64,000 bases of DNA from Desulfatiglandales bacterium (GCA_963662465.1 OY759599.1:3616001-3680000); one strand, 5' to 3'. Shown: positions 1 through 64,000, counted from the first letter of the stretch. The notes: a model not told the origin generated them from the letters alone. A program made the numbers and translations.

Positions 1-561
1 ATTCTGGGAATGGGCATGACCATCACCGCCTGTTATGTGTTTCTGGCCCTCATCCTGGCCCCGGCCCTGGTCAAGAGCGGTCTTTATCCCCTGTCCGTAC
101 ACCTGTTTATCATGTACTGGGGCATGGCTTCCTACATTACCCCTCCCGTGGCCCTATCGGCCTTTGCGGGCGCGGGGCTTGCCGGGGCCGACCCCATGAA
201 AACGGCCTTCAAAGCCATGCAATTCGGGTTCGTCAAGTATTTCATCCCCTTTTTCTTTGTTTTGAACCCCGCCATTCTCCTTCACGGATCCGCCTGGAAT
301 ATTCTGACAAGCTTCATCCTGGTCTGCTGTTCCGTAATCTGCATCAGCTACTCCCTTGAAGGGTACGTACCCAAATACGGGCTTGCGCCCCGATGGATGC
401 GGGTGGCCCTGTTTGCCGGTGGGATGTGCCTGGGGCTCCCCTGGTGGAATATCAGATCCGTGGGGGGAATCCTGGCCCTGGTGGTGTTGATTTTCGGCTT
501 TGGTTTTCACAAAGGCAAAAGCCCCATCACTGAAATCGTAAAAAAACCCATGATGGGTTAA
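1..561 (+). CDS. TRAP transporter fused (4TM/12TM) permease, C-terminal part (runs off window start)
   Basis: Hydrophobic ORF with LGMGM..T.ACY and ITPPVAL.AFA motifs typical of DctM-type fused permeases. Confidence 0.85.
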   Translation: MLGMGMTITACYVFLALILAPALVKSGLYPLSVHLFIMYWGMASYITPPVALSAFAGAGLAGADPMKTAFKAMQFGFVKYFIPFFFVLNPAILLHGSAWNILTSFILVCCSVICISYSLEGYVPKYGLAPRWMRVALFAGGMCLGLPWWNIRSVGGILALVVLIFGFGFHKGKSPITEIVKKPMMG

Positions 562-575
562 GGACGCTTTAAAAA

Positions 576-2123
576 ATGGACCTTGACAAGACCCTTCAGC
601 AACTGGACATAAAGCGGCAAAAAGCCCTTCAAATGGGAGGCGAAGATCGGATTCGAAAGCAACATGCCAAGGGGAAGCTTTCGGCCAGGGAACGCATCCG
701 TAAACTGCTGGATGGGGGATCCTTTTTTGAAATGGGTCTGTTGGCCCATTCGGCAATGCCGGGCATGGCGGATCAGACCCCGGCGGACGGCGTGATCTGC
801 GGATACGGGACCATAGGGGGCAGGCGGGTGGCGATCATTGCCAATGATTTTACCGTCCTGGCCTCAACCAATGCCGAGACAAACCTGAAAAAAACGCTCC
901 AATTCAAAACCCAGATCAAAAAAAAGGGCGGCATGCCCCTCATCTGGCTGGGGGAGTCCGGCGGCGCGCGAATGCCCGACTGCCAGGGGGCAAGAGAGTT
1001 CTGCACCCTTTCCGGCGGCGGCATGGACACCCTGGCGCCGGCTTACACCCATCTTCGAACACACCCCTTCATCTTTGCCGCCATGGGGGAATGCTACGGC
1101 ATTCCTGATTTTCAGGCGGCCCTGGCCGATTTTGTGATTCAGGTGAAGGGGAGCGTTCTTTCCGTGTCAGGTCCTCGGGCCCTGGCCAGGGCCGTGGGGC
1201 AGACGCACTCCGGCGAAGAGATGGGGGGCTGGAAAGTCCACTCCCGAATCACCGGCATGACGGACCGGGTGGTGGAAAACGAGGAGGAATGTTTTCATAT
1301 GATCCGGACCTTTCTGGATTATATACCCGACAACCGCGATGAACTTCCCCCATCACGGCCGATCCCCGAACCACCCCAAAATCCCGCGGCCCGAATTCTC
1401 GATCATTTTACCGCCAATCGAAAAAAACCCTACGACATGCACCCGATTCTGGAGTGTCTTTCGGACGGGGAAAAATACCTGGAACTGAAACCCGAATACG
1501 GCGCCATGCTCCTGACCGCTCTATCGCGAATTCAAGGAGAGGTGGTGGGCTTTATCGCCAACAACCCAGCCATCAACGCAGGCGCCATGGACGTGAACGG
1601 TTTGGACAAACTGACGGGATTCATCTGCTTATGCGATTCGTTCAACATTCCCATGATCTTTCTTCACGATACCCCCGGACATTTGGTGGGAAAAGCGGCG
1701 GAGCAAAAAAAGGTAGGCGCCAAGGTGGTCCAAGCCCAACAGGCCCTGTTTCAAGCCACCGTTCCCAAAATCAGCATCATCATTCGCAAAAGTTATGGAA
1801 AGGCCTGCACCAACATGTGCGGACCGGGCGCGGGGTATGATTTTATCGCCGCATGGCCCACCGCGGAGATCGGTTTCATGGATCCGGAGATTGCCGCAGA
1901 CATTGTTTACGGTAATTTTTCCGAACAGGAGCGCAACACTTCCCTTCTAAAAATGATCGGGGATCTTTCCCCCTACCCGGCGGCAGGGTCCTACCATATT
2001 CAGGATATCATTGATCCCAAAGAGACCAGGGCCTATCTGATCAATGCCCTTGGGGTAATACGGGACTGGAAAAACAAAGGGATGGGTCAACATCATCTCG
2101 CCAACTGGCCTACGAAGTTCTAA
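576..2123 (+). CDS. Acyl-CoA carboxylase/decarboxylase carboxyltransferase subunit (paralog 1)
   Basis: QHAKGKLSARERI, ADGVICGYG, ESGGARM, CDSFNIP, DIIDPKETR motifs of the PccB-like family. Confidence 0.9.
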   Translation: MDLDKTLQQLDIKRQKALQMGGEDRIRKQHAKGKLSARERIRKLLDGGSFFEMGLLAHSAMPGMADQTPADGVICGYGTIGGRRVAIIANDFTVLASTNAETNLKKTLQFKTQIKKKGGMPLIWLGESGGARMPDCQGAREFCTLSGGGMDTLAPAYTHLRTHPFIFAAMGECYGIPDFQAALADFVIQVKGSVLSVSGPRALARAVGQTHSGEEMGGWKVHSRITGMTDRVVENEEECFHMIRTFLDYIPDNRDELPPSRPIPEPPQNPAARILDHFTANRKKPYDMHPILECLSDGEKYLELKPEYGAMLLTALSRIQGEVVGFIANNPAINAGAMDVNGLDKLTGFICLCDSFNIPMIFLHDTPGHLVGKAAEQKKVGAKVVQAQQALFQATVPKISIIIRKSYGKACTNMCGPGAGYDFIAAWPTAEIGFMDPEIAADIVYGNFSEQERNTSLLKMIGDLSPYPAAGSYHIQDIIDPKETRAYLINALGVIRDWKNKGMGQHHLANWPTKF

Positions 2124-2142
2124 TACGGAGACGCAAAACAAT

Positions 2143-3705
2143 ATGTGGAAAAATGAGCTGGACGAACTGAAAAAAAGAAAAAAAATCGCCTATGGACTGG
2201 GGGGTGAAAAAAATATCGCCAAACAACATGCCCACGGGAAAATGACCGTTCGGGAACGAATCAACGTTCTGTGCGACGACGAAACCTTTCTCGAAAGGGG
2301 CATTCTGGCGGGGGCCCCCACGTACGATGACCATGACCCGAACAAGCTAAAAAGTTTGACGCCCTGCCCTTTTGTCATGGGCATCGGAAAGATTGACAGC
2401 AGACGGGTTGCCATTCACGGCGACGACTTCACCGTCAAAGGGGCGTCCGTGGGAAGGATGTACAAGGCCAAGGGCGCCTATTTTGTGAAGATGGCTCGCT
2501 CCATGAGGCTGCCCATGGTACGATTGGTGGAAGGGGCCGGGGGATCCATCAAGGAGATCCTGGAGATCGGCCACACCGAACTACCCAGCTCCGGGGATGA
2601 GTGCGCCCAGGATCGGGTGGAGGTCATGTCCGAAATACCGGTGGTGGCAGCCGGTTTTGGGTCCGTGGCGGGGCTTGGGGCCCTTTACATGGTGCAAAGC
2701 CATTTTTCCGTGATGGTTCAAAACATGTGCCATGTGTTTGTGGGTGGGCCGCCCCTGGTAAAATCCGCTTTCGGAGAAGAATTCACCAAGGAAGAGCTGG
2801 GGGGCTACAAGCTGCATACGCGCCTCACGGGCGTCATTGACAATGACGCGGTGGATGAACAGGACGCCCTTGATCAGATAAAACGGTTTTTGTCCTATAT
2901 GCCTTCCAATGTGTGGGAAATACCCCAACGGCAGAAAGCGGATCAGGACGACCCGGAACGTCGGGAAGAAGATCTCATTAACATCATCCCCCGGGACAAC
3001 CGAAAACCCTACGACGTGCGACGGATGTTGAATCTGGTGTTGGACAGGGATTCCATCTTCGAAATCGGAAAATACCAGGGCCGTCCCCAAATTACAGCGC
3101 TAGCCCGCCTGAACGGCTACCCCGTGGGAGTGCTGTCCAATGACCCTATTTTTCTAGGGGGGTCCTTCAACTATGATGTGGCGGAAAAATTTCAACGGTT
3201 TATCGACATGTGCGACACCTTTCATATTCCCATTGTCAACTTTTCCGACCAACCGGGTTTCACCATCGGACTACAGAGCGAACTCCACGGCACCATCCGA
3301 AAGGGGGTCAGGGCCAGTTTTGCCATCATACAGGCCACAGTCCCCATTGCTGTCATTTACCTACGCAAATGCTTTGGCGTGGCGGGGGGCGCCCAAAAAA
3401 GCGGCCTGCGATTGAGCTGGCGGTATGCCTGGCCTTCGGCGGTGTGGGGAAATATTCCCGTTGAAGGGGGTGTTTACGCAGCCCATCGAAAAGAGATTGA
3501 GCAAGCGGAAGATCCGGACTATCTTGAGAAACTGCAGGAAACCTACCGGGGTGTGGCATCGCCGTTTAAGACCGCCGAGGCATTCGGCATCGAGGATATT
3601 ATCGATCCAAGGGACACCAGGTCCCTTCTATGCGAGTGGGTGGAAATGGCCTACGACGTGGAAAAAAACAACCTGGGGCCCAAGAAACGGGGGATGCGGT
3701 GTTAA
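2143..3705 (+). CDS. Acyl-CoA carboxylase/decarboxylase carboxyltransferase subunit (paralog 2)
   Basis: QHAHGKMTVRERI, FVGGPPLVK, CDTFHIP, DQPGF, DIIDPRDTR; GGAG RBS upstream. Confidence 0.9.
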   Translation: MWKNELDELKKRKKIAYGLGGEKNIAKQHAHGKMTVRERINVLCDDETFLERGILAGAPTYDDHDPNKLKSLTPCPFVMGIGKIDSRRVAIHGDDFTVKGASVGRMYKAKGAYFVKMARSMRLPMVRLVEGAGGSIKEILEIGHTELPSSGDECAQDRVEVMSEIPVVAAGFGSVAGLGALYMVQSHFSVMVQNMCHVFVGGPPLVKSAFGEEFTKEELGGYKLHTRLTGVIDNDAVDEQDALDQIKRFLSYMPSNVWEIPQRQKADQDDPERREEDLINIIPRDNRKPYDVRRMLNLVLDRDSIFEIGKYQGRPQITALARLNGYPVGVLSNDPIFLGGSFNYDVAEKFQRFIDMCDTFHIPIVNFSDQPGFTIGLQSELHGTIRKGVRASFAIIQATVPIAVIYLRKCFGVAGGAQKSGLRLSWRYAWPSAVWGNIPVEGGVYAAHRKEIEQAEDPDYLEKLQETYRGVASPFKTAEAFGIEDIIDPRDTRSLLCEWVEMAYDVEKNNLGPKKRGMRC

Positions 3706-3889
3706 AGCGCAATCGCATAAACCCAATCCGGATGATTTGTTTGTCGCGTCTTTATTTCTCTTGACCCAAAACCGGAATTTCAATACAGTCTTTAATCAAA
3801 AGGCAGCTTTTTATCAGATCGTCTTCCTAAATGGCGCTTATGTCACCATCGTAACCCCAACCTAAAACCACAATTGGGGAGGAATTGGT

Positions 3890-4120
3890 ATGAAAATTTC
3901 CAAGTGGCTCTCGGGAACTAAAACACTGGGGCATATTCATAGGACCCCACGAACAATCCAGACAACCCTGCATGAACAGATCCCGATTCGGCGGTTACGG
4001 AATCTGAAGCAAGGCAAAAGCATCAGAGGAACAAGGGATGTTGAGCGGTTGGGATCCACTGATTGGGATCGCCGTATTTCCAACACCGCCCAAAAACGGA
4101 CATCCCGGAAACATCGCTAG
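3890..4120 (+). CDS. Possible small basic protein, unknown function
   Basis: GGAGG RBS upstream of ATG, 76 aa Arg/Lys-rich; no recognisable family. Confidence 0.3.
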   Translation: MKISKWLSGTKTLGHIHRTPRTIQTTLHEQIPIRRLRNLKQGKSIRGTRDVERLGSTDWDRRISNTAQKRTSRKHR

Positions 4121-4274
4121 AAAACGATCTTTTGCTAAGGAGATAAACCACTTCAGCATTGCTGCCCTGGGCGTCGCGCGCCCAGTAGAACAATTCCGGA
4201 CCATACCAGGCCGGAAGCTCCCAGGCGACATGTAGAAAGTCAATGGTTTTTCGTAGATTGCTCACAATAGAACG

Positions 4275-6116
4275 TCATCGGTTCATGCGGCGCATCTGCC
4301 TTTCAATGACGTCAATGACCTCATCTTTTTTGATGGGTTTGGTCACATAATCATCCATGCCGCTTTCTATGCATTTCCGACGGTATCCTTTCATGGCGTG
4401 GGCCGTCATGGCCACAATGGGTAAATGGTCGAAACCCGCGGCCCGGATGGCCGCCGTCGCTTCAAAACCATCCATTACCGGCATTTGAATATCCATAAAA
4501 ACAAGATCGAAATCCTTTGGCCTTTTCCGCAATGTATTGACCGCCTCTTGTCCATCGGAGGCAATATCCACTTTAAACCCGGCCTTGGTGAGCATCATTT
4601 TGACCAGTTTCTGGTTGACCTTGTTGTCTTCCGCAATCAATATCCGCACGGGGCTTACGCTCGGGTCGCCATCCTCAACGAGCAGTTGCTTAGCGGCTGG
4701 GAAATCAGAGGGATATCGGTTGACCTCCTTTTCCTCGGCCTTAAAAAACCATGCCGTAAAATGAAATGTACTCCCTTCGGAAACTTTGCTTTCAGCCCAG
4801 ACATCTCCTCCCATCATATTGGATATCCGTTTGCAGATGGACAATCCCAGGCCCGTCCCCCCGTATTTTCGCGTGGTGGATCCGTCCGCCTGATGAAAGG
4901 GCTCAAAAATGGTTTCCAGTTTTTCAGCGGGTATGCCGATGCCCGTATCCCGAATGGACGCATGGATCAGAACCCGTTCAGATGTTTCCTGATCCACACA
5001 AAGTTGCAAGGCGATCTCACCGGAATCCGTGAATTTGGGGGCATTCCCCATGAGGTTGACCAACACCTGGCGAAATCGCATCTCATCCCCTTTTACGCGG
5101 GAGTACATGTTCTCCGAAATGTTGCAAACCATTTTCACGGGCTTATGGCCGATACGCGGCCGAATCAGGTCACACACCTCATGAGCCGTCAGTTCCGGTG
5201 AAAAAACAATCTCTTCCAAATCGAATTCACCGGCTTCAATCTTGGAAAAATCCAGGATATCATTGATGAGCGTCAGCAGTGATTGGCCGCTGCGTTTAAT
5301 GGTCCCCACAAAATCTTTCTGGGTGTCATCCAAACGGGTTTCCACCAGCATGTCGGTAAAACCGATCACGGCGTTCATGGGCGTCCGAATTTCATGGCTC
5401 ATATTGGCCAGAAACTGACTCTTGGCCTGGTTGGCCTCATCGGCCCGGGTTGCGAGTTCATTGGCATGCCGGATGGCATTGCTCAACTCTTTGTTGATGC
5501 GAACGATATCTTCGGTACGCGCCAGGACCAGGTCATCCAGATGGTCCCGGTGGCATTTTAATTCTTCAGCCGTCCGTTCTTTTTCCGCAATCTCAACTTT
5601 GAGGGCTTCATTGCGCTCTTGAATTTGCCGGGCCAACTCCTCATTGCGCTCGTACACCCATGAAAACCGCCTGATGAGATTATTTTTTTCGTCCAAATGA
5701 CCACTTTTCTCGTCGAGTTCCAGGGTCAGTTCATCAATTTTTTGGAAAATTAGGGACAGGGCGTGACACCACGGTTCCCAGGTCCGGGGCAGTTTGTGAA
5801 CTTGGGGAAATTGATCGCCCCGGCTCCGTGCAACGAGGTAACTGATAAAATATTCCGAGGGAAAAATAAACCGCGTGACCACCAGATGCGCGACCGCGCC
5901 CAGGATAACCGCCAGGCCCATCAACAGGAGGACTGTCCCCATCGCCCCGCCGAGCCACGGGGATGGGGCCGGCATTGTCAGAATCAGGAACCCCAGGACC
6001 GCGAATACAAAGACGATGATCCCCAAAAACAACCGCTGATCCTTCCTGAGGAAATGCAGAACCGAGCCCATGCGCTTAAGGGGAGTGGGTAATATATGGG
6101 TTTTACGATCATTCAT
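4275..6116 (-). CDS. Membrane-anchored hybrid sensor histidine kinase (HisKA-HATPase-REC)
   Basis: Two N-terminal TM segments, coiled coil, [15 protein letters not shown]-box, DTGIGI and GGTGLGL G-boxes, C-terminal REC (AEDN, MDIQMP, KP). Confidence 0.95.
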
Positions 6117-6118
6117 AC

Positions 6119-6850
6119 TCAGGCATCGTCAGGAGAATCAACGGACTGGAAATGAAACTGGAGTTTGGTGGAACCAATCTCAATCACGTCGAATTCGTTC
6201 AACACGACCTCCTCTTTCACTGCCTGGTAATTCACCTTCGGTCTGGTAAATCCTTCGGACGGCGCCAATCGGAATTCCTCACCAACCCGGCGGATGACAG
6301 CAGCGGTTTTGCCGGCAAAAAAACCTTTGATCTGAATATGGTTTTCAGGCGCTTTTCCGATTTTGATGGGGAATGTTGTCATCGGGAAACTGCGATTGGA
6401 GCCATCCATATAAGACAGGACGGCGATGGTCTGTTTGGGGTGGCCATCATCGGCCAGATGAGAAACGCTGCGGGCCAGTTTGGATCGATGCTGCAGGGTA
6501 TCCAGGGTCATGGTCCTGCATGCGCTGAAAATTTCGGTATCCGAGGGAATGGTCTCTCCCTCTTCATAGGAAAATTCCAGAACATGTTCACCCACAGTGA
6601 TGATATCTCCCTGGGTGAGAACCCGGGAGATGATGAATTCGTCGTTGATAAAGGTGCCGTTTCGGCTCTGCTGGTCCGTAATATAAAAAAGGCCGCCTTC
6701 GGCTTCTATCTCGGCGTGATGTCTGGAAACAGCCGGATCATCAATTACCAGGTCATTATTCGGCAACTTTCCGATGGACAGGGGTTTACCCTTGTCAAAG
6801 GAAACGCGCTCTATAATCGATGCTCCTGATTTCAGTGTTAGTAACGGCAT
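6119..6850 (-). CDS. Tandem FHA-domain protein
   Basis: [21 protein letters not shown] and SRNGTFIN (FHA1) plus a degenerate second FHA; start moved to ATG 6850 behind GGGAGG. Confidence 0.85.
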
Positions 6851-7105
6851 TGCGCCCCCTCCCAATCCGATAAAATCCAACCGGCCCCCGATTGCATATC
6901 CGATAGCGGCACTATATCGGAAATTTCCGACGCTGTCGATGGTTTCCATAAATGGTCGATTTCTTTTTTATGAGAATTTTTTCGTTTTACCGTTTAAGTT
7001 ATAAGATTAAAGTGATAGATATCACAATAAATGATCAATCCCGCCGGACAAGGCTTCAGGCGGGACTAAACCGTAAAATGCAATACTCAAAACATTGGAA
7101 AAAAA

Positions 7106-9049
7106 ATGAACCATCCACCGGATTCCAATCACATCGTTCACTTTTTCCTGGATCTTTACCGGCTTCAAGTGGGACTCCCCGAACCGGATCTCCGTCTCAT
7201 GAGCGCACATGCCCTGACGGACCCCCAAAAATCCAGGGAAATAACCTATGAACTGAACGTCACCCACAGGGGGAAAGGCCATTCTCGTCGAATGAGCCTT
7301 TGCCAACTGGGCGATGACGCGGCAAGCAAGAGCACCTGTTATAAGATCATTTATGACGATCTCCTGGTACTGAAAATTCCGCCCCAACCGGTGGTTGATT
7401 TCGACCGATACCTGCAAAACATCGAATGGGAAAGACGAATATCCAGTCAACTGGCCCCGGAGGTCGCCTGCGTCAACCCCAGCCTCGGCGCAATCCTGAA
7501 GAAATTCCCTGAATTTCAAAATGACAACGAATTATCCCAAACGGCATCCGAAAAAATCATCACGCGTCGGCTGAAAGAATCTCCGGATCTTCAACGATAT
7601 TTGAAAATACGGGGAACCTTTGTTCTGTTCATGAATCTTTCCAAGCACCTGTTCTTTGACCAGGTGATCGGCAAAATGCACCAACAGGGGGATCAGCTCA
7701 GCGATACGATTGCCGGCAGTCTCGATATTATGGGCGACATACAGGCTTTCGAAGCCACCTTTGGGAAAGGCAACGATGCAATTTTTTTCAATTTTGCAAA
7801 TCTTCAGAATACCTCCTACCTGAGGGAGATGGACCGACTGCTTCAGCAGCATGGCAAAGACAGCCATGAGGTACCGGAATACCGAAAGCGACAGTGGATG
7901 TTCGATCAGCTGGCGGGAAAAGACATCGACAATGAACGGGATCAACTGCCGGAAGCGTTCATCCTGAACCGAAAACGAATCGGCGCTCGAATTTTTTCCC
8001 GGGAAAAGAAAGCCATTGCCCAATTTTTTCAACTGATACGATCCGAAATCCGAAAAACCACAGACATTCGGAACCGCAACATCGCCGGTGGCATCATTTC
8101 CAATCTAATGGAAATGCTGTTTCACCTCAGGGAAAAAGATACCGCCATCCGCGATCTGAAACCGGACAATATGTTTTTGGCGGGAAATTCCGACAATCCG
8201 GATTTTTTCCTGACATCAGCAGATCAATACGCACTGGGACTCATCGATCTGGAAACCTCCGTCAATTTTGATAAAACCAAAGCCCTGGAACAGCCGATCC
8301 TGGCCGGAACGCCTTTTTTCGCCACACCCTCTCACCTTTTCGAAAACCGGTATCTGGCAGAGGTCTTCCATGACGTCCCCAAAACCCTTTATTTGCAGGA
8401 CTGGTTTGCCGCCGTTGGGATTATCTATAACGTCGTAACCGGCAAAACCCTATTTGAAAAAACCGGCCAGCTGCTGCCGGAAGTGTTCCGGGTGCGCTCC
8501 AAAGCCATCGCGAAGGGTGAACCACCGGCAGACGTCCTGAAACATGCCGGCTGGGCCTTTTGGCACACGGCCTGCGCTGAATTCAGGAAGGCCATGGTTA
8601 CAAATCAGGCAATTTTCAAAAGCATTTTCCTGTCCCTTGGGGAAAGGGAAAAGGAAATGCTGCTGGCGGAAACCCTTGGGGCGGAATGTCTTCTGCTGAA
8701 TCAGATAAAGCGATCCATTCTGAATCAATCTTTTTTCAAGGGAGATCAAGTCCGCAAAAACATGGTCATGGCCAGTGCGGAAAAAATAGCCGACCTTGAG
8801 AAAAACTGGCCCACCGGTAAGGATGCACAAAAGGCATCACCAGAACTCAACAGCGAAATCATGGCTTTTTTGCGTTGTCTCGCCCATTTGAAAAAAAGCC
8901 GCGCAACCGTGTTGCAACTGCGCCCCTTGTTCGAAAAAGAAAGTTCCAGCATGACCGCCCAGCACCTCGTTTTTCAGTTGTTCCGGCTGGTATTTTTCTT
9001 CATGTACCGCCCGGAATGGACCCCCCGGAAACACCCGGAACCCGTTTGA
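7106..9049 (+). CDS. Ser/Thr protein kinase-like protein (atypical Hanks-type)
   Basis: VLKIPP (subdomain II), IRDLKPDN catalytic loop, IDLE (DFG-equivalent), GTPFFATP. Confidence 0.8.
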   Translation: MNHPPDSNHIVHFFLDLYRLQVGLPEPDLRLMSAHALTDPQKSREITYELNVTHRGKGHSRRMSLCQLGDDAASKSTCYKIIYDDLLVLKIPPQPVVDFDRYLQNIEWERRISSQLAPEVACVNPSLGAILKKFPEFQNDNELSQTASEKIITRRLKESPDLQRYLKIRGTFVLFMNLSKHLFFDQVIGKMHQQGDQLSDTIAGSLDIMGDIQAFEATFGKGNDAIFFNFANLQNTSYLREMDRLLQQHGKDSHEVPEYRKRQWMFDQLAGKDIDNERDQLPEAFILNRKRIGARIFSREKKAIAQFFQLIRSEIRKTTDIRNRNIAGGIISNLMEMLFHLREKDTAIRDLKPDNMFLAGNSDNPDFFLTSADQYALGLIDLETSVNFDKTKALEQPILAGTPFFATPSHLFENRYLAEVFHDVPKTLYLQDWFAAVGIIYNVVTGKTLFEKTGQLLPEVFRVRSKAIAKGEPPADVLKHAGWAFWHTACAEFRKAMVTNQAIFKSIFLSLGEREKEMLLAETLGAECLLLNQIKRSILNQSFFKGDQVRKNMVMASAEKIADLEKNWPTGKDAQKASPELNSEIMAFLRCLAHLKKSRATVLQLRPLFEKESSSMTAQHLVFQLFRLVFFFMYRPEWTPRKHPEPV

Positions 9050-9197
9050 TCATTCCGCCGACAGGTCCTTTTTGAAAAGCTGTTTATTTCAAAACAAGCA
9101 TTGCCGCCGCCACAAATTTATTGCGAGGTCAACGGACAGTCTGATAGAATTGTCTCGAAACGCGGCACATTTACGGAAATATGAAAAGGGAGGCATC

Positions 9198-10535
9198 ATG
9201 ATCGAAAAAGTGATCATCATGGGCGCGGCTGGACGTGATTTCCATAATTTCAACGTTTACTTCAGGAATAACCCACGATACCGAGTGGTGGCCTTTACAG
9301 CGGCCCAGATTCCCGACATCGAAAACCGCATCTATCCCGTTGAACTGGCGGGAGAAAGCTATCCTGAAGGCGTGCCCATATTCCCCGAAGATCAACTGGC
9401 GGCGCTCATTATCGAACATCAGGTGGACCTGGTGGCCTTTTCCTACAGCGACGTCCCCCACATGGAGGTGATGCATAAAGCCTCCCTCGTCATGAGCAAG
9501 GGGGCTGATTTCATCCTCATCGGGGCGCCCTACACCATGCTGAAATCTTCAAAACCTGTGGTTTCCGTATGCGCCGTCCGAACGGGGTGCGGGAAATCCC
9601 AGACCACCCGGGAGGTCTGCCGAATCCTCCACAAGATCCGCAAAAAGATCGTGGTGATCCGTCACCCCATGCCGTACGGAGACCTCAGAACCCAGGCGGT
9701 TCAACGATTCTCCGCTTACGGGGATTTTGAAAAACATCGGTGCACCCTTGAAGAACGGGAGGAATACGAACCGCTGGTGGAAATGGGCATCGTGGTCTAT
9801 GCCGGCGTTGACTACGGGAAAATTCTGGCGGCGGCGGAAAAGGAGGCGGACATCATTGTGTGGGACGGCGGCAACAATGACACCCCCTTTTATAAGCCCG
9901 ATATTCACATCGTGCTCTTCGATCCACACCGGGCGGGTCATGAACGGCTCTATTACCCGGGGGAAACCAACATGCTCATGGCGGATATTGCCCTGATCAA
10001 CAAGGTGGATACCGCGCCCCCCGGCAAGGTGGATGAGGTCATGAACAATATTCAGCAGTACGCATCCGGCGCCCGGATCGTAAAGGCCCGGTCGCCCGTC
10101 CTCGTCAGCAACCCCGGGCGCATCAAGAACAAGCGGGTGCTGGTGGTGGAAGACGGTCCCACCCTCACCCACGGTGAAATGTCTTTTGGCGCGGGGGTCA
10201 TTGCCGCCAAAAAATACGGCGCAGCAAACATCATCGACCCCCGTCCCTATGCGGAAGGGAGCATCAAGGCGGTTTTTTCCCGTTATCCCCACATGGGTCC
10301 GGTACTCCCCGCCATGGGTTACGGCGCAAAACAGCTCGGGGATCTGGAGCATACCATCAACCGTGTGGATTGCGATCTTGTGCTCTTTGCCACCCCCATT
10401 CACCTGACCCGAATTCTCAACATCGAGAAACCCGCCATTCGCGTCCGTTACCGCTATGAAAACCATGACCAACCGTTTCTGGAGGACATCCTGCTCAAAA
10501 GGATCCGCAACATTTTTCAGGACGAGTCGCCATGA
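9198..10535 (+). CDS. arcE: P-loop protein of the cyclic 2,3-diphosphoglycerate synthetase-like family; probable arginine synthetase
   Basis: IIMGAAGRDFHNFN N-terminus, AVRTGCGKSQT P-loop, WDGGNND, VEDGPTLTHG; 4-nt overlap with carbamate kinase; GGGAGG RBS at ATG 9198. Confidence 0.75.
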   Translation: MIEKVIIMGAAGRDFHNFNVYFRNNPRYRVVAFTAAQIPDIENRIYPVELAGESYPEGVPIFPEDQLAALIIEHQVDLVAFSYSDVPHMEVMHKASLVMSKGADFILIGAPYTMLKSSKPVVSVCAVRTGCGKSQTTREVCRILHKIRKKIVVIRHPMPYGDLRTQAVQRFSAYGDFEKHRCTLEEREEYEPLVEMGIVVYAGVDYGKILAAAEKEADIIVWDGGNNDTPFYKPDIHIVLFDPHRAGHERLYYPGETNMLMADIALINKVDTAPPGKVDEVMNNIQQYASGARIVKARSPVLVSNPGRIKNKRVLVVEDGPTLTHGEMSFGAGVIAAKKYGAANIIDPRPYAEGSIKAVFSRYPHMGPVLPAMGYGAKQLGDLEHTINRVDCDLVLFATPIHLTRILNIEKPAIRVRYRYENHDQPFLEDILLKRIRNIFQDESP

Positions 10536-11467
10536 AAACAAAGAAAGAGATCCTGCTCGTTGCCCTTGGCGGCAATGCACTGGTGGGGAAAAACCAGGAA
10601 GGCACCACGGAAGAACAGCTGGAAAACCTGAAAACCCCCGTAAAACAAATTGCCGCCCTTTCCAGCCGATACAGAATCATCATCACCCATGGAAACGCCC
10701 CCCAGGTGGGGAACCTGCTGCTCCAGCAGGAGTGTTGCCATACCGCCCCCCGGCTTCCCCTGGAAATACTGGTGGCCCAAACCCAGGGACAAATCGGCTA
10801 TATGATCGAATCGACGCTGGACGCCGCCCTCATGGAAACCGGGCACGATACCCGCACCTATTTCGTAAGCCTTCTCAGCTACGTTGTGGTGGACCCGCAT
10901 GATCCTGCTTTCCTGAACCCCACCAAACCCATCGGCCCCATCTATTCGAAAGAGAAGGCAGCTGCCCTTCCCTTCCCCACAAAAAAGACGGCCAAGGGAT
11001 ATCGGCGGGTGGTCGCCTCCCCCGCTCCAGTCACCATCGTAGAAAAACGCGAGATCAAAAAACTGATGGACATGGATTTTATGGTCATCTGCTGTGGCGG
11101 AGGGGGTATTCCCGTCATCCGGGAGGAAAGGAGTTTCTGTGGTGTTGACGCGGTCATCGATAAGGACCTGGCGAGCGCCAAGCTGGCGGAAGAGGTGGGC
11201 GTCGACATTTTTCTCATGGCAACGGATGTGGAAGGAGCGGCCCTTCGGTATGGACGCAAGGACCAGGCGTTCCTGCGCACCCTCACCGTGAAAGAGGCCG
11301 AATGGCGGCAAAAACAAGGGCATTTTCCGCCCGGTTCCATGGGACCCAAAGTAGAAGCCGCCGTTCAATTTGTCAAAAAAACGGGGAAAAGAGCGGTCAT
11401 TACCTCCGTAAGGAACATTGCGAAAGCTGTGACAGGAGATATGGGAACAGAAGTGATTTCGGATTAA
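10532..11467 (+). CDS. arcC: Carbamate kinase
   Basis: VALGGNAL, THGN.PQVG, PTKPIGP, YRRVVASP, AVIDKD, GSMGPKVEAA. Confidence 0.95.
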   Translation: MKTKKEILLVALGGNALVGKNQEGTTEEQLENLKTPVKQIAALSSRYRIIITHGNAPQVGNLLLQQECCHTAPRLPLEILVAQTQGQIGYMIESTLDAALMETGHDTRTYFVSLLSYVVVDPHDPAFLNPTKPIGPIYSKEKAAALPFPTKKTAKGYRRVVASPAPVTIVEKREIKKLMDMDFMVICCGGGGIPVIREERSFCGVDAVIDKDLASAKLAEEVGVDIFLMATDVEGAALRYGRKDQAFLRTLTVKEAEWRQKQGHFPPGSMGPKVEAAVQFVKKTGKRAVITSVRNIAKAVTGDMGTEVISD

Positions 11468-11612
11468 AAAAAACCTTTTATGTTCCCAATAACCCTTATT
11501 CCCGTCTGCTCATGTACATGCCGGCTCGGGTAAAAGCGTCCTTTTCAAAAATTCAAACCTCTTTTCCCGTCATGGCGCCATAATTTATGTTATTTAATCC
11601 AAAATTTTTCTC

Positions 11613-11640
11613 TTGACAGATAAACAATGATGTTTATTTT
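11613..11640 (+). promoter_or_regulatory. Putative sigma70 promoter of the hsp20 pair with an overlapping inverted repeat
   Basis: TTGACA at 11613-11618 followed by ATAAACA-ATGA-TGTTTAT (11620-11637); -10 weak. Confidence 0.4.
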
Positions 11641-11725
11641 TTTGAAAATACGCAATATCTGCGTAACTTTCTGTTTTAATTAACCTATTTTTCATATGGA
11701 GTTTTTTTGGAAGGAGGGTTGAATT

Positions 11726-12190
11726 ATGATTTTCAGAAGGATGAACAGTTGGCCAACATGGCATTTTGGAGATCAATGGGATCAAACGGATCGACTGAGA
11801 AAAGCGTTAAATACCCTCACCGAAAGTCTATCCGGCAGGGATTTTGGAGAACCTTCAGCGGGCGTCTTTCCATTGATGAATGTGACCGAAGATACAAACC
11901 ATTTCTATATTCGCGCCGAGCTTCCGGGAATAAAAGCCAACGAACTGAACATTTCCGTCACCGGCGACAGTTTTTCTATTTCAGGGGAGAGGAAAACGCC
12001 CCAAGAGCAGGAAAATTCGAAATACCACCGAAGAGAACGGGAATTCGGCAAGTTCAGTAGAATCATGAATTTACCGTCGCAGGTGGACACCAACAAGGTT
12101 GAAGCCGCCATGGTGAACGGCATTCTTAAAGTTACATTGGCCAAAAGCGAAGCGGCAAAACCAAAGCAGATTACGGTAGCAGGCGTGTAG
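11726..12190 (+). CDS. Small heat-shock protein Hsp20/alpha-crystallin
   Basis: FPLMNV.E, AELPG, YHRRERE.GKFSR, NGILKVTL. Confidence 0.95.
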   Translation: MIFRRMNSWPTWHFGDQWDQTDRLRKALNTLTESLSGRDFGEPSAGVFPLMNVTEDTNHFYIRAELPGIKANELNISVTGDSFSISGERKTPQEQENSKYHRREREFGKFSRIMNLPSQVDTNKVEAAMVNGILKVTLAKSEAAKPKQITVAGV

Positions 12191-12222
12191 GAAATATTTA
12201 TCAAGGAAAGGGGGTCGTAAAA

Positions 12223-12633
12223 ATGACGGATACGGAAAGCAAAGCCTTACAGGCAAAAGAGAAATCAGAACTGAGATCCACCGCCGAAGAAACAAAACCG
12301 GGCCCCATCTTTACCCCGGCCGTGGATATCTTTGAAACGGAGAAGGCCCTTACGCTGCTGGCGGACATGCCGGGTATTCAGGCGAAGGATCTGAGCATTG
12401 ACCTAAGAGAAGGTGTTCTGGCGCTTTCGACCCATGTGCCGTTAGAGGGAACGTCTGAAGAGATGGACTTGCTGAGGGAATACCAGACCGGAAACTACTA
12501 CCGAAAATTCAATTTGTCCGATATAATTGATCAGTCCAGAATTGAAGCCAAATTAACTGACGGTGTTTTGAGGTTGACGTTGCCCAAAATTGAGGCGGCG
12601 GCACCTCGAAGGATTGAAGTAAAGACCGGATAG
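12223..12633 (+). CDS. Small heat-shock protein Hsp20/alpha-crystallin
   Basis: PAVDIFET, ADMPG, YYRKF.L, DGVLRLTLPK. Confidence 0.95.
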   Translation: MTDTESKALQAKEKSELRSTAEETKPGPIFTPAVDIFETEKALTLLADMPGIQAKDLSIDLREGVLALSTHVPLEGTSEEMDLLREYQTGNYYRKFNLSDIIDQSRIEAKLTDGVLRLTLPKIEAAAPRRIEVKTG

Positions 12634-12665
12634 CCTTTCATCCACATAACCCGAAAAATCGTATA

Positions 12666-12700
12666 AAACCCCGGTGGGGAGATAATGCCCGTCGGGGTTT
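12666..12700. terminator. Hairpin between convergent genes, probable terminator
   Basis: AAACCCCGGTGGG ... CCCGTCGGGGTTT 13-bp stem with G-U pairs. Confidence 0.55.
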
Positions 12701-12717
12701 CATTAAAAAATTCAAGA

Positions 12718-13417
12718 TCAATCACTTCGGGAACGCACCGCAAAAACCCGCTCATTGCAGGAATTGCCGCGAAAAATATACCCCCTGTAACCGTGGCCGA
12801 AGGAAAAGCTCCTCGCCTCGGCTGAACCCTCAAGTTCTCCTGACCAAACCCACCATCCTCGGGTCTTCAAATGGGGCGTCATATTCCGCAAACCCGTCCC
12901 TTTTTTGTAAAGACTTTCCAGTTCATCCAAGGTCGGCATTCTCCAACCGCCGCCGTCGATGTCGAGACTTTGCACCCAGGAGTTTGCTTCATCCCAAGTT
13001 GTGTTCTTATCAGGACCGGCAAGCCACTCAAGACCCATACGGGTGTCCCGTACGATCCCATTGGCGAAAACCAAATAAACCCCATCCCGATTGGCGGGAT
13101 TGGACCTGAAGGTAGGTGGTACGCGTATTTTATAGTCATCCCTTTTTGCAGTTGTGCTAACATGACTTGATTCGTCATTAGCAAAAAAAGAACGGCAATA
13201 AAAATAATGGCTTTCATTGTCTTCATAAAGACTTTCCGGCATAAACCCCATCCCGATTGGCGGGATTGGACCTGAAGGTAGGTGGTACGCGTATTTTATA
13301 GTCATCCCTTTTTGCAGTTGTCAATGAATCTTGATTTTCTGCTTGTGCTAACATGACTTGATTCGTCATTAGCAAAAAAAGAACGGCAATAAAAATAATG
13401 GCTTTCATTGTCTTCAT
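12718..13417 (-). pseudogene. Secreted DUF1566/Lcl-like domain protein disrupted by an internal duplication
   Basis: GGAGG RBS plus signal peptide MKTMKAIIFIAVLFLL at 13417; domain motifs NGIVRDTRMGLEW, TWDEA, GWRMPTLDEL, WVWS, RVFAVR; no single frame joins the two parts. Confidence 0.7.
13075..13417. repeat. Near-tandem direct duplication (152 bp + 14 bp linker + 177 bp)
   Basis: 13075-13226 equals 13241-13417 except for a 25-bp deletion between TTGT microhomologies. Confidence 0.95.
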
Positions 13418-13894
13418 GGCATTCCTCCATTGTCTTGGGCTTTGATCATAATGGCATCACATCCTACGAGACAAAATCCCCCCGAGACCTTTAAAAAAGA
13501 TAATTGACCAAATAGGTTGGAATGGATCATAGTGTAAAATTGTTTGAAGGAAAACATAAAATAGATGAAAAGTAAAGTGCGTAGAGAGGAATTTTAACTG
13601 GATATTGCCAATAAAGGAGACCCTCGGCTTATTTGTCCTGGATCGTCTGGGGATTGGGCGCCACTTTTAACCGACCACATTTGGGATGATGAAAAGAGAC
13701 GGTTGAAGCATTTATAAAAACGTGTTGGAATATTTTTTTTCATCGGAATCAAAAACACATTGACCTATGGTATGACTTTCAGGCAAAATAGAGATTAACT
13801 GTATTTTCAGAGTAGGGTTGTAACCGTGCTATTGATGTTGAGTAGGCGGTCAAAACATAAATGGGCTTTTGGCTCAAAATTCTAAGGAGGAAGA

Positions 13895-15079
13895 ATGATG
13901 AAAAGAAACAGCTATTGGAAGGTTCTCTTGTTTGGCTTAATGGGTTTACTTCTGGCCGCCTGCGCCACGACAAAACCCGTGGCGCCATTCAACGCGCTTG
14001 ATCTTAACCCCATGTTGCAGAGCGGGGACTATGTGCTCAAGGCTAATAATTTCATGGTCATCCTTGATAAATCCGGATCCATGGGGGAAATGTACAAAGG
14101 AAACCTCAAACTGGATTGTGCCAAAGACTTGGCAAGCGGCTTCAGCCATACCGTTCCCAACGCTAATATCACCGGCGCCCTCAGAACGTTTGGTAAAAAA
14201 GAAAATATGAGTTCCGTAATGACGGAACTTCTGTGGGGACCGGCAACCCAAAACAACGCCGCATTTGACGCCGGTCTGAACAAAATCGGATTCAGTAACG
14301 GCGAAAGCCCCTTGAACCTTGCACTGGATGCAGCAGCTCAAGATTTCAAATCCGCTCAAGGCAATGTCGCGCTTGTCATTTTTACGGATGCCAACGAGGA
14401 CGTCATGAACTATGACGCCGTGAAAAAATCCGTTATGGCTCTGAAAAGTCAGTATGGCGACAGGCTTTGCATCTATCCCGTACTCATCGGCGACGACAAA
14501 GAAGCCGCAAAGTTCCTGGGACAGGTTGCGGAAGATGGGAAATGCGGATTCATGGTCAAGGGCGATGATATCGCCTCCAGCAAAGGCATGGCCGATTTCG
14601 TGGCAAACGTCTTCTTGCAGCAGGCGCCGCCGGCAGTCGTGGAAGAAGTGGTGATCATTCTGGATTCCGACGGCGACGGCGTGCCCGACAACCTGGACAA
14701 ATGTCCGGGAACCCCTAAAGGCGCCAAGGTCAACGAGTTTGGATGCTGGGTATTGGGAGAAATCCTGTTTGACTTTGACAAATACAACATCAAACCCGAA
14801 TATTACGGCTTCCTGGACGATGCCACCAAGGTGTTCGAAATGAATCCCTCCATGAGAGTAGAGGTTCAAGGAAACACAGACAATATCGGAACCAAGAAAT
14901 ACAACAAGAAGCTCTCCATGGAGCGTGCAAATGCCGTGTTGCAGTATCTGGTCAAAAAAGGCATCGCTCAAAGCCGATTGACCGCCAGGGGCTTCGGTTT
15001 TTCACGTCCCGTAGCCACCAATGACACAGCTGAAGGACGCGCCCTGAACAGAAGGGTTGAGCTGACACCTATGCCGTAA
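13895..15079 (+). CDS. OmpA-family lipoprotein with vWA domain and Ca-binding TSP3-like repeat
   Basis: Lipobox LAAC, MIDAS DKSGS, DSDGDGVPDNLDKCP, OmpA C-terminus LFDFDK/GNTD/LSMERA/NRRVEL. Confidence 0.9.
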   Translation: MMKRNSYWKVLLFGLMGLLLAACATTKPVAPFNALDLNPMLQSGDYVLKANNFMVILDKSGSMGEMYKGNLKLDCAKDLASGFSHTVPNANITGALRTFGKKENMSSVMTELLWGPATQNNAAFDAGLNKIGFSNGESPLNLALDAAAQDFKSAQGNVALVIFTDANEDVMNYDAVKKSVMALKSQYGDRLCIYPVLIGDDKEAAKFLGQVAEDGKCGFMVKGDDIASSKGMADFVANVFLQQAPPAVVEEVVIILDSDGDGVPDNLDKCPGTPKGAKVNEFGCWVLGEILFDFDKYNIKPEYYGFLDDATKVFEMNPSMRVEVQGNTDNIGTKKYNKKLSMERANAVLQYLVKKGIAQSRLTARGFGFSRPVATNDTAEGRALNRRVELTPMP

Positions 15080-15112
15080 AATCGGTTAGGACACTTTAAA
15101 CCATTAACCACA

Positions 15113-15165
15113 AACATGGGGATCGGGTACTCTGTTATGTACCCGGTCCCCATGTTATTTTTTAT
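15113..15165 (+). terminator. Intrinsic terminator between the ompA-like gene and usp
   Basis: 18-bp stem AACATGGGGATCGGGTAC / GTACCCGGTCCCCATGTT followed by a T-rich tract. Confidence 0.8.
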
Positions 15166-15195
15166 TCACCGTAAACTGCAAATCACAACAGGTTG

Positions 15196-16104
15196 TTATT
15201 CTTTCGGCCGTACCGAGAGAACTGGACAGGGCGCCTGCCGGACAACGCGGTCCGTGGTTGACCCCACCAGAAGCGACTCCATAACGCTGTGCCCTCGAAC
15301 CCCCAGCACAATCAAATCCACCTCATTCACCACAGCATACTTGGTAAGCTCATCGGAAGGGTGTCCCGCCAGAAGCAGTGTTTCCGGGATACACCACTGT
15401 TTTGCATCCTCGGGTACCATATCTTCAAGCTTTTGGGTCAACTTCTCTCTCAATCCTTCCCGACCGGAATCGGACGCCCCCGCCGTCGAGGACAACATGT
15501 CTTTATAAATCCTCGGCTCCAGCACATGCGCCAGATACAATTCCGCTTGAAATTCCTGGGCCAGACTGAGCCCATACTTCACCGCCAGATCGGAATCGGC
15601 GGAAAAGTCACACCCCACCAGAATCCTTTTGAGTTTTATCTCTGCCGTAACAGGCGCCGCCGGCTCCCGTTCCAAACTCCGCACAATATACATGGGACAG
15701 GGGAGTGTTCGCATTAAGCGCTCCGTCACGGATCCCAGGATCAGCCGCTTCAATCCGGAACGGCCGTGGGTAGCGGAAACCACTAGATCGGCGCCCTTTT
15801 CTTTGGCAATCATAGCAATTTCATCGGCCGTATGCCCCACGGAGGTCAGTGATTCCCAAATGATATCCGTATCTCCAATCAAATCTTCCAGATGCTTGTG
15901 CGCATAATCGGTAATTTTGGATTCCAGCATCAAAGGATCCGAGAATCCCTCCCCGTACATGGCAACAGAAGACAAATCAATTACATGACACAAATAGAGC
16001 TTGGCGCCGAACTCCTTGGCCAGGGCAACGCCAAAAGGGACGGCGCGGTTTGAAAAATCTGAAAAATCAGTGGTACAAACAATTGTTTTAATATCAATTT
16101 TCAT
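15196..16104 (-). CDS. Universal stress protein, tandem Usp domains
   Basis: Two copies of DFS...A and G..G....L.GS.T.R...PCP motifs. Confidence 0.95.
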   Translation of the reverse strand: MKIDIKTIVCTTDFSDFSNRAVPFGVALAKEFGAKLYLCHVIDLSSVAMYGEGFSDPLMLESKITDYAHKHLEDLIGDTDIIWESLTSVGHTADEIAMIAKEKGADLVVSATHGRSGLKRLILGSVTERLMRTLPCPMYIVRSLEREPAAPVTAEIKLKRILVGCDFSADSDLAVKYGLSLAQEFQAELYLAHVLEPRIYKDMLSSTAGASDSGREGLREKLTQKLEDMVPEDAKQWCIPETLLLAGHPSDELTKYAVVNEVDLIVLGVRGHSVMESLLVGSTTDRVVRQAPCPVLSVRPKE

Positions 16105-16299
16105 AGCTCAATACCTCCTTTCTCGTTGTTTCTCATAACAGAATTTCTTTAAACTAAAAAACCCCGCAAAAATCTAAGCAACCGACAATTCTCCATTCGG
16201 GAACCACCGGTTGCCGAAGCCACCCTTAACTGAAAAAACATTCATTTGCCTAAAAGCAACCCTTTGCCCGCAACAACACAGATCCCATGGCCGCAGGCG

Positions 16300-16593
16300 C
16301 TACATTTCATGATAAACCGGTTTTTTCATTTCTGAAAAAGGGAAATTATAAAAGACATTATGCCCATCATAATCCATTACCCGTAAATCATCTGACTGTT
16401 TGAGATCGCCCATGACCACCTCAAAATGCTTGCCGTATTTTTTCTTGACACTTTCGATCGGAACCTCGGAGGCAATAAATTTCTTAATCCCCTTGGCCGC
16501 TAGTTTTCCCACAAATTTTTCATCGTCAAAAGATGCATAACTGGTTAAAATCAGTATCGGACCTGTTCCTCCAAAAATAATACCCGCTATCAT
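16300..16593 (-). CDS. Conserved-looking small hypothetical protein
   Basis: AAAGGAGG RBS before ATG 16593; 97 aa. Confidence 0.7.
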   Translation of the reverse strand: MIAGIIFGGTGPILILTSYASFDDEKFVGKLAAKGIKKFIASEVPIESVKKKYGKHFEVVMGDLKQSDDLRVMDYDGHNVFYNFPFSEMKKPVYHEM

Positions 16594-16736
16594 GACAATT
16601 CCTCCTTTCAATAGTTAAGGGCGGCGGTTTCCCGTATCTTTTCGTGGACGGCTTTAATCCAACAGCCTTCCGAATATCCGGTTTCAGCGAAGATCCTACC
16701 ACAAAATCCAGAATTGCACTTATATAGAGCATCCCA

Positions 16737-16913
16737 TCAGGGAATGAGGGCCAGCCAGAGGATAAATGTCCCCGAGGAAATGATGGTGCAAAGAGAAATG
16801 GCCGCATTGGCAAAATCCGGATCCCCCTTCATTTCCTTTGCCATTACATAAGTGACGGTAGCAGTGGGGGATGCCAGCAGAATAATCCCCGGCAAATAAT
16901 CCACGGCTATTGA
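16737..16913 (-). pseudogene. 3' remnant of an AEC (auxin efflux carrier) family transporter
   Basis: Unlisted frame reads IAVDYLPGIILLASPTATVTYVMAKEMKGDPDFANAAISLCTIISSGTFILWLALIP*, an AEC-type C-terminus; in-frame TAG directly upstream. Confidence 0.75.
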
Positions 16914-16938
16914 CTAAAGACATGATCTGAAGTATAAA
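16910..16938 (+). promoter_or_regulatory. Putative sigma70 promoter of aspS-gatC/gatA/gatB
   Basis: TTGACT-17 nt-TATAAA. Confidence 0.6.
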
Positions 16939-17040
16939 AACGGATTTTATTCATTCTGTTCAAGGGTGTATTTTTAGCGGTTTTATTCAGCCATAACAGG
17001 TCTACATCACTAAGGGACCGGAAACAGTCAGGGGATTTTG

Positions 17041-19211
17041 ATGACTTGGAAAGAAAGGGCATATTGCGGCGCGTTGACCGCTTTAGATGCAGGGAAATCA
17101 GTGCTGCTCATGGGCTGGGTCGATGCCATACGGGACCATGGCAACATTCTTTTTTTTCATATGAGGGATGTGCGCGGCATTGTTCAGGTGGTTTTTGATC
17201 CGAAAGAAGACAGCGCGTTTATAATGCAGCATCCCTGATACGCGAAGAGTATGTGATTGAGGTGCGAGGCCGGGTGACCCTGAGGCGAAAAGACGCCCTG
17301 AACCCCGCCCTGCCGACGGGTCAAATTGAAGTATTGGCCACGGGGTTGAGAATATTGGCAAAATCAAAAACCATGCCCTTTCAGATCAGTGAAAAGGCCA
17401 TGGTATTCGGCGAGGAGATTCAAGCCGGCCCCGAGAATGTGGATGAAGAAATAAGGCTCAGATACCGATACCTGGATCTTCGCAGGCCTTCCGTACAGGA
17501 CACCTTTATTAAACGATACCGGATCATCAAATGTATTCGAGATTTCCTGGATCCCTTAAACTTCATTGAAATCGAAACCCCTTTTCTGACCCGAAGCACC
17601 CCTGAAGGGGCAAGGGATTACCTGGTTCCCAGTCGGGTTCATCACGGAAAGTTTTATGCCCTGCCCCAATCGCCGCAACTGTTTAAACAACTGCTCATGA
17701 TCGGCGGCATGGACCGATATTTTCAGATTGCACGATGCTTTCGCGATGAAGACCTGCGGCCCAATCGACAACCGGAGTTTACCCAACTGGACCTGGAGGC
17801 TTCCTTTATTGACGAAGAATTCATCTATGAAACCATTGAAGCATTGATCGTCCAAATGTTTGCCATCGGCGACATAGCACTTCAAAGGCCCTTTCCCAGG
17901 ATGACTTACGAGACAGCCATGAATCTTTATGGAACGGACCGGCCGGACCTCCGTTTTGGTATGGCTTTTGTGGATGTAACGAATATTTTTCAGAACACCG
18001 ACTACGCCATATTCCGACAAATCATCGACAAGGGAGGAGAAATCAGAGGATTCTCCGTCAAAGACCCGACTGGCGCCCTCAGCAAAAATATCCTGCAAAA
18101 TGATTATGCAAAAACCATCGTGCCCCGATTCGGCGCAAAGGGATTGAGCTGGATGAAGGTATTTGACGGAAAACTGCAATCCAATATCGTCCAGTTTTTC
18201 AGTCCCGGGGAACAGGAAGGACTGATGGAATGTTTCGGGGCCCAGGACGGAGATGTCCTCATGATGATTGCCGATGAATCCGGCGACCTGGTCAAAAAAG
18301 TACTCGGAAGACTTCGACGCCATGTGGCTGAACGACTGAACCTGATTCCCGAAGACCAATGGCGACCCCTTTGGGTCACGGATTTTCCCCTCTTTGAATT
18401 GAAGGACGGCCAAATCGGAAGCCAGCATCATCCCTTTACCATGCCCGACAAAACGGATTTTGATCCCGATAATATGGCAGCGCTTCAGGCCCTTAATTCA
18501 AGGGCGTATGATCTGGTCATGAACGGCGAGGAACTGGGCGGCGGCAGCATCCGTATCCACAGCATGGATATTCAGAAAAAGATCTTTCACGCCCTGGGAC
18601 TGAGCCGGGAAGAAACCACGGCCAAATTCGGTTTTTTCCTTAAAGCCCTGGAATACGGCGCCCCACCCCATGCGGGCCTGGCCCTTGGACTGGATCGCGT
18701 CATTGCCATGATACTCCGTACACCCTCCATTCGGGATGTCATCGCATTCCCCAAAAACCGTAAAGCCTTCTGCCCCTTGACCGAGGCCCCTTCCACGGCG
18801 GATAATCTCCAGCTTGAAGAGTTGGGCCTGAATATTTTCTCAGGCGTTGAGACGGAAGAATCCTTGAAAAGCTCGGGAAGATCCGCCAAAGAAACAACAC
18901 CCCCAGGCAACGTAAAAACCGAAAAAATATCCAGGGAAGAGGTCAATCACGTGGCCAAACTGGCGCGACTGAAACTTTCAGATCAAGAGACCGATTTTTT
19001 CCAAAAAGACCTCAATTCCATACTGGATTACGTGGAAACCTTAAAAGAACTCGATACGGACCACGTTTCCCCCATGAGCCACGTTCTGAACATGGACAAC
19101 GTCTGGCGGGAAGACCGGCCTGAAGCGTTCAAGGAAACGGAACCCTTGCTTCAAAACGCCCCCATGAAAGAAAAGGGCTACTACAAAGTGCCCAAAATAT
19201 TGGAAGGTTAG
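17041..19211 (+). CDS. aspS: Non-discriminating aspartyl-tRNA synthetase fused to GatC; 1-nt frameshift near 17218-17220 in this sequence
   Basis: YCG...GWVD.IRDHG anticodon domain in 17041-17238; RYRYLDLRR, TPEGARDY, LPQSPQLFKQ, GAPPHAG in 17253-19211; C-terminal ISREEVNHVAKLARL...NVWRED...NAP....YYKVPKI is GatC (about 18924-19211). Confidence 0.9.
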
Positions 19212-19215
19212 AATT

Positions 19216-20676
19216 TTGGAAAGTCAAACCACAAAACTGTGCGACCTAAGCGCCATGGAACTGGCCCGAATGCTGAGGAAGGGGGAAATCAGCGCAAGGG
19301 AAATCACCGAATCGGTTTTCAAAAGAATTGATGAGCGGGAAGACACCATCAATGCCTTTATCACCACAACCCGGGAAACCGCTTTCACCCAAGCCGATGA
19401 AGCTGACGCAAAATTCAAGCGAGGCGGCGATATTCCCCCTTTAACCGGCATCCCCATTGCGGTCAAAGACCTCCTGTGTACGAAAGGCGCCAAAACCACC
19501 TGCGGCTCCAGAATCCTTAAGGACTTTGTCCCCACCTACAATGCCACCGCCGTGAAGAAAGTTCTTGACGCCGGCGCCGTTCTGGTAGGCAAAACCAACA
19601 TGGATGAGTTCGGCATGGGATCTTCCACGGAAAACAGCATTATCGGCCCCACCCGGAACCCCGTGGACCCGGAACGGGTAGCAGGGGGCTCCAGCGGCGG
19701 TTCGGCGGCAGCCGTCGGCTCGGGCGAAAGCATTCTGGCCCTGGGCACGGATACGGGCGGGTCCATCCGTCAACCCTCAGCCTTTTGCGGCGTCACCGGC
19801 ATTAAACCCACCTACGGCAGGGTTTCCCGCTACGGCTTGATCGCCTATGCCTCGTCGCTGGATCAAATCGGCGCCATCGGAAAAACTGTTGCGGATTGTG
19901 CCATGCTGCTGAACGTCATCTGCGGCCATGACCCACGGGATACCACCTCCGCCAATGTGGCGACACCAAATTTTCTGGAAACCCCGCAACAGGATATCGA
20001 GGGCATCCGAATCGGAATTCCCGAAGAATTCTTTGCGGAAGGACTGGACTTACGCATCAAAGAGACGGTCCTTAAGGCTGTCGGTCTCCTTGAGAAGAAC
20101 GGCGCACAAATTGTTCCCATCAACCTGCCGCACAGTCCCTATGCGGTCAGCGCTTACTATCTGATCGCCACGGCTGAAGCGAGCAGCAATCTGGCGCGAT
20201 ATGACGGCGTCAAGTATGGTTTCAGAAATGAAGGGGATATGGCCGACTGCATGGAAATGTATGAAAAAACCCGAACCACCGGCTTCGGCATGGAGGTCAA
20301 ACGGAGGATCATGCTCGGCGCCTATGTTCTCTCAGCAGGCTATTACGACGCCTATTACCTGAAAGCCCAGAAAGCCAGGACATTGATCAAGCAGGATTTT
20401 GATAAAGCCTTCCAAAAGGTGGATTGCATCATGACCCCGGTTTCCCCTTGTCTGCCCTTTGCCCTGGGTGAAAAGATGACCGACCCCCTGCAGATGTATC
20501 TGGTGGACATCTACACCGTTTCCCTCAACCTGGCGGGACTCCCCGGCATGAGCCTTCCCTGCGGCAGGGTAGACAACCTGCCGGTGGGACTTCAAATCGT
20601 GGGAAAACACTTTGATGAAGAAACGGTCCTTCAGGTGGGGGCCGCCTACGAGCGAATGTATGGAACAAAGCAATAA
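19216..20676 (+). CDS. gatA: Asp/Glu-tRNA amidotransferase subunit A
   Basis: GKTNMDEFGMGSSTE, GGSSGGSAAA, GTDTGGSIRQP, EASSNLARYDG. Confidence 0.97.
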   Translation: MESQTTKLCDLSAMELARMLRKGEISAREITESVFKRIDEREDTINAFITTTRETAFTQADEADAKFKRGGDIPPLTGIPIAVKDLLCTKGAKTTCGSRILKDFVPTYNATAVKKVLDAGAVLVGKTNMDEFGMGSSTENSIIGPTRNPVDPERVAGGSSGGSAAAVGSGESILALGTDTGGSIRQPSAFCGVTGIKPTYGRVSRYGLIAYASSLDQIGAIGKTVADCAMLLNVICGHDPRDTTSANVATPNFLETPQQDIEGIRIGIPEEFFAEGLDLRIKETVLKAVGLLEKNGAQIVPINLPHSPYAVSAYYLIATAEASSNLARYDGVKYGFRNEGDMADCMEMYEKTRTTGFGMEVKRRIMLGAYVLSAGYYDAYYLKAQKARTLIKQDFDKAFQKVDCIMTPVSPCLPFALGEKMTDPLQMYLVDIYTVSLNLAGLPGMSLPCGRVDNLPVGLQIVGKHFDEETVLQVGAAYERMYGTKQ

Positions 20677-21208
20677 AATCATTTTGTTTCAGGATCGAAA
20701 AATACGCAGGATATGGCTCGAAGATGATTGGCACTTTTCTGTTATTGATATTGTCGGGATTCTGACTGATTCTACAAACCCTCGTGATTATTGGTACAAA
20801 ATGAAAATTCGTGTTAAGGCTGAAGATGGTTTTGAACCGTCGACAGTCTGTCGACAGTTCAAGATGGAAGCGCCTGACGGCAAACAGAGGAAAACGGACT
20901 GTGCCAATACAGAAGGAATTTTACGCATAATCCAATCTATCCCATCGCCAAAAGCCGAACCTTTCAAACGCTGGTTGGCAAAAGTGGGCTATGAGCGAGT
21001 AGGCGAAAAAGTAACCACGGAAATATCAGAGCAGGAAAAACCAGACACTTTTACCGACAATAAAAAAGTCGCTAAGCGTGGCGGCGCCGTTGCGGGTAAT
21101 GCTAGAAAAGACACGGAAAAAGAATTGGGAAGAAGTATTGTTTCTGAAGAAAATTATTTGTCGGATCAATTACCTAATAATAGGCAAAATAAGCTGAGCA
21201 ACAAGTGA
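20660..21208 (+). CDS. Bro-N domain (antirepressor-like) protein, apparently internally deleted
   Basis: FSVIDIVGILT, MEAPDGKQRKTD, RIIQSIPSPKAEPFKRWLA, then directly TTEIS...GGAVAGNAR; lower GC than flanks. Confidence 0.8.
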   Translation: MEQSNKIILFQDRKIRRIWLEDDWHFSVIDIVGILTDSTNPRDYWYKMKIRVKAEDGFEPSTVCRQFKMEAPDGKQRKTDCANTEGILRIIQSIPSPKAEPFKRWLAKVGYERVGEKVTTEISEQEKPDTFTDNKKVAKRGGAVAGNARKDTEKELGRSIVSEENYLSDQLPNNRQNKLSNK

Positions 21209-21242
21209 ACGCTACGAAGCTGAGCAACAAGTGAACGCTACG
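21191..21242. repeat. Perfect 26-bp tandem duplication
   Basis: AAGCTGAGCAACAAGTGAACGCTACG x2 across the Bro-N stop codon. Confidence 0.95.
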
Positions 21243-21255
21243 ATTATGAACTTGC

Positions 21256-21325
21256 CTGGTTTCCATACTCCGGTGTGGGCGCCCATAGATATGTACGCAT
21301 TCCCACGCTAGAGCGTGGGAACGAG
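21256..21325. repeat. REP-like palindromic element (one intact and one degenerate unit)
   Basis: GCATTCCCACGCTAGAGCGTGGGAACGAG palindrome with a degenerate inverted partner CTGGTTTCCATACTCCGGTGTGGG. Confidence 0.65.
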
Positions 21326-21360
21326 AAAAGCTAACGGCTAAAATCTCAGGAATAACAACC

Positions 21361-22815
21361 ATGGAATACGATGCCATTATTTGCTTTGAAACACACGTTG
21401 AACTGAAAACCAAAACGAAACTGTTCTGCGGTTGCCGGGTGGCTTACGACATCCCTCCCAACACCGAAATCTGTCCGGTTTGTACGGGACAACCGGGCGC
21501 CCTTCCCGTTCTCAACAAAAAGGCCGTGGAATACGCCGTTCGTGCGGGCCTGGCCCTTGATTGCAGCATCAACCGGCGATCGCGGTTTGCCCGAAAGAAC
21601 TATTTCTATCCCGATTTGCCCAAAGGGTATCAAATCTCCCAGTATGAACTGCCCTTTTGTGAAAACGGGCATCTTGAAATCACGGGAGACGATGGAAAGC
21701 CCTACCCCGTCGGCATCAAACGAATTCATTTGGAGGAGGATGCCGGGAAACTGGTGCATTCATCTGATTCCTTTGACGACGCCGACTACAGCCTGGTGGA
21801 CTATAATCGCAGCAGCGTACCGCTCCTTGAGATCGTGGGAGACCATGAACGAAATCCCCTACGTTCCATTCCGGAAGCCCGGGCTTATCTGGATAAGTTG
21901 AAACAGATTCTCCGATACATCGGCATCAGCGACTGCAAAATGGAAAAGGGACAGCTTCGTTGCGACGTAAACCTCTCCATGCGCCCCGTGGGGAGCCGAG
22001 AATTCGGCAACCGGACCGAAGTCAAAAACATGTCCTCCTTCCGATTCATGATGGAAGCGCTGGAATACGAAATGAAGCGGCAGGTGGAAATCCTGGAATC
22101 CGGCGGCGCCATTGACCAGGAAACCCTCCTTTTTGATGAAATAAAACGCATCACCCGTCCCATGCGAAGCAAGGAAAATGCTCCGGACTATCGCTATTTC
22201 CCAGACCCGGACCTGCTGGAGGTAAATCTCGAAGCCCCATTTATTCAAGACATTGAAAAGGCGCTGCCTGAACTGCCGCACCAGAGGATCAAGCGGATCA
22301 TGGATGAACATGGCATTCCCAAGGACGATGCCTTGATCCTGACCAAGGACAAAGGGACATCGGACTATTTTTCCGCCTGCGTTCCCCATTGCCGGAATAC
22401 CAGGAAGCTGAGTCATTGGATCATCAAGGAGCTTTTCCGCCTTCTCAAAGAAGCATCCCGCACCATGGAAGAATGTCCGGTCCAACCGAAAGACTGCGCA
22501 CAACTGGTCAACCTGGTGGATCAAGGAGAAGTAACCCCTGGAATCGGCAGAGAAATCCTGGACGACATGTTTAAGACCGGACAAGATCCCAAAACCATCA
22601 TTGATCAAAAGGGTTTGAAACCCATCCAGGACGACGACCGGCTGGAAACCTTTCTGGATGAAGCCATAAACGAAAATCCCAAGGTGGTTTCCCAAATCAA
22701 GGAAGGGAATCTAAAACCCATTGACTTTCTGGTGGGTCAGGTCATGAGAAAAAGCAAAGGCAAAGCCAATCCCAAGTCGGTCATCCAATTGATTCACCGG
22801 AAGCTGGACGTATAA
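21361..22815 (+). CDS. gatB: Asp/Glu-tRNA amidotransferase subunit B
   Basis: ETHVELKTKTKLFC, RKNYFYPDLPKGYQISQ, HLEEDAGK, DYRYFPDPDL. Confidence 0.97.
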   Translation: MEYDAIICFETHVELKTKTKLFCGCRVAYDIPPNTEICPVCTGQPGALPVLNKKAVEYAVRAGLALDCSINRRSRFARKNYFYPDLPKGYQISQYELPFCENGHLEITGDDGKPYPVGIKRIHLEEDAGKLVHSSDSFDDADYSLVDYNRSSVPLLEIVGDHERNPLRSIPEARAYLDKLKQILRYIGISDCKMEKGQLRCDVNLSMRPVGSREFGNRTEVKNMSSFRFMMEALEYEMKRQVEILESGGAIDQETLLFDEIKRITRPMRSKENAPDYRYFPDPDLLEVNLEAPFIQDIEKALPELPHQRIKRIMDEHGIPKDDALILTKDKGTSDYFSACVPHCRNTRKLSHWIIKELFRLLKEASRTMEECPVQPKDCAQLVNLVDQGEVTPGIGREILDDMFKTGQDPKTIIDQKGLKPIQDDDRLETFLDEAINENPKVVSQIKEGNLKPIDFLVGQVMRKSKGKANPKSVIQLIHRKLDV

Positions 22816-22847
22816 AACGGTTTACAGTTACCGGTTCACGGTTGAAA

Positions 22848-23762
22848 ATGCGAAACCCCCGCCCCAACCGAGCCCTTTCCAAGACCATCAGATATGGGGG
22901 CTATCTCCTTATCCTTCTCTTCATGGTGTTAACAAACGCCTGCATCGACAAGGATGAAATTCTCCGGGAAGGCGCCCGCATCAGTATTCCCGGGGACGAC
23001 ATCGTAATGTCCGGCATTCTCTATAGCCCCGATGATCCCGGCAAAAGTGATCCTGCCATCGTGGTTCTCCATGGCTGGCTGGAGCCCGAGGAAAACGGCG
23101 CGGAAATCGTCAGCATCGTGGCCTGGCACCTGGCCAGGGAAGGTTATGTAACACTGGCCCTTTCCATGCGTGGATGGCCCGACACGGGGGACAAAGACGA
23201 TTGCGGTGGAAAACAACCCGTTGATGTAGTCGAGGCGGTCCGGTGGCTTTCCCGACAACCCGGCGTCAATCCCAACCGCATCGGTCTGCTGGGGTTTTCC
23301 CAAGGGGGACAGGTAGCCCTTCTAGCAGCAGCCCTTACCCGGGAAATCAAAGCCGTTGTGGCCTTTTTTCCCGTCGCCGATCTTAACCGCTGGGCCCAAA
23401 CCACCCAAACCCCAGGCATCAAAGAGGGATATATTCCCAACGTCTGCGCCAAAGGACTGGGATTGAAAGCGAAATCCCCCATAACCGCTGCCTGCGCCAT
23501 TGACGCACCCACATTGCTGATCCACGGGGACCAAGACACGCGGGTTCCCATGGATCAGAGCCTCGAAATGGCAAAAGTCATGCTGGATTGCGGCGGAAAG
23601 GTTCAGCTTCAACTGGTTAAGGGTGGCGAACATATGCTCAAGAAAGGGCACGAGGGATGGATTGAGGCTTGGGAGCAAGCAAAAGCGTTCTTAGGAGAAC
23701 ACCTCAAACAAATGCCGCCTCAAAAACCGATAAAAGCTGATGGTAAGGGAGCGGACAGGTGA
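22848..23762 (+). CDS. Exported alpha/beta hydrolase (S9 peptidase/esterase-like)
   Basis: N-terminal hydrophobic segment with possible lipobox (TNAC), VVLHG, GFSQGG nucleophile elbow, IHGDQDTRVP, GGEH; start uncertain. Confidence 0.85.
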   Translation: MRNPRPNRALSKTIRYGGYLLILLFMVLTNACIDKDEILREGARISIPGDDIVMSGILYSPDDPGKSDPAIVVLHGWLEPEENGAEIVSIVAWHLAREGYVTLALSMRGWPDTGDKDDCGGKQPVDVVEAVRWLSRQPGVNPNRIGLLGFSQGGQVALLAAALTREIKAVVAFFPVADLNRWAQTTQTPGIKEGYIPNVCAKGLGLKAKSPITAACAIDAPTLLIHGDQDTRVPMDQSLEMAKVMLDCGGKVQLQLVKGGEHMLKKGHEGWIEAWEQAKAFLGEHLKQMPPQKPIKADGKGADR

Positions 23763-23773
23763 AGTGCCGCATT

Positions 23774-24700
23774 TCATGAGGATGCGACGTTGGCCATCCG
23801 GTCCAATACCAGAACCACCAAAAAACCAACCCCCACCAGGCAAAGCGCGTAACCCACCTCCAGGCTCCATTGGGTGGGAAGGATATTGTGTTGGACAAGG
23901 GGTACGACCTTTCCCCCACTGCCCACGAAACTTTCCACGGTTTCCTTAAAGGGCCAGATCTTTCGCAGGGACCCCAGCATCAATCCAGTCAGGAAAGCCA
24001 CCATATAATCGTGGTATTTTGTCAGCAACCAGCCCAACAGGCGGGAAAAAAGGGCGAGACCCACGCATGCCCCCGCCGCCACAATCAAAAGGACCAGCAG
24101 GTTCCTTTCATTGACCGCGTTAAGGATATACTGATATTTTCCCATCAGCACCAGGATAAAAGAACCGGAAATACCAGGCAGAATCATGGCGCAAATGGCA
24201 ACGGCCCCGGAGATAAAAAGGAACCACGGATCATTGGGCGTGGCGCCGGGCATTAATCCCACCAGGACATAAATGCCCACCAGTCCGCCCAGCAAACTGC
24301 ACCAGGTAAGGGGCTTCCAGATTTTAACCCGCTTTACGACCGTCAATACCGAAGCCAGAATCAACCCGAGAAAAAAAGACCAGATCAGCACGGGCCGGTT
24401 CTCAAGCAACCAGGACAAGACTTTTGAAAGACTGAAAATCGCCAGGAGAATGCCGCATCCCAGCGCCAGAAGAAAAGGCCATTTTGTACGGTTCAAGAGG
24501 TCCCGAATTCTAAGGGTCGCCATCAACTTGAGACTTTCCAAATCAAAGGACCGTATGGCATTGATGAGTTCTTCGTAAATACCCAGGATAAATGCCATGG
24601 TGCCGCCGGAAACGCCCGGCACCACATCCGCCGCGCCCATGCAGAACCCCTTGGCGGTCAGGAGCAGATAATCCCTGAAAGATCTGTCGTCAGATTGCAT
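23774..24700 (-). CDS. DUF368 family membrane protein (undecaprenyl-phosphate translocase family)
   Basis: MGAADVVPGVSGGTMAFILGIY and AMILPGISGS repeats. Confidence 0.9.
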   Translation of the reverse strand: MQSDDRSFRDYLLLTAKGFCMGAADVVPGVSGGTMAFILGIYEELINAIRSFDLESLKLMATLRIRDLLNRTKWPFLLALGCGILLAIFSLSKVLSWLLENRPVLIWSFFLGLILASVLTVVKRVKIWKPLTWCSLLGGLVGIYVLVGLMPGATPNDPWFLFISGAVAICAMILPGISGSFILVLMGKYQYILNAVNERNLLVLLIVAAGACVGLALFSRLLGWLLTKYHDYMVAFLTGLMLGSLRKIWPFKETVESFVGSGGKVVPLVQHNILPTQWSLEVGYALCLVGVGFLVVLVLDRMANVASS

Positions 24701-24739
24701 TATATTTCCAAATTCAAAAGTTGTCCGGTTTTCCCGGGA

Positions 24740-25543
24740 TCAGGAAAGGATGAGGGTCAAGGCGCCCACGACCCAGCAATAGGGCGCAAAATAATAAAAA
24801 TGTCCCTTCTTGACCATGCCCATCAGCAGTTTCAAAGCAAAAAAGCCCACCACTGCCGATGAAACAAAGCCCACCGTCAGGGGCATCACACCGACCCTCG
24901 CGATGGCATCCGTCTCCAACTGGAGACCTACGGCCCCGATAATGGCCGGAATAGAGAGCAAAAAAGAGAACCGGCCCGCGGTTTCCCGCTTCAATCCCAG
25001 CAGAAGGGCGCATACAATGGTGGACCCTGAACGGGAAATACCGGGAATTATCGCCAACCCCTGAACGGTCCCAATAGCAAGGGCCATCCAGACCCCCACC
25101 TGATCCCATTTGCCGTGGTTTTGGGAAATGAATTTGGTAACCCCCACAATCAAACCGGTCGCCAACAGCATAACCCCCACGGTGGCGACCGAGCCAAACA
25201 GCGCCTCAAGAGGATCCTTGAAAATCAGACCGATGAAAGCCGTGGGGATGGACCCCACCACCACCATCAATGCGAGCAAAGCATGAGACCCAAGCCCAGC
25301 CCCGCTCTTACTTCCCGGCGTCAGCCAGGCCCACAGTTCCTGAATCATTTTTTTGAGATCCGACCGAAAATAAATACATACGGCCAACAAGGTTCCCAGA
25401 TGCAGGGAAGCGTCCAAGAGAATTTCAGGCTCCTTGAAACCCAGCAGATTCTCAAATATGACCAAATGACCCGAACTGCTGACCGGCAGGAACTCCGTCA
25501 ACCCCTGAACAACCCCCAGGAATATGGTTTCAAGATTGGTCAT
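24740..25543 (-). CDS. uppP: Undecaprenyl-diphosphate phosphatase
   Basis: QGLTEFLPVSSSGHL and PGISRSGST motifs. Confidence 0.97.
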   Translation of the reverse strand: MTNLETIFLGVVQGLTEFLPVSSSGHLVIFENLLGFKEPEILLDASLHLGTLLAVCIYFRSDLKKMIQELWAWLTPGSKSGAGLGSHALLALMVVVGSIPTAFIGLIFKDPLEALFGSVATVGVMLLATGLIVGVTKFISQNHGKWDQVGVWMALAIGTVQGLAIIPGISRSGSTIVCALLLGLKRETAGRFSFLLSIPAIIGAVGLQLETDAIARVGVMPLTVGFVSSAVVGFFALKLLMGMVKKGHFYYFAPYCWVVGALTLILS

Positions 25544-25723
25544 TAAATCATCTCCTTGGCTTTATGAATACACTGCAAAAACGAATAAAATTAGCGATTA
25601 CTATGTTATTATAAGGCCTTACTGGTATTGTCAACTGATTTATGAAACCGATGTTGAATTATGGGGCCGAAGCTGTTAGGCTGTCTTCAATATCTCATTC
25701 ATTCACAAGGAGGGTCAAAAAGA

Positions 25724-26233
25724 ATGGTTATCGCGAATATACTGGTGGGCCTTGCACTCTTAATCCTTGGCAAAAAACTCTTCTGGCTCTTTGTAGGCGC
25801 CATCGGCTTCATCGGCGCAAGCGATATGGCCACCCGGTATTTCAGCGGTTTGCCCGATTGGCAAATTCTGATTATCGCCCTTGCAGCAGGGCTCCTGGGC
25901 ACTTTGCTGGCCGTCTTTTTTCAAAAAGCAGCCATCCTTCTGGTGGGGTTTTATGCCGGAGGATACCTGGTAGTTTCCCTGTTCAGCATGCTGAGCATGG
26001 CGCCGCCACCTGCCCTGCCCTTTATACCGTTCGTTGTCGGCGGTATTCTGGGCGCCGTATCGCTGTATCTCCTTTTCGACTGGACACTCATTGTTCTGTC
26101 GTCTTTTGCCGGCGCCGCCTATATTTCCCAAACAATTCAAACGAGTGCCGTCTCTTCCGAAATACTCCTGGCGGCGCTGTTTCCGGCAGGGGTCATCATT
26201 CAGGGCATCATGCTGAAAAAGGGAAAAACTTGA
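25724..26233 (+). CDS. Multi-pass membrane protein (DUF4203-like)
   Basis: AAGGAGG RBS before ATG 25724; about 6-7 hydrophobic helices, SSFAGA motif. Confidence 0.7.
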   Translation: MVIANILVGLALLILGKKLFWLFVGAIGFIGASDMATRYFSGLPDWQILIIALAAGLLGTLLAVFFQKAAILLVGFYAGGYLVVSLFSMLSMAPPPALPFIPFVVGGILGAVSLYLLFDWTLIVLSSFAGAAYISQTIQTSAVSSEILLAALFPAGVIIQGIMLKKGKT

Positions 26234-26458
26234 ACATGATTCCTGAAAAAATGGTTTGATTTTTAAAAAATATGCCACTACAATTTGGGCATTGGCAGCA
26301 TTTACCTGAAGCCCTGTTTCTCCGTTAATTGGAAACTCCGCAACCCTTGACATAACCTGAATCGTTTCCATCGTACCTGCGAAGGGAGATTTATGTCCTC
26401 AAAGCATTAAGCGTCTTTTCGTTTTTAAACCCTAAAAAAACCGCGAGGAGGTCTATTC

Positions 26459-27661
26459 ATGAAACGACTGGCAAAGGCAACATGTATTTTTTCAATTTTG
26501 GTGTTTCTGGGAACGATGGCAACAGGTCCCGTAATGGCGGAGGACAGCATCAAAGTGGGGGTGGTTCTTCCCCTGACCGGAAAACTGGCTAAATTCGGGG
26601 AAATTGAAAACAAGTCCTTCCTGATGGCCGTGGATGAGATCAATGCGGCAGGCGGCGTTAACGGAAAGAAAATCGAACTCATCATTGAAGATACCACCGG
26701 AAAACCGGACGTGGGCCGCTCGGCCATCGAAAAGCTCATCAGCCGGGACAAAGTCATCGTGTTGGGCGGCGGGTACTCCAGTTCCGTAACCTGGGCCACC
26801 GTCGCCGTAGCACAGCAGCGGAAAGTCCCCTTTCTGGTCAACACGGGCTCCGCCGACCGGATCACGGAACAGGGATGGCAATATATCTTCAGACTCAACC
26901 CCCCCGTGAGTGAATACCCCAAGGCCTTTGGCTCTTTTCTTGAAACCGTGGCCAAGGATGTTAAAACCGTTGTCATTCTTCATGAAAACTCACTTTTCGG
27001 TCAGTCGGGATCCAAGAAATTTGCAAAAACGTGCAAAGAAATGGGGCTTAAAGTTCTCATGAAAGAAGGATATGAAGCGGGCGCCATTGACTTCAAGCCT
27101 CTTCTCGTCAAGGTCAAGGACAAAAATCCGGACCTGGTCTACATGATCAGCTATATCATGGACGCATCTCTTCTCATGCGACAATCCAAGGAACTCAATT
27201 TTAACCCCAAACTTTTTGTGGGGGGAGCAGCCGGATTCACCCTGCCCGAATTCCGGAAAAATGCCGGGGCCGCCTCTGATTTTGTGTTCTCCGCAACCCT
27301 CTGGACCCCCTCCGTCCCCTACCCAGGCGCCAAGGAATACTATGACAAATTCGTAGCCAAATACAATACCCCCACCGAATACCATGGCGCCGAAGCCTAT
27401 GCCGCCATGTATGTACTGGCGGATGCTTTAAAACGGGCCAAGACGCTGACGCCCGAGGGCGTAAGAGAAGCCCTGGCCACAACCCATATGATGACCGCAT
27501 TCGGTCCTGTAAAATTCATTTCCTATGGGAAGATGACCCAGCAAAACAGTCTTCCCACCTTTCTCGTCCAATGGATCAACGGCAAGCTGGAAACGGTCTG
27601 GCCGAAAGACGTCTCTACCCATCAATACGTCTACCCAACACCCGAATGGAATAAGCGATAA
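26459..27661 (+). CDS. livK: Branched-chain amino acid-type ABC transporter substrate-binding protein
   Basis: Signal peptide, IKVGVVLPLTG, EINAAGGVNGKKIEL. Confidence 0.85.
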   Translation: MKRLAKATCIFSILVFLGTMATGPVMAEDSIKVGVVLPLTGKLAKFGEIENKSFLMAVDEINAAGGVNGKKIELIIEDTTGKPDVGRSAIEKLISRDKVIVLGGGYSSSVTWATVAVAQQRKVPFLVNTGSADRITEQGWQYIFRLNPPVSEYPKAFGSFLETVAKDVKTVVILHENSLFGQSGSKKFAKTCKEMGLKVLMKEGYEAGAIDFKPLLVKVKDKNPDLVYMISYIMDASLLMRQSKELNFNPKLFVGGAAGFTLPEFRKNAGAASDFVFSATLWTPSVPYPGAKEYYDKFVAKYNTPTEYHGAEAYAAMYVLADALKRAKTLTPEGVREALATTHMMTAFGPVKFISYGKMTQQNSLPTFLVQWINGKLETVWPKDVSTHQYVYPTPEWNKR

Positions 27662-27666
27662 AACAA

Positions 27667-27694
27667 ATAAGGGCGGGGGTTTTCCCGCCCTTAT
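27667..27694. terminator. Intercistronic hairpin after the binding-protein gene
   Basis: ATAAGGGCGGG-GGTTTT-CCCGCCCTTAT perfect 11-bp stem. Confidence 0.6.
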
Positions 27695-27715
27695 AAAACA
27701 AACACGGGGGAGATT

Positions 27716-28591
27716 ATGGAGGTTTTTCTGCAAACCCTGGTAGCCGGCATCCTTAAGGGCGGCCTTTACAGCCTGATCGGTATCGGAATGACTTTGATTA
27801 TGGGCGTCATGGGGATCATCAACCTGGCCCACGGGCAACTCATGATGGTGGCCATGTATGTGACCTTTGTGTGTTTTCACTATCTGGGAATCGACCCCTA
27901 CATCACATTGCTGGTCAGTATGCCGACGCTGTTTTTTTTGGGCATGGCCATTCAGAAATTCGCGCTTAATCCCCTGATGGAGGTCGAATCGATCCTTCCG
28001 GAAAACCAGGTGTTGATGACCGTGGGCGTCGGGATGGTGTTGACCGAAATCGCCCGGTTTATCTTTACATCGGATTATAAATCCGTGAGTACCAAATACA
28101 GTAACGCCACTTTCTTCATTGGGAATATTTCGTTCAGCGTCGCCCTGACCATCGCCTTTTTTATTGCCATCCTTTTCACCTTTTTGATGTTCTGGTTCCT
28201 GGTCAAAACGGACCTGGGCAGATCTATCCGAGCAACGGCCCAAGACAAGGACGCCGCCCTGTTAATGGGGGTCAATTCCAAGCGGATCACCACCATGACT
28301 TTCGGCATCGGTTCCGCACTGGTGGCCGCCGCCGGAACCCTGCTCATGCCCATCTACTATCTGTTTCCCGATATTGGCGGGCCATTTACCCGGAAGGCGT
28401 TCGTCATTACCATTCTGGGGGGCCTGGGTTCGACGGTGGGCGCTATTTTCGGCGGGGTGACCCTGGGATTGGCTGAGGCTTTCGGCGCCACTTATATTGG
28501 TATGGCCTTTGACGATATGGTCGGCCTCTTGATCTTCATACTGGTACTCCTCTTCCTGCCCGGCGGATTCAAACGACTAACCAAGATCTAA
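27716..28591 (+). CDS. livH: Liv-type ABC permease
   Basis: GIINLAHG, GRSIRATAQD, ILGGLGS. Confidence 0.9.
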   Translation: MEVFLQTLVAGILKGGLYSLIGIGMTLIMGVMGIINLAHGQLMMVAMYVTFVCFHYLGIDPYITLLVSMPTLFFLGMAIQKFALNPLMEVESILPENQVLMTVGVGMVLTEIARFIFTSDYKSVSTKYSNATFFIGNISFSVALTIAFFIAILFTFLMFWFLVKTDLGRSIRATAQDKDAALLMGVNSKRITTMTFGIGSALVAAAGTLLMPIYYLFPDIGGPFTRKAFVITILGGLGSTVGAIFGGVTLGLAEAFGATYIGMAFDDMVGLLIFILVLLFLPGGFKRLTKI

Positions 28592-28603
28592 GGAGAGCGA
28601 ACC

Positions 28604-29614
28604 ATGAGAAAAATTGCACCGTTAATTTTGCTCGCTGTCCTGCTGGTCTTCCCGCTTCTGGTTCGAGACCATTATTATCAGCACCTGATGATCCTGGTCC
28701 TCATGTGGGTCGTTATCGGGTCGGGATGGAATATTATCGCGGGGTATACGGGGCAGGTATCCTTTGGGGATGCGGCTTTTTTCGGTACCGGCGCCTATAC
28801 AGCGGGACTATTCGCCACCAAACTGGGGATCTCTCCCTGGTGGGGCATGGCTTTCGGCGGAGTAGCCGCCATGGCGGTGGCCTTCCCCTTCGGCTGGATT
28901 ACCTTTCGACTGAGAGGCGCTTATTTTGCGCTCGCCACCCTGGCCCTCAACGAAGTAATGCGGCATATCGCCACCATCTGGGAATCCCTCACGGACGGCA
29001 TGGTAGGCATCCTGATCATCCAGACATTTGTCAGCAAGGTCCCCTATTACTACATTGCGCTGGGGCTGGCCGTTGTATCCGTTCTGAGCATTCAGATCAT
29101 TATGGACTCCCGCTGGGGCTATTATTTTATTTCCATTCGGGAAGACCAGGACGCAGCGGAAAGTCTCGGCATCAATACCCACTACTACAAAATGGTCTCC
29201 TTGAATATCGCCGCTTTCCTCACCGGCATGGCCGGGGCGCTCTATATGAATTACATGGGATTTATCGATCCCGAAGTGGTGTTTTCCCTTCACGACATCT
29301 CCATCATGGCCATCCTGGTGGGTATTGTGGGCGGTGTCGGCACCATCTACGGTCCCGTCATCGGCGCCTTTCTCATGGTGGCCGTCCATGAGTTTTTCAG
29401 GACCGGCTTCTTCGGGTTCTTCAAGGGGCTTGCCGCCATAACAGGATCTAATGCCGTCACTGTTTTTGCCAAGTATGTGAGCCAAGCCCATGTCCTGGGG
29501 TTTGGCATTCTGGTGGTGCTGGTAATCCTTCTACTTCCCAACGGAATTGTGGGGGATTGGCACAAAATCATCTCAAAGCTGTCGCCTTTCAAAAGAAAGG
29601 AGGTCGTGAGTTGA
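28604..29614 (+). CDS. livM: Liv-type ABC permease
   Basis: WNIIAGYTGQVSFG, LRGAYFALATL, IREDQDAAESLGI. Confidence 0.9.
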   Translation: MRKIAPLILLAVLLVFPLLVRDHYYQHLMILVLMWVVIGSGWNIIAGYTGQVSFGDAAFFGTGAYTAGLFATKLGISPWWGMAFGGVAAMAVAFPFGWITFRLRGAYFALATLALNEVMRHIATIWESLTDGMVGILIIQTFVSKVPYYYIALGLAVVSVLSIQIIMDSRWGYYFISIREDQDAAESLGINTHYYKMVSLNIAAFLTGMAGALYMNYMGFIDPEVVFSLHDISIMAILVGIVGGVGTIYGPVIGAFLMVAVHEFFRTGFFGFFKGLAAITGSNAVTVFAKYVSQAHVLGFGILVVLVILLLPNGIVGDWHKIISKLSPFKRKEVVS

Positions 29615-30336
29615 GCTTTTTCAAGATACAGCATCTGGTAAAATATTTTGGAGGCCTGGCCGCCGTAAACGGTGTCAGTTTTGAAGTGAAACAGGGGGAA
29701 ATATTTGGTCTCATCGGGCCCAACGGCTCAGGCAAAACCACCCTGTTCAACATGATCAGCAATTTTCATCAGCCCACATCCGGGGGCATTTTTTTCAAGG
29801 ACCGGGAAATAACCGGTCTCAAAACCTACAAAATCTGTCGTCTGGGAATCGGCAGAACCTTTCAGGTAGTAAAGCCCCTGGGTCGAATGACGGTGGAAGA
29901 CAATGTCATTGCCGCTGCATTTTCGAGGGTCAAATCCAAACGCGGGGCCCGGGATCTGGCTTTGGAAACCCTTGAGTTCTGCGAATTGGCCCATCGAAAA
30001 AATGTACTGGCCAAAAGCCTTCCCATAGGGGAAAGGAAACGGCTGGAAATCACCCGGGCCATGGCCACCCGACCGCAGTTGCTGCTTCTGGACGAAACCG
30101 CTGCCGGGCTCAACCCTTCCGAAGTGGACGATGCCATCGAACTCATCAAAAAAATCCGTGAGAATGGCACCACCATCATCATCGTGGAGCATATCATGAA
30201 GGTGATCATGACTATTTCGGACCGAATTCACGCTATCAATTTCGGGCAGACCATAGCGGAAGGACCCCCTGGGGAAGTTGCCAACAACAAGAAAGTCATT
30301 GAAGCCTATCTCGGAGAGGAATATGCTCAAGGTTAA
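29611..30336 (+). CDS. livG: Liv-type ABC ATPase
   Basis: GPNGSGKTT, LLLLDE; TTG start at 29611 behind AAGGAGG. Confidence 0.9.
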   Translation: MSFFKIQHLVKYFGGLAAVNGVSFEVKQGEIFGLIGPNGSGKTTLFNMISNFHQPTSGGIFFKDREITGLKTYKICRLGIGRTFQVVKPLGRMTVEDNVIAAAFSRVKSKRGARDLALETLEFCELAHRKNVLAKSLPIGERKRLEITRAMATRPQLLLLDETAAGLNPSEVDDAIELIKKIRENGTTIIIVEHIMKVIMTISDRIHAINFGQTIAEGPPGEVANNKKVIEAYLGEEYAQG

Positions 30337-31030
30337 CGACATTGATGTCTTTTACGGAGACCTTCAGGTCCTCTGGGATGTGTCTTTTGAGGTGAAAGAA
30401 AAAGAAATCCTCGTGTTGATCGGCGCCAACGGCGCGGGAAAATCGACCACCATCAGAACCATTTCTTCCTTGCTGAGACCCACAAAAGGGAGTATTAAAT
30501 TTAACGGGACCCTCATCAATGGGTCGCCGCCACACAAAATCATCGAACACGGCATTGTTCACGTACCGGAGGGAAGACGCCTGTTTTCCGAAATGAGCGT
30601 GGAGGAAAACCTGATTATGGGCTCCCTGGCAAAGAAGGCCAAACAACACCGCCAGAAAACCATGCAGCATGTATTTGAGCTTTTTCCAAGAATGAAGGAA
30701 AGGCGGAAGCAGTCTGCAGGCACCCTTTCAGGGGGCGAACAGCAGATGCTCGCCATCGGTCGGGGCCTCATGAGTCTGCCCAAGCTGATGATGTTCGATG
30801 AACCCTCCCTGGGTCTAGCGCCCATCCTGGTCCATGATATTTTTGAGATGATCAAGCGGATCAATCGCGAGGAAGGGGTCACCATCCTTCTGGTGGAGCA
30901 GAATGTCAGGCAGACCCTTGCCATGTGCCATCGCGCCTATGCCCTTGAAAACGGTCGGGTCGTGCTGGAAGGCTCGGGGAAAGAACTGTTGGCGAATAAA
31001 CACGTAAAAGAAGCGTATCTGGGAATTTAG
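30323..31030 (+). CDS. livF: Liv-type ABC ATPase
   Basis: GANGAGKST, LSGGEQQM, DEPSLGLAP; ATG 30323 behind GAGG. Confidence 0.9.
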   Translation: MLKVNDIDVFYGDLQVLWDVSFEVKEKEILVLIGANGAGKSTTIRTISSLLRPTKGSIKFNGTLINGSPPHKIIEHGIVHVPEGRRLFSEMSVEENLIMGSLAKKAKQHRQKTMQHVFELFPRMKERRKQSAGTLSGGEQQMLAIGRGLMSLPKLMMFDEPSLGLAPILVHDIFEMIKRINREEGVTILLVEQNVRQTLAMCHRAYALENGRVVLEGSGKELLANKHVKEAYLGI

Positions 31031-31043
31031 GGGAGAATATAAA

Positions 31044-32474
31044 ATGAAAAAAGCGTTTGTTTTGAAAATTTTCCGTCACCATGTCGCTGCCATGCTAACC
31101 CTTTTGTTGATTATTTTGGCAGCCGGTTGCGGCAATGATTCTTCCGAACCCTCTTCAGAGTCGAAGCTGCCATTGGTGATCATTTCTGATGTTCATTTTA
31201 CGCCTTTTTACGATACAACCATTTTTGATGATCTGTTCAATGCACCTGTTGAGGACTGGGTTCATATTTTTGAGAACTCAAGTGTAACCGATCTTTCATC
31301 ATGGGGGCAGGAAACCAATTATCCCCTTTTGAAACAGACTTTGGAGGCCGCGGGCCAAAGTGGGAGGACGGGTCAGGCGGTTATATTTTTAGGTGACATC
31401 CTGGCCCACAAATTTCCTGAAACCTTCTTTCAACTCTATGGCGAAGAAGACCATGAAGCATTGCGTTCTTTCGTCTATAAGAGCGTGGTCTTTTTCGCAG
31501 CCCAGGTACGTGAACGATTGGGCAATGTTCCGGTGATGTTTACCCTGGGCAACAATGATTCCTACGCGGGCGACTACCTGCTGGTTTCCGGCGGGGCATT
31601 TCTGGCCGACACGGCCGAGCCATTTTACAATACATTGCTTCTCGGCCAGGCGGATTGGGAAACTTATTTCAGCACCTATTCCACCGGTGGATATTTTGTC
31701 GCGGAACCTCCCGACGCAAAGGTTCTGTTTGTGTGCTTGAACAGTGTGCTTTTTTCAAACCACAGGAGCGAAGAGTGTACGGATGACGCCGACAATGTCC
31801 CCGGGGCGCAACTTGACTGGCTGGAACAAGTCCTGGAAAAAGCTCGTGAGGACGGAAAGAAAGTCTTTCTGGTCACCCATATTCCCACCGGAATGAGCAT
31901 TTACAGTACGGTTAAAACCTATATGGACGCGAGCGGAAAAATTTCCGATGCCGACGTATTTTGGAAGGAATCCTGTCAAAGTCGATTTCTCGATATATGC
32001 CGGGAATACGCATCCGTGATTGAAGCCATTTTCAATGGTCATACCCATATGGACGAATACAGATTGATACTTGACCGCGACGGTGACGCCTATAAAGCGG
32101 CCATCGTTGCCCCGGCCATAAGTCCTCAGTATGGCAACAATCCGGCCTTCAAAGTCCTTACCCTGCGGGGAGAGGACTGGAAACCACTCGATTACCGCTC
32201 CATCAGCTGTGATCTGAACCTTTCATCGCCGGATTTCAGCACCTATTATGTTTTCAGCGAAGCCTATGCCACAAAAGAACCTCTGGAGGAATCCCTGGTT
32301 GACCTTTTTCCAAAATTGCCAATCAATGAGAGTGACCGGCAATACTATACGCGTTTTTACTACTCCGGACACGATGATGCCAATATCATCGATGATCGAA
32401 CGTGGCCGGCCTATTGGTGTGGTATTGGAAACATGGACAAGGCAACCTATATGGAATGTGTTAACAGCTATTGA
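31044..32474 (+). CDS. Calcineurin-like metallophosphoesterase lipoprotein, acid sphingomyelinase-like
   Basis: Lipobox LAAGC; SDVH, LGD, GNND, THIP, GHTHMDE, SPQYGNNP. Confidence 0.8.
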   Translation: MKKAFVLKIFRHHVAAMLTLLLIILAAGCGNDSSEPSSESKLPLVIISDVHFTPFYDTTIFDDLFNAPVEDWVHIFENSSVTDLSSWGQETNYPLLKQTLEAAGQSGRTGQAVIFLGDILAHKFPETFFQLYGEEDHEALRSFVYKSVVFFAAQVRERLGNVPVMFTLGNNDSYAGDYLLVSGGAFLADTAEPFYNTLLLGQADWETYFSTYSTGGYFVAEPPDAKVLFVCLNSVLFSNHRSEECTDDADNVPGAQLDWLEQVLEKAREDGKKVFLVTHIPTGMSIYSTVKTYMDASGKISDADVFWKESCQSRFLDICREYASVIEAIFNGHTHMDEYRLILDRDGDAYKAAIVAPAISPQYGNNPAFKVLTLRGEDWKPLDYRSISCDLNLSSPDFSTYYVFSEAYATKEPLEESLVDLFPKLPINESDRQYYTRFYYSGHDDANIIDDRTWPAYWCGIGNMDKATYMECVNSY

Positions 32475-32860
32475 TGTACGATGCAGCCGCTATCGCCTCT
32501 TTTACAGCCCCTTCAATATCGGGCTTGCCGGTAACAACAACTTCGTCAGGCAGATGCTTGTGATGGGGATAACTCGACAAACCGGGAAAGTGAGGCGTAT
32601 TTGTCATAGCGAAAAATCAATTGATTCTGCTTATCCTGGCAGTGATAACGGTAATCAAGGGAAGCAATCACGCCGTTTTGCACCACCACTGCTTCATTGA
32701 TTTCCAGCAAGTGCCCTTTTTCAAACCGTATCCGAATCCGCAAATTGGCCCTCTCAGACGTTATGATTTCTTCAGTGTACCGTTCAACATAGGCATGGCC
32801 GCATTTGAGAATCGCCTGTTCCACCCGTTCGAGATAATCCGCCAGAACTTTATGCGGCAT
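32461..32860 (-). pseudogene. DUF6516/TumE-like toxin with a +1 frameshift
   Basis: YRYH....LIFRYD; removing one A at 32600-32602 restores NTPHFPGLSSYPHHKH. Confidence 0.75.
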
Positions 32861-33080
32861 TTTCGAGTTTTCTCTCTAATTCATAACGAAGTTCCAGGTA
32901 ATGGCGATAATCGTTAGCCCACTCCACAAACACTACTTCATCGGACAGTTGCCCTCGACAATACCGGTCAAAGAACTGCTCCGAGTCCATTTTCTCCCTA
33001 CTCTCGTATTCATTGAGTCGCTTGGTCACGGCAATCAGGGCATCCAGTGGTGATGAATACATTACAGTTTCTTTTCGCAT
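32850..33080 (-). CDS. Putative antitoxin (TumA-like)
   Basis: 76 aa, YE....MDSEQFF..Y..G.LSD...FVEWA; AAAGGAG RBS; overlaps the toxin start. Confidence 0.7.
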   Translation of the reverse strand: MRKETVMYSSPLDALIAVTKRLNEYESREKMDSEQFFDRYCRGQLSDEVVFVEWANDYRHYLELRYELERKLENAA

Positions 33081-33171
33081 TCATGTCTCCTTTGTGTCTA
33101 CCCAGAACCCATCATAGGTTGGGATGATAGGTGGAAAGAAAACTCTGGAAGAAGCAACCATGTTAATGACC

Positions 33172-34518
33172 TTAAACCCGCTTTTTGAGATAAAACAACT
33201 GAGCAATAATAGCAAAAATGCCGCCAGTGGCAATGCCTGACTTGAATACCGACTGAAGGGCGTGGGGCACATGATTGAGAATTTCCGGATTAAATTCCAC
33301 TCCCAGTCCCGTTGACAGTGAAACCGCAACAATCAGAACATCACAACGGTTTATTGGAGATTGCTGAATGATCTTGATCCCCGCCACGGCAACAGCACCA
33401 AACATCAACAGAGTGGCACCCCCCAGAACGGAGGGGGGAACCAGAGAAAAGAAATTGCCCACCATGGGGAAAAGCCCCAGAATGCTGAGAAATGCCGCAA
33501 TGAAATATCCTACATGCCGGCTGGCAACCCCTGTCAGTTGAATGATCCCGTTGTTCTGACCAAAGGTGGTGTTTGGAAAAGAATTGAAGAGGGTAGCCAG
33601 CATACAGTTGACCCCATCCCCCAGCACGCCTCCCGAGATGCGCTTCATGTAGATATCCCCCTCCACCGACTCCCCCGAAACGATGGCGGTTGCCGTTATA
33701 TCACCTACCGATTCAATGGTGGCAATCAGGTAAATCAGTGCAATGGGAATGAATGCGGACAGGCTGAAATCAAGTCCGTACTTGAGCGGCACGGGAAGAA
33801 TGATAAAATTTGGGGTCAGGAAACCTGAAAATTCAAAATCTCCCGTCATAAACGAAACGACGATGCCCACCACCAGGCCGATCAGGATGGAACTCATTCG
33901 CAGATACCGGTTCTCCATTCGGTTGAGGCCCACAATGGTCAAAAGCACCAGAAGCCCCGGCAAAAGATGGTTCAAAGCCCCGAAGCTCCCGTCCTTCAGC
34001 GCCTGTTGACCGCCCCCCAGTTCAACCATTCCGGCCTTTACGAGGGACAGTCCGATCAGCATCACCACCGAACCACTGACCACAGGGGTGATGATCCTCT
34101 TTAAGCGGTGCAAAAAGCGGCTCAAAACCATTTCAATGGGGGAACCGGCGAGACAGATGCCGAACATCAGGGGAAGGCCACCTAAATGCCCCGCGGCAAT
34201 CAGCGGTTCAATAAATGAAAAACTAGTCCCTTGAACACTCAGCAATCCTGATCCCACCGGACCCAAGCGCCGCACCTGGATGAAGGTTGAAACACCGGAA
34301 ATGAAGAGGGAGAGGCTAATCAAGTGGGAAGCCGTTTCACGGTCAAAATTCAGGGCACTGCTGATGATCAATGCGGGGGTCATGATAGGCACAAAAACGG
34401 CCATCAGGTGTTGAAGCGCGGCAAAAACAGTTTCCGGCAGCGGAGGCTTGTCATTCAGGCCATAGAGAATCTCCGGCCGATCGTCTTTGGCTTCCCGCAT
34501 CTTTATGCCACAGTCCAT
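33172..34518 (-). CDS. NCS2/NAT nucleobase permease, xanthine-type
   Basis: ALQHL, QGTSFSF, NAT signature FGQNNGIIQLTG. Confidence 0.92.
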   Translation of the reverse strand: MDCGIKMREAKDDRPEILYGLNDKPPLPETVFAALQHLMAVFVPIMTPALIISSALNFDRETASHLISLSLFISGVSTFIQVRRLGPVGSGLLSVQGTSFSFIEPLIAAGHLGGLPLMFGICLAGSPIEMVLSRFLHRLKRIITPVVSGSVVMLIGLSLVKAGMVELGGGQQALKDGSFGALNHLLPGLLVLLTIVGLNRMENRYLRMSSILIGLVVGIVVSFMTGDFEFSGFLTPNFIILPVPLKYGLDFSLSAFIPIALIYLIATIESVGDITATAIVSGESVEGDIYMKRISGGVLGDGVNCMLATLFNSFPNTTFGQNNGIIQLTGVASRHVGYFIAAFLSILGLFPMVGNFFSLVPPSVLGGATLLMFGAVAVAGIKIIQQSPINRCDVLIVAVSLSTGLGVEFNPEILNHVPHALQSVFKSGIATGGIFAIIAQLFYLKKRV

Positions 34519-34523
34519 GCCAT

Positions 34524-34742
34524 TCAGGCGTAAATATCTATCATCGAACCGGTTTCCATGGAACTGACGACATCTTTCCCATCGGATCCATAAAAAAGCG
34601 CCGGCTTACCATGAGTAGAAGCGCCGGAGTATCCCTGTCTCTCACCAATATAATCACTGCCCTGGTAGGGATGCTCTCGGAAACCGCCAACACTGGAGGC
34701 ACTAAAAACCTGAGATGGCACTAAGGAAAGCGCAATATCCAT
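34524..34742 (-). CDS. Small hypothetical protein
   Basis: 72 aa ending GSMIDIYA, 5 nt upstream of the permease ORF. Confidence 0.45.
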   Translation of the reverse strand: MDIALSLVPSQVFSASSVGGFREHPYQGSDYIGERQGYSGASTHGKPALFYGSDGKDVVSSMETGSMIDIYA

Positions 34743-34891
34743 GGTCAGAGGGCGACTCTTTTTCAGGGTTTCAAAATTTTAACAAATCAGATAGTCGGTT
34801 GCGTATTATCTGAATAAAGTATGACGCGGTTATTCGGTTTGTCAAGGTCAAAGGTGAATCTTCAGTAGTTCTTGTATGTTATAAAAAATCA

Positions 34892-34919
34892 TTGACAAAC
34901 ATAACACTAATCTTATAGA
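34892..34919 (+). promoter_or_regulatory. Putative sigma70 promoter of the attenuated operon
   Basis: TTGACA-16 nt-TATAGA. Confidence 0.55.
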
Positions 34920-34957
34920 AGCAGGGGGTATGAATCGACAATGAAGGAGTATGAACA

Positions 34958-35023
34958 ATGTATTGTAAACTCACGGGCTTTTTTTATTTTAGGTTTATGG
35001 GAACACCTCCGCCCGTGGATTGA
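34958..35023 (+). CDS. Attenuator leader peptide MYCKLTGFFYFRFMGTPPPVD (Phe/Tyr-rich)
   Basis: AAGGAG RBS 8 nt upstream; control codons TTT TTT TAT TTT AGG TTT; followed by an intrinsic terminator. Confidence 0.8.
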   Translation: MYCKLTGFFYFRFMGTPPPVD

Positions 35024-35043
35024 TGTTGATGTTGACAATTTTC

Positions 35044-35079
35044 AAGCCGTGGGCATTAAAAAGCCCACGGCTTTTTTTT
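35044..35079 (+). terminator. Attenuator terminator (segments 3:4)
   Basis: AAGCCGTGGGC-ATTAAAAA-GCCCACGGCTT then a T run, 66 nt upstream of the next start codon. Confidence 0.9.
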
Positions 35080-35145
35080 GCTTCTTTTTCAGAAACGGGA
35101 AGTCTGAAACAAGCGTTTAAACCATTATGATAATAAGGTGAAAAA

Positions 35146-37710
35146 ATGAAACAGAAAATCCCTGAACCCCTTGCCGTAACACCGAATTTCTATCGACTGG
35201 GGACCCCCGCCTTTCCCGCTTTTCTATCCCTGGGAAAGGTCGGTATGATCATTGAGGGCGGTACGGGACCCACCACTGAAATGATCATCCGGCAGATCAA
35301 AAGCCTGGGTGTTGATATGGAAAAAATCGAATACATCCTGCTCACCCATACCCATGCGGATCACATCGGCGCATTGCCGCACCTGAAGCGCAGGTGGCCC
35401 CATCTCAAACTGGTCGCCAGCGGACCTGGGGCAAAGATATTGAATACCCGGGAGTTGTATAACGAATTCCTTCTGGTGGACCTGGGCATTGCACAGCTCA
35501 TGAGAGCCAAATCCGAAATTGATGACATCCTTCCCACCCCTGAAGATTACCGCTTTGAAGTGGATCTGGTGGTCAAGGGAGGGGACACCCTGGATTTGGG
35601 GAATAATGTGGTTTGGGAAATTATTGATACCCCAGGCCATTCGCCGTGCCATATCTCGGCTTATGAAAAGACCGAAGGCACATTGGTGGTTGGTGATGCC
35701 ACGGGGTTCTATGTTCCGGAAAAAGACGTTTTCTGGCCCAATTATTTTGTTTCCCTGGAAACCTACATTGACAGCATTAAAAAACTCGCCGCATTTCCAG
35801 CCAAACGCGCCGTACTCTGTCACAATGCCGTCATAGAAGGCAATGTTCACGGGTATTTTGAAAAGGCCATGCAGGCAACCCGGAGGTATCATGAAAATCT
35901 TTTAAACCAGCTCAATCGCGGAAATTCCGCCGAAAGCATCGCCCTGGAAGGGGCTCAGTTCGTCAGCACCCTTACGGACATCCAGCCCTTTAAAGTCATG
36001 TACGATCTCTGCAAGCTCATGATCGACCGATCCCGGAAAAATGCCGTTCCATTATCGTTCAGCCTTTCCAGGGAGGAAACATCCCCCTCCCACGAAAAAC
36101 CCGTTCCAAAGCCGGAAAGCGCGAAGCAAATGATTTCGGAACCGAATGCCGTCACGCTGCCTGAAACGAAAAAAAAGCTCAACCTGAACGAACGGCTGAG
36201 CCTGGTGGCGCTGATCGATGAGGGTATGCGCCGGGGATTGGCGGAGGCCCCGGTTTCAGCGGACCTTTTTAACAATCTATGGGAGTTGGTGGGCGCCACC
36301 GCAAAGGGAGGAAGGATCAACAGACTGAAATTCCAGGATTCACAAAATGGGTTTCAGATGTTCGAAATCAAGGCGGAAAGCGGAGAAAACCTGGCTCGCC
36401 TCAACATGATCTACCTGAAAAAGCCGATTCCCTGTTACTACCTGGTGTACGTGGAAGTAGCGGCCCCTTTCAGGCGAAAAGGCCTGGGACATCACATTTT
36501 GAAATCCTTTGCCGATTTTCTCACCGAGAAATCGGCGGTGGGCATTCTCGATAACATCATCCCCCGGGAGGATCCCACCAATGACATCTATTTAAAACAG
36601 TCCTGGATTCCCGTGGAAGACATCATCGGAAACCTGATGTTTTATAAAGACCACAACTACATGATTTTTATTCCGCCCTACTTGAAAACCAGGGATCTGA
36701 AACAACCGATCCTCAAGGTCATGTATCACCTGAAACGGAAACGGGCGGTAATTGATATTCGAGAAAACGAAACCATGGTCAGAAAGACCCTCAATGAATT
36801 CAAGGAACTCTACGAAGCCCTGATGACTTATTTTCATTCAGAACTTGAAGCCCCTCAATCTTCCGTATTCATGCGGTTTCTTTTCACCCGCTTTGTAACC
36901 AAATTCATCGCTTTCAGACGGCGGATCGGTGATCTGGTGGGATATACGGGAGGAGAGTCCACCGAACAGGTGGTGCTGAACGCAAGCATCCATAAATTAC
37001 AGGTAAAATCCTATGCTCCGAAAGAATTCGTGAAAGAAGGCGCTATCGGCATGGGAGACCTGGGATTGTTGTCAAAACTTCCAGAAGCATTGACACAGGA
37101 ACCGGCCCAGATCATTGAGTCATTGCCCAATTATCGGAGACCCAATTTTCTGTTGTGGCTTAAAGAGAACCAAAAAACCTATGAAGACACCCTGACCCTG
37201 GGAGATCTCATGGATCTGGGATTTGACCCCACCCGGCTGAAAGAAATTGAAATCGACAGCCAGACCTTCATCTTTGAGCGTGTTCAGGCAAGACAGATCG
37301 ATGTCCTTCAAAAAAGAGGGGAATTAGTGGCCCGAATTACGGCTGAAATGCCCAACACCAAAATCAAAAGCGCACACTTGAAAACAAATCCTATTCTGCT
37401 GATCATCGGCGACAGGGGAAACGGATATGTTCTGCGCCGAAAAATAGACGCCATTCACTGGGAAGAAGCCATCGAGCAACTTCAAAGCAACGATAGCTTA
37501 AAATCGGTTAATGAGGCGATAAAACTGGATAGAATTATTCTTGAAACCGTCAAAGCCACGGCTACCACCGTGAGCCGGCAGCTGGGAGTGGAAAGGGAGA
37601 TGGTTGTTGAACAGTTAACCCCCTTTGTTTCCTGGGATTTAGAAAATAATCGGCCAAAAATGGTCATTGACTTTTCGTTCTCTTACGTGGAATCCATCTG
37701 GATAGCGTAA
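35146..37710 (+). CDS. MBL-fold metallo-hydrolase fused to a GNAT-like domain and an uncharacterised C-terminal region
   Basis: THTHADH, TPGHS, VGD, LCH in residues 1-300; low-complexity linker; YVEV...FRRKGLG acyl-CoA-binding motif. Confidence 0.85.
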   Translation: MKQKIPEPLAVTPNFYRLGTPAFPAFLSLGKVGMIIEGGTGPTTEMIIRQIKSLGVDMEKIEYILLTHTHADHIGALPHLKRRWPHLKLVASGPGAKILNTRELYNEFLLVDLGIAQLMRAKSEIDDILPTPEDYRFEVDLVVKGGDTLDLGNNVVWEIIDTPGHSPCHISAYEKTEGTLVVGDATGFYVPEKDVFWPNYFVSLETYIDSIKKLAAFPAKRAVLCHNAVIEGNVHGYFEKAMQATRRYHENLLNQLNRGNSAESIALEGAQFVSTLTDIQPFKVMYDLCKLMIDRSRKNAVPLSFSLSREETSPSHEKPVPKPESAKQMISEPNAVTLPETKKKLNLNERLSLVALIDEGMRRGLAEAPVSADLFNNLWELVGATAKGGRINRLKFQDSQNGFQMFEIKAESGENLARLNMIYLKKPIPCYYLVYVEVAAPFRRKGLGHHILKSFADFLTEKSAVGILDNIIPREDPTNDIYLKQSWIPVEDIIGNLMFYKDHNYMIFIPPYLKTRDLKQPILKVMYHLKRKRAVIDIRENETMVRKTLNEFKELYEALMTYFHSELEAPQSSVFMRFLFTRFVTKFIAFRRRIGDLVGYTGGESTEQVVLNASIHKLQVKSYAPKEFVKEGAIGMGDLGLLSKLPEALTQEPAQIIESLPNYRRPNFLLWLKENQKTYEDTLTLGDLMDLGFDPTRLKEIEIDSQTFIFERVQARQIDVLQKRGELVARITAEMPNTKIKSAHLKTNPILLIIGDRGNGYVLRRKIDAIHWEEAIEQLQSNDSLKSVNEAIKLDRIILETVKATATTVSRQLGVEREMVVEQLTPFVSWDLENNRPKMVIDFSFSYVESIWIA

Positions 37711-37733
37711 GGCGCGGGCCTCGGGAGCCGTAC

Positions 37734-37913
37734 ATGCCGGATTTAATCTGCATCTTCTGTGGTGGACAGGCTGAGCTGCATGGCCGGTGAGCAAATGCAA
37801 AAGTCACCTGCCGGTCATGCGGGATGGAAACCAGTCCAAGTGAATATCGCGATCAAATTGAAAAATGGATGGATACGGTTTGTGAAGAAGTTGAAACGAT
37901 ACCGCCTCAGTAA
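37734..37913 (+). CDS. Candidate small selenoprotein with two CxxC motifs (in-frame UGA at 37788-37790)
   Basis: GGGAG RBS; MPDLICIFCGGQAELHGR-U-ANAKVTCRSCGMETSPSEYRDQIEKWMDTVCEEVETIPPQ*; fills the intergenic gap almost exactly. Confidence 0.65.
37804..37827 (+). promoter_or_regulatory. SECIS-like hairpin
   Basis: UCA-CCUGC-(CGGUCAU)-GCGGG-A-UGG starting 14 nt after the UGA, with GGUC in the apical loop. Confidence 0.5.
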
Positions 37914-39151
37914 ATCATTCCAACAAGGGCGCCGGTCATACAGGTGGCAATGGTTCCCGATACGATGGATTTGAGACCCAGCCCCACAATTTCATCCCGC
38001 CTTTCCGGCGCCATGGCGCCCAGGCCCCCGATCATAATGCCCAGGGAACCGAAATTGGCAAACCCGCACATGGCATAAATCATGATCAGCCGACTCCTTT
38101 CACACAATGCTCCCTGGGGCAGTGCCGCCAGATTGATATAGGCCAACAGTTCGTTCAATACGGTTTTAACCCCCATCAACCCCCCCGCGGTCACTATCTC
38201 CGGTGCGGGGACACCCATGAGCCAGGCGATGGGGGCCATAACAAACCCCACAAGCCGCTCGAAGGTCACCGGTTTCCCTGAGAACTCGGGCAAAAAAGCC
38301 AGAAAAAGGTTGACCAGGTGAACCAGGGCCACGAAAACAATCAGCATGGCGATGATATTGATCAACAACTGGATACCCCCCAGGATACCATTGGTAATGG
38401 CATCCATGGCGCTCCGTGCCCCCCTTGGCGCTGAAAGGGCTTCTTCGGACAATCGGGATGACTCAGGCACCATGAGTTTACTGATGGTAATGGCCGCGGG
38501 AGCGCTGACAATGGATGCCACCAGCAAATGCCCCATGATGCCGGGGACCACATGTTGAAGAATCGATGCGTACAATACCATGACCGTGCCCGCGACCGTG
38601 GCCATGCCGCACACCATGATGGTAAAGAGTTCGCTCCTGGAAATCTTGGAAAGATAGGGTCGGACAAAGAGGGGCGCCTCCACCATGCCGATAAAAACAT
38701 TGGCCGCGGCGCCGAGGCCTTCCACGCCTCCGATTCCCATCACCCGCTTCAAAATCCACGCAAAACTATTCACCACCAGAGGGATGATGCGCCAGTAAAA
38801 GAAGAGGGATGTCAAGGCACTGATCACCAGCACCAGGGGCAGCCCCCGAAAGGCCAGCACATAGCTAAAAGCGGGATTTTTTTCATCAAAGGGAAGATGG
38901 CCACCCCCCAGATAGCCGAATACGAAGCCGGTCCCCGCCCGGGTGGAGGCTTCCAATGCCCGCACTCCCTTGTTCAACCAGAAAAAAGCATCCTGACTTC
39001 CCGGAAATTTCAGGAGCAACAGGGCAAGGCAGATTTGCAGCAACAACCCGGAAATCAGGGTTCTGAAATTAATATTCTTTCGACTTTCCGAAAAAAGCCA
39101 GGCCAGGAAAGGGAGTGTTAGAAAACCCAGGAAACTTTGAAAATGAATCAA
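37907..39151 (-). CDS. nupC: Concentrative nucleoside transporter (CNT/NupC family)
   Basis: FVFGYL, ANVFIGMVEAPL, KTVLNELLAY, CGFANFGS. Confidence 0.92.
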   Translation of the reverse strand: MIHFQSFLGFLTLPFLAWLFSESRKNINFRTLISGLLLQICLALLLLKFPGSQDAFFWLNKGVRALEASTRAGTGFVFGYLGGGHLPFDEKNPAFSYVLAFRGLPLVLVISALTSLFFYWRIIPLVVNSFAWILKRVMGIGGVEGLGAAANVFIGMVEAPLFVRPYLSKISRSELFTIMVCGMATVAGTVMVLYASILQHVVPGIMGHLLVASIVSAPAAITISKLMVPESSRLSEEALSAPRGARSAMDAITNGILGGIQLLINIIAMLIVFVALVHLVNLFLAFLPEFSGKPVTFERLVGFVMAPIAWLMGVPAPEIVTAGGLMGVKTVLNELLAYINLAALPQGALCERSRLIMIYAMCGFANFGSLGIMIGGLGAMAPERRDEIVGLGLKSIVSGTIATCMTGALVGMIY

Positions 39152-39175
39152 TTTTTTTCTCTCAGCTGAAATATC

Positions 39176-39670
39176 TCAAAAAAGCCCTATTTCGTGGAGG
39201 TAATGATAGGTCACAATTCCCACCGTGGTTGAAAGGTTCAAACTGCGAACCTTGCCCCAGATGGGAATCCGATAACAGGGATAAGTTTCCCGCACTTTCA
39301 ACGGCAATCCGAGGGTTTCCCGACCGAACAACACGTAATCCCCATGGTTCACCTTTGCCCCGGTATAGACCGCCTCAGCGTGTCGGCTGAAGCAAAGCAG
39401 CTGACGGCGTTTATCCCTTTCCTTCAGAAACGTATTAAAATCCGGATGGTGCCATACGTCAATTTCGGGCCAGTAATCAAGACCTGCCCTCTTGAGATGT
39501 TTGTCGTCGACGGAAAACCCCAAAGGATGGATCAGGTGGAGCCGCATGCGGGCGGCGCCGCACAGCCTTGCAATATTCCCGGTGTTGGCTGGAATCTCGG
39601 GCTGAAATAGGACCACATGAAGGTGTGGGTCCTTCAAAACCGCATATCCTGTCGGGCCTGACACCGTCAT
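39176..39670 (-). CDS. trmL: tRNA (cytidine/uridine-34 2'-O)-methyltransferase
   Basis: PEIPANTGNIARLC, KRAGLDYW, FGRET.GLP, RSLNLS. Confidence 0.95.
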   Translation of the reverse strand: MTVSGPTGYAVLKDPHLHVVLFQPEIPANTGNIARLCGAARMRLHLIHPLGFSVDDKHLKRAGLDYWPEIDVWHHPDFNTFLKERDKRRQLLCFSRHAEAVYTGAKVNHGDYVLFGRETLGLPLKVRETYPCYRIPIWGKVRSLNLSTTVGIVTYHYLHEIGLF

Positions 39671-41160
39671 TACGGGACCACCGCAATCCGATTCATCCCT
39701 TCACTGGGATAATCGATGGTTTTCAGATGCTTCCCATAGTCAGCCAACACCTCGTGGCACACTAAGGCGGTTTTGTTCCAAACCACCGACCCCGGTTTGA
39801 GGTGAAGGTATTTTTCCATATTTTCCGGCCTGGTACAGTAAGCATTGTGGGCAAAGCTGTACATGCGGTCAAGTTCAAGGGGTTTTTCGCCGACCATAAC
39901 GTCAAATACCCTTGCCCCAGCTGGATTTTCCCGGTTCACTTTATACGTTATTCCGGATACCTGGTTGGAAAATCGGACCGCATCCCCTTCAAAAATCGCC
40001 AGAATCTGCCGACCGGAAACCGAGCCGGTAACCAAATGATCCCCGAAAGGGTTCAGCACCTTAAAATCCCCCTCATAAAGCACCCGGGGTTCCCCTGGGA
40101 AAACCCTGAAATCCATCCTCAGAGAAGCGCTGTTAGTCATGGCTACATCGGTTTTGGCGGCCCACCTAAAGGCATCGGCGGCAAAATCTCCGAGGCTGTT
40201 TTCACGACCCGGAAGGCATGTCCCCAAGAGGGATTGCTTCAGAATAGCCACCGGCGCCCCTTCCCGCCTATCCACATGTTCCTTGACCTGCAGGGTCACA
40301 TGGGCAAGCCCGGAGGGAATCAGGGGGATGATGCTGTTGGTAACCGACGTAACAATGCCATTATCCACCAAAATATCCGCCCGACCATAATAGCCGTTCA
40401 TGGCGCCGGCCTGAAAAATGTAAATACCGTTTCTAACAAGGGGCTCTTCAAGCATCATGTGGTTGTGGCCGCTCAGAATAATATCCACGCCCAGTCGGGC
40501 CGGAATGACCTCCGCAAACCGGACAATGCGGTGCATATACTCATGCACCATGAGAACAGTCAAATCCAGCTTTCCCATCTCGGGAATGGTTTTTTCCAGG
40601 GCCTCCAGCATGGGCATCACCGTAAGGCGTTTTTTGGTTACGGCAGCCAGCACATGCGCATCCTCCGGCAACAGCAGACCCACGAAGCCGACTCGCAAAC
40701 CGGAAGAAGACGTTACCACGCGGTACGGGACATAATAGGGATGATTGTCGGCATCAACCAGGTTGGCGCACAAAAGACCCGACGAAAAGGCATCGGGCGT
40801 TAAAACACCGGCGTCAAAATCATGATTCCCGGCGGAAATCAAAACCCTGTCGCCAAAACCTTTGGCCGCCAGGGTTTTCCAGAAATGGTTCCACAGCCGC
40901 AACTCCGCAACGCCCTTCATTTCCGGCGCAAAATCAGGACCGGTCAAAAGGTCCCCGCTCATGGCATAAAATGAATTGGGGTTCTTTTCAAACAGGGGCA
41001 TAAGAATTTCCGCCACCTCCGCCATGCCCACACGGCTGGATGAGGGGAAAAGCCACCCATGCAGGTCATTTTGGTAGATGAGGGTTGCCTTTTGCGCGGC
41101 GGCAGCCGAAGCGGAAATTGCAAGCCATAAAATAACAACAAGGATCAACGTTTTTTTCAT
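39670..41160 (-). CDS. Exported 5'-nucleotidase/UshA-like metallophosphoesterase
   Basis: Signal peptide; NDLHG, GD, GNHDFD, SGHNH; C-terminal 5'-nucleotidase domain (ENSLGDF, PFGD, QVSG). Confidence 0.88.
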   Translation of the reverse strand: MKKTLILVVILWLAISASAAAAQKATLIYQNDLHGWLFPSSSRVGMAEVAEILMPLFEKNPNSFYAMSGDLLTGPDFAPEMKGVAELRLWNHFWKTLAAKGFGDRVLISAGNHDFDAGVLTPDAFSSGLLCANLVDADNHPYYVPYRVVTSSSGLRVGFVGLLLPEDAHVLAAVTKKRLTVMPMLEALEKTIPEMGKLDLTVLMVHEYMHRIVRFAEVIPARLGVDIILSGHNHMMLEEPLVRNGIYIFQAGAMNGYYGRADILVDNGIVTSVTNSIIPLIPSGLAHVTLQVKEHVDRREGAPVAILKQSLLGTCLPGRENSLGDFAADAFRWAAKTDVAMTNSASLRMDFRVFPGEPRVLYEGDFKVLNPFGDHLVTGSVSGRQILAIFEGDAVRFSNQVSGITYKVNRENPAGARVFDVMVGEKPLELDRMYSFAHNAYCTRPENMEKYLHLKPGSVVWNKTALVCHEVLADYGKHLKTIDYPSEGMNRIAVVP

Positions 41161-41174
41161 GGGGTTACTCCAAA

Positions 41175-41960
41175 TCAGATTTCAATAAGCGGTAAGGCTT
41201 CATCCTGATTTCCAATCAGAATCCGGGTCTTTGTCAGTCCACAGTGATCCAGAACAGTTTGCGCCGCGTGAAGGGCTTTGGCGGCGTCATTGTTGGTTTC
41301 ACTGAGGTGCGCCAGAACGACCCATTTAAGATCCGGGTGGGAAATGGTTTCAAGCAGTTCACCGGCCTGTTGGTTCGACAGGTGCCCCTCGCTGCTATGG
41401 ATCCTTTGCTTGAGATGCCATGGATAAGGCCCTTCACTGAGCATCGTTGGATCATAATTGAATTCCATAATCAAGGCGCTGCACGCCCTTAATCGATCTT
41501 CCGCCAATCGCGTGCTTCGCCCCAGATCCGTAATATGACCAATCCTCACCCCATTATTTGAAACCACCAGACCCATGGGATCCGCGGCATCATGGCATTT
41601 GGTGAAGGTCTCCAGGGAAAGATGGTTAATTTTAAGGGTTTCACCGGTTTGGATGGAAACAACGGCAGGCAGTTTTCCTAAGGTTTTTTCACCACGTGCA
41701 AGGGTTTGTGCATTGGCGTAAACGGGTAATTTATACCGCCGCGCCAAAACCCCCACACCTTTGATATGGTCGGCATGTTCATGGGTCACCACAATGGCGT
41801 CGAGGCTTTGGGGAGAAACGCCCACAGCCGCCAGACGCCGTTCGATCTCGATGCCGCTCAGGCCCGCATCCACCAGGATTCCAGTATCGCGGCTTTCAAT
41901 ATAGCAGGCATTGCCGCGACTCCCGGAAGAGAGGATGGAGAATTTCATTGCGTTTTTCAT
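41175..41960 (-). CDS. MBL-fold metallo-hydrolase (YycJ/WalJ-like)
   Basis: SGSRGNA, THEHADH, HDAADP, GHLSN, AHLSETNN. Confidence 0.9.
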   Translation of the reverse strand: MKNAMKFSILSSGSRGNACYIESRDTGILVDAGLSGIEIERRLAAVGVSPQSLDAIVVTHEHADHIKGVGVLARRYKLPVYANAQTLARGEKTLGKLPAVVSIQTGETLKINHLSLETFTKCHDAADPMGLVVSNNGVRIGHITDLGRSTRLAEDRLRACSALIMEFNYDPTMLSEGPYPWHLKQRIHSSEGHLSNQQAGELLETISHPDLKWVVLAHLSETNNDAAKALHAAQTVLDHCGLTKTRILIGNQDEALPLIEI

Positions 41961-42418
41961 CGGATGCCACTGTGGCCGAACCCTCCTTTGCCTCTTTGGG
42001 TCGTACCCAGTTCCGCGGCGATTTGGAGCTTGGCCCGATAAACCTTTGACAACACCATCTGGGCAATGCGATCGCCCATCTTGACAACGAAAGGCGCCTC
42101 CCCGTGGTTGATCAGAATAATGCCGATCTCGCCCCTGTAATCAGAGTCGATGGTGCCGGGACTGTTGACCAGGCCGATACCGTGTTTGAGGGCCAGGCCG
42201 CTTCGAGGACGAACCTGCATCTCGTACCCGGGCGGTATGGAGAAGGCCAGACCCGTGGGAATCAGTTTTATCCCCCCCGGGGCAAGGGTGACGGGGGTTT
42301 CAACACAAGCCCTGATATCCATGCCGGAAGCCCCATCGGAGACATAGTCTGGAACCGAAAATCCCTGTTCCGCTAAAGCGGTATTACAGATTTTTATTTT
42401 GACGGGAATGGCATCCAA
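41957..42418 (-). CDS. dut: dUTP diphosphatase
   Basis: SGMD, RPRSGLA, GTIDSDYRGE, RG.GGFGHSG. Confidence 0.97.
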   Translation of the reverse strand: MDAIPVKIKICNTALAEQGFSVPDYVSDGASGMDIRACVETPVTLAPGGIKLIPTGLAFSIPPGYEMQVRPRSGLALKHGIGLVNSPGTIDSDYRGEIGIILINHGEAPFVVKMGDRIAQMVLSKVYRAKLQIAAELGTTQRGKGGFGHSGIR

Positions 42419-42436
42419 AGGGGACCTTTTGATGGA

Positions 42437-43699
42437 TCAATTATAAACGATGAAATCCAAATCAACCTCTTCTTCTTTTACGGGGCCGAGAGCGGCAAAA
42501 GCCATCTGATCGCCGCCAAAAACCGTGTTCACCATTTCCACCACCTCGTCAACGGTCACCCGCTCTATAGCGGCCGCTACCTCCTCATAATCCACATATC
42601 TTTCAAAAACAAACTCATTCTTGGCCGCCCGCATCATTCGGTTATCCGCACTTTCGGACGACAGATACATACCGCCCACCACATTTTCCTTGGCAGCCGC
42701 AAGGTCGTCTTTGGTCAATTGCCCCCGGCCCAGTTTTCGGATTTCAGCTTGCGTTATTTCCAAAACGGAATTCATATTCCGTGCGTCCGTTGCCGCATAA
42801 ACGCCAAACAACCCGGCATCCACATAGGGCGAAAAAAAAGAATACACGGAATAGGCCAGGCCTCGATTCTCCCTTATTTCCTGGAAAAGTCTGGAACTCA
42901 TGTTACCCCCCAGAATGGTATTGAACAGGACGCAGGCAAATCGCGATTCATCCACCTGGGAAGGCGCTTCACCCCCCAGGCAAACATGCACCTGTTCCAG
43001 TTCCTTACGCTTCACCACCACGCCACCGCCACAGCGCGGAAGCTCCCTTGCGGGAGACACTCCCCGTGAATCGCTCTCGATTTCAAAAATGGGTCTAAAA
43101 TACGCCACCATTTCCTCGTGATCCACATTGCCGGCCGCCACCACAAGGACTCGCTCCGGAACATAAAAATTCCGGATGTATTCACGAATCATTTCCGGGT
43201 CCATTCGGGCAACGGTTTCAGCTGTTCCCAGAACGGAACGCCCGATGGGATGGTCGGGCCAGAAAAGGTTTTGAAAAAGCACATGAAGGTAATCGTCGGG
43301 GGTATCTTCCACCATGCTGATTTCCTGGAAGATCACCTCCCGCTCACGTTCCATATCCTCGGGCTGAAAGGTTGGATGAACAAAAATATCAGACAGAATA
43401 TCCGCCAGAACCGGAAAATGCCGATCCAGTACCCGGCCATAAAAACAAGTGGTTTCCTTGCCGGTAAAGGCGTTTGAAAGACCGCCGATGGCATCCAGAT
43501 CTTTGGCGATCTGGAAGCCTGAACGATTTCGGGTTCCTTTGAAACTCATATGTTCAATAAAATGGGAAACCCCGTTTTCCAAAGGCGACTCGTCCCGGCT
43601 TCCGGTATTCACCCATATGCCCAACGAAACGGAACGAAGATGGGGCAACCGTTCCGAGACGATTCTAACGCCGTTTTCCAGTACCGTTTTACGATACAT
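42437..43699 (-). CDS. M16 family Zn peptidase
   Basis: HFIEH inverted zinc motif, NAFT, SSRLFQEIRE; start at MYRKT overlapping the pnp end. Confidence 0.93.
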   Translation of the reverse strand: MYRKTVLENGVRIVSERLPHLRSVSLGIWVNTGSRDESPLENGVSHFIEHMSFKGTRNRSGFQIAKDLDAIGGLSNAFTGKETTCFYGRVLDRHFPVLADILSDIFVHPTFQPEDMEREREVIFQEISMVEDTPDDYLHVLFQNLFWPDHPIGRSVLGTAETVARMDPEMIREYIRNFYVPERVLVVAAGNVDHEEMVAYFRPIFEIESDSRGVSPARELPRCGGGVVVKRKELEQVHVCLGGEAPSQVDESRFACVLFNTILGGNMSSRLFQEIRENRGLAYSVYSFFSPYVDAGLFGVYAATDARNMNSVLEITQAEIRKLGRGQLTKDDLAAAKENVVGGMYLSSESADNRMMRAAKNEFVFERYVDYEEVAAAIERVTVDEVVEMVNTVFGGDQMAFAALGPVKEEEVDLDFIVYN

Positions 43700-45785
43700 C
43701 CGGGTTTTCCCCCAGAGCGGCTTTCCGGGAAAGGCGAATTCTGCCGTCCTTTCCCACTTCCAGCACCTTGACCAGCACCTCATCCCCTTCATTGAGTACG
43801 TCGGTGACTTTGTTCACCCGTTCCGGCGCCAACTGGGAGATATGAACCAGTCCATCGGTACCGGGAAATATTTCCACAAAGGCGCCGAAATCCATTATTT
43901 TGACCACTTTTCCCTCATAGATTTTTCCAACTTCGGCTTCCTGTACAATTTCCTTGATCATTTTCAAGGCCGCATCCGAACACTCCTTGTCCGGTGAAGA
44001 AACAGTCACCACACCCTCGTCATCCACATCAATCCTGGCGCCGGAGACACTGCAAATTTCCCGAATGGTCTTGCCCCCAGGACCGATGAGAACCCGCACC
44101 TTTTCGGAGCTGATCTTGACGGCGGTAATGATGGGTGCGTATTGGGAAACATCATTTCGGGGCTGTGAAATGGTTTTGCTCATACATTCCAAGATGTGGA
44201 GCCGACCTGCCTTGGCCTGATCAAGCGCCTGTTCCATAATCTCCCGGGTCAGCCGCTCGATTTTAATATCCATCTGAAGCGCCGTAATCCCTTCCCGGGT
44301 GCCGGTCACCTTAAAATCCATATCCCCATAGTGGTCTTCATCGCCCAGAATATCGGTCAACACGACCACATTGTCCCCTTCCGCCACCAGTCCCATGGCC
44401 ACGCCCGCCACAAGGTCCTTGATGGGGACGCCCGCATCCATTAGTGAGAGACACCCCCCGCAAACGCTGGCCATGGAGGAAGAACCGTTGGACTCGAGAA
44501 TCTCGGATACCACACGGATACAGTATTGAAATTCATCCTCTTTCGGCAATACCGGCAAAAGGGCTCTTCTGGCAAGTGCTCCGTGACCGATTTCCCTGCG
44601 CCCGGGGCCGCCAAGCCTCTTGGCCTCACCGACGCTGTAGGGCGGAAAGTTGTAGTGCAAAATAAAAGACCTTAACTCCTCTCCAAAGATGGACTCAATT
44701 CTCTGCCTGTCTCTCTCAGTGCCGAGAGTCGTCAATACCATGGCCTGGGTTTCCCCCCGGGTAAACAGCGCCGACCCGTGAATCCGCGGCAGAAGGCCCA
44801 CCAGACACTCTATGGGTCTGACTTCATTGAATGCGCGTCCGTCGATCCTTTTGCCCTCATTTAGAATCATGCCGCGAATCATTTTTCTTTCAAGGGAATG
44901 GAAAGCCTCTTTAATCTCTGATTTCCGCCCTTCATATTCTTCTAAAAGGGCATTGACCACCTCATGTTGGGCCTCCCGCCTCTTCTGCTGCCGCATCATT
45001 TTGTCGGCAATGGTCAAGACTTCCTTAAGCAAAGGTTCCCCCACCTGATCGACCTTTGTCTGAATAGAGACGTCTGCCGTTTCCTCGGGAATAATTCGTT
45101 TTGCCTTTCCCACCTCTTTCTTAAGGGCCTCCTGCATATCCAGCATGGGCTGAATCGCCTCGTGCCCATAAAAAATCGCATCGATCATGTCGGATTCGGA
45201 AACGAATTGAGAACCGCCCTCCACCATCACAACGCCATCCCGATTCCCCGCCACAATCAAGTTGATATCGCTCTCCGCCTGCTGGCTGAGGGTGGGATTG
45301 GCCACGAACGCCCCATTAATTCTCCCCACCTTTACCCCTGCAATGGGCCCCAGGAAAGGAATATCCGATATTTCAAGGGCGGCAGAAGCACCCAGCATGG
45401 CCAGCATGTCCGCCTCGTGTTCCTTGTCCGTGGAAAGCACCGTTGCAATCACCTGGGTTTCATAATGATAATTATCGGGAAACAAAGGCCTCAAGGGCCT
45501 GTCGATCAAACGGGAAATAAGGGTCTCTTTCTCCCCCGGCCTTCCCATATCCCTTCTGAAAAAATTCCCGGGTATCTGTCCCCCTGCATAAGACATTTCC
45601 TGATATTCCACCGTCAGTGGAAGAAAGTCGATCCCCTCGCGAACTTCGTCCGTTGCAACGGCGGTCACCAGAACAACGGTTTCACCGGAAGTAACAACAA
45701 CGGACCCGTTTGCCTGTTTGGCAATACGACCTGTTTCCACATTGACATTCTGGCCACTAATTTCAATCGAATAATTTTTCACCAT
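43689..45785 (-). CDS. pnp: Polyribonucleotide nucleotidyltransferase
   Basis: RLIDRPLRP, FTRGETQ, SNGSSSMAS, GDMDFKV, KH and S1 domains. Confidence 0.98.
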   Translation of the reverse strand: MVKNYSIEISGQNVNVETGRIAKQANGSVVVTSGETVVLVTAVATDEVREGIDFLPLTVEYQEMSYAGGQIPGNFFRRDMGRPGEKETLISRLIDRPLRPLFPDNYHYETQVIATVLSTDKEHEADMLAMLGASAALEISDIPFLGPIAGVKVGRINGAFVANPTLSQQAESDINLIVAGNRDGVVMVEGGSQFVSESDMIDAIFYGHEAIQPMLDMQEALKKEVGKAKRIIPEETADVSIQTKVDQVGEPLLKEVLTIADKMMRQQKRREAQHEVVNALLEEYEGRKSEIKEAFHSLERKMIRGMILNEGKRIDGRAFNEVRPIECLVGLLPRIHGSALFTRGETQAMVLTTLGTERDRQRIESIFGEELRSFILHYNFPPYSVGEAKRLGGPGRREIGHGALARRALLPVLPKEDEFQYCIRVVSEILESNGSSSMASVCGGCLSLMDAGVPIKDLVAGVAMGLVAEGDNVVVLTDILGDEDHYGDMDFKVTGTREGITALQMDIKIERLTREIMEQALDQAKAGRLHILECMSKTISQPRNDVSQYAPIITAVKISSEKVRVLIGPGGKTIREICSVSGARIDVDDEGVVTVSSPDKECSDAALKMIKEIVQEAEVGKIYEGKVVKIMDFGAFVEIFPGTDGLVHISQLAPERVNKVTDVLNEGDEVLVKVLEVGKDGRIRLSRKAALGENPDVS

Positions 45786-46017
45786 TATTTCACATATCCT
45801 TTCAAATAGACGTTTCCGGGTCTTTTTGTAACCCGTGTTCCGAAAAAGCGCACTGGCTCATGTTTGGCTGCAATTGCTTCTAAAATCAACTTATGGGATC
45901 TTTATTTTACGACAACCTGAACAAAAACTTATCAATCCTTTTGCAACCACCGTCATTTGTTTACAATTCCGAAACACGGGGTGAAAATCAGGACAGGTCC
46001 TTGCAAGAGCAGTCACA

Positions 46018-46287
46018 CTATTTTCGAATGCCGAGTTCCTTGATAAGGGTGCGGTATTTTTCCATATCTCTTTTTTTCAGGTAATTCAAAAGCCTCCTCC
46101 GCTGGCCCACCAGTTTCAATAATCCCCGACGTGAATGATGGTCTTTTTTATGGACCTTAAAATGTTCTGTAAGATATTTGATTCGACTGGTAAGTAAGGC
46201 AATCTGAACCTCGGGCGAACCGGTATCCTTCTCATGAAGCTTAAACCGATCCAGAATTTCTTTCTTTGCTCCCGCTGTCAAAACCAC
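46018..46287 (-). CDS. rpsO: 30S ribosomal protein S15
   Basis: [20 protein letters not shown]. Confidence 0.98.
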
Positions 46288-46342
46288 TTTTAGTACCTCC
46301 TAAAATATTGATGTTTCAAAACGCTAAAAATGAAAAAAAAGA

Positions 46343-47305
46343 TCAAGAAAACACTCTCTCAAATTTTATCTTTTCATGACCGCCCCCCCCGTCGTTCGTC
46401 TTTGCAATCGCCACAAGTTTGTCGTCGCTGATCAGTTTTATGAACCTTTCCTGATCATCCCATGGGCCGCCGGCGTAAACGCAAGCAACCCCAACGTCAT
46501 CGGAATCACGCTGCAATTCATCCCAAGTAGGCTGATATCCCCGCCGTACTTTTTCAGCCAACATCCCATTAAGATCCATCTGCCCCATGTCCGGCAGGGC
46601 CTTTGGCAAAGGCATCGCCATTTCCAGTAAAAGCTCAGCATGGGATTGGGGGGAAATCTCCCCCGAAGGAATGGCCGTGGCCACATCAAATGCGCCGCTT
46701 TTCAATCTTCGCAGGGTTTTCAGCCGCCCTCCCGTCCCCAAATCCCGGGCCATATCAGCGGCAAGACTTCGGATATAGGTGCCACCGCCGCACCTGACCC
46801 GCATGGCAATATCAGGCAGATCAACCGAAATAATGGAAATGGAATGGATGATAACCTCTCTCTGTTTGAGTTCAAAGGACACGCCTTTTCTGGCCAGCGC
46901 ATAGGCCCGTGAACCTTGGTATTTCACAGCCGAATAGGCGGGCGGCGTCTGCCTGATCCGCCCCTCATACCGACGGGCCGTTTCTTGAATGCGGTCGAAA
47001 CTTAACTTCGGAACGTCGTGAATGGCCGTCACCTGTCCCGTGGGATCCAAGGTATCGGTTTCCATGCCCAGTTCCAAAGTCGCCAGATACTCTTTTTCAC
47101 CGGCCATCATAAACCGGGAAAGTTTGGTCCCCTGTCCCAGAAGAATCACCAGCAATCCCGTGGCAAATGGATCCAGGGTTCCCGCATGTCCAACCCGATA
47201 TCGCTTGCCCCGACGCAGCACGGATCGAATTTTTTTGACAACCCCATGGGACGTTTCCCCTTCCCCCTTGTCAACCAAAAGTATGCCGTCATCGGGGTGT
47301 TTCAT
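46343..47305 (-). CDS. truB: tRNA pseudouridine-55 synthase
   Basis: GHAGTLDPFATG, PPAYSAVK, GTYIRSLA. Confidence 0.97.
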   Translation of the reverse strand: MKHPDDGILLVDKGEGETSHGVVKKIRSVLRRGKRYRVGHAGTLDPFATGLLVILLGQGTKLSRFMMAGEKEYLATLELGMETDTLDPTGQVTAIHDVPKLSFDRIQETARRYEGRIRQTPPAYSAVKYQGSRAYALARKGVSFELKQREVIIHSISIISVDLPDIAMRVRCGGGTYIRSLAADMARDLGTGGRLKTLRRLKSGAFDVATAIPSGEISPQSHAELLLEMAMPLPKALPDMGQMDLNGMLAEKVRRGYQPTWDELQRDSDDVGVACVYAGGPWDDQERFIKLISDDKLVAIAKTNDGGGGHEKIKFERVFS

Positions 47306-48314
47306 TCAACAACCGGCCCGCTTCAAGCAAAAAATCATGTTTTACGGTCGCAAGGCTTCCGTTGCAGGTAAATCCCGCCGCTCTCGCATGCCCCCCGCCC
47401 CCGAACCGCGCCGCCAATTCGGCTACATTTACCCACCGGTTTGAGCGGAGGCTGAATTTATAGATATTTTCATCTTTTTCCATAATCATCACCGCCAGCT
47501 CAACCCCGTTGACATATCGCGGAAAATCTACAAAACCCTCACCGTCGGAACGGCGTGCGCCGCTTTTCTGAAACATATCACCTGAAAGCACCATCATACC
47601 AATTCTGCCTTCGCCGTGAAATTCAACCTCTTTCAGCGCCATGGCCAGCAATTTCAACCGCACGGGGCCGTATCCACTCATGATCCTTTGGGATATTTCC
47701 CATGGTCTGACCCCATATGCCATCAAATCCGCCGAAATTGTCATGGCAACTGATGTCGTGTTACTGAATCTGAAGGAACCGGTATCCGACTGTATTGCCG
47801 AAAACAAATTTTCGGCAATCTCGTAATCCAGAGGAAAATCACCGGTTTTTATCAATCGATACACCAACTCCCCGGCCGAAGAGCTATTCGCGTCAACCAG
47901 GTTGATTTCGCCAAAAAAGGTATTGGTCTCATGGTGGTCAATGTTGATGGTAAGGCCTCGGCCCTGCCACATCTCGCACGCCCCCAGCCTCCCCCGATCC
48001 GCGCAATCCAATGCCAGAACCGCATCAAAGCTTCCATGGGATACAGAAAACCGGGTCGGTTCCGACATGACCGATATTTTTTCGGCGCCCGTTAAAAGCG
48101 TTAAAGGAGGATGGATGGCTTTCCGGATCAGCATCACGGTCTCTTTTCCCATGTCCGCGAGGCTTTTTCCAAGGGCCAGCATGGAACCCAACCCATCGAT
48201 ATCCGGGTCTTTGTGGGTCATCAGCAAAAACCTTTGGCCTCTTTTCAACACCCCGGCGATCCGGGTCAAAGGACCCTCAAAAAGATCATCCGGACCCATC
48301 CCCTTATTCTTCAT
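47289..48314 (-). CDS. nrnA: DHH/DHHA1 phosphoesterase (NrnA-like)
   Basis: HKDPDIDG, NIDHH, SDTGSF, GGGGH; start uncertain. Confidence 0.9.
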   Translation of the reverse strand: MKNKGMGPDDLFEGPLTRIAGVLKRGQRFLLMTHKDPDIDGLGSMLALGKSLADMGKETVMLIRKAIHPPLTLLTGAEKISVMSEPTRFSVSHGSFDAVLALDCADRGRLGACEMWQGRGLTINIDHHETNTFFGEINLVDANSSSAGELVYRLIKTGDFPLDYEIAENLFSAIQSDTGSFRFSNTTSVAMTISADLMAYGVRPWEISQRIMSGYGPVRLKLLAMALKEVEFHGEGRIGMMVLSGDMFQKSGARRSDGEGFVDFPRYVNGVELAVMIMEKDENIYKFSLRSNRWVNVAELAARFGGGGHARAAGFTCNGSLATVKHDFLLEAGRLLNETPR

Positions 48315-48663
48315 CAGGCTCTCGCAGTTTTTCAAAAACACGCTCCATATGGCTTCCGGTTTTCAGGGAAGGGTCATAAACAAATGTAATTCCGGGAATA
48401 TACCGCAGGTCAACACGCCGGCCTATTTCCCTTTTCAAAAACCCCGTCGCACTGTTCAAACCTTCCTGCGCCCTTTCCACAAGGGGTGCATCATCGCCCA
48501 TAACGCTGAAGTATATCCTGGCCTGTTTGAGGTCATTGCTAAGGCTGATTCCCGTCAGCGTAACCCCCAGAACACGTGGATCTCGCACCCTCTCCAACAG
48601 AAGGAAAGCCACCTCTTTTAAAATCACATCCCCAACACGTACGGATCGTTTACCCGGCAACAT
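48304..48663 (-). CDS. rbfA: Ribosome-binding factor A
   Basis: RDPRV, DLKQARIY, LRYIP.ITF.YD; position after infB. Confidence 0.95.
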   Translation of the reverse strand: MLPGKRSVRVGDVILKEVAFLLLERVRDPRVLGVTLTGISLSNDLKQARIYFSVMGDDAPLVERAQEGLNSATGFLKREIGRRVDLRYIPGITFVYDPSLKTGSHMERVFEKLREPDEE

Positions 48664-48719
48664 ATCAAAATCCACCTCTTTGCTTCAAAAAAGTCACAGG
48701 TTGTGCAAGCATTTTATCA

Positions 48720-48745
48720 GGACGGACACACAGGTCCGCCCCTAC
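48720..48745. repeat. GTAG-type REP-like hairpin, copy 1
   Basis: GGACGGACACACAGGTCCGCCCCTAC; overlaps the DUF503 stop codon; near-identical to 59887-59912. Confidence 0.75.
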
Positions 48746-49029
48746 ATATTGATAATATCCATTTCCGTATTCACAATTTGCGCCAAACAAAGAGAATCAA
48801 GAAAATCCAAAATGTGATTTAAGGAAGAATCAACATGGCGTCGATCATTGGCGACGGTGGTGACGCCCAACTCAATTTTCTGCCATTTATCGTTGGCGCC
48901 CACTTCCGCAATGGCAGCGTTGAACTTGGACCTGACCCTGTCGATCATGCTCCTGACAACTTTTCGTTTCCCCTTGAGAGACCGATTGTCAAAAAGGAGA
49001 AATTCGATCTTTAAGGTTCCCACCACCAT
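48742..49029 (-). CDS. DUF503 (YlxP-like) protein
   Basis: SLKGKR...KFNAAIAEV; position between infB and rbfA. Confidence 0.9.
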   Translation of the reverse strand: MVVGTLKIEFLLFDNRSLKGKRKVVRSMIDRVRSKFNAAIAEVGANDKWQKIELGVTTVANDRRHVDSSLNHILDFLDSLCLAQIVNTEMDIINM

Positions 49030-49031
49030 AA

Positions 49032-51983
49032 TTAAAGTTCCGCGGCGACTTCTTCTATCAGATAAATTTCGAAAATATCGCCAGGTTTGATATCACCGAA
49101 ATTATCCAGACCAATACCGCATTCATACCCGGTCTGCACCTCTTTGACATCTTCCTTAAACCGCCTGAGAGATGAAACAACACCATCAAAAACAACCACA
49201 TCATCACGCAACAACCGTGCTTTGCCATTTCTTTCCACATGGCCGTCCGTAACATAACATCCGGCGATGGCGCCTATTTTAGGCACACGAAAAATCTCTC
49301 GCGCTTCCGCATGTCCAATCACCTTCTCTTTCAAAATCGGTTCCAAAAGACCGGTCATGGCCAAACGAACATCATTAATGGCGTTATAGATAACATCATA
49401 AAACCTGATATCGATATGCTCTTTCTCGGCAAGCGCCATGACGCGGGGATTGGCTCTCACATTGAACCCCAGGATAATAGCCTCTGAAGCGGAAGCCAGA
49501 GTGACATCCGATTCCGTGATGCCGCCGGTTCCCGAATGAATCACCCTAAGCTTTACGGCATCCGTACTCTGCTTGACCAGAGATTCGGCAAGGGCCTCCG
49601 CGGAACCCTGAACATCGGCCTTAAGGATGATATTCAACTCTTTTATGGCGCCCTCCTTAATCCTCTCATACAGATCTTCGAGGCTCACCAATCCCTTCTT
49701 TGATCCATCCTGTTTCCTGGATTTTTCTTTCCGATGTTCAATGATCTGTTTGGCGACTTTTTCGTCTTTCACCACCATAAACTCGTCGCCTGCCATGGGA
49801 ACGCCGGATATACCATGCAAAACAACGGGGACCGAGGGACCTGCCATGCCGATTTTGCGTCCCCTGCTATCCAGCATGGCCCGCACACGACCGAAATGCT
49901 CGCCGCAAACAAACTGATCGCCCTGATGAAGCGTACCATTTTGAATCAGGACCGTGGCCACCGGCCCGCGGCTCTTGTCCAATTCCGCCTCAACCACGGA
50001 TCCTCTTGCTTCCTTGTCAGGATTCCCCGACAATTCAAGCATTTCGGTCTGCAGCAAAATAAGCCCCAGAAGATCATCAATCCCGTCTCCCGTCTTGGCC
50101 GAAATCTGACCCAACAGGGTATCTCCCCCCCATTCCTCCGGCGCAAGATCCAATTCCGCCAACTCCCTCTTGACCCTGTCGGGATCAGCATTGGGCTTAT
50201 CCATTTTATTGATCGCCACAACAATTGGGATTCCCGCCGCTCGCGCATGATTAACGGCTTCCTTGGTCTGGGGCATGATCCCATCATCCGCCGCCACCAC
50301 CAAAACGATGATATCGGTAATCTTCGCTCCCCGAGCTCTCATGGCCGTAAATGCTTCATGACCCGGCGTATCCAGAAAAACGATATCACCGGCTTCACGT
50401 TTCACATAATAGGCGCCGATGTGTTGGGTGATGCCACCGGATTCCCCACCAATGATATTTGATTTTCGAATATAATCGAGCAGGGAAGTCTTACCGTGAT
50501 CCACATGCCCCATAATGGTCACAACCGGAGGTCTTGAAACAAGATCCTCAGGTAAATCTTCCACATCGGAAAAGAACTGCTCTTCTTTGAAAGAATCCAG
50601 TTCCAATTCAAAACCGAGTTCATCGGCAACCAGAGATGCCGTATCAAAGTCCAGGGATTGGTTAATGTTGGCCATTACACCCAACTTCATCAACCGTTTA
50701 AGCAATTCCGTGGCTTTGGTTCCCATGGCCTTTGCCAAATCCATAACAGTAACGGTTTCCTGAACCTTAAGCCTTCTTTTGATGGCCTTAGGGGTAGTAA
50801 TTTCCGTCTGTTTGAATTTTCGGGGGACTTCTCTGGCTTTCTTGCCGCCTTTTTTTCCCTTATGTTTCTTGCCGCGACCCTCATAGAGATCCGCCCTCTC
50901 GTAAACCTCCTTTTTTCGCCGTTTCGCGACGCCCCGTTTTAAAGCTTCGTCGTCTTGCTCTTTCTTCCAATCTTTCTTCTTTTTTGCAGGTTTCCCATCC
51001 ATCGACAAACCCTCGGGCACAGTGGGGGCCGGAGGTCGTTTGGGTGTGTCGAGAACCGTACCAGGAACCCGACGCTTTGGCTTTTCAGAAATAAGTTTTG
51101 CCTGTCTTCTTTCGGCTTTTTGAGCCAGGATATCCTTAAGAGGGCCCTCTTCCGGCGGGCTGATAATCTTGGCCGGTTTTTCGGATTTTCTTTTCTTGCC
51201 CTTCTTCGCCCTGACTTTGGGGGACTTCTCAGGTACTGGAGACTTCATTTCTGGAACCGCCGCCTTCTTTTTTTCAACAAGCATTTCTTTTTCAGAGAGT
51301 TCTATTGAAACCTCCGATTTTCGAGCAGGGGCATCTTCCTCGGAAACTTCAGATACCTCAACAACCGGTTCGGCAGGCGCCTCGGGGGCAACGTCAACCG
51401 TTTCCAATGGAATCTCCGGTTCCTGAACAAGAACACGTTCCTCGGGAATTTCAGATACCTCAACAACCGGTTCGGCAGGCGCCTTGGGGGCAGCGTCAAC
51501 CGTTTCCGATGGGGCTTCTTCATCAAAGACTTCCGGCGCCTCAACAAGGATTTCAACCGGCGCTTCGACCGTTTCAGCAGATACCGCAATTTCATTTTTT
51601 TCCGGCGTTCCCACTTTGCCCGCCTCTTCCGACGCCAAGGGGGAAGATCTTTCAATAACAGGGGTTTCCTGAATCGCTGGAGGGCTCGTTTCAGCGGACG
51701 GTTTTTCCTCGTTTATCGCCAATTCATCCTTCGTTTCAACGGATTCCTGCTCAGGCTGAACGACTTTTTTCCGTCTGCGAATAACCCTGGGCTTAACCCG
51801 TTTTTCAACCACCACTTCCGATACGGCGCCGGAAACAACCTTTCTAGCCTTTGAAACCGTTTCTTCGTCAAGGGTACTCATATAATTTTTAATGTCCAAT
51901 CCACCCGCATTGAGATCTTCCACAAGCTTTTTACTCTCTATTTTAAGTTCCCTTGCTAATTCATAAACCCTGATTTTAGCCAT
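49032..51983 (-). CDS. infB: Translation initiation factor IF-2
   Basis: [33 protein letters not shown]. Confidence 0.98.
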
Positions 51984-52076
51984 AAATTCCCCCAGAAATT
52001 GTTCAAAGTACCGGCGCCCCTTTCGCTCTTTTATGGGTAACCAAAACAGCGCTTCGTCGTCAATCAGGAAAATGAT

Positions 52077-52322
52077 TCACAAGAAAATAGGAACGGAAAC
52101 TTTCCGCCTGAAAGCCCTGCTCAGGCCCTTACCTGTTTTCAGTACGGACTGACAATCTTCATTCCCGCAAATGTAGGCGCCCCTGCCCTGTCCCTTTCCA
52201 CGGTCATCTCTGCCAACCAAGCCGTCGGGATCTAAAACCAACCGAACCAGTTCCCTTTTATTTCCTTTAGCCCCACAGCATATACATGTTCTGATGGGGA
52301 TGTGCCCCCGAGTCCTACCCAT
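52077..52322 (-). CDS. YlxR/DUF448 protein
   Basis: PIRTCICC, GRGAYIC; start at ATG 52322 overlapping the nusA end. Confidence 0.9.
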   Translation of the reverse strand: MGRTRGHIPIRTCICCGAKGNKRELVRLVLDPDGLVGRDDRGKGQGRGAYICGNEDCQSVLKTGKGLSRAFRRKVSVPIFL

Positions 52323-53703
52323 CAATCGAGGCTTTCGTTGCTGAAACCGTTTCATTTTCGACTTCTTGAGAATCTTCCACTTCCACTTCCATTGGCGCAT
52401 CATCTTCGACTTCTTGAGAATCTTCCACTTCCACTTCCGATTCCATTGGCGCATCATCATGATTTCGGTCACCGCGCAGATAGCGATTCGCCTCGGCTAT
52501 CAGCGTCTCCGCTTTCTCCTTGGTAATCCCTTTGACCGCCAGAAGATCTTCAACGGTTGAACCCGCCAGGTCATGAGCAGAACGAAAATCGGAATCATAC
52601 AAATCGGTAGCGCCTTTTTCACCCACACTCTCTAAATCCAACAGCGATTTATAACCATCCTTGAGTGCATCATTATATTTGGTTTCGCCGACAACATCCA
52701 ACCGCCATCCCGTCAATTTTGCCGCCAGTCGAACATTCTGTCCCCGTTTTCCAATGGCCAGGGACAACTGATCATCGGGAACCACAACTTCCATACTGTG
52801 GTTATCCTCATCCACAATGACACGGGTAATTTCAGCGGGCGCCAAAGCGTTGCATATAAATTTAGCCGAGTCAGGATCCCAGGTCACGATATCGATCTTC
52901 TCCCCACGCAATTCCTGAACCACAGCCTGAACCCGTCTCCCTTTCATGCCGACACATGCACCCACGGGATCCACGTCCGGATCCTTTGAACTGACCGCAA
53001 TTTTGGAACGCCCCCCAGGCTCACGGGCTACCTGCATGATCTGGACAATCCTTTCCGAAATCTCAGGCACCTCATTTTCAAACAGAATGGCCACAATATT
53101 GGGATGGGTTCTTGAAAGGATAATTTGAGGCCCCCGACTGATTTTTCTCACATCCAGAATATAGGCCCTGATGCGATCACCCTGTTTATAGGATTCCCTG
53201 GGAATCTGCTCCTTATGGGGCAATTCCGCTTCAGCACGCCCCAGATTGACAATAATGGCGCCCCTGTCAAACCGTTGAACGATCCCGTTGACGACTTCGC
53301 CCCGCCTGTCTTTAAAATCATCGTATACAATGTCTCGCTCCGCTTCTTTCAGCCGCTGCATGATCACCTGTTTGGCGGATTGAGCCGCGATCCTTCCGAA
53401 AGTGTCCGGATCCATTTTGATGCCCAGGCTGTCTCCGAGTTCGGTCTCCGCATCCAATTCAAGCGCTTCCTCAAGCGAGATTTGAAGGTGTTCATCTTCT
53501 ACTTTTTCAACGACTTCCTTAAATTCGAACGCCTCCACTTCCCCCATCTCGTCATTGTAGATGACCTCAAGATCATATTCCGTGCCGTGCTTTTTCCTGG
53601 CGGCCGCTTTTACCGCTTCCTCAAGCGCCCCGATTAAAACATCCTGACCAACACCCTTTTCACGGCTTACCTGGTCAAGCACCTTTTTTAAGTCAGAAAC
53701 CAT
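52315..53703 (-). CDS. nusA: Transcription factor NusA
   Basis: FGRIAAQSAKQ, DPVGACVG, AIGKRGQNVRLA. Confidence 0.98.
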   Translation of the reverse strand: MVSDLKKVLDQVSREKGVGQDVLIGALEEAVKAAARKKHGTEYDLEVIYNDEMGEVEAFEFKEVVEKVEDEHLQISLEEALELDAETELGDSLGIKMDPDTFGRIAAQSAKQVIMQRLKEAERDIVYDDFKDRRGEVVNGIVQRFDRGAIIVNLGRAEAELPHKEQIPRESYKQGDRIRAYILDVRKISRGPQIILSRTHPNIVAILFENEVPEISERIVQIMQVAREPGGRSKIAVSSKDPDVDPVGACVGMKGRRVQAVVQELRGEKIDIVTWDPDSAKFICNALAPAEITRVIVDEDNHSMEVVVPDDQLSLAIGKRGQNVRLAAKLTGWRLDVVGETKYNDALKDGYKSLLDLESVGEKGATDLYDSDFRSAHDLAGSTVEDLLAVKGITKEKAETLIAEANRYLRGDRNHDDAPMESEVEVEDSQEVEDDAPMEVEVEDSQEVENETVSATKASIDG

Positions 53704-53733
53704 TCCCTTGCTCCACCCAAAAGTTGAATTTCT

Positions 53734-54231
53734 CTAATCTCCGAAATCGAATACCAGATTGGCCTTACCCACATCCTCCCTGGAAATCGGAATAACGGCA
53801 TCGTCCAATTCGAGTTGTAGCACGCCACCTTCAAAAGATTGCAGAACCCCCGAAAAATTTCTACGGCCCTTCACGGGGACAACCGTTTTGACCTTGATCT
53901 TCCGTCCAACGGCACAAAGAAAATCTTTTTCCCTTTTGAGAGGTCTATTGAGGCCGGGGGAAGACACCTCAAGAACATAGCGCTCCGGAAGCAAGTCTTT
54001 TACATCAAGGAGATTTCCGATTTCCCGACTGACCATGGCGCAGTCATCCAGATTAATGCCGGTCGGCCGATCCGCATAGACCCGGAGTATCCGTCTGTTT
54101 TGCTCGGAAAGGTACTCAATATCCACCAGCTCAATCCCCATTTCCTCAAGAGCCGGTTCAATAAGCCGCTCTATCGCTTCCAACACGGATTCGGCCATTT
54201 CTGGTTCCTTCGTTACCTCAACTTTTCCCAT
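53734..54231 (-). CDS. rimP: Ribosome maturation factor RimP
   Basis: LDDC..VSR, LEVSSPGLNRPL; start may be 54198. Confidence 0.95.
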   Translation of the reverse strand: MGKVEVTKEPEMAESVLEAIERLIEPALEEMGIELVDIEYLSEQNRRILRVYADRPTGINLDDCAMVSREIGNLLDVKDLLPERYVLEVSSPGLNRPLKREKDFLCAVGRKIKVKTVVPVKGRRNFSGVLQSFEGGVLQLELDDAVIPISREDVGKANLVFDFGD

Positions 54232-54258
54232 TCATTTCGATATTTCGGGGCCTAAAAC

Positions 54259-54285
54259 CAAGAAAGCGGACCATATGGCCCGCTC
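54259..54285 (-). promoter_or_regulatory. rimP-leader hairpin
   Basis: Minus strand GAGCGGGCC-ATAT-GGTCCGCT-TTCTT just upstream of rimP, like the conserved rimP leader terminator. Confidence 0.6.
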
Positions 54286-54462
54286 CCCCCGTGCAGACAA
54301 AATTGTAAGGCGCCTGATTACATAAACCTTCTCCGGTAACTTAAGGAATCATGAAACACCAACGCCGCGTCCGCAATTTAAAGTAAACCAATCACACTGA
54401 GTATCCGATTGACAACCTTAAAAAGGGGGAATCAGGATCGATTAATTTTCTCAACCATAATA

Positions 54463-54538
54463 TGGAGCGGGCAACGGGGGTCGAACCCGCGACACCAAGC
54501 TTGGGAAGCTTGTACTCTACCAACTGAGCTATGCCCGC
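54463..54538 (-). tRNA. tRNA-Gly(CCC)
   Basis: GCGGGCATAGCTCAGTTGGTAGAG...CAAGC-TTCCCAA-GCTTG...GGTTCGACCC...GCCCGCTCCA, 76 nt with encoded CCA. Confidence 0.97.
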
Positions 54539-54670
54539 ATAGATATTCCTGATCCGAAGGATGCACCCGCAGTAAAGGATACACCCCGTAATTTGATAGA
54601 TTTAACTTAAGGGAATTATAAAGTCAAGCAATATTTTATTTTTTTGATTTATACAGTGGACCAAAAATTC

Positions 54671-54699
54671 TTGACATTGTCAAGGGATGTGCATACTAT
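54671..54699 (+). promoter_or_regulatory. Putative sigma70 promoter of corC-lnt
   Basis: TTGACA-17 nt-TACTAT; the -35 sits in a palindrome CTTGACA-T-TGTCAAG. Confidence 0.6.
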
Positions 54700-54778
54700 T
54701 TTTGGTTATGCACGGTCGGGTATTGAGATGCATTTCAACCCGTACCATAACAACCCAAATCAGGAGAAAATAACATCC

Positions 54779-55663
54779 TTGGAAGATGACCCCGAAAGAG
54801 GATTTTTAAGCTTCATTAAATCTTTTTTCAAACGAAAAAACCACCTCGACAACTGCAATGATCTTACCGAAGGAATCCATGATCTCATGGATGAGGGGCA
54901 GGCAAAGGGCCTTATCACTGATGAAGAGTCCCACATGGTTTATGGCGTACTGGATCTGAAAGAAACAACGGCTCACGCCATCATGGTTCCGCGGACAGAG
55001 ATTTCATCTGCTTCGGCGAATTTCACCCTTGGAGAAATGATCGATCTGGTCACAGAATGCGGCCACACCCGAATTCCCATCCATAAAGACGACATCGACC
55101 ATGTAGTGGGCGTTCTCCATGCCAAGGACCTGTTGCGGCTTCTCGGCATGGCGCCCGATTCCAAAATTCCATTTGATATCTTCAGAAAACCATTTTTTGT
55201 TCCCGAGAACCGAAAAATCAGCGAATTATTGAAAGACCTTCAGGAACAAAGGACCCATTTGGCTGTGGTAACCGACGAATACGGCGGTACGGCAGGCATC
55301 ATTACCACCGAAGACATCCTGGAAGAAATCGTCGGCGAGATTCTGGACGAACATGACCATGAAGAACCCCTTTTTTCCGTCCTCGAAGACGGCGCTTTCA
55401 TGGTGGATGCACGACTGGACGTGGAAAAACTGGAAGAGCAACTCAAGGTGACCCTGCCAAGCGGAGACTTCGAGTCCGTGGGCGGTTTCATTATTCACCT
55501 CCTGGGGACAATACCAAAAATCGGTGAAAAGATATCGTTTGGAAACTTTGAAATGACCATTCAAAAAGGTAATCAACGAAAAATCGAAAAAGTCTTGATT
55601 TCACCGAAAAAAGGCGCCGAATTAAATTCCGCCGGCCTTGCCTCAACTTCAGGGCTCGCCTAG
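54779..55663 (+). CDS. corC: CBS-pair/CorC-HlyC domain protein
   Basis: IMVPR, GHTRIP, DEYGGTAG, EDILEEIVGEI.DE.D; TTG start at 54779 behind AGGAG. Confidence 0.88.
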   Translation: MEDDPERGFLSFIKSFFKRKNHLDNCNDLTEGIHDLMDEGQAKGLITDEESHMVYGVLDLKETTAHAIMVPRTEISSASANFTLGEMIDLVTECGHTRIPIHKDDIDHVVGVLHAKDLLRLLGMAPDSKIPFDIFRKPFFVPENRKISELLKDLQEQRTHLAVVTDEYGGTAGIITTEDILEEIVGEILDEHDHEEPLFSVLEDGAFMVDARLDVEKLEEQLKVTLPSGDFESVGGFIIHLLGTIPKIGEKISFGNFEMTIQKGNQRKIEKVLISPKKGAELNSAGLASTSGLA

Positions 55664-55674
55664 GCCATTTTTCC

Positions 55675-57234
55675 ATGACGCCGACAACAAAGCAAACGCC
55701 TCTTTCCCTTCGAAACCTGCTGGCAGCTATTCTTTCAGGCATTCTGTTGACGGCGTCATTTCCACCCGGAAACCTCTCATTTCTCGCATGGGTTGCCCTC
55801 GTTCCCCTGCTCATATCCATTCGAAACGCACCCTCAGCCAAGGCATTCAAATTGGGGCTCATTGCGGGCTTTTTCCATTACATCACCCTTTTGTACTGGA
55901 TCATTGTTGTCCTTGGGCAATACGGGAATCTCTCCCTGCCCGTGAGCCTTTTAGCGCTCCTGCTTCTCGGGCTCTTCCTGGCCCTGTATCCGGCCCTGTT
56001 TTCCTGTCTCGTTTCCCGACTGAGCCAAGCGAATTTCTCCGTCTTTTTCATGGCGGCTTTCTGGGTTTGTCTGGAATATGCAAGGGCCCATCTTGTCACG
56101 GGATTTCCCTGGTGTTTATTGGGCTACAGCCAGCACCAACACCTTGCCGTGATTCAGATCGCCAACCTCGTCGGAGTATATGGAATTTCCTTTCTGATCG
56201 TTCTGGTCAATGGACTGCTCTGCCACTCATTTTTCAGACATAAGGAAAACAATGACCCCTATCTAAAATGGGAATGGCTCTTTGTGATCCTGTTCACGGC
56301 GGGGGCATTGACCTATGGGTTCCATCAGCTTTCAGAAAAAAAGACCCGGAACCAAAAAGCCCCGCACGTCAATGTTGCCGTCGTACAGGCCAATATCGAT
56401 CAGTCCGTCAAATGGAAAGCCGCATATCAATTGCGGACCATCGCCACCTATTTCAGGCTCAGCCGCTCGGTCGGTCATTCAAAACCGGCATTGATCGTAT
56501 GGCCCGAAACGGCTTTGCCCTTTTTCTTTCAGGACGCACCCGGGTTCTTGCCTGAAATAACGAGCCTTTCCCAAGAACTGGGCGCTGCTCTCGTTTTCGG
56601 CAGCCCCGCCTATCAGCGAACCAACGGAAAAATCAGTTACTACAACCGGGCCTACATGATCAGCCCCGGGCTTGGGTCCATCCCATATTATGACAAACGA
56701 CATCTGGTGCCTTTCGGGGAGTATGTCCCTTTAAAACAGTATCTGCCCTTTATCAATCACCTGGTTCAAGCCGCCGGAAATTTTGTCCCAGGGGAGCCGC
56801 AAGGCCCCCTCAAGGACAAGGATCTCTCCCTGGGCGTCCTCATCTGTTTTGAAGCCATTTTTCCCGAACTGGCCAGGGACCTTTCAAGGGAAGGCGCCAA
56901 TCTCCTGGTCAATATCACCAACGACGCCTGGTTCGGCAGCACCAGCGCCCCTTATCAGCATTTGGGCATGGCGGTATTCCGATGTGTGGAAACCGGCATT
57001 CCCATGGTCCGAGCCGCCAACACCGGCTTCAGCGCCTTTATCGGGTCCGACGGCGCCATTCTTTCAAGAAGCGACCTCTTTGAGGAAGCGGTGTTGGATC
57101 GATCTGTTCCTGTTCTGCCCCCAATACCTACCTTCTATACCCGTTTTGGAGACCTGTTTGTCGGTGGGCTGATGCTTGTTTCCCTGCTGGGACTTTTTTG
57201 CGCCTTTCGAAAACGGCGGGAATACTTGCGTTAA
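55675..57234 (+). CDS. lnt: Apolipoprotein N-acyltransferase
   Basis: GFPW, WPETA, KRHLVPFGEY, ICFE, TNDAWFG, RAANTG. Confidence 0.96.
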   Translation: MTPTTKQTPLSLRNLLAAILSGILLTASFPPGNLSFLAWVALVPLLISIRNAPSAKAFKLGLIAGFFHYITLLYWIIVVLGQYGNLSLPVSLLALLLLGLFLALYPALFSCLVSRLSQANFSVFFMAAFWVCLEYARAHLVTGFPWCLLGYSQHQHLAVIQIANLVGVYGISFLIVLVNGLLCHSFFRHKENNDPYLKWEWLFVILFTAGALTYGFHQLSEKKTRNQKAPHVNVAVVQANIDQSVKWKAAYQLRTIATYFRLSRSVGHSKPALIVWPETALPFFFQDAPGFLPEITSLSQELGAALVFGSPAYQRTNGKISYYNRAYMISPGLGSIPYYDKRHLVPFGEYVPLKQYLPFINHLVQAAGNFVPGEPQGPLKDKDLSLGVLICFEAIFPELARDLSREGANLLVNITNDAWFGSTSAPYQHLGMAVFRCVETGIPMVRAANTGFSAFIGSDGAILSRSDLFEEAVLDRSVPVLPPIPTFYTRFGDLFVGGLMLVSLLGLFCAFRKRREYLR

Positions 57235-57288
57235 TCGCGCTTTTTCACGTCGCTCACATTCGCGCCAACCCTGAACAACATCTTGGTT

Positions 57289-57699
57289 TCAGGCCAGTTG
57301 TTTGCCCGCCCCCGGCCCGGGCGAGACGCCGTATATCTCCTCAACATTTATGAGGATCGCACCCTTGGACTTCAGTGGGAACCCGATCTTGTTTCCCAGG
57401 TCCTCGATCCAGGCGGCCGTCTCCTCGAAACGGTCGCCTTTTGTTTCGATGGTAACCGTTCCTTTCAACTGGTAGCCCTCTGTCCCTTCCCAAAATGTGA
57501 CGGCTACTTTAGGGTTGGCCTTTATGTTGGCCAAAGTCTTGTTCATGAACTGGTCCGAGAAAAGGATGGTGTTGTCGTCGAGGATCTTCTTGGAACCGAT
57601 AGGCACGCCGTTAGGCGTCCCGTCCGGAGTCGCGGTGGTCAGCACTACGATTGGAACTTTGTCAAACAGCTCTTTCATACGCTTGGTCATTTCAGCCAT
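57289..57699 (-). CDS. Pyridoxamine 5'-phosphate oxidase-like FMN-binding protein
   Basis: DGTPN.VP, KTLANIKANPKV, GYQLKG, PGPGAG. Confidence 0.88.
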   Translation of the reverse strand: MAEMTKRMKELFDKVPIVVLTTATPDGTPNGVPIGSKKILDDNTILFSDQFMNKTLANIKANPKVAVTFWEGTEGYQLKGTVTIETKGDRFEETAAWIEDLGNKIGFPLKSKGAILINVEEIYGVSPGPGAGKQLA

Positions 57700-57761
57700 T
57701 GTCTTTAACTCCTTTGTTTAGGGTTGTCTCTTCCTCTGACATCATACTACCAAGTGTAAAA

Positions 57762-58559
57762 TCAGAGAGTCGGTCCGAGCAGCCGTTCGACTTTAACGTT
57801 CATATTTAGCAGGTCCACCGGATTGCCGAATTGTGTGTAGATGGCAACGTCGGCCGCGTCGCGGCCAAAAGCGATGGAGACACGACCTCCTTGCAGATCG
57901 GCTTGTGTGGAATCGAACGTGTACCACCGATTTCCAACATAAGCCTCGAACCAAGCGTGCAAATCCATCGGTTCAAGCGCCTCAAGGTAGCCCACTACCA
58001 TGCGAGATGGTATCGATAGTGCTCGACAACAAGCAATACCCAAGTGGGCCATGTCCCTGCATACTCCGCGCCCCAACTGGTTTAGCTCGGAGGCACTGAT
58101 AATCTGCTGTCCAACGCCAGGTGTGTATCGTATCGAGTTGCGGATATAGTCAACGATGGCATTACATTGATCGTAGCCTGAGGCCCAGCCCTTCGTGAGC
58201 GATGCTGCCATTTCAGTGAAACGATCCGATTCACAATACCGGCTTGGATACAGGAAAGGCAGGGTTTCATTGGGCAACTGCTGCACTTCGACAAACGGCG
58301 CCCCAGGGGCCGTGTCAGCTGCGTCCGCGGTTTCAATTTCAACGGATGTACGCACTGAAAAATACCCGGCTGGTGCAACCAGCCTCTGACACAGGTTGCC
58401 AAACGAGTCTGTGAACTCGACCGCAGGTACGCTGGGCAACAAAACGTACTCTTCGCGTGCGATCCACTGCTGCCACCCACTCCGGGGGCGCAACATGAGC
58501 AAAAAAGGAGTTTGAACCGGAATATTGAATTCAAGAAAGCAGGATGCGTTTAACCACAT
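57762..58559 (-). CDS. Transglutaminase-like protein
   Basis: [33 protein letters not shown]. Confidence 0.92.
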
Positions 58560-58689
58560 GATAATCCTTCACTAATTGAAGTGCAGCGTTCATATCCCCC
58601 GGTGTCCTAAAGTGAAGATGGGGACATTCTTAAATGATCAAATATCTACAAATCGGAATAAAGTTATTTTACAATTTAAGGACGTCCTA

Positions 58690-58890
58690 TCAACAGCACA
58701 GCCTGGATTCTCGTTCCGTCCAGCTTCGTACGCCGGTTACCCGGTTTGCACGTGGACTTCACTACCGAGCGGGTGGCTAACCTTTGCTCGGGTGGGACTT
58801 TCGCTTTCCGCGATCACCCACTGGATAACAATAACCAATTTCATCCCGATTTACGCGGGTTCCCAAGATTTCGGGCTTACCTCGGCGCGA
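58690..58890 (-). mobile_element. 5' fragment of a group II intron-like ribozyme (no RT ORF, no 3' domains)
   Basis: Minus strand TCGCGCC.AGGTAAGC...GGGTG...AAAGTCCCACCCGAGCAAAGGTTAGCCACCCGCTCGGTAGTGA...GTAACC...CGAAGC resembles domain I of bacterial group II introns. Confidence 0.6.
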
Positions 58891-58901
58891 GCAGCGCTTG
58901 G

Positions 58902-59150
58902 TTATGAAACCGGTTGCCCATTACTCCATAGTTCATATTCACTGAGATCAATATTGCTATCCCATGCCACTGCATACCCGCCTTGCTCTACTTTAACAGA
59001 TTTGAAAAAGGCACCGTTTTTTAGAGGAAAGAACATCTCCTTTTTCAGCAATGGCGTAATGTCATATTTCTTCTTTTCCTTATTGTCAAACTCAAGTAAT
59101 AACGTGCGACTATCAATCGCTGAAGCCGATAGTATTTTTGGATATTTCAT
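58902..59150 (-). CDS. DUF2442 protein (putative antitoxin)
   Basis: LLLEFDN...YDI..LL...F.PL....FF..V......V.W...DL. Confidence 0.85.
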   Translation of the reverse strand: MKYPKILSASAIDSRTLLLEFDNKEKKKYDITPLLKKEMFFPLKNGAFFKSVKVEQGGYAVAWDSNIDLSEYELWSNGQPVS

Positions 59151-59155
59151 TTTTT

Positions 59156-59404
59156 TTACTCCAAAGGTGGGAGTTTACGAAATTCCTGGGTTTCCCACAT
59201 ATGCTTTAATTCTAACTTGTTTATATTTGCCCATTCAGAAACCAGTTTTTTCGCTCGGTTTGGCAAATCACCCTCTATCATTTGGAGAGTATCGATACTG
59301 AACAACCCAATATTTTCACCATAAACTGCATGAAAATGTGGTGGAGGATGGTCGCCAAAAAACAGTTTGATAACAATTCCATAAAACCTTGCTATTTCAG
59401 GCAT
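59156..59404 (-). CDS. DUF4160 protein (putative toxin)
   Basis: MPEIARFYGIVI...DH.PPHFHA.Y...G.LP...W...PL. Confidence 0.9.
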   Translation of the reverse strand: MPEIARFYGIVIKLFFGDHPPPHFHAVYGENIGLFSIDTLQMIEGDLPNRAKKLVSEWANINKLELKHMWETQEFRKLPPLE

Positions 59405-59482
59405 GTTTGTTTCCTTTCAGAAGCCATGTCATCATAAAAGACTATGTGGTGTAACTTTTTTTGCGTTCATGCCAGCAACAGA

Positions 59483-59850
59483 TTAGAGTTCTTCTTTTTT
59501 CTTGCCTTTATTGACGCTTTTGCTGCTTGTTCGTAAATAGATGTTTCCCATGAGTCAGGGAGCTTTATTCCGTATTCATAACGACCCACTAAGGTGCGCC
59601 GCTTTATGGCTTGAGCAGTCTAATACGATAAATACGTCACCGTCTATTTGATAATCAGCAGTCCATTCAATCTTAAAGTTTTCATCAGTTTCATCGATAT
59701 AAACGGATTGTGGCTCACCTTCTTTTGCCAAACAGAGCGCTAACCCATCTCCAGGATCAAGCACCCAAGTGAGGAGCCGATGCGGCTTTGTAAAATCATG
59801 CTTCGCTGATGCACCAACGTTCCAAAAATAGAAAAAATAGAATAAAACGT
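59483..59850 (-). pseudogene. Truncated, frameshifted hypothetical gene fragment
   Basis: AT-rich; ...WVLDPGDGL...FIVLDCSSH continues in another frame as KRRTLVGRYEYG...KKEEL*; no clear start. Confidence 0.35.
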
Positions 59851-59886
59851 GACCCTTTCCATACAACAATCGCCGGACCACCAACC

Positions 59887-59912
59887 GGGCGGACACACAG
59901 GTCCGCCCCTAC
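59887..59912. repeat. GTAG-type REP-like hairpin, copy 2
   Basis: GGGCGGACACACAGGTCCGCCCCTAC. Confidence 0.75.
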
Positions 59913-59939
59913 GAAAATCCAACACCGGGGGGACTTCCA

Positions 59940-60110
59940 TCAACCCAATGGTTTTGCCTCGTCAATCAACATGATTGGGATATCATCCTTGATCTCATAC
60001 AAGAGTTTGCATTTATCGCAGATAAGCCCATCTTCCGAATCCGTCAGGTAGATATCCCCTTTGCACTTGGGGCATGCCAGTATATCCAGCAGTTCCTTAC
60101 TTATGGCCAT
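59940..60110 (-). CDS. Trm112/UPF0434 family protein (below ORF-track cutoff)
   Basis: MAISKELLDILACPKCKG...LICDKCKLLYEIKDDIPIMLIDEAKPLG*; AAAGGAG RBS. Confidence 0.93.
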   Translation of the reverse strand: MAISKELLDILACPKCKGDIYLTDSEDGLICDKCKLLYEIKDDIPIMLIDEAKPLG

Positions 60111-60111
60111 T

Positions 60112-61218
60112 TCAGACTCCTTTCGACTTCATCACCTTTAAAGGTTTTGCATTTTTTTCCCGCAAAAAGACTTCTTTCACCGCTTCATAGACGCTGTCCA
60201 CGGTAATCTCCCGCATGCATGACCATTGATCGCACGCTTTCTTAAAACAAGGGCTGCAGACGGCGCCCGATGTAATGACCCTGTGTCCGGGACCATAGGG
60301 ACCGGTTCGGAGGGGGGAGGTGGGTCCGAAGAGCGCCACCACGGGACAATTCATGGCGGCCGCCATGTGCATGGGTCCCGTATCCGTTGTCACCAGGACC
60401 CGACATCGGCCATAGAGATAAGCCAGTTCCTTCAATCCGGTCCTGCCCGCAAAATTCAAGGGCCTGGTTTTCATCATGGATGAAATTTTATCGATGACCT
60501 GCCGATCCTCTTTGCTTCCGGTAAAAACCATGTGACAGGAAAAATCTCTCAGTATCCGGTCCCCGAGGGCCGCGAAAAGTTCCGGTTCCCACAGCTTGGT
60601 TTTCCATTTGGCCATGGGGTTGACGGCTACCAGGCTGCCGTTCTCACATCCATCCCCCTGGAGCATTTGATCCATCGAACGTTTGTGGACCTCAAACACC
60701 GGTATTCGGCTGTCCCATCCATCCCAGGCACATCCCAGGTAAGACGCCACTTCCAGATAGCGATCAATGGCGTGCTGATCGTAATTCACCGAAACGGACG
60801 GTTCCCTCAAAAAAAGCCATGCCCCCTCCCTGGCCCCCTTCATGCCCACCTTCCGCCCACCCTTGGCCAGCCCCACCAAGACCCCGCTTTTCAGCAACCC
60901 CTGCAAGTCAATCACCCAGTCGTAGCGATAACGCCGCAGGTCTTTCACGAAAGATAAAATCTCTCGGGAGACCTCCGAAAACCGTCTCTCCTCAATCAGC
61001 CTTCGTCGCCACGTTTTTCTTCGGGAAACCATCACCCGACGAATGGCCGGATGCCCCTCGATAATGCCCGCGGCCCCCTCTTCCACCACCCAGTCGATTT
61101 TTGCCCGGGGGAAATTCCGGTGAAGCACATCAAGGAATGGCAGCGTATGCACCACATCCCCGATGGCGCTCAATTTCGCGATTAGGATTTCCGTGGGGTC
61201 AGTTTTGTTTAATCCCAT
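60112..61218 (-). CDS. GT9 LPS heptosyltransferase (WaaC-like)
   Basis: KLSAIGDVVH, IDLQGLLKS, DTGPMHMAAA, LFGPT. Confidence 0.9.
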   Translation of the reverse strand: MGLNKTDPTEILIAKLSAIGDVVHTLPFLDVLHRNFPRAKIDWVVEEGAAGIIEGHPAIRRVMVSRRKTWRRRLIEERRFSEVSREILSFVKDLRRYRYDWVIDLQGLLKSGVLVGLAKGGRKVGMKGAREGAWLFLREPSVSVNYDQHAIDRYLEVASYLGCAWDGWDSRIPVFEVHKRSMDQMLQGDGCENGSLVAVNPMAKWKTKLWEPELFAALGDRILRDFSCHMVFTGSKEDRQVIDKISSMMKTRPLNFAGRTGLKELAYLYGRCRVLVTTDTGPMHMAAAMNCPVVALFGPTSPLRTGPYGPGHRVITSGAVCSPCFKKACDQWSCMREITVDSVYEAVKEVFLREKNAKPLKVMKSKGV

Positions 61219-61220
61219 CC

Positions 61221-61787
61221 TCACCCCAAAATCCATTTGACCGCACCCAAAAGATCTTCCGCCACATGAACGGGCTGAAAAGGAAACGCCGGAAACACAT
61301 ATTCCAGATCCCCCCTGCCATAACCGGTCTTGACCAAAATCCCTTTCAGATGAGCTCTATGAGCCATTTCAATATCCGTACACCTGTCCCCCACCACAAA
61401 AGAATGTTCCATATCGATGTCAAAATCGGCGCACGCCTTTCGGATCAGGCCGACGCCGGGCTTTCGGCAATCACAGCTGATACCGTAGGGGGAAACCTTT
61501 CCATTGGGGTAATGGGGGCAGAAGTAGATACCGTCAAGGGCCGCGCCTTCTTTCTTGATGAGACGCGTCATCTTGTCATGCACCCGGTGCACCAGATCCA
61601 TGGGGAAATACCCCCGCGCCACCCCGGACTGATTGCTCACGATAATCGCCGGATACCCGGCCTCATTGAGCAACCGAATCGCTTCGCCCGCGCCCGGCAA
61701 CAGCACAAACCGGTCCACATGATTGATGTAGCCCATCTGCTCATTGACAGTGCCGTCCCGATCCATAAAAACAGCCGGTTTTTTCAA
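61221..61787 (-). CDS. gmhB: D-glycero-D-manno-heptose 1,7-bisphosphate phosphatase
   Basis: DRDGT, SNQSG, CPH...CDCRKP, VGD; TTG start behind GGAGG. Confidence 0.93.
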   Translation of the reverse strand: MKKPAVFMDRDGTVNEQMGYINHVDRFVLLPGAGEAIRLLNEAGYPAIIVSNQSGVARGYFPMDLVHRVHDKMTRLIKKEGAALDGIYFCPHYPNGKVSPYGISCDCRKPGVGLIRKACADFDIDMEHSFVVGDRCTDIEMAHRAHLKGILVKTGYGRGDLEYVFPAFPFQPVHVAEDLLGAVKWILG

Positions 61788-62851
61788 AAAACATCCCTCC
61801 TCAGTTCTTCCATTGTTTCCCAAACCGCTTCAGGCGTGATATCCAGCATACACCGATGATCGGTCGGGCATTCCTGCTTCAAGCAGGGCGCACACGAAGC
61901 AGCACGCCTGACGATTTTCGCATTCGGCCCCCTGGGGCCGGTGGCCACATGGTCCGTGGGACCGAACACGGCCACGGTGGGAAGCCCGAGGGCCGCAGCC
62001 ACATGCATCAATCCCGAGTCATTGGTCACAAAAAAACGGCACAGCGCCATAATGCCCATGGTCTCCCTCAGGGACGTCTTTCCGCAAAGGTTCAAAGCCC
62101 CGTGCTTCATGGCCGCACAGACGCGGTCGCCAATGGCCCTCTCCCCACCGCTGCCGAACACGATGACCCTGGCGCCCCATCTTTCGACCGCCCGATCGCC
62201 AATCTCGGCAAACTGATCCGGAGGCCATCGTTTTGCACTGCCAAAAACCGCCCCGGGACTCAAACCCACCATAAAATCAAGGGGATCAATGCCGTTCGAT
62301 TTCAAAAGCCCGGCCGCCTGTTCCCGAGCATAAGCGCCAATATGTAGCGATGGATCCCGGTCCCGTGCGAGCCACCCCATGGCATTCAACATGGCGCAAT
62401 AGTAGCCTACCTGATGGATTTGCAGCACCTGGTCGGTGCGAGGGACACCGTGGGTGAGCAAGAGGCTTCTTCCGTCGGTCTTGTAACCCACCCTCTGTTT
62501 CACGCCCCCCAGAAAAGCCACAAGGGCCGCTTCAAAAGCGTTTTGAAAAAGGATGGCCAAATCAAACCGCTGCTTTCGAATGATGCCGATCACCCGGTTC
62601 ATCTCAAGGAAACCGGCCTTGGGACCTTTCCCCTTGTCAAACACCAGGACCTCGTTCACGGCGGGATGATGGTCAAAAAGAGGCGCCACCCAGGGCTTTG
62701 CCAGGACCGTGATGCGACTGACGGGAAAATTCTCCCGCACGGCATCCAGGGCCGGCAGGGTCATGACCGCATCTCCCACCCAATTGGTGGCGCGGATGAG
62801 GATTCGTTTCACCTGATTTTTTTCGATCCTTCCACTAGAAAAAAACGTCAA
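61784..62851 (-). CDS. waaF: LPS heptosyltransferase II
   Basis: NWVGDAVM, PGAVFGSAKRW, NDSGLMHVA. Confidence 0.92.
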   Translation of the reverse strand: MTFFSSGRIEKNQVKRILIRATNWVGDAVMTLPALDAVRENFPVSRITVLAKPWVAPLFDHHPAVNEVLVFDKGKGPKAGFLEMNRVIGIIRKQRFDLAILFQNAFEAALVAFLGGVKQRVGYKTDGRSLLLTHGVPRTDQVLQIHQVGYYCAMLNAMGWLARDRDPSLHIGAYAREQAAGLLKSNGIDPLDFMVGLSPGAVFGSAKRWPPDQFAEIGDRAVERWGARVIVFGSGGERAIGDRVCAAMKHGALNLCGKTSLRETMGIMALCRFFVTNDSGLMHVAAALGLPTVAVFGPTDHVATGPRGPNAKIVRRAASCAPCLKQECPTDHRCMLDITPEAVWETMEELRRDVF

Positions 62852-62896
62852 CGCAAATCCTTTTCAAATTCGAATTAAATACCCTTTACAGCAACC

Positions 62897-63823
62897 TCAT
62901 TCCCGCGGGAATGGACAACTGTACCTTGTTTTCCACCGTTTGTGAAACCAGAACCACTGTTCCGGATACCAACGAATGTATTTATCGATGATCCGGTTGA
63001 AAAGTGCCGTATTCTCTTCCGTATCGCTCAGCTTGCTTTCCGAATGAATCAACGCCACCGCCTCTTCAAAAACCACACGGTACCGGCCATCGGGTTGCCG
63101 CACGCTGAGTACGGGAATCACCGGCGTACCCGTTTTCATGGCGATCAATGCCAGCCCCTTGTTGGTACAGGCCGGCAATCCCAGAAATGGAACAAAAACC
63201 CCCTCGTACCAGTCAACGTTTTGATCCAGCAAAATGCCCATGGTCTTGTTTTTTCGAGTTCCCATCAGCAGCTTTTTCATGGCCTTTTTCTTGGGAATAA
63301 TTTCCGTGCCGAATCGGGTCCGCAACCGCAGCAACAATTCTTCGACCGGTGAAAAATCCGCGGGGCGCGCCACCGCTATGCCGTCGGTATTAAACCGCAA
63401 GGTAATGGCAGCCGACATGAGTTCCCAGTTTCCAAAGTGGCCGGTGAGAATAAAACATCCCTTTCCCCTAGCCAACGCCTCGGTCAGGGCCTTTTCATTT
63501 TCAAAAAAAACATATTTGTGCAGGTTTTCTAACTTCAAGTTTAAAATGTGCGGCACTTCAAACAACATTTGTGAAAAATGCAGCACCACCCGGCGATTCA
63601 ATTTTCGCAGTTGTTCCTCCGACATTCGATCGCCAAAAACCTGTCGCAAGCCATTCAAGGACGCCTTCATGGGTCCAACCGTCGCCGGCCCCAGAAAACG
63701 TCCCAACATGCGCCCCATGAATTGTCCCGCACGAATGGGAATCAGCGCCAGTAAGCTCACCAAGCCGTTAAGCATCAGGGATATGGCGTTTAACGCCATT
63801 TCATTGTTTTCGATACGCATCAT
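62897..63823 (-). CDS. Lipid A late acyltransferase (LpxL/HtrB family)
   Basis: TGHFGNWE, ILLDQ, PEQWFWFHKRWK. Confidence 0.92.
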   Translation of the reverse strand: MMRIENNEMALNAISLMLNGLVSLLALIPIRAGQFMGRMLGRFLGPATVGPMKASLNGLRQVFGDRMSEEQLRKLNRRVVLHFSQMLFEVPHILNLKLENLHKYVFFENEKALTEALARGKGCFILTGHFGNWELMSAAITLRFNTDGIAVARPADFSPVEELLLRLRTRFGTEIIPKKKAMKKLLMGTRKNKTMGILLDQNVDWYEGVFVPFLGLPACTNKGLALIAMKTGTPVIPVLSVRQPDGRYRVVFEEAVALIHSESKLSDTEENTALFNRIIDKYIRWYPEQWFWFHKRWKTRYSCPFPRE

Positions 63824-64000
63824 TTATCATCCTGAAAATTCCTTCCTGCCCCGGCAGGAAGGAAAATTGAATCCTCAAATAACCGATTTCCGAACATTTT
63901 TCCCCCATGGAAGCAATCCTCATCCAGTCCTTTTCCGTGGTCAGGAGGGATTGCGCATCCCTTTGGAATGCCATATGAACAAGATGGGCAAGATCCCCCT
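63801..64000 (-). CDS. lpxK: Tetraacyldisaccharide 4'-kinase, C-terminal part (runs off window end)
   Basis: Minus frame reads ...QSLLTTEKDWMRI...AYRKQ*; LPS gene context. Confidence 0.8.
   Translation of the reverse strand, partial: GDLAHLVHMAFQRDAQSLLTTEKDWMRIASMGEKCSEIGYLRIQFSFLPGQEGIFRMINDAYRKQ

Follow-up and report, generated by a model that had tools for sequence, protein, structure and literature searches.

Why would a gene whose product has no known role in aromatic amino acid synthesis lie behind what looks like a regulatory leader for these very amino acids? The question is raised by a locus of a Desulfatiglandales bacterium (GCA_963662465.1), whose 8.16 Mb genome is a single contig and whose nearest public relatives are labelled Desulfatiglandales or NaphS2-like. 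The window referred to below is the whole stretch of DNA that was analysed, 64,000 nucleotides in length (OY759599.1:3616001-3680000), and positions are counted from its first letter. The point of reference is a pair of E. coli systems, pheL-pheA and pheM-pheST, which combine a leader with Phe codons, four RNA segments (1 to 4) and an intrinsic terminator that is read through upon shortage of Phe-tRNA. The element in the window is very probably a ribosome-mediated leader-peptide transcription attenuator of this general kind, which responds to how much charged tRNA-Phe and tRNA-Tyr is available. The mechanism is a textbook one: what is new is the target gene of the attenuator. The element is characterized by the following features:

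34892-34897, plus strand: promoter -35 hexamer TTGACA, a perfect one, read from the sequence
34914-34919, plus strand: promoter -10 hexamer TATAGA, following the -35 after a 16-nt spacer
34944-34949, plus strand: Shine-Dalgarno sequence AAGGAG, 8 nt 5' of the leader ATG
34958-35023, plus strand: leader ORF MYCKLTGFFYFRFMGTPPPVD, 21 codons and TGA (ATG at 34958, TGA at 35021-35023)
34979-34996, plus strand: regulatory codons TTT TTT TAT TTT AGG TTT (F F Y F R F), codons 8-13 of the leader
34963-34978, plus strand: segment 1 (core 34971-34978; CACGGGC at 34972-34978), which with segment 2 makes the anti-antiterminator
35011-35026, plus strand: segment 2 (core GCCCGUGG at 35011-35018, on through the stop codon at 35021-23), partner of either segment 1 or segment 3
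35042-35054, plus strand: segment 3 (CCGTGGGC at 35047-35054), both terminator 5' arm and antiterminator partner of segment 2
35044-35079, plus strand: intrinsic terminator, with an 11-bp stem (35044-54/35063-73, 8 G-C pairs), an 8-nt loop and U8 at 35072-79

A first-pass annotation made from the window alone had proposed much of this anatomy, and the letters bear it out: the promoter, the AAGGAG and a leader with four Phe codons and one Tyr codon among six lie where it placed them, as do segments 1 (34972-34978), 2 (35011-35017) and 3 (35047-35054) and the 11-bp 3:4 terminator with its U run. Segment 2 reads GCCCGTG(G) at 35011-35017(18), i.e. GCCCGTGG at 35011-35018. The regulatory codons directly adjoin the 3' end of segment 1, and the stop codon of the leader falls inside segment 2. 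The transcript is expected to start at about 34925-34927. A scan with a consensus promoter model did not return the 34892-34919 site because it requires T at the sixth position of the -10, where TATAGA has A; the arrangement of TTGACA, 16-18 nt and a hexamer starting with TA nonetheless recurs in 13/13 upstream regions of the fusion-type leaders (those before full-length relatives of the downstream gene), and the orthologues carry a purine-rich block at the Shine-Dalgarno position. Upstream of the element lies a permease of the xanthine/uracil family on the minus strand (33172-34518), and there is no plus-strand gene near the 5' side that the terminator could serve.

From this anatomy we infer the stalling, the readthrough and the direction and signal of the regulation. 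A strong promoter of the sigma-70 type would start the transcript and a ribosome would load on the 21-codon leader. With ample Phe- and Tyr-tRNA it would proceed to the TGA in segment 2, which would then be either covered or free to re-pair with segment 1; helix 3:4 would form and RNA polymerase would terminate at the U8 run. When these charged tRNAs are scarce, the ribosome would stall at codons 8-13 (FFYFRF) and cover segment 1, leaving segment 2 free to pair with segment 3 as soon as the latter emerges, so that the terminator would be blocked and the gene for the 854-aa protein downstream transcribed.

The predicted folds agree with this scheme in most respects. The isolated helices 1:2, 2:3 and 3:4 have energies of -14.1, -17.0 and -22.5 kcal/mol, and the minimum free energy (MFE) fold of 34925-35085, the check suggested by the first-pass annotation, consists of 1:2 and 3:4 (-44.4 kcal/mol). 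The 2:3 antiterminator had been described as a pairing of 35011-18 with 35047-54, including two G-U pairs; it is present there, and is longer than had been claimed, being extended by 35020-23:35042-45, so that the stop codon is itself a part of the switch. The ribosome was simulated by masking a footprint of 29 nt and cutting the transcript at 35058. When the A site is placed at 34979, 34982, 34985 or 34988 the MFE fold contains the 2:3 antiterminator, and when the masked ribosome stands at the stop codon it covers segment 2, and the full transcript folds into the terminator alone; these folds reproduce the proposal that a stalled ribosome frees 2:3 and one at the stop covers segment 2, and support the likeness to the pheL/pheM/trpL geometry. 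With the A site at 34994, the last Phe codon, segment 1 is free and 1:2 pairs around the ribosome, which is probably a steric artefact of the simulation. Naked RNA cut at 35058 already has 2:3 in its MFE fold: since 2:3 (-17.0) beats 1:2 (-14.1), termination on an untranslated transcript would need 1:2 to have formed first, co-transcriptionally. The z-score of the region's fold is -1.87, unremarkable taken alone, and for this reason the case is built on relatives rather than on the fold of a single sequence.

A first set of relatives was collected through the controlled gene, whose layout is as follows:

35146-37710, plus strand: controlled gene, 854 aa, 66 nt downstream of the element and with its own AAGGTG
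35185-36051, plus strand: MBL hydrolase region, residues 14-302 (Pfam Lactamase_B, 2.3e-24)
36304-36753, plus strand: GNAT region, residues ~387-536, with a linker between it and the MBL region
36754-37707, plus strand: C-terminal part, residues ~537-854 (~320 residues)

The earlier annotation spoke of downstream genes in the plural; this does not hold, as there is one gene only. This gene is followed by a convergent minus-strand one (37907-39151), which makes the controlled gene monocistronic, as it also is at most of the orthologous loci. The fusion is present as a single copy in the host genome, and its C-terminal 525 residues also occur as a stand-alone protein of ~530 aa. We read the DNA upstream of relatives of the 854-aa protein at 48 loci, using a detector that demands a T6 run within 130 nt after an ORF of 8-45 codons in which F/Y/W make up at least 4/6; orthologues were judged only where at least 230 nt of upstream DNA was available, six loci being too short. 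An aromatic leader is detected before 11/14 full-length orthologues and 9/14 stand-alone C-terminal homologues, with L030 and L031 added by eye among the same 14, and before only 1/13 MBL-only homologues. A further C-terminal homologue, L039, has upstream DNA too short for the detector and shows a clear YFYF leader by eye. Among the full-length loci, L006 has a weaker, frameshifted leader in which FFY is kept (by eye), and L007 and L025 have no leader by detector or by eye. At L046 the leader lies 5' of a gene for a family-III CoA-transferase and the homologue comes next. As background, the same detector fires on 78/4382 (1.8%) windows upstream of long ORFs in the host genome, and on 12/4382 of them if at least 5/6 aromatic residues are required. 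A strict scan of the genome for terminators with perfect stems missed the leaders of aroK, DAHP synthase and trpE, and serves as a rough background only.

Covariation was assessed in two alignments: one of 12 fusion-type leaders, and a larger, model-aligned one of 40 leaders (15 fusion-type, the other 25 belonging to aro operons or to loci without an assignment), which leaves out L061, L063 and L064, their peptides being the same as those of L002, L012 and L010, the last of which is the copy of the cultured strain NaphS2. RNAalifold run on the 12 leaders returns helix 1:2 and the terminator; five pairs of 1:2 show compensatory change, and 0/500 shuffles reach its score. With its extension to 10 pairs, the 2:3 helix has 94.2% of its cells paired in these leaders, as against 31-48% when one partner is slid along. 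Its covariation does not exceed that of shuffles there (92/500), because the helix is too invariant. In the 40 leaders, the alignment of which was not fitted to the 2:3 helix, 89.5% of the 2:3 cells are paired as against 30-50% when slid, with compensatory change at four pairs and in 18 cells (0/500 shuffles); one of these pairs is CG in 14 leaders, GC in 7, AU in 5 and UA in 2. Helices 1:2 and 3:4 together have 87.1% of their cells paired and 14 compensatory pairs, a score reached by 0/500 shuffles, and terminator 3:4 taken by itself has 99.1% of its cells paired. The shuffle counts overstate significance since the leaders are related to each other, a weakness from which the slid controls are free. 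The 5' arm of the terminator, AAGCCGTGGG, is invariant among the 12 leaders and its 3' arm variable (a few of the 40 differ in the 5' arm too), as expected if the 5' arm has two partners.

The leaders show a coding constraint as well. In 35/40 leaders there is an in-frame ORF that starts with ATG, has at least 4/6 aromatic residues and ends at an invariant TGA within segment 2; the five exceptions are L006 (a frameshift and an earlier stop), L077 (a non-ATG start), L086 (another frame), L089 (3/6 aromatic) and the host aroK leader (a different stop). Most insertions and deletions that fall between the aromatic run and the stop codon have a length divisible by three, and the aromatic core is kept as FFYF, YFYF or FYFYFY, with swaps between F and Y. 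In distant leaders TTT is replaced by TTC and TAT by TAC, both synonymous. The first-pass annotation had named loss of the Phe codons from orthologous leaders as the finding that would speak against it; what is found is that aromatic codons are kept in frame, through F/Y exchanges and synonymous changes. Judged on comparative evidence of this kind, i.e. the conservation, the covariation and the 1.8% background, the attenuator is more than a chance resemblance.

Leader translation is also what separates this attenuator from a switch that would operate without a ribosome, be it hairpins bound by a protein or ligand (of the TRAP/PyrR type, or a riboswitch) or a small RNA gene with its terminator, the ORF being incidental to a U-rich tract. 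The tract TTTTTTTATTTT is indeed kept at the nucleotide level in the closest relatives, the fold z-score is only -1.87, and Infernal gives weak sub-threshold matches to small RNAs, for instance to RsaF with 25.9 bits where the gathering score is 60. A passive tract, however, would not account for a frame, start and invariant stop kept in 35/40 leaders, for the TTT to TTC and TAT to TAC changes and F/Y swaps of the distant ones, or for the stand-alone C-terminal homologues, which share the YFYF peptide core on an unrelated RNA sequence; nor does any Rfam family match at threshold. We therefore consider translation-independent control highly improbable. The Rfam cmscan in question covered 33000-37000 at E up to 10, and matched no leader family.

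The C-terminal homologues deserve description in their own right. Stand-alone homologues of the GNAT part from Desulfomonile-like and other genomes have YFYF leaders followed by an unrelated terminator stem, GCGGAG/CUCCGC. Four leaders of C-terminal homologues were folded, and in three of them the segment next to the stop pairs with the 5' arm of the terminator once the 3' arm is removed. Each of the 3 genomes searched has a single copy of the Desulfomonile-type terminator motif, and that pattern returned no aro-operon paralogue in them.

The leader in the window ends ...GTPPPVD. Its PPP near the end could be taken to mean that the leader senses polyproline translation, and hence EF-P status, instead of Phe and Tyr. 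The PPP is shared only with the 94%-identical L001, other leaders having PVPVG, LPMD, PAPVD and the like at this place, and a stall at PPP would cover segment 2 and so favour termination. We thus reject EF-P sensing, the PPP not being conserved, and give it next to no probability.

Known attenuators help to place the Phe/Tyr-reading element. Like those of pheL, pheM and trpL, it consists of a short leader with aromatic codons, segments 1 to 4 and an intrinsic terminator. It shows no match, at E up to 10, to the Rfam Phe_leader (RF01859), and belongs to the same mechanism class and another sequence family. Unlike pheL and pheM, it has Tyr codons mixed in with the Phe codons, its stop codon lies inside segment 2, and the gene under its control encodes no biosynthetic enzyme or tRNA synthetase. 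A precedent for mixed Phe/Tyr sensing comes from another phylum: a Phe-Tyr-Phe leader is proposed to attenuate the aromatic-pathway gene aroF of Corynebacterium glutamicum, the target there being DAHP synthase (Mentz et al., 2013; PMC4046766).

A closer relative of the leader is found within the host genome itself. Covariance model R1, which recognizes the leader in the window, also matches the leader of the aroK-aroC-pheA operon with 57 bits, and scores 71-99 bits on the aro-operon leaders of relatives. Aromatic leaders stand before the following genes of the host, confirmed by Pfam (the first entry gives the position of the R1 match in genome coordinates):

G000:C1:2039666-2039814, minus strand: host aro-operon attenuator, R1 match
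Leader FYYYYF: shikimate kinase, chorismate synthase, chorismate mutase/prephenate dehydratase/ACT, PAS histidine kinase, dehydroquinase, shikimate dehydrogenase and EPSP synthase (aroA)
Leader FLYYWYYFY: DAHP synthase, dehydroquinate synthase (aroB), aminotransferase and prephenate dehydrogenase (tyrA)
Leader WWWRW: a second DAHP synthase, with a ferredoxin-like domain
Leader WWW: trpE and further trp genes

With these Phe and Tyr pathway genes present the canonical pathway is complete, and the fusion gene fills no obvious gap in it. The first-pass annotation had suggested looking for the leader before orthologues and before genes such as pheA and pheS: it is there before 11/14 orthologues and before aroK-aroC-pheA, and none is possible before the host pheS, which begins 20 nt after rplT and leaves no space for a leader.

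Beyond the host, R1 finds a match at E up to 0.001 in 106/151 genomes of the order. Among the best 29 of ~190 R1 loci outside the host genome, 5 precede MBL fusions, 17 shikimate kinase and 2 chorismate synthase, the other 5 lacking an assignment since they are N-masked, at a contig end or missed by the detector. The fusion and aro-operon leaders share a peptide frame (..Q S W/G Q. aromatic run.. G. L P M D stop), the sequences of segments 2, 3 and 4, and, in 39/40 of the model-aligned leaders, the column of the stop codon, the host aroK leader being the exception. They differ in the genes downstream and in their codons: the fusion leaders are Phe-rich (mostly FFYF.F, with a typical ratio of 4 F to 1 Y), the aro leaders having more Tyr (FYYYYF in the host), and these ratios were estimated by eye. 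The common model, frame, segments and stop thus mark the fusion leader as a paralogue of the aro-operon attenuator; it is a diverged sister copy of the aroK-aroC-pheA attenuator of the same lineage. Literature searches found no description of this aro-operon leader and, for leader-peptide attenuation in delta-proteobacteria, nothing on the present element; a comparative study of attenuators by the Lyubetsky group in 2010 is said to cover delta-proteobacteria.

What, then, does the attenuator control? The first-pass annotation held that the target has no known role in aromatic amino acid synthesis, and the protein proves to be a PqsE-like MBL hydrolase fused to a GNAT domain. The best solved relative of residues 14-302 is Pseudomonas aeruginosa PqsE (E 4.6e-19), a 2-aminobenzoylacetyl-CoA thioesterase (PDB 7tz9, 2q0i and others), with an alignment over the full 300 residues; the relation is a distant one, and PqsE stands alone, without GNAT or C-terminal part. 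The metal ligands H68, H70, D72 and H73 (HxHxDH), H165, D184 and H226 are all present, as counted by eye. The NCBIfam model of subclass B3 lactamases gives 58.7 bits against a cut-off of 240, with only residues 7-100 aligned. By analogy with PqsE the MBL part is probably a thioesterase, although we offer this as a guess.

For the C-terminal 525 residues, which belong to a narrow family (a search of 1.84 billion cluster representatives gives 145 matches at E up to 0.001, of which about a dozen are full-length), an AlphaFold model from a diverse alignment of 36 rows reaches a pLDDT of 83.2, as against an unusable 49.8 from 23 similar sequences. In this model the GNAT fold matches AAC(2')-Ia (5us1_A; Z 12.5, rmsd 3.1 A, 137 residues aligned), many other GNATs following at Z 10-12. 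Pfam PF00583 is recognized in 31/36 family members (best E 3.1e-7), the window's own sequence scoring 17.7 bits against a cut-off of 20.7; a CoA-binding motif of the GNAT pattern R/Q-x-x-G-x-G/A, R443-x-x-G446-x-G448, is read by eye as RRKGLG at 443-448, and a PDB profile search with the family profile returns only weak GNAT matches (E 0.004). Residues ~537-854 are confidently folded in the model. Foldseek (PDB) and wide VIA-align searches with the whole C-terminal model return only GNAT matches, over model residues ~55-207. No entry of the ESM Atlas scores 0.9 or more on residues 535-854, and the likeness to BioW, the best named one (0.87; 130 shared features), was taken as noise.

Such a protein also invites another reading, in which the leader would act like the arrest peptides of the ErmCL/TnaC type and sense a drug or metabolite: FFYF would stall the ribosome with a small molecule in the exit tunnel, and the MBL-GNAT protein would be an inducible resistance or detoxification enzyme. 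Both folds are frequent in resistance enzymes, the MBL part does score on the B3 lactamase models, though far under their cut-off (58.7 against 240 bits), an aminoglycoside 2'-N-acetyltransferase gives the best structural match to the GNAT part, and the gene is monocistronic with a strong promoter of its own. The closest solved relative of the MBL part, however, is no lactamase but the thioesterase PqsE. The leader family points the same way: it precedes shikimate kinase or chorismate synthase at 19/29 of the best loci, and its aromatic run varies in sequence (FFYF, YFYF, FYYYYF, FFFYYW) while staying aromatic, which fits the counting of codons better than recognition of one arrest sequence. 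We regard an arrest peptide as very unlikely, and retain the attenuator that reads Phe- and Tyr-tRNA.

Since the leader is a sister copy of the aro attenuator, the controlled gene would belong to the aromatic amino-acid starvation regulon, which suggests that this uncharacterised enzyme helps the cell when Phe and Tyr are short. The protein offers few clues as to how. Biosynthetic enzymes are often depleted in their own product amino acids, which here would be Phe and Tyr; the 854-aa protein is not depleted in them, its F+Y content being at the 54th percentile, and its folds give no hint of amino-acid metabolism. Literature searches found neither a PqsE-GNAT metallo-beta-lactamase fusion nor NaphS2 transcriptome work on phenylalanine.

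The surroundings of homologues are varied. At L016 DAHP synthase is encoded 900 nt 5' of an MBL-only gene; at L019 and L021 components of 2-hydroxyacyl-CoA dehydratase follow MBL-only genes; at L013 an aminotransferase fragment and FAD-oxidase/CCG genes are nearby. Together with the CoA-transferase of L046, these neighbours fit CoA-ester chemistry, as thin hints and not as proof. Our best guess for the role of the product is a step in acyl-CoA handling that spares or recovers Phe and Tyr or their precursors. A bolder version, which we put forward as speculation and consider rather unlikely, is that the MBL-GNAT family, whose parts are fused here and encoded by separately controlled genes in other Thermodesulfobacteriota, serves the supply of Phe and Tyr in anaerobes that degrade aromatics, a role in which it has gone unrecognised. 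It would have been placed repeatedly under a Phe/Tyr leader of its own, and would act e.g. by pulling aryl-CoA or aryl-lactyl-CoA back towards phenylpyruvate or 4-hydroxyphenylpyruvate, or by blocking a drain on them.

The attenuator itself stands as a well-supported, lineage-specific example of its class that is absent from Rfam and has covariation for all three helices. A leader that counts amino acids is among the most specific regulatory labels that a bacterial gene can have, and here it would tag a narrow, uncharacterised family as responsive to Phe/Tyr shortage. The label is found independently on the fused and the split forms of the protein, on two unrelated RNA scaffolds, and provides an entry point to the study of a PqsE-like hydrolase/GNAT enzyme whose hosts are known for their anaerobic chemistry of aromatics. 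The history that these leaders suggest is one in which a biosynthetic attenuator was duplicated and re-tuned, with more Phe and less Tyr, bringing a new gene into the regulon. If the family does serve Phe/Tyr supply, it would belong to aromatic amino-acid homeostasis no less than the shikimate enzymes do.

Aromatic leaders are also found elsewhere in the genome sequence containing the window (G000:C1, in its own numbering), where the three leader-peptide attenuators listed first make up the loci set L058-L060:

3252193-3252351, plus strand: leader-peptide attenuator FLYYWYYFY, upstream of DAHP synthase-aroB-aminotransferase-tyrA
4299458-4299607, minus strand: leader-peptide attenuator WWWRW, upstream of a DAHP synthase that also carries a ferredoxin-like domain
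1624696-1624826, minus strand: leader-peptide attenuator WWW, upstream of trpE
1446824-1446862, plus strand: additional short ORF containing WWW, a candidate leader
2039666-2039814, minus strand: leader MFTNRSWQGFYYYYFGGPSMV with a terminator (locus L050/L057, outside the window)

The genes behind the leader MFTNRSWQGFYYYYFGGPSMV are, in order, aroK-aroC-pheA(CM/PDT/ACT)-PAS histidine kinase-aroD-aroE-aroA, with the 628-aa PAS sensor kinase located in the middle of the shikimate operon. In several genomes of the order (L068, L078 and L080), the aroK-type leader lies back to back with a Trp leader on the opposite strand; the latter is accompanied by trpE or trpD, and both leaders fall within ~300 nt.

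On the other side of the divergent promoter region in the window are two minus-strand features:

33172-34518, minus strand: xanthine/uracil-family permease
34524-34742, minus strand: 72-codon ORF immediately upstream of the permease

Between this ORF and the promoter region ~150 nt of leader remain. A xanthine-riboswitch match in that place is sub-threshold (18 bits versus 36) and lies on the plus strand, the permease being on the minus strand.

The fusion gene is present in NaphS2 as two full-length copies: one (L010) has the leader, and the other (L007) retains only a terminator-like remnant, AAAGCCCGCGGCTTTTTTT, immediately following an upstream gene. The sole MBL-only homologue bearing a leader, MMQFSNFFFFYFYFNRAHPYP, is L014, with two terminator-like hairpins in tandem upstream of the gene (L014:441-700). 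At L012 an insertion of ~400 nt (2594-3000) separates the attenuator from the fusion gene, and L005 and L008 have 170-290 nt of additional DNA at the same position. The L012 insertion contains repeated CTGACACC/GGTGTCAGG motifs resembling a small inverted-repeat element.
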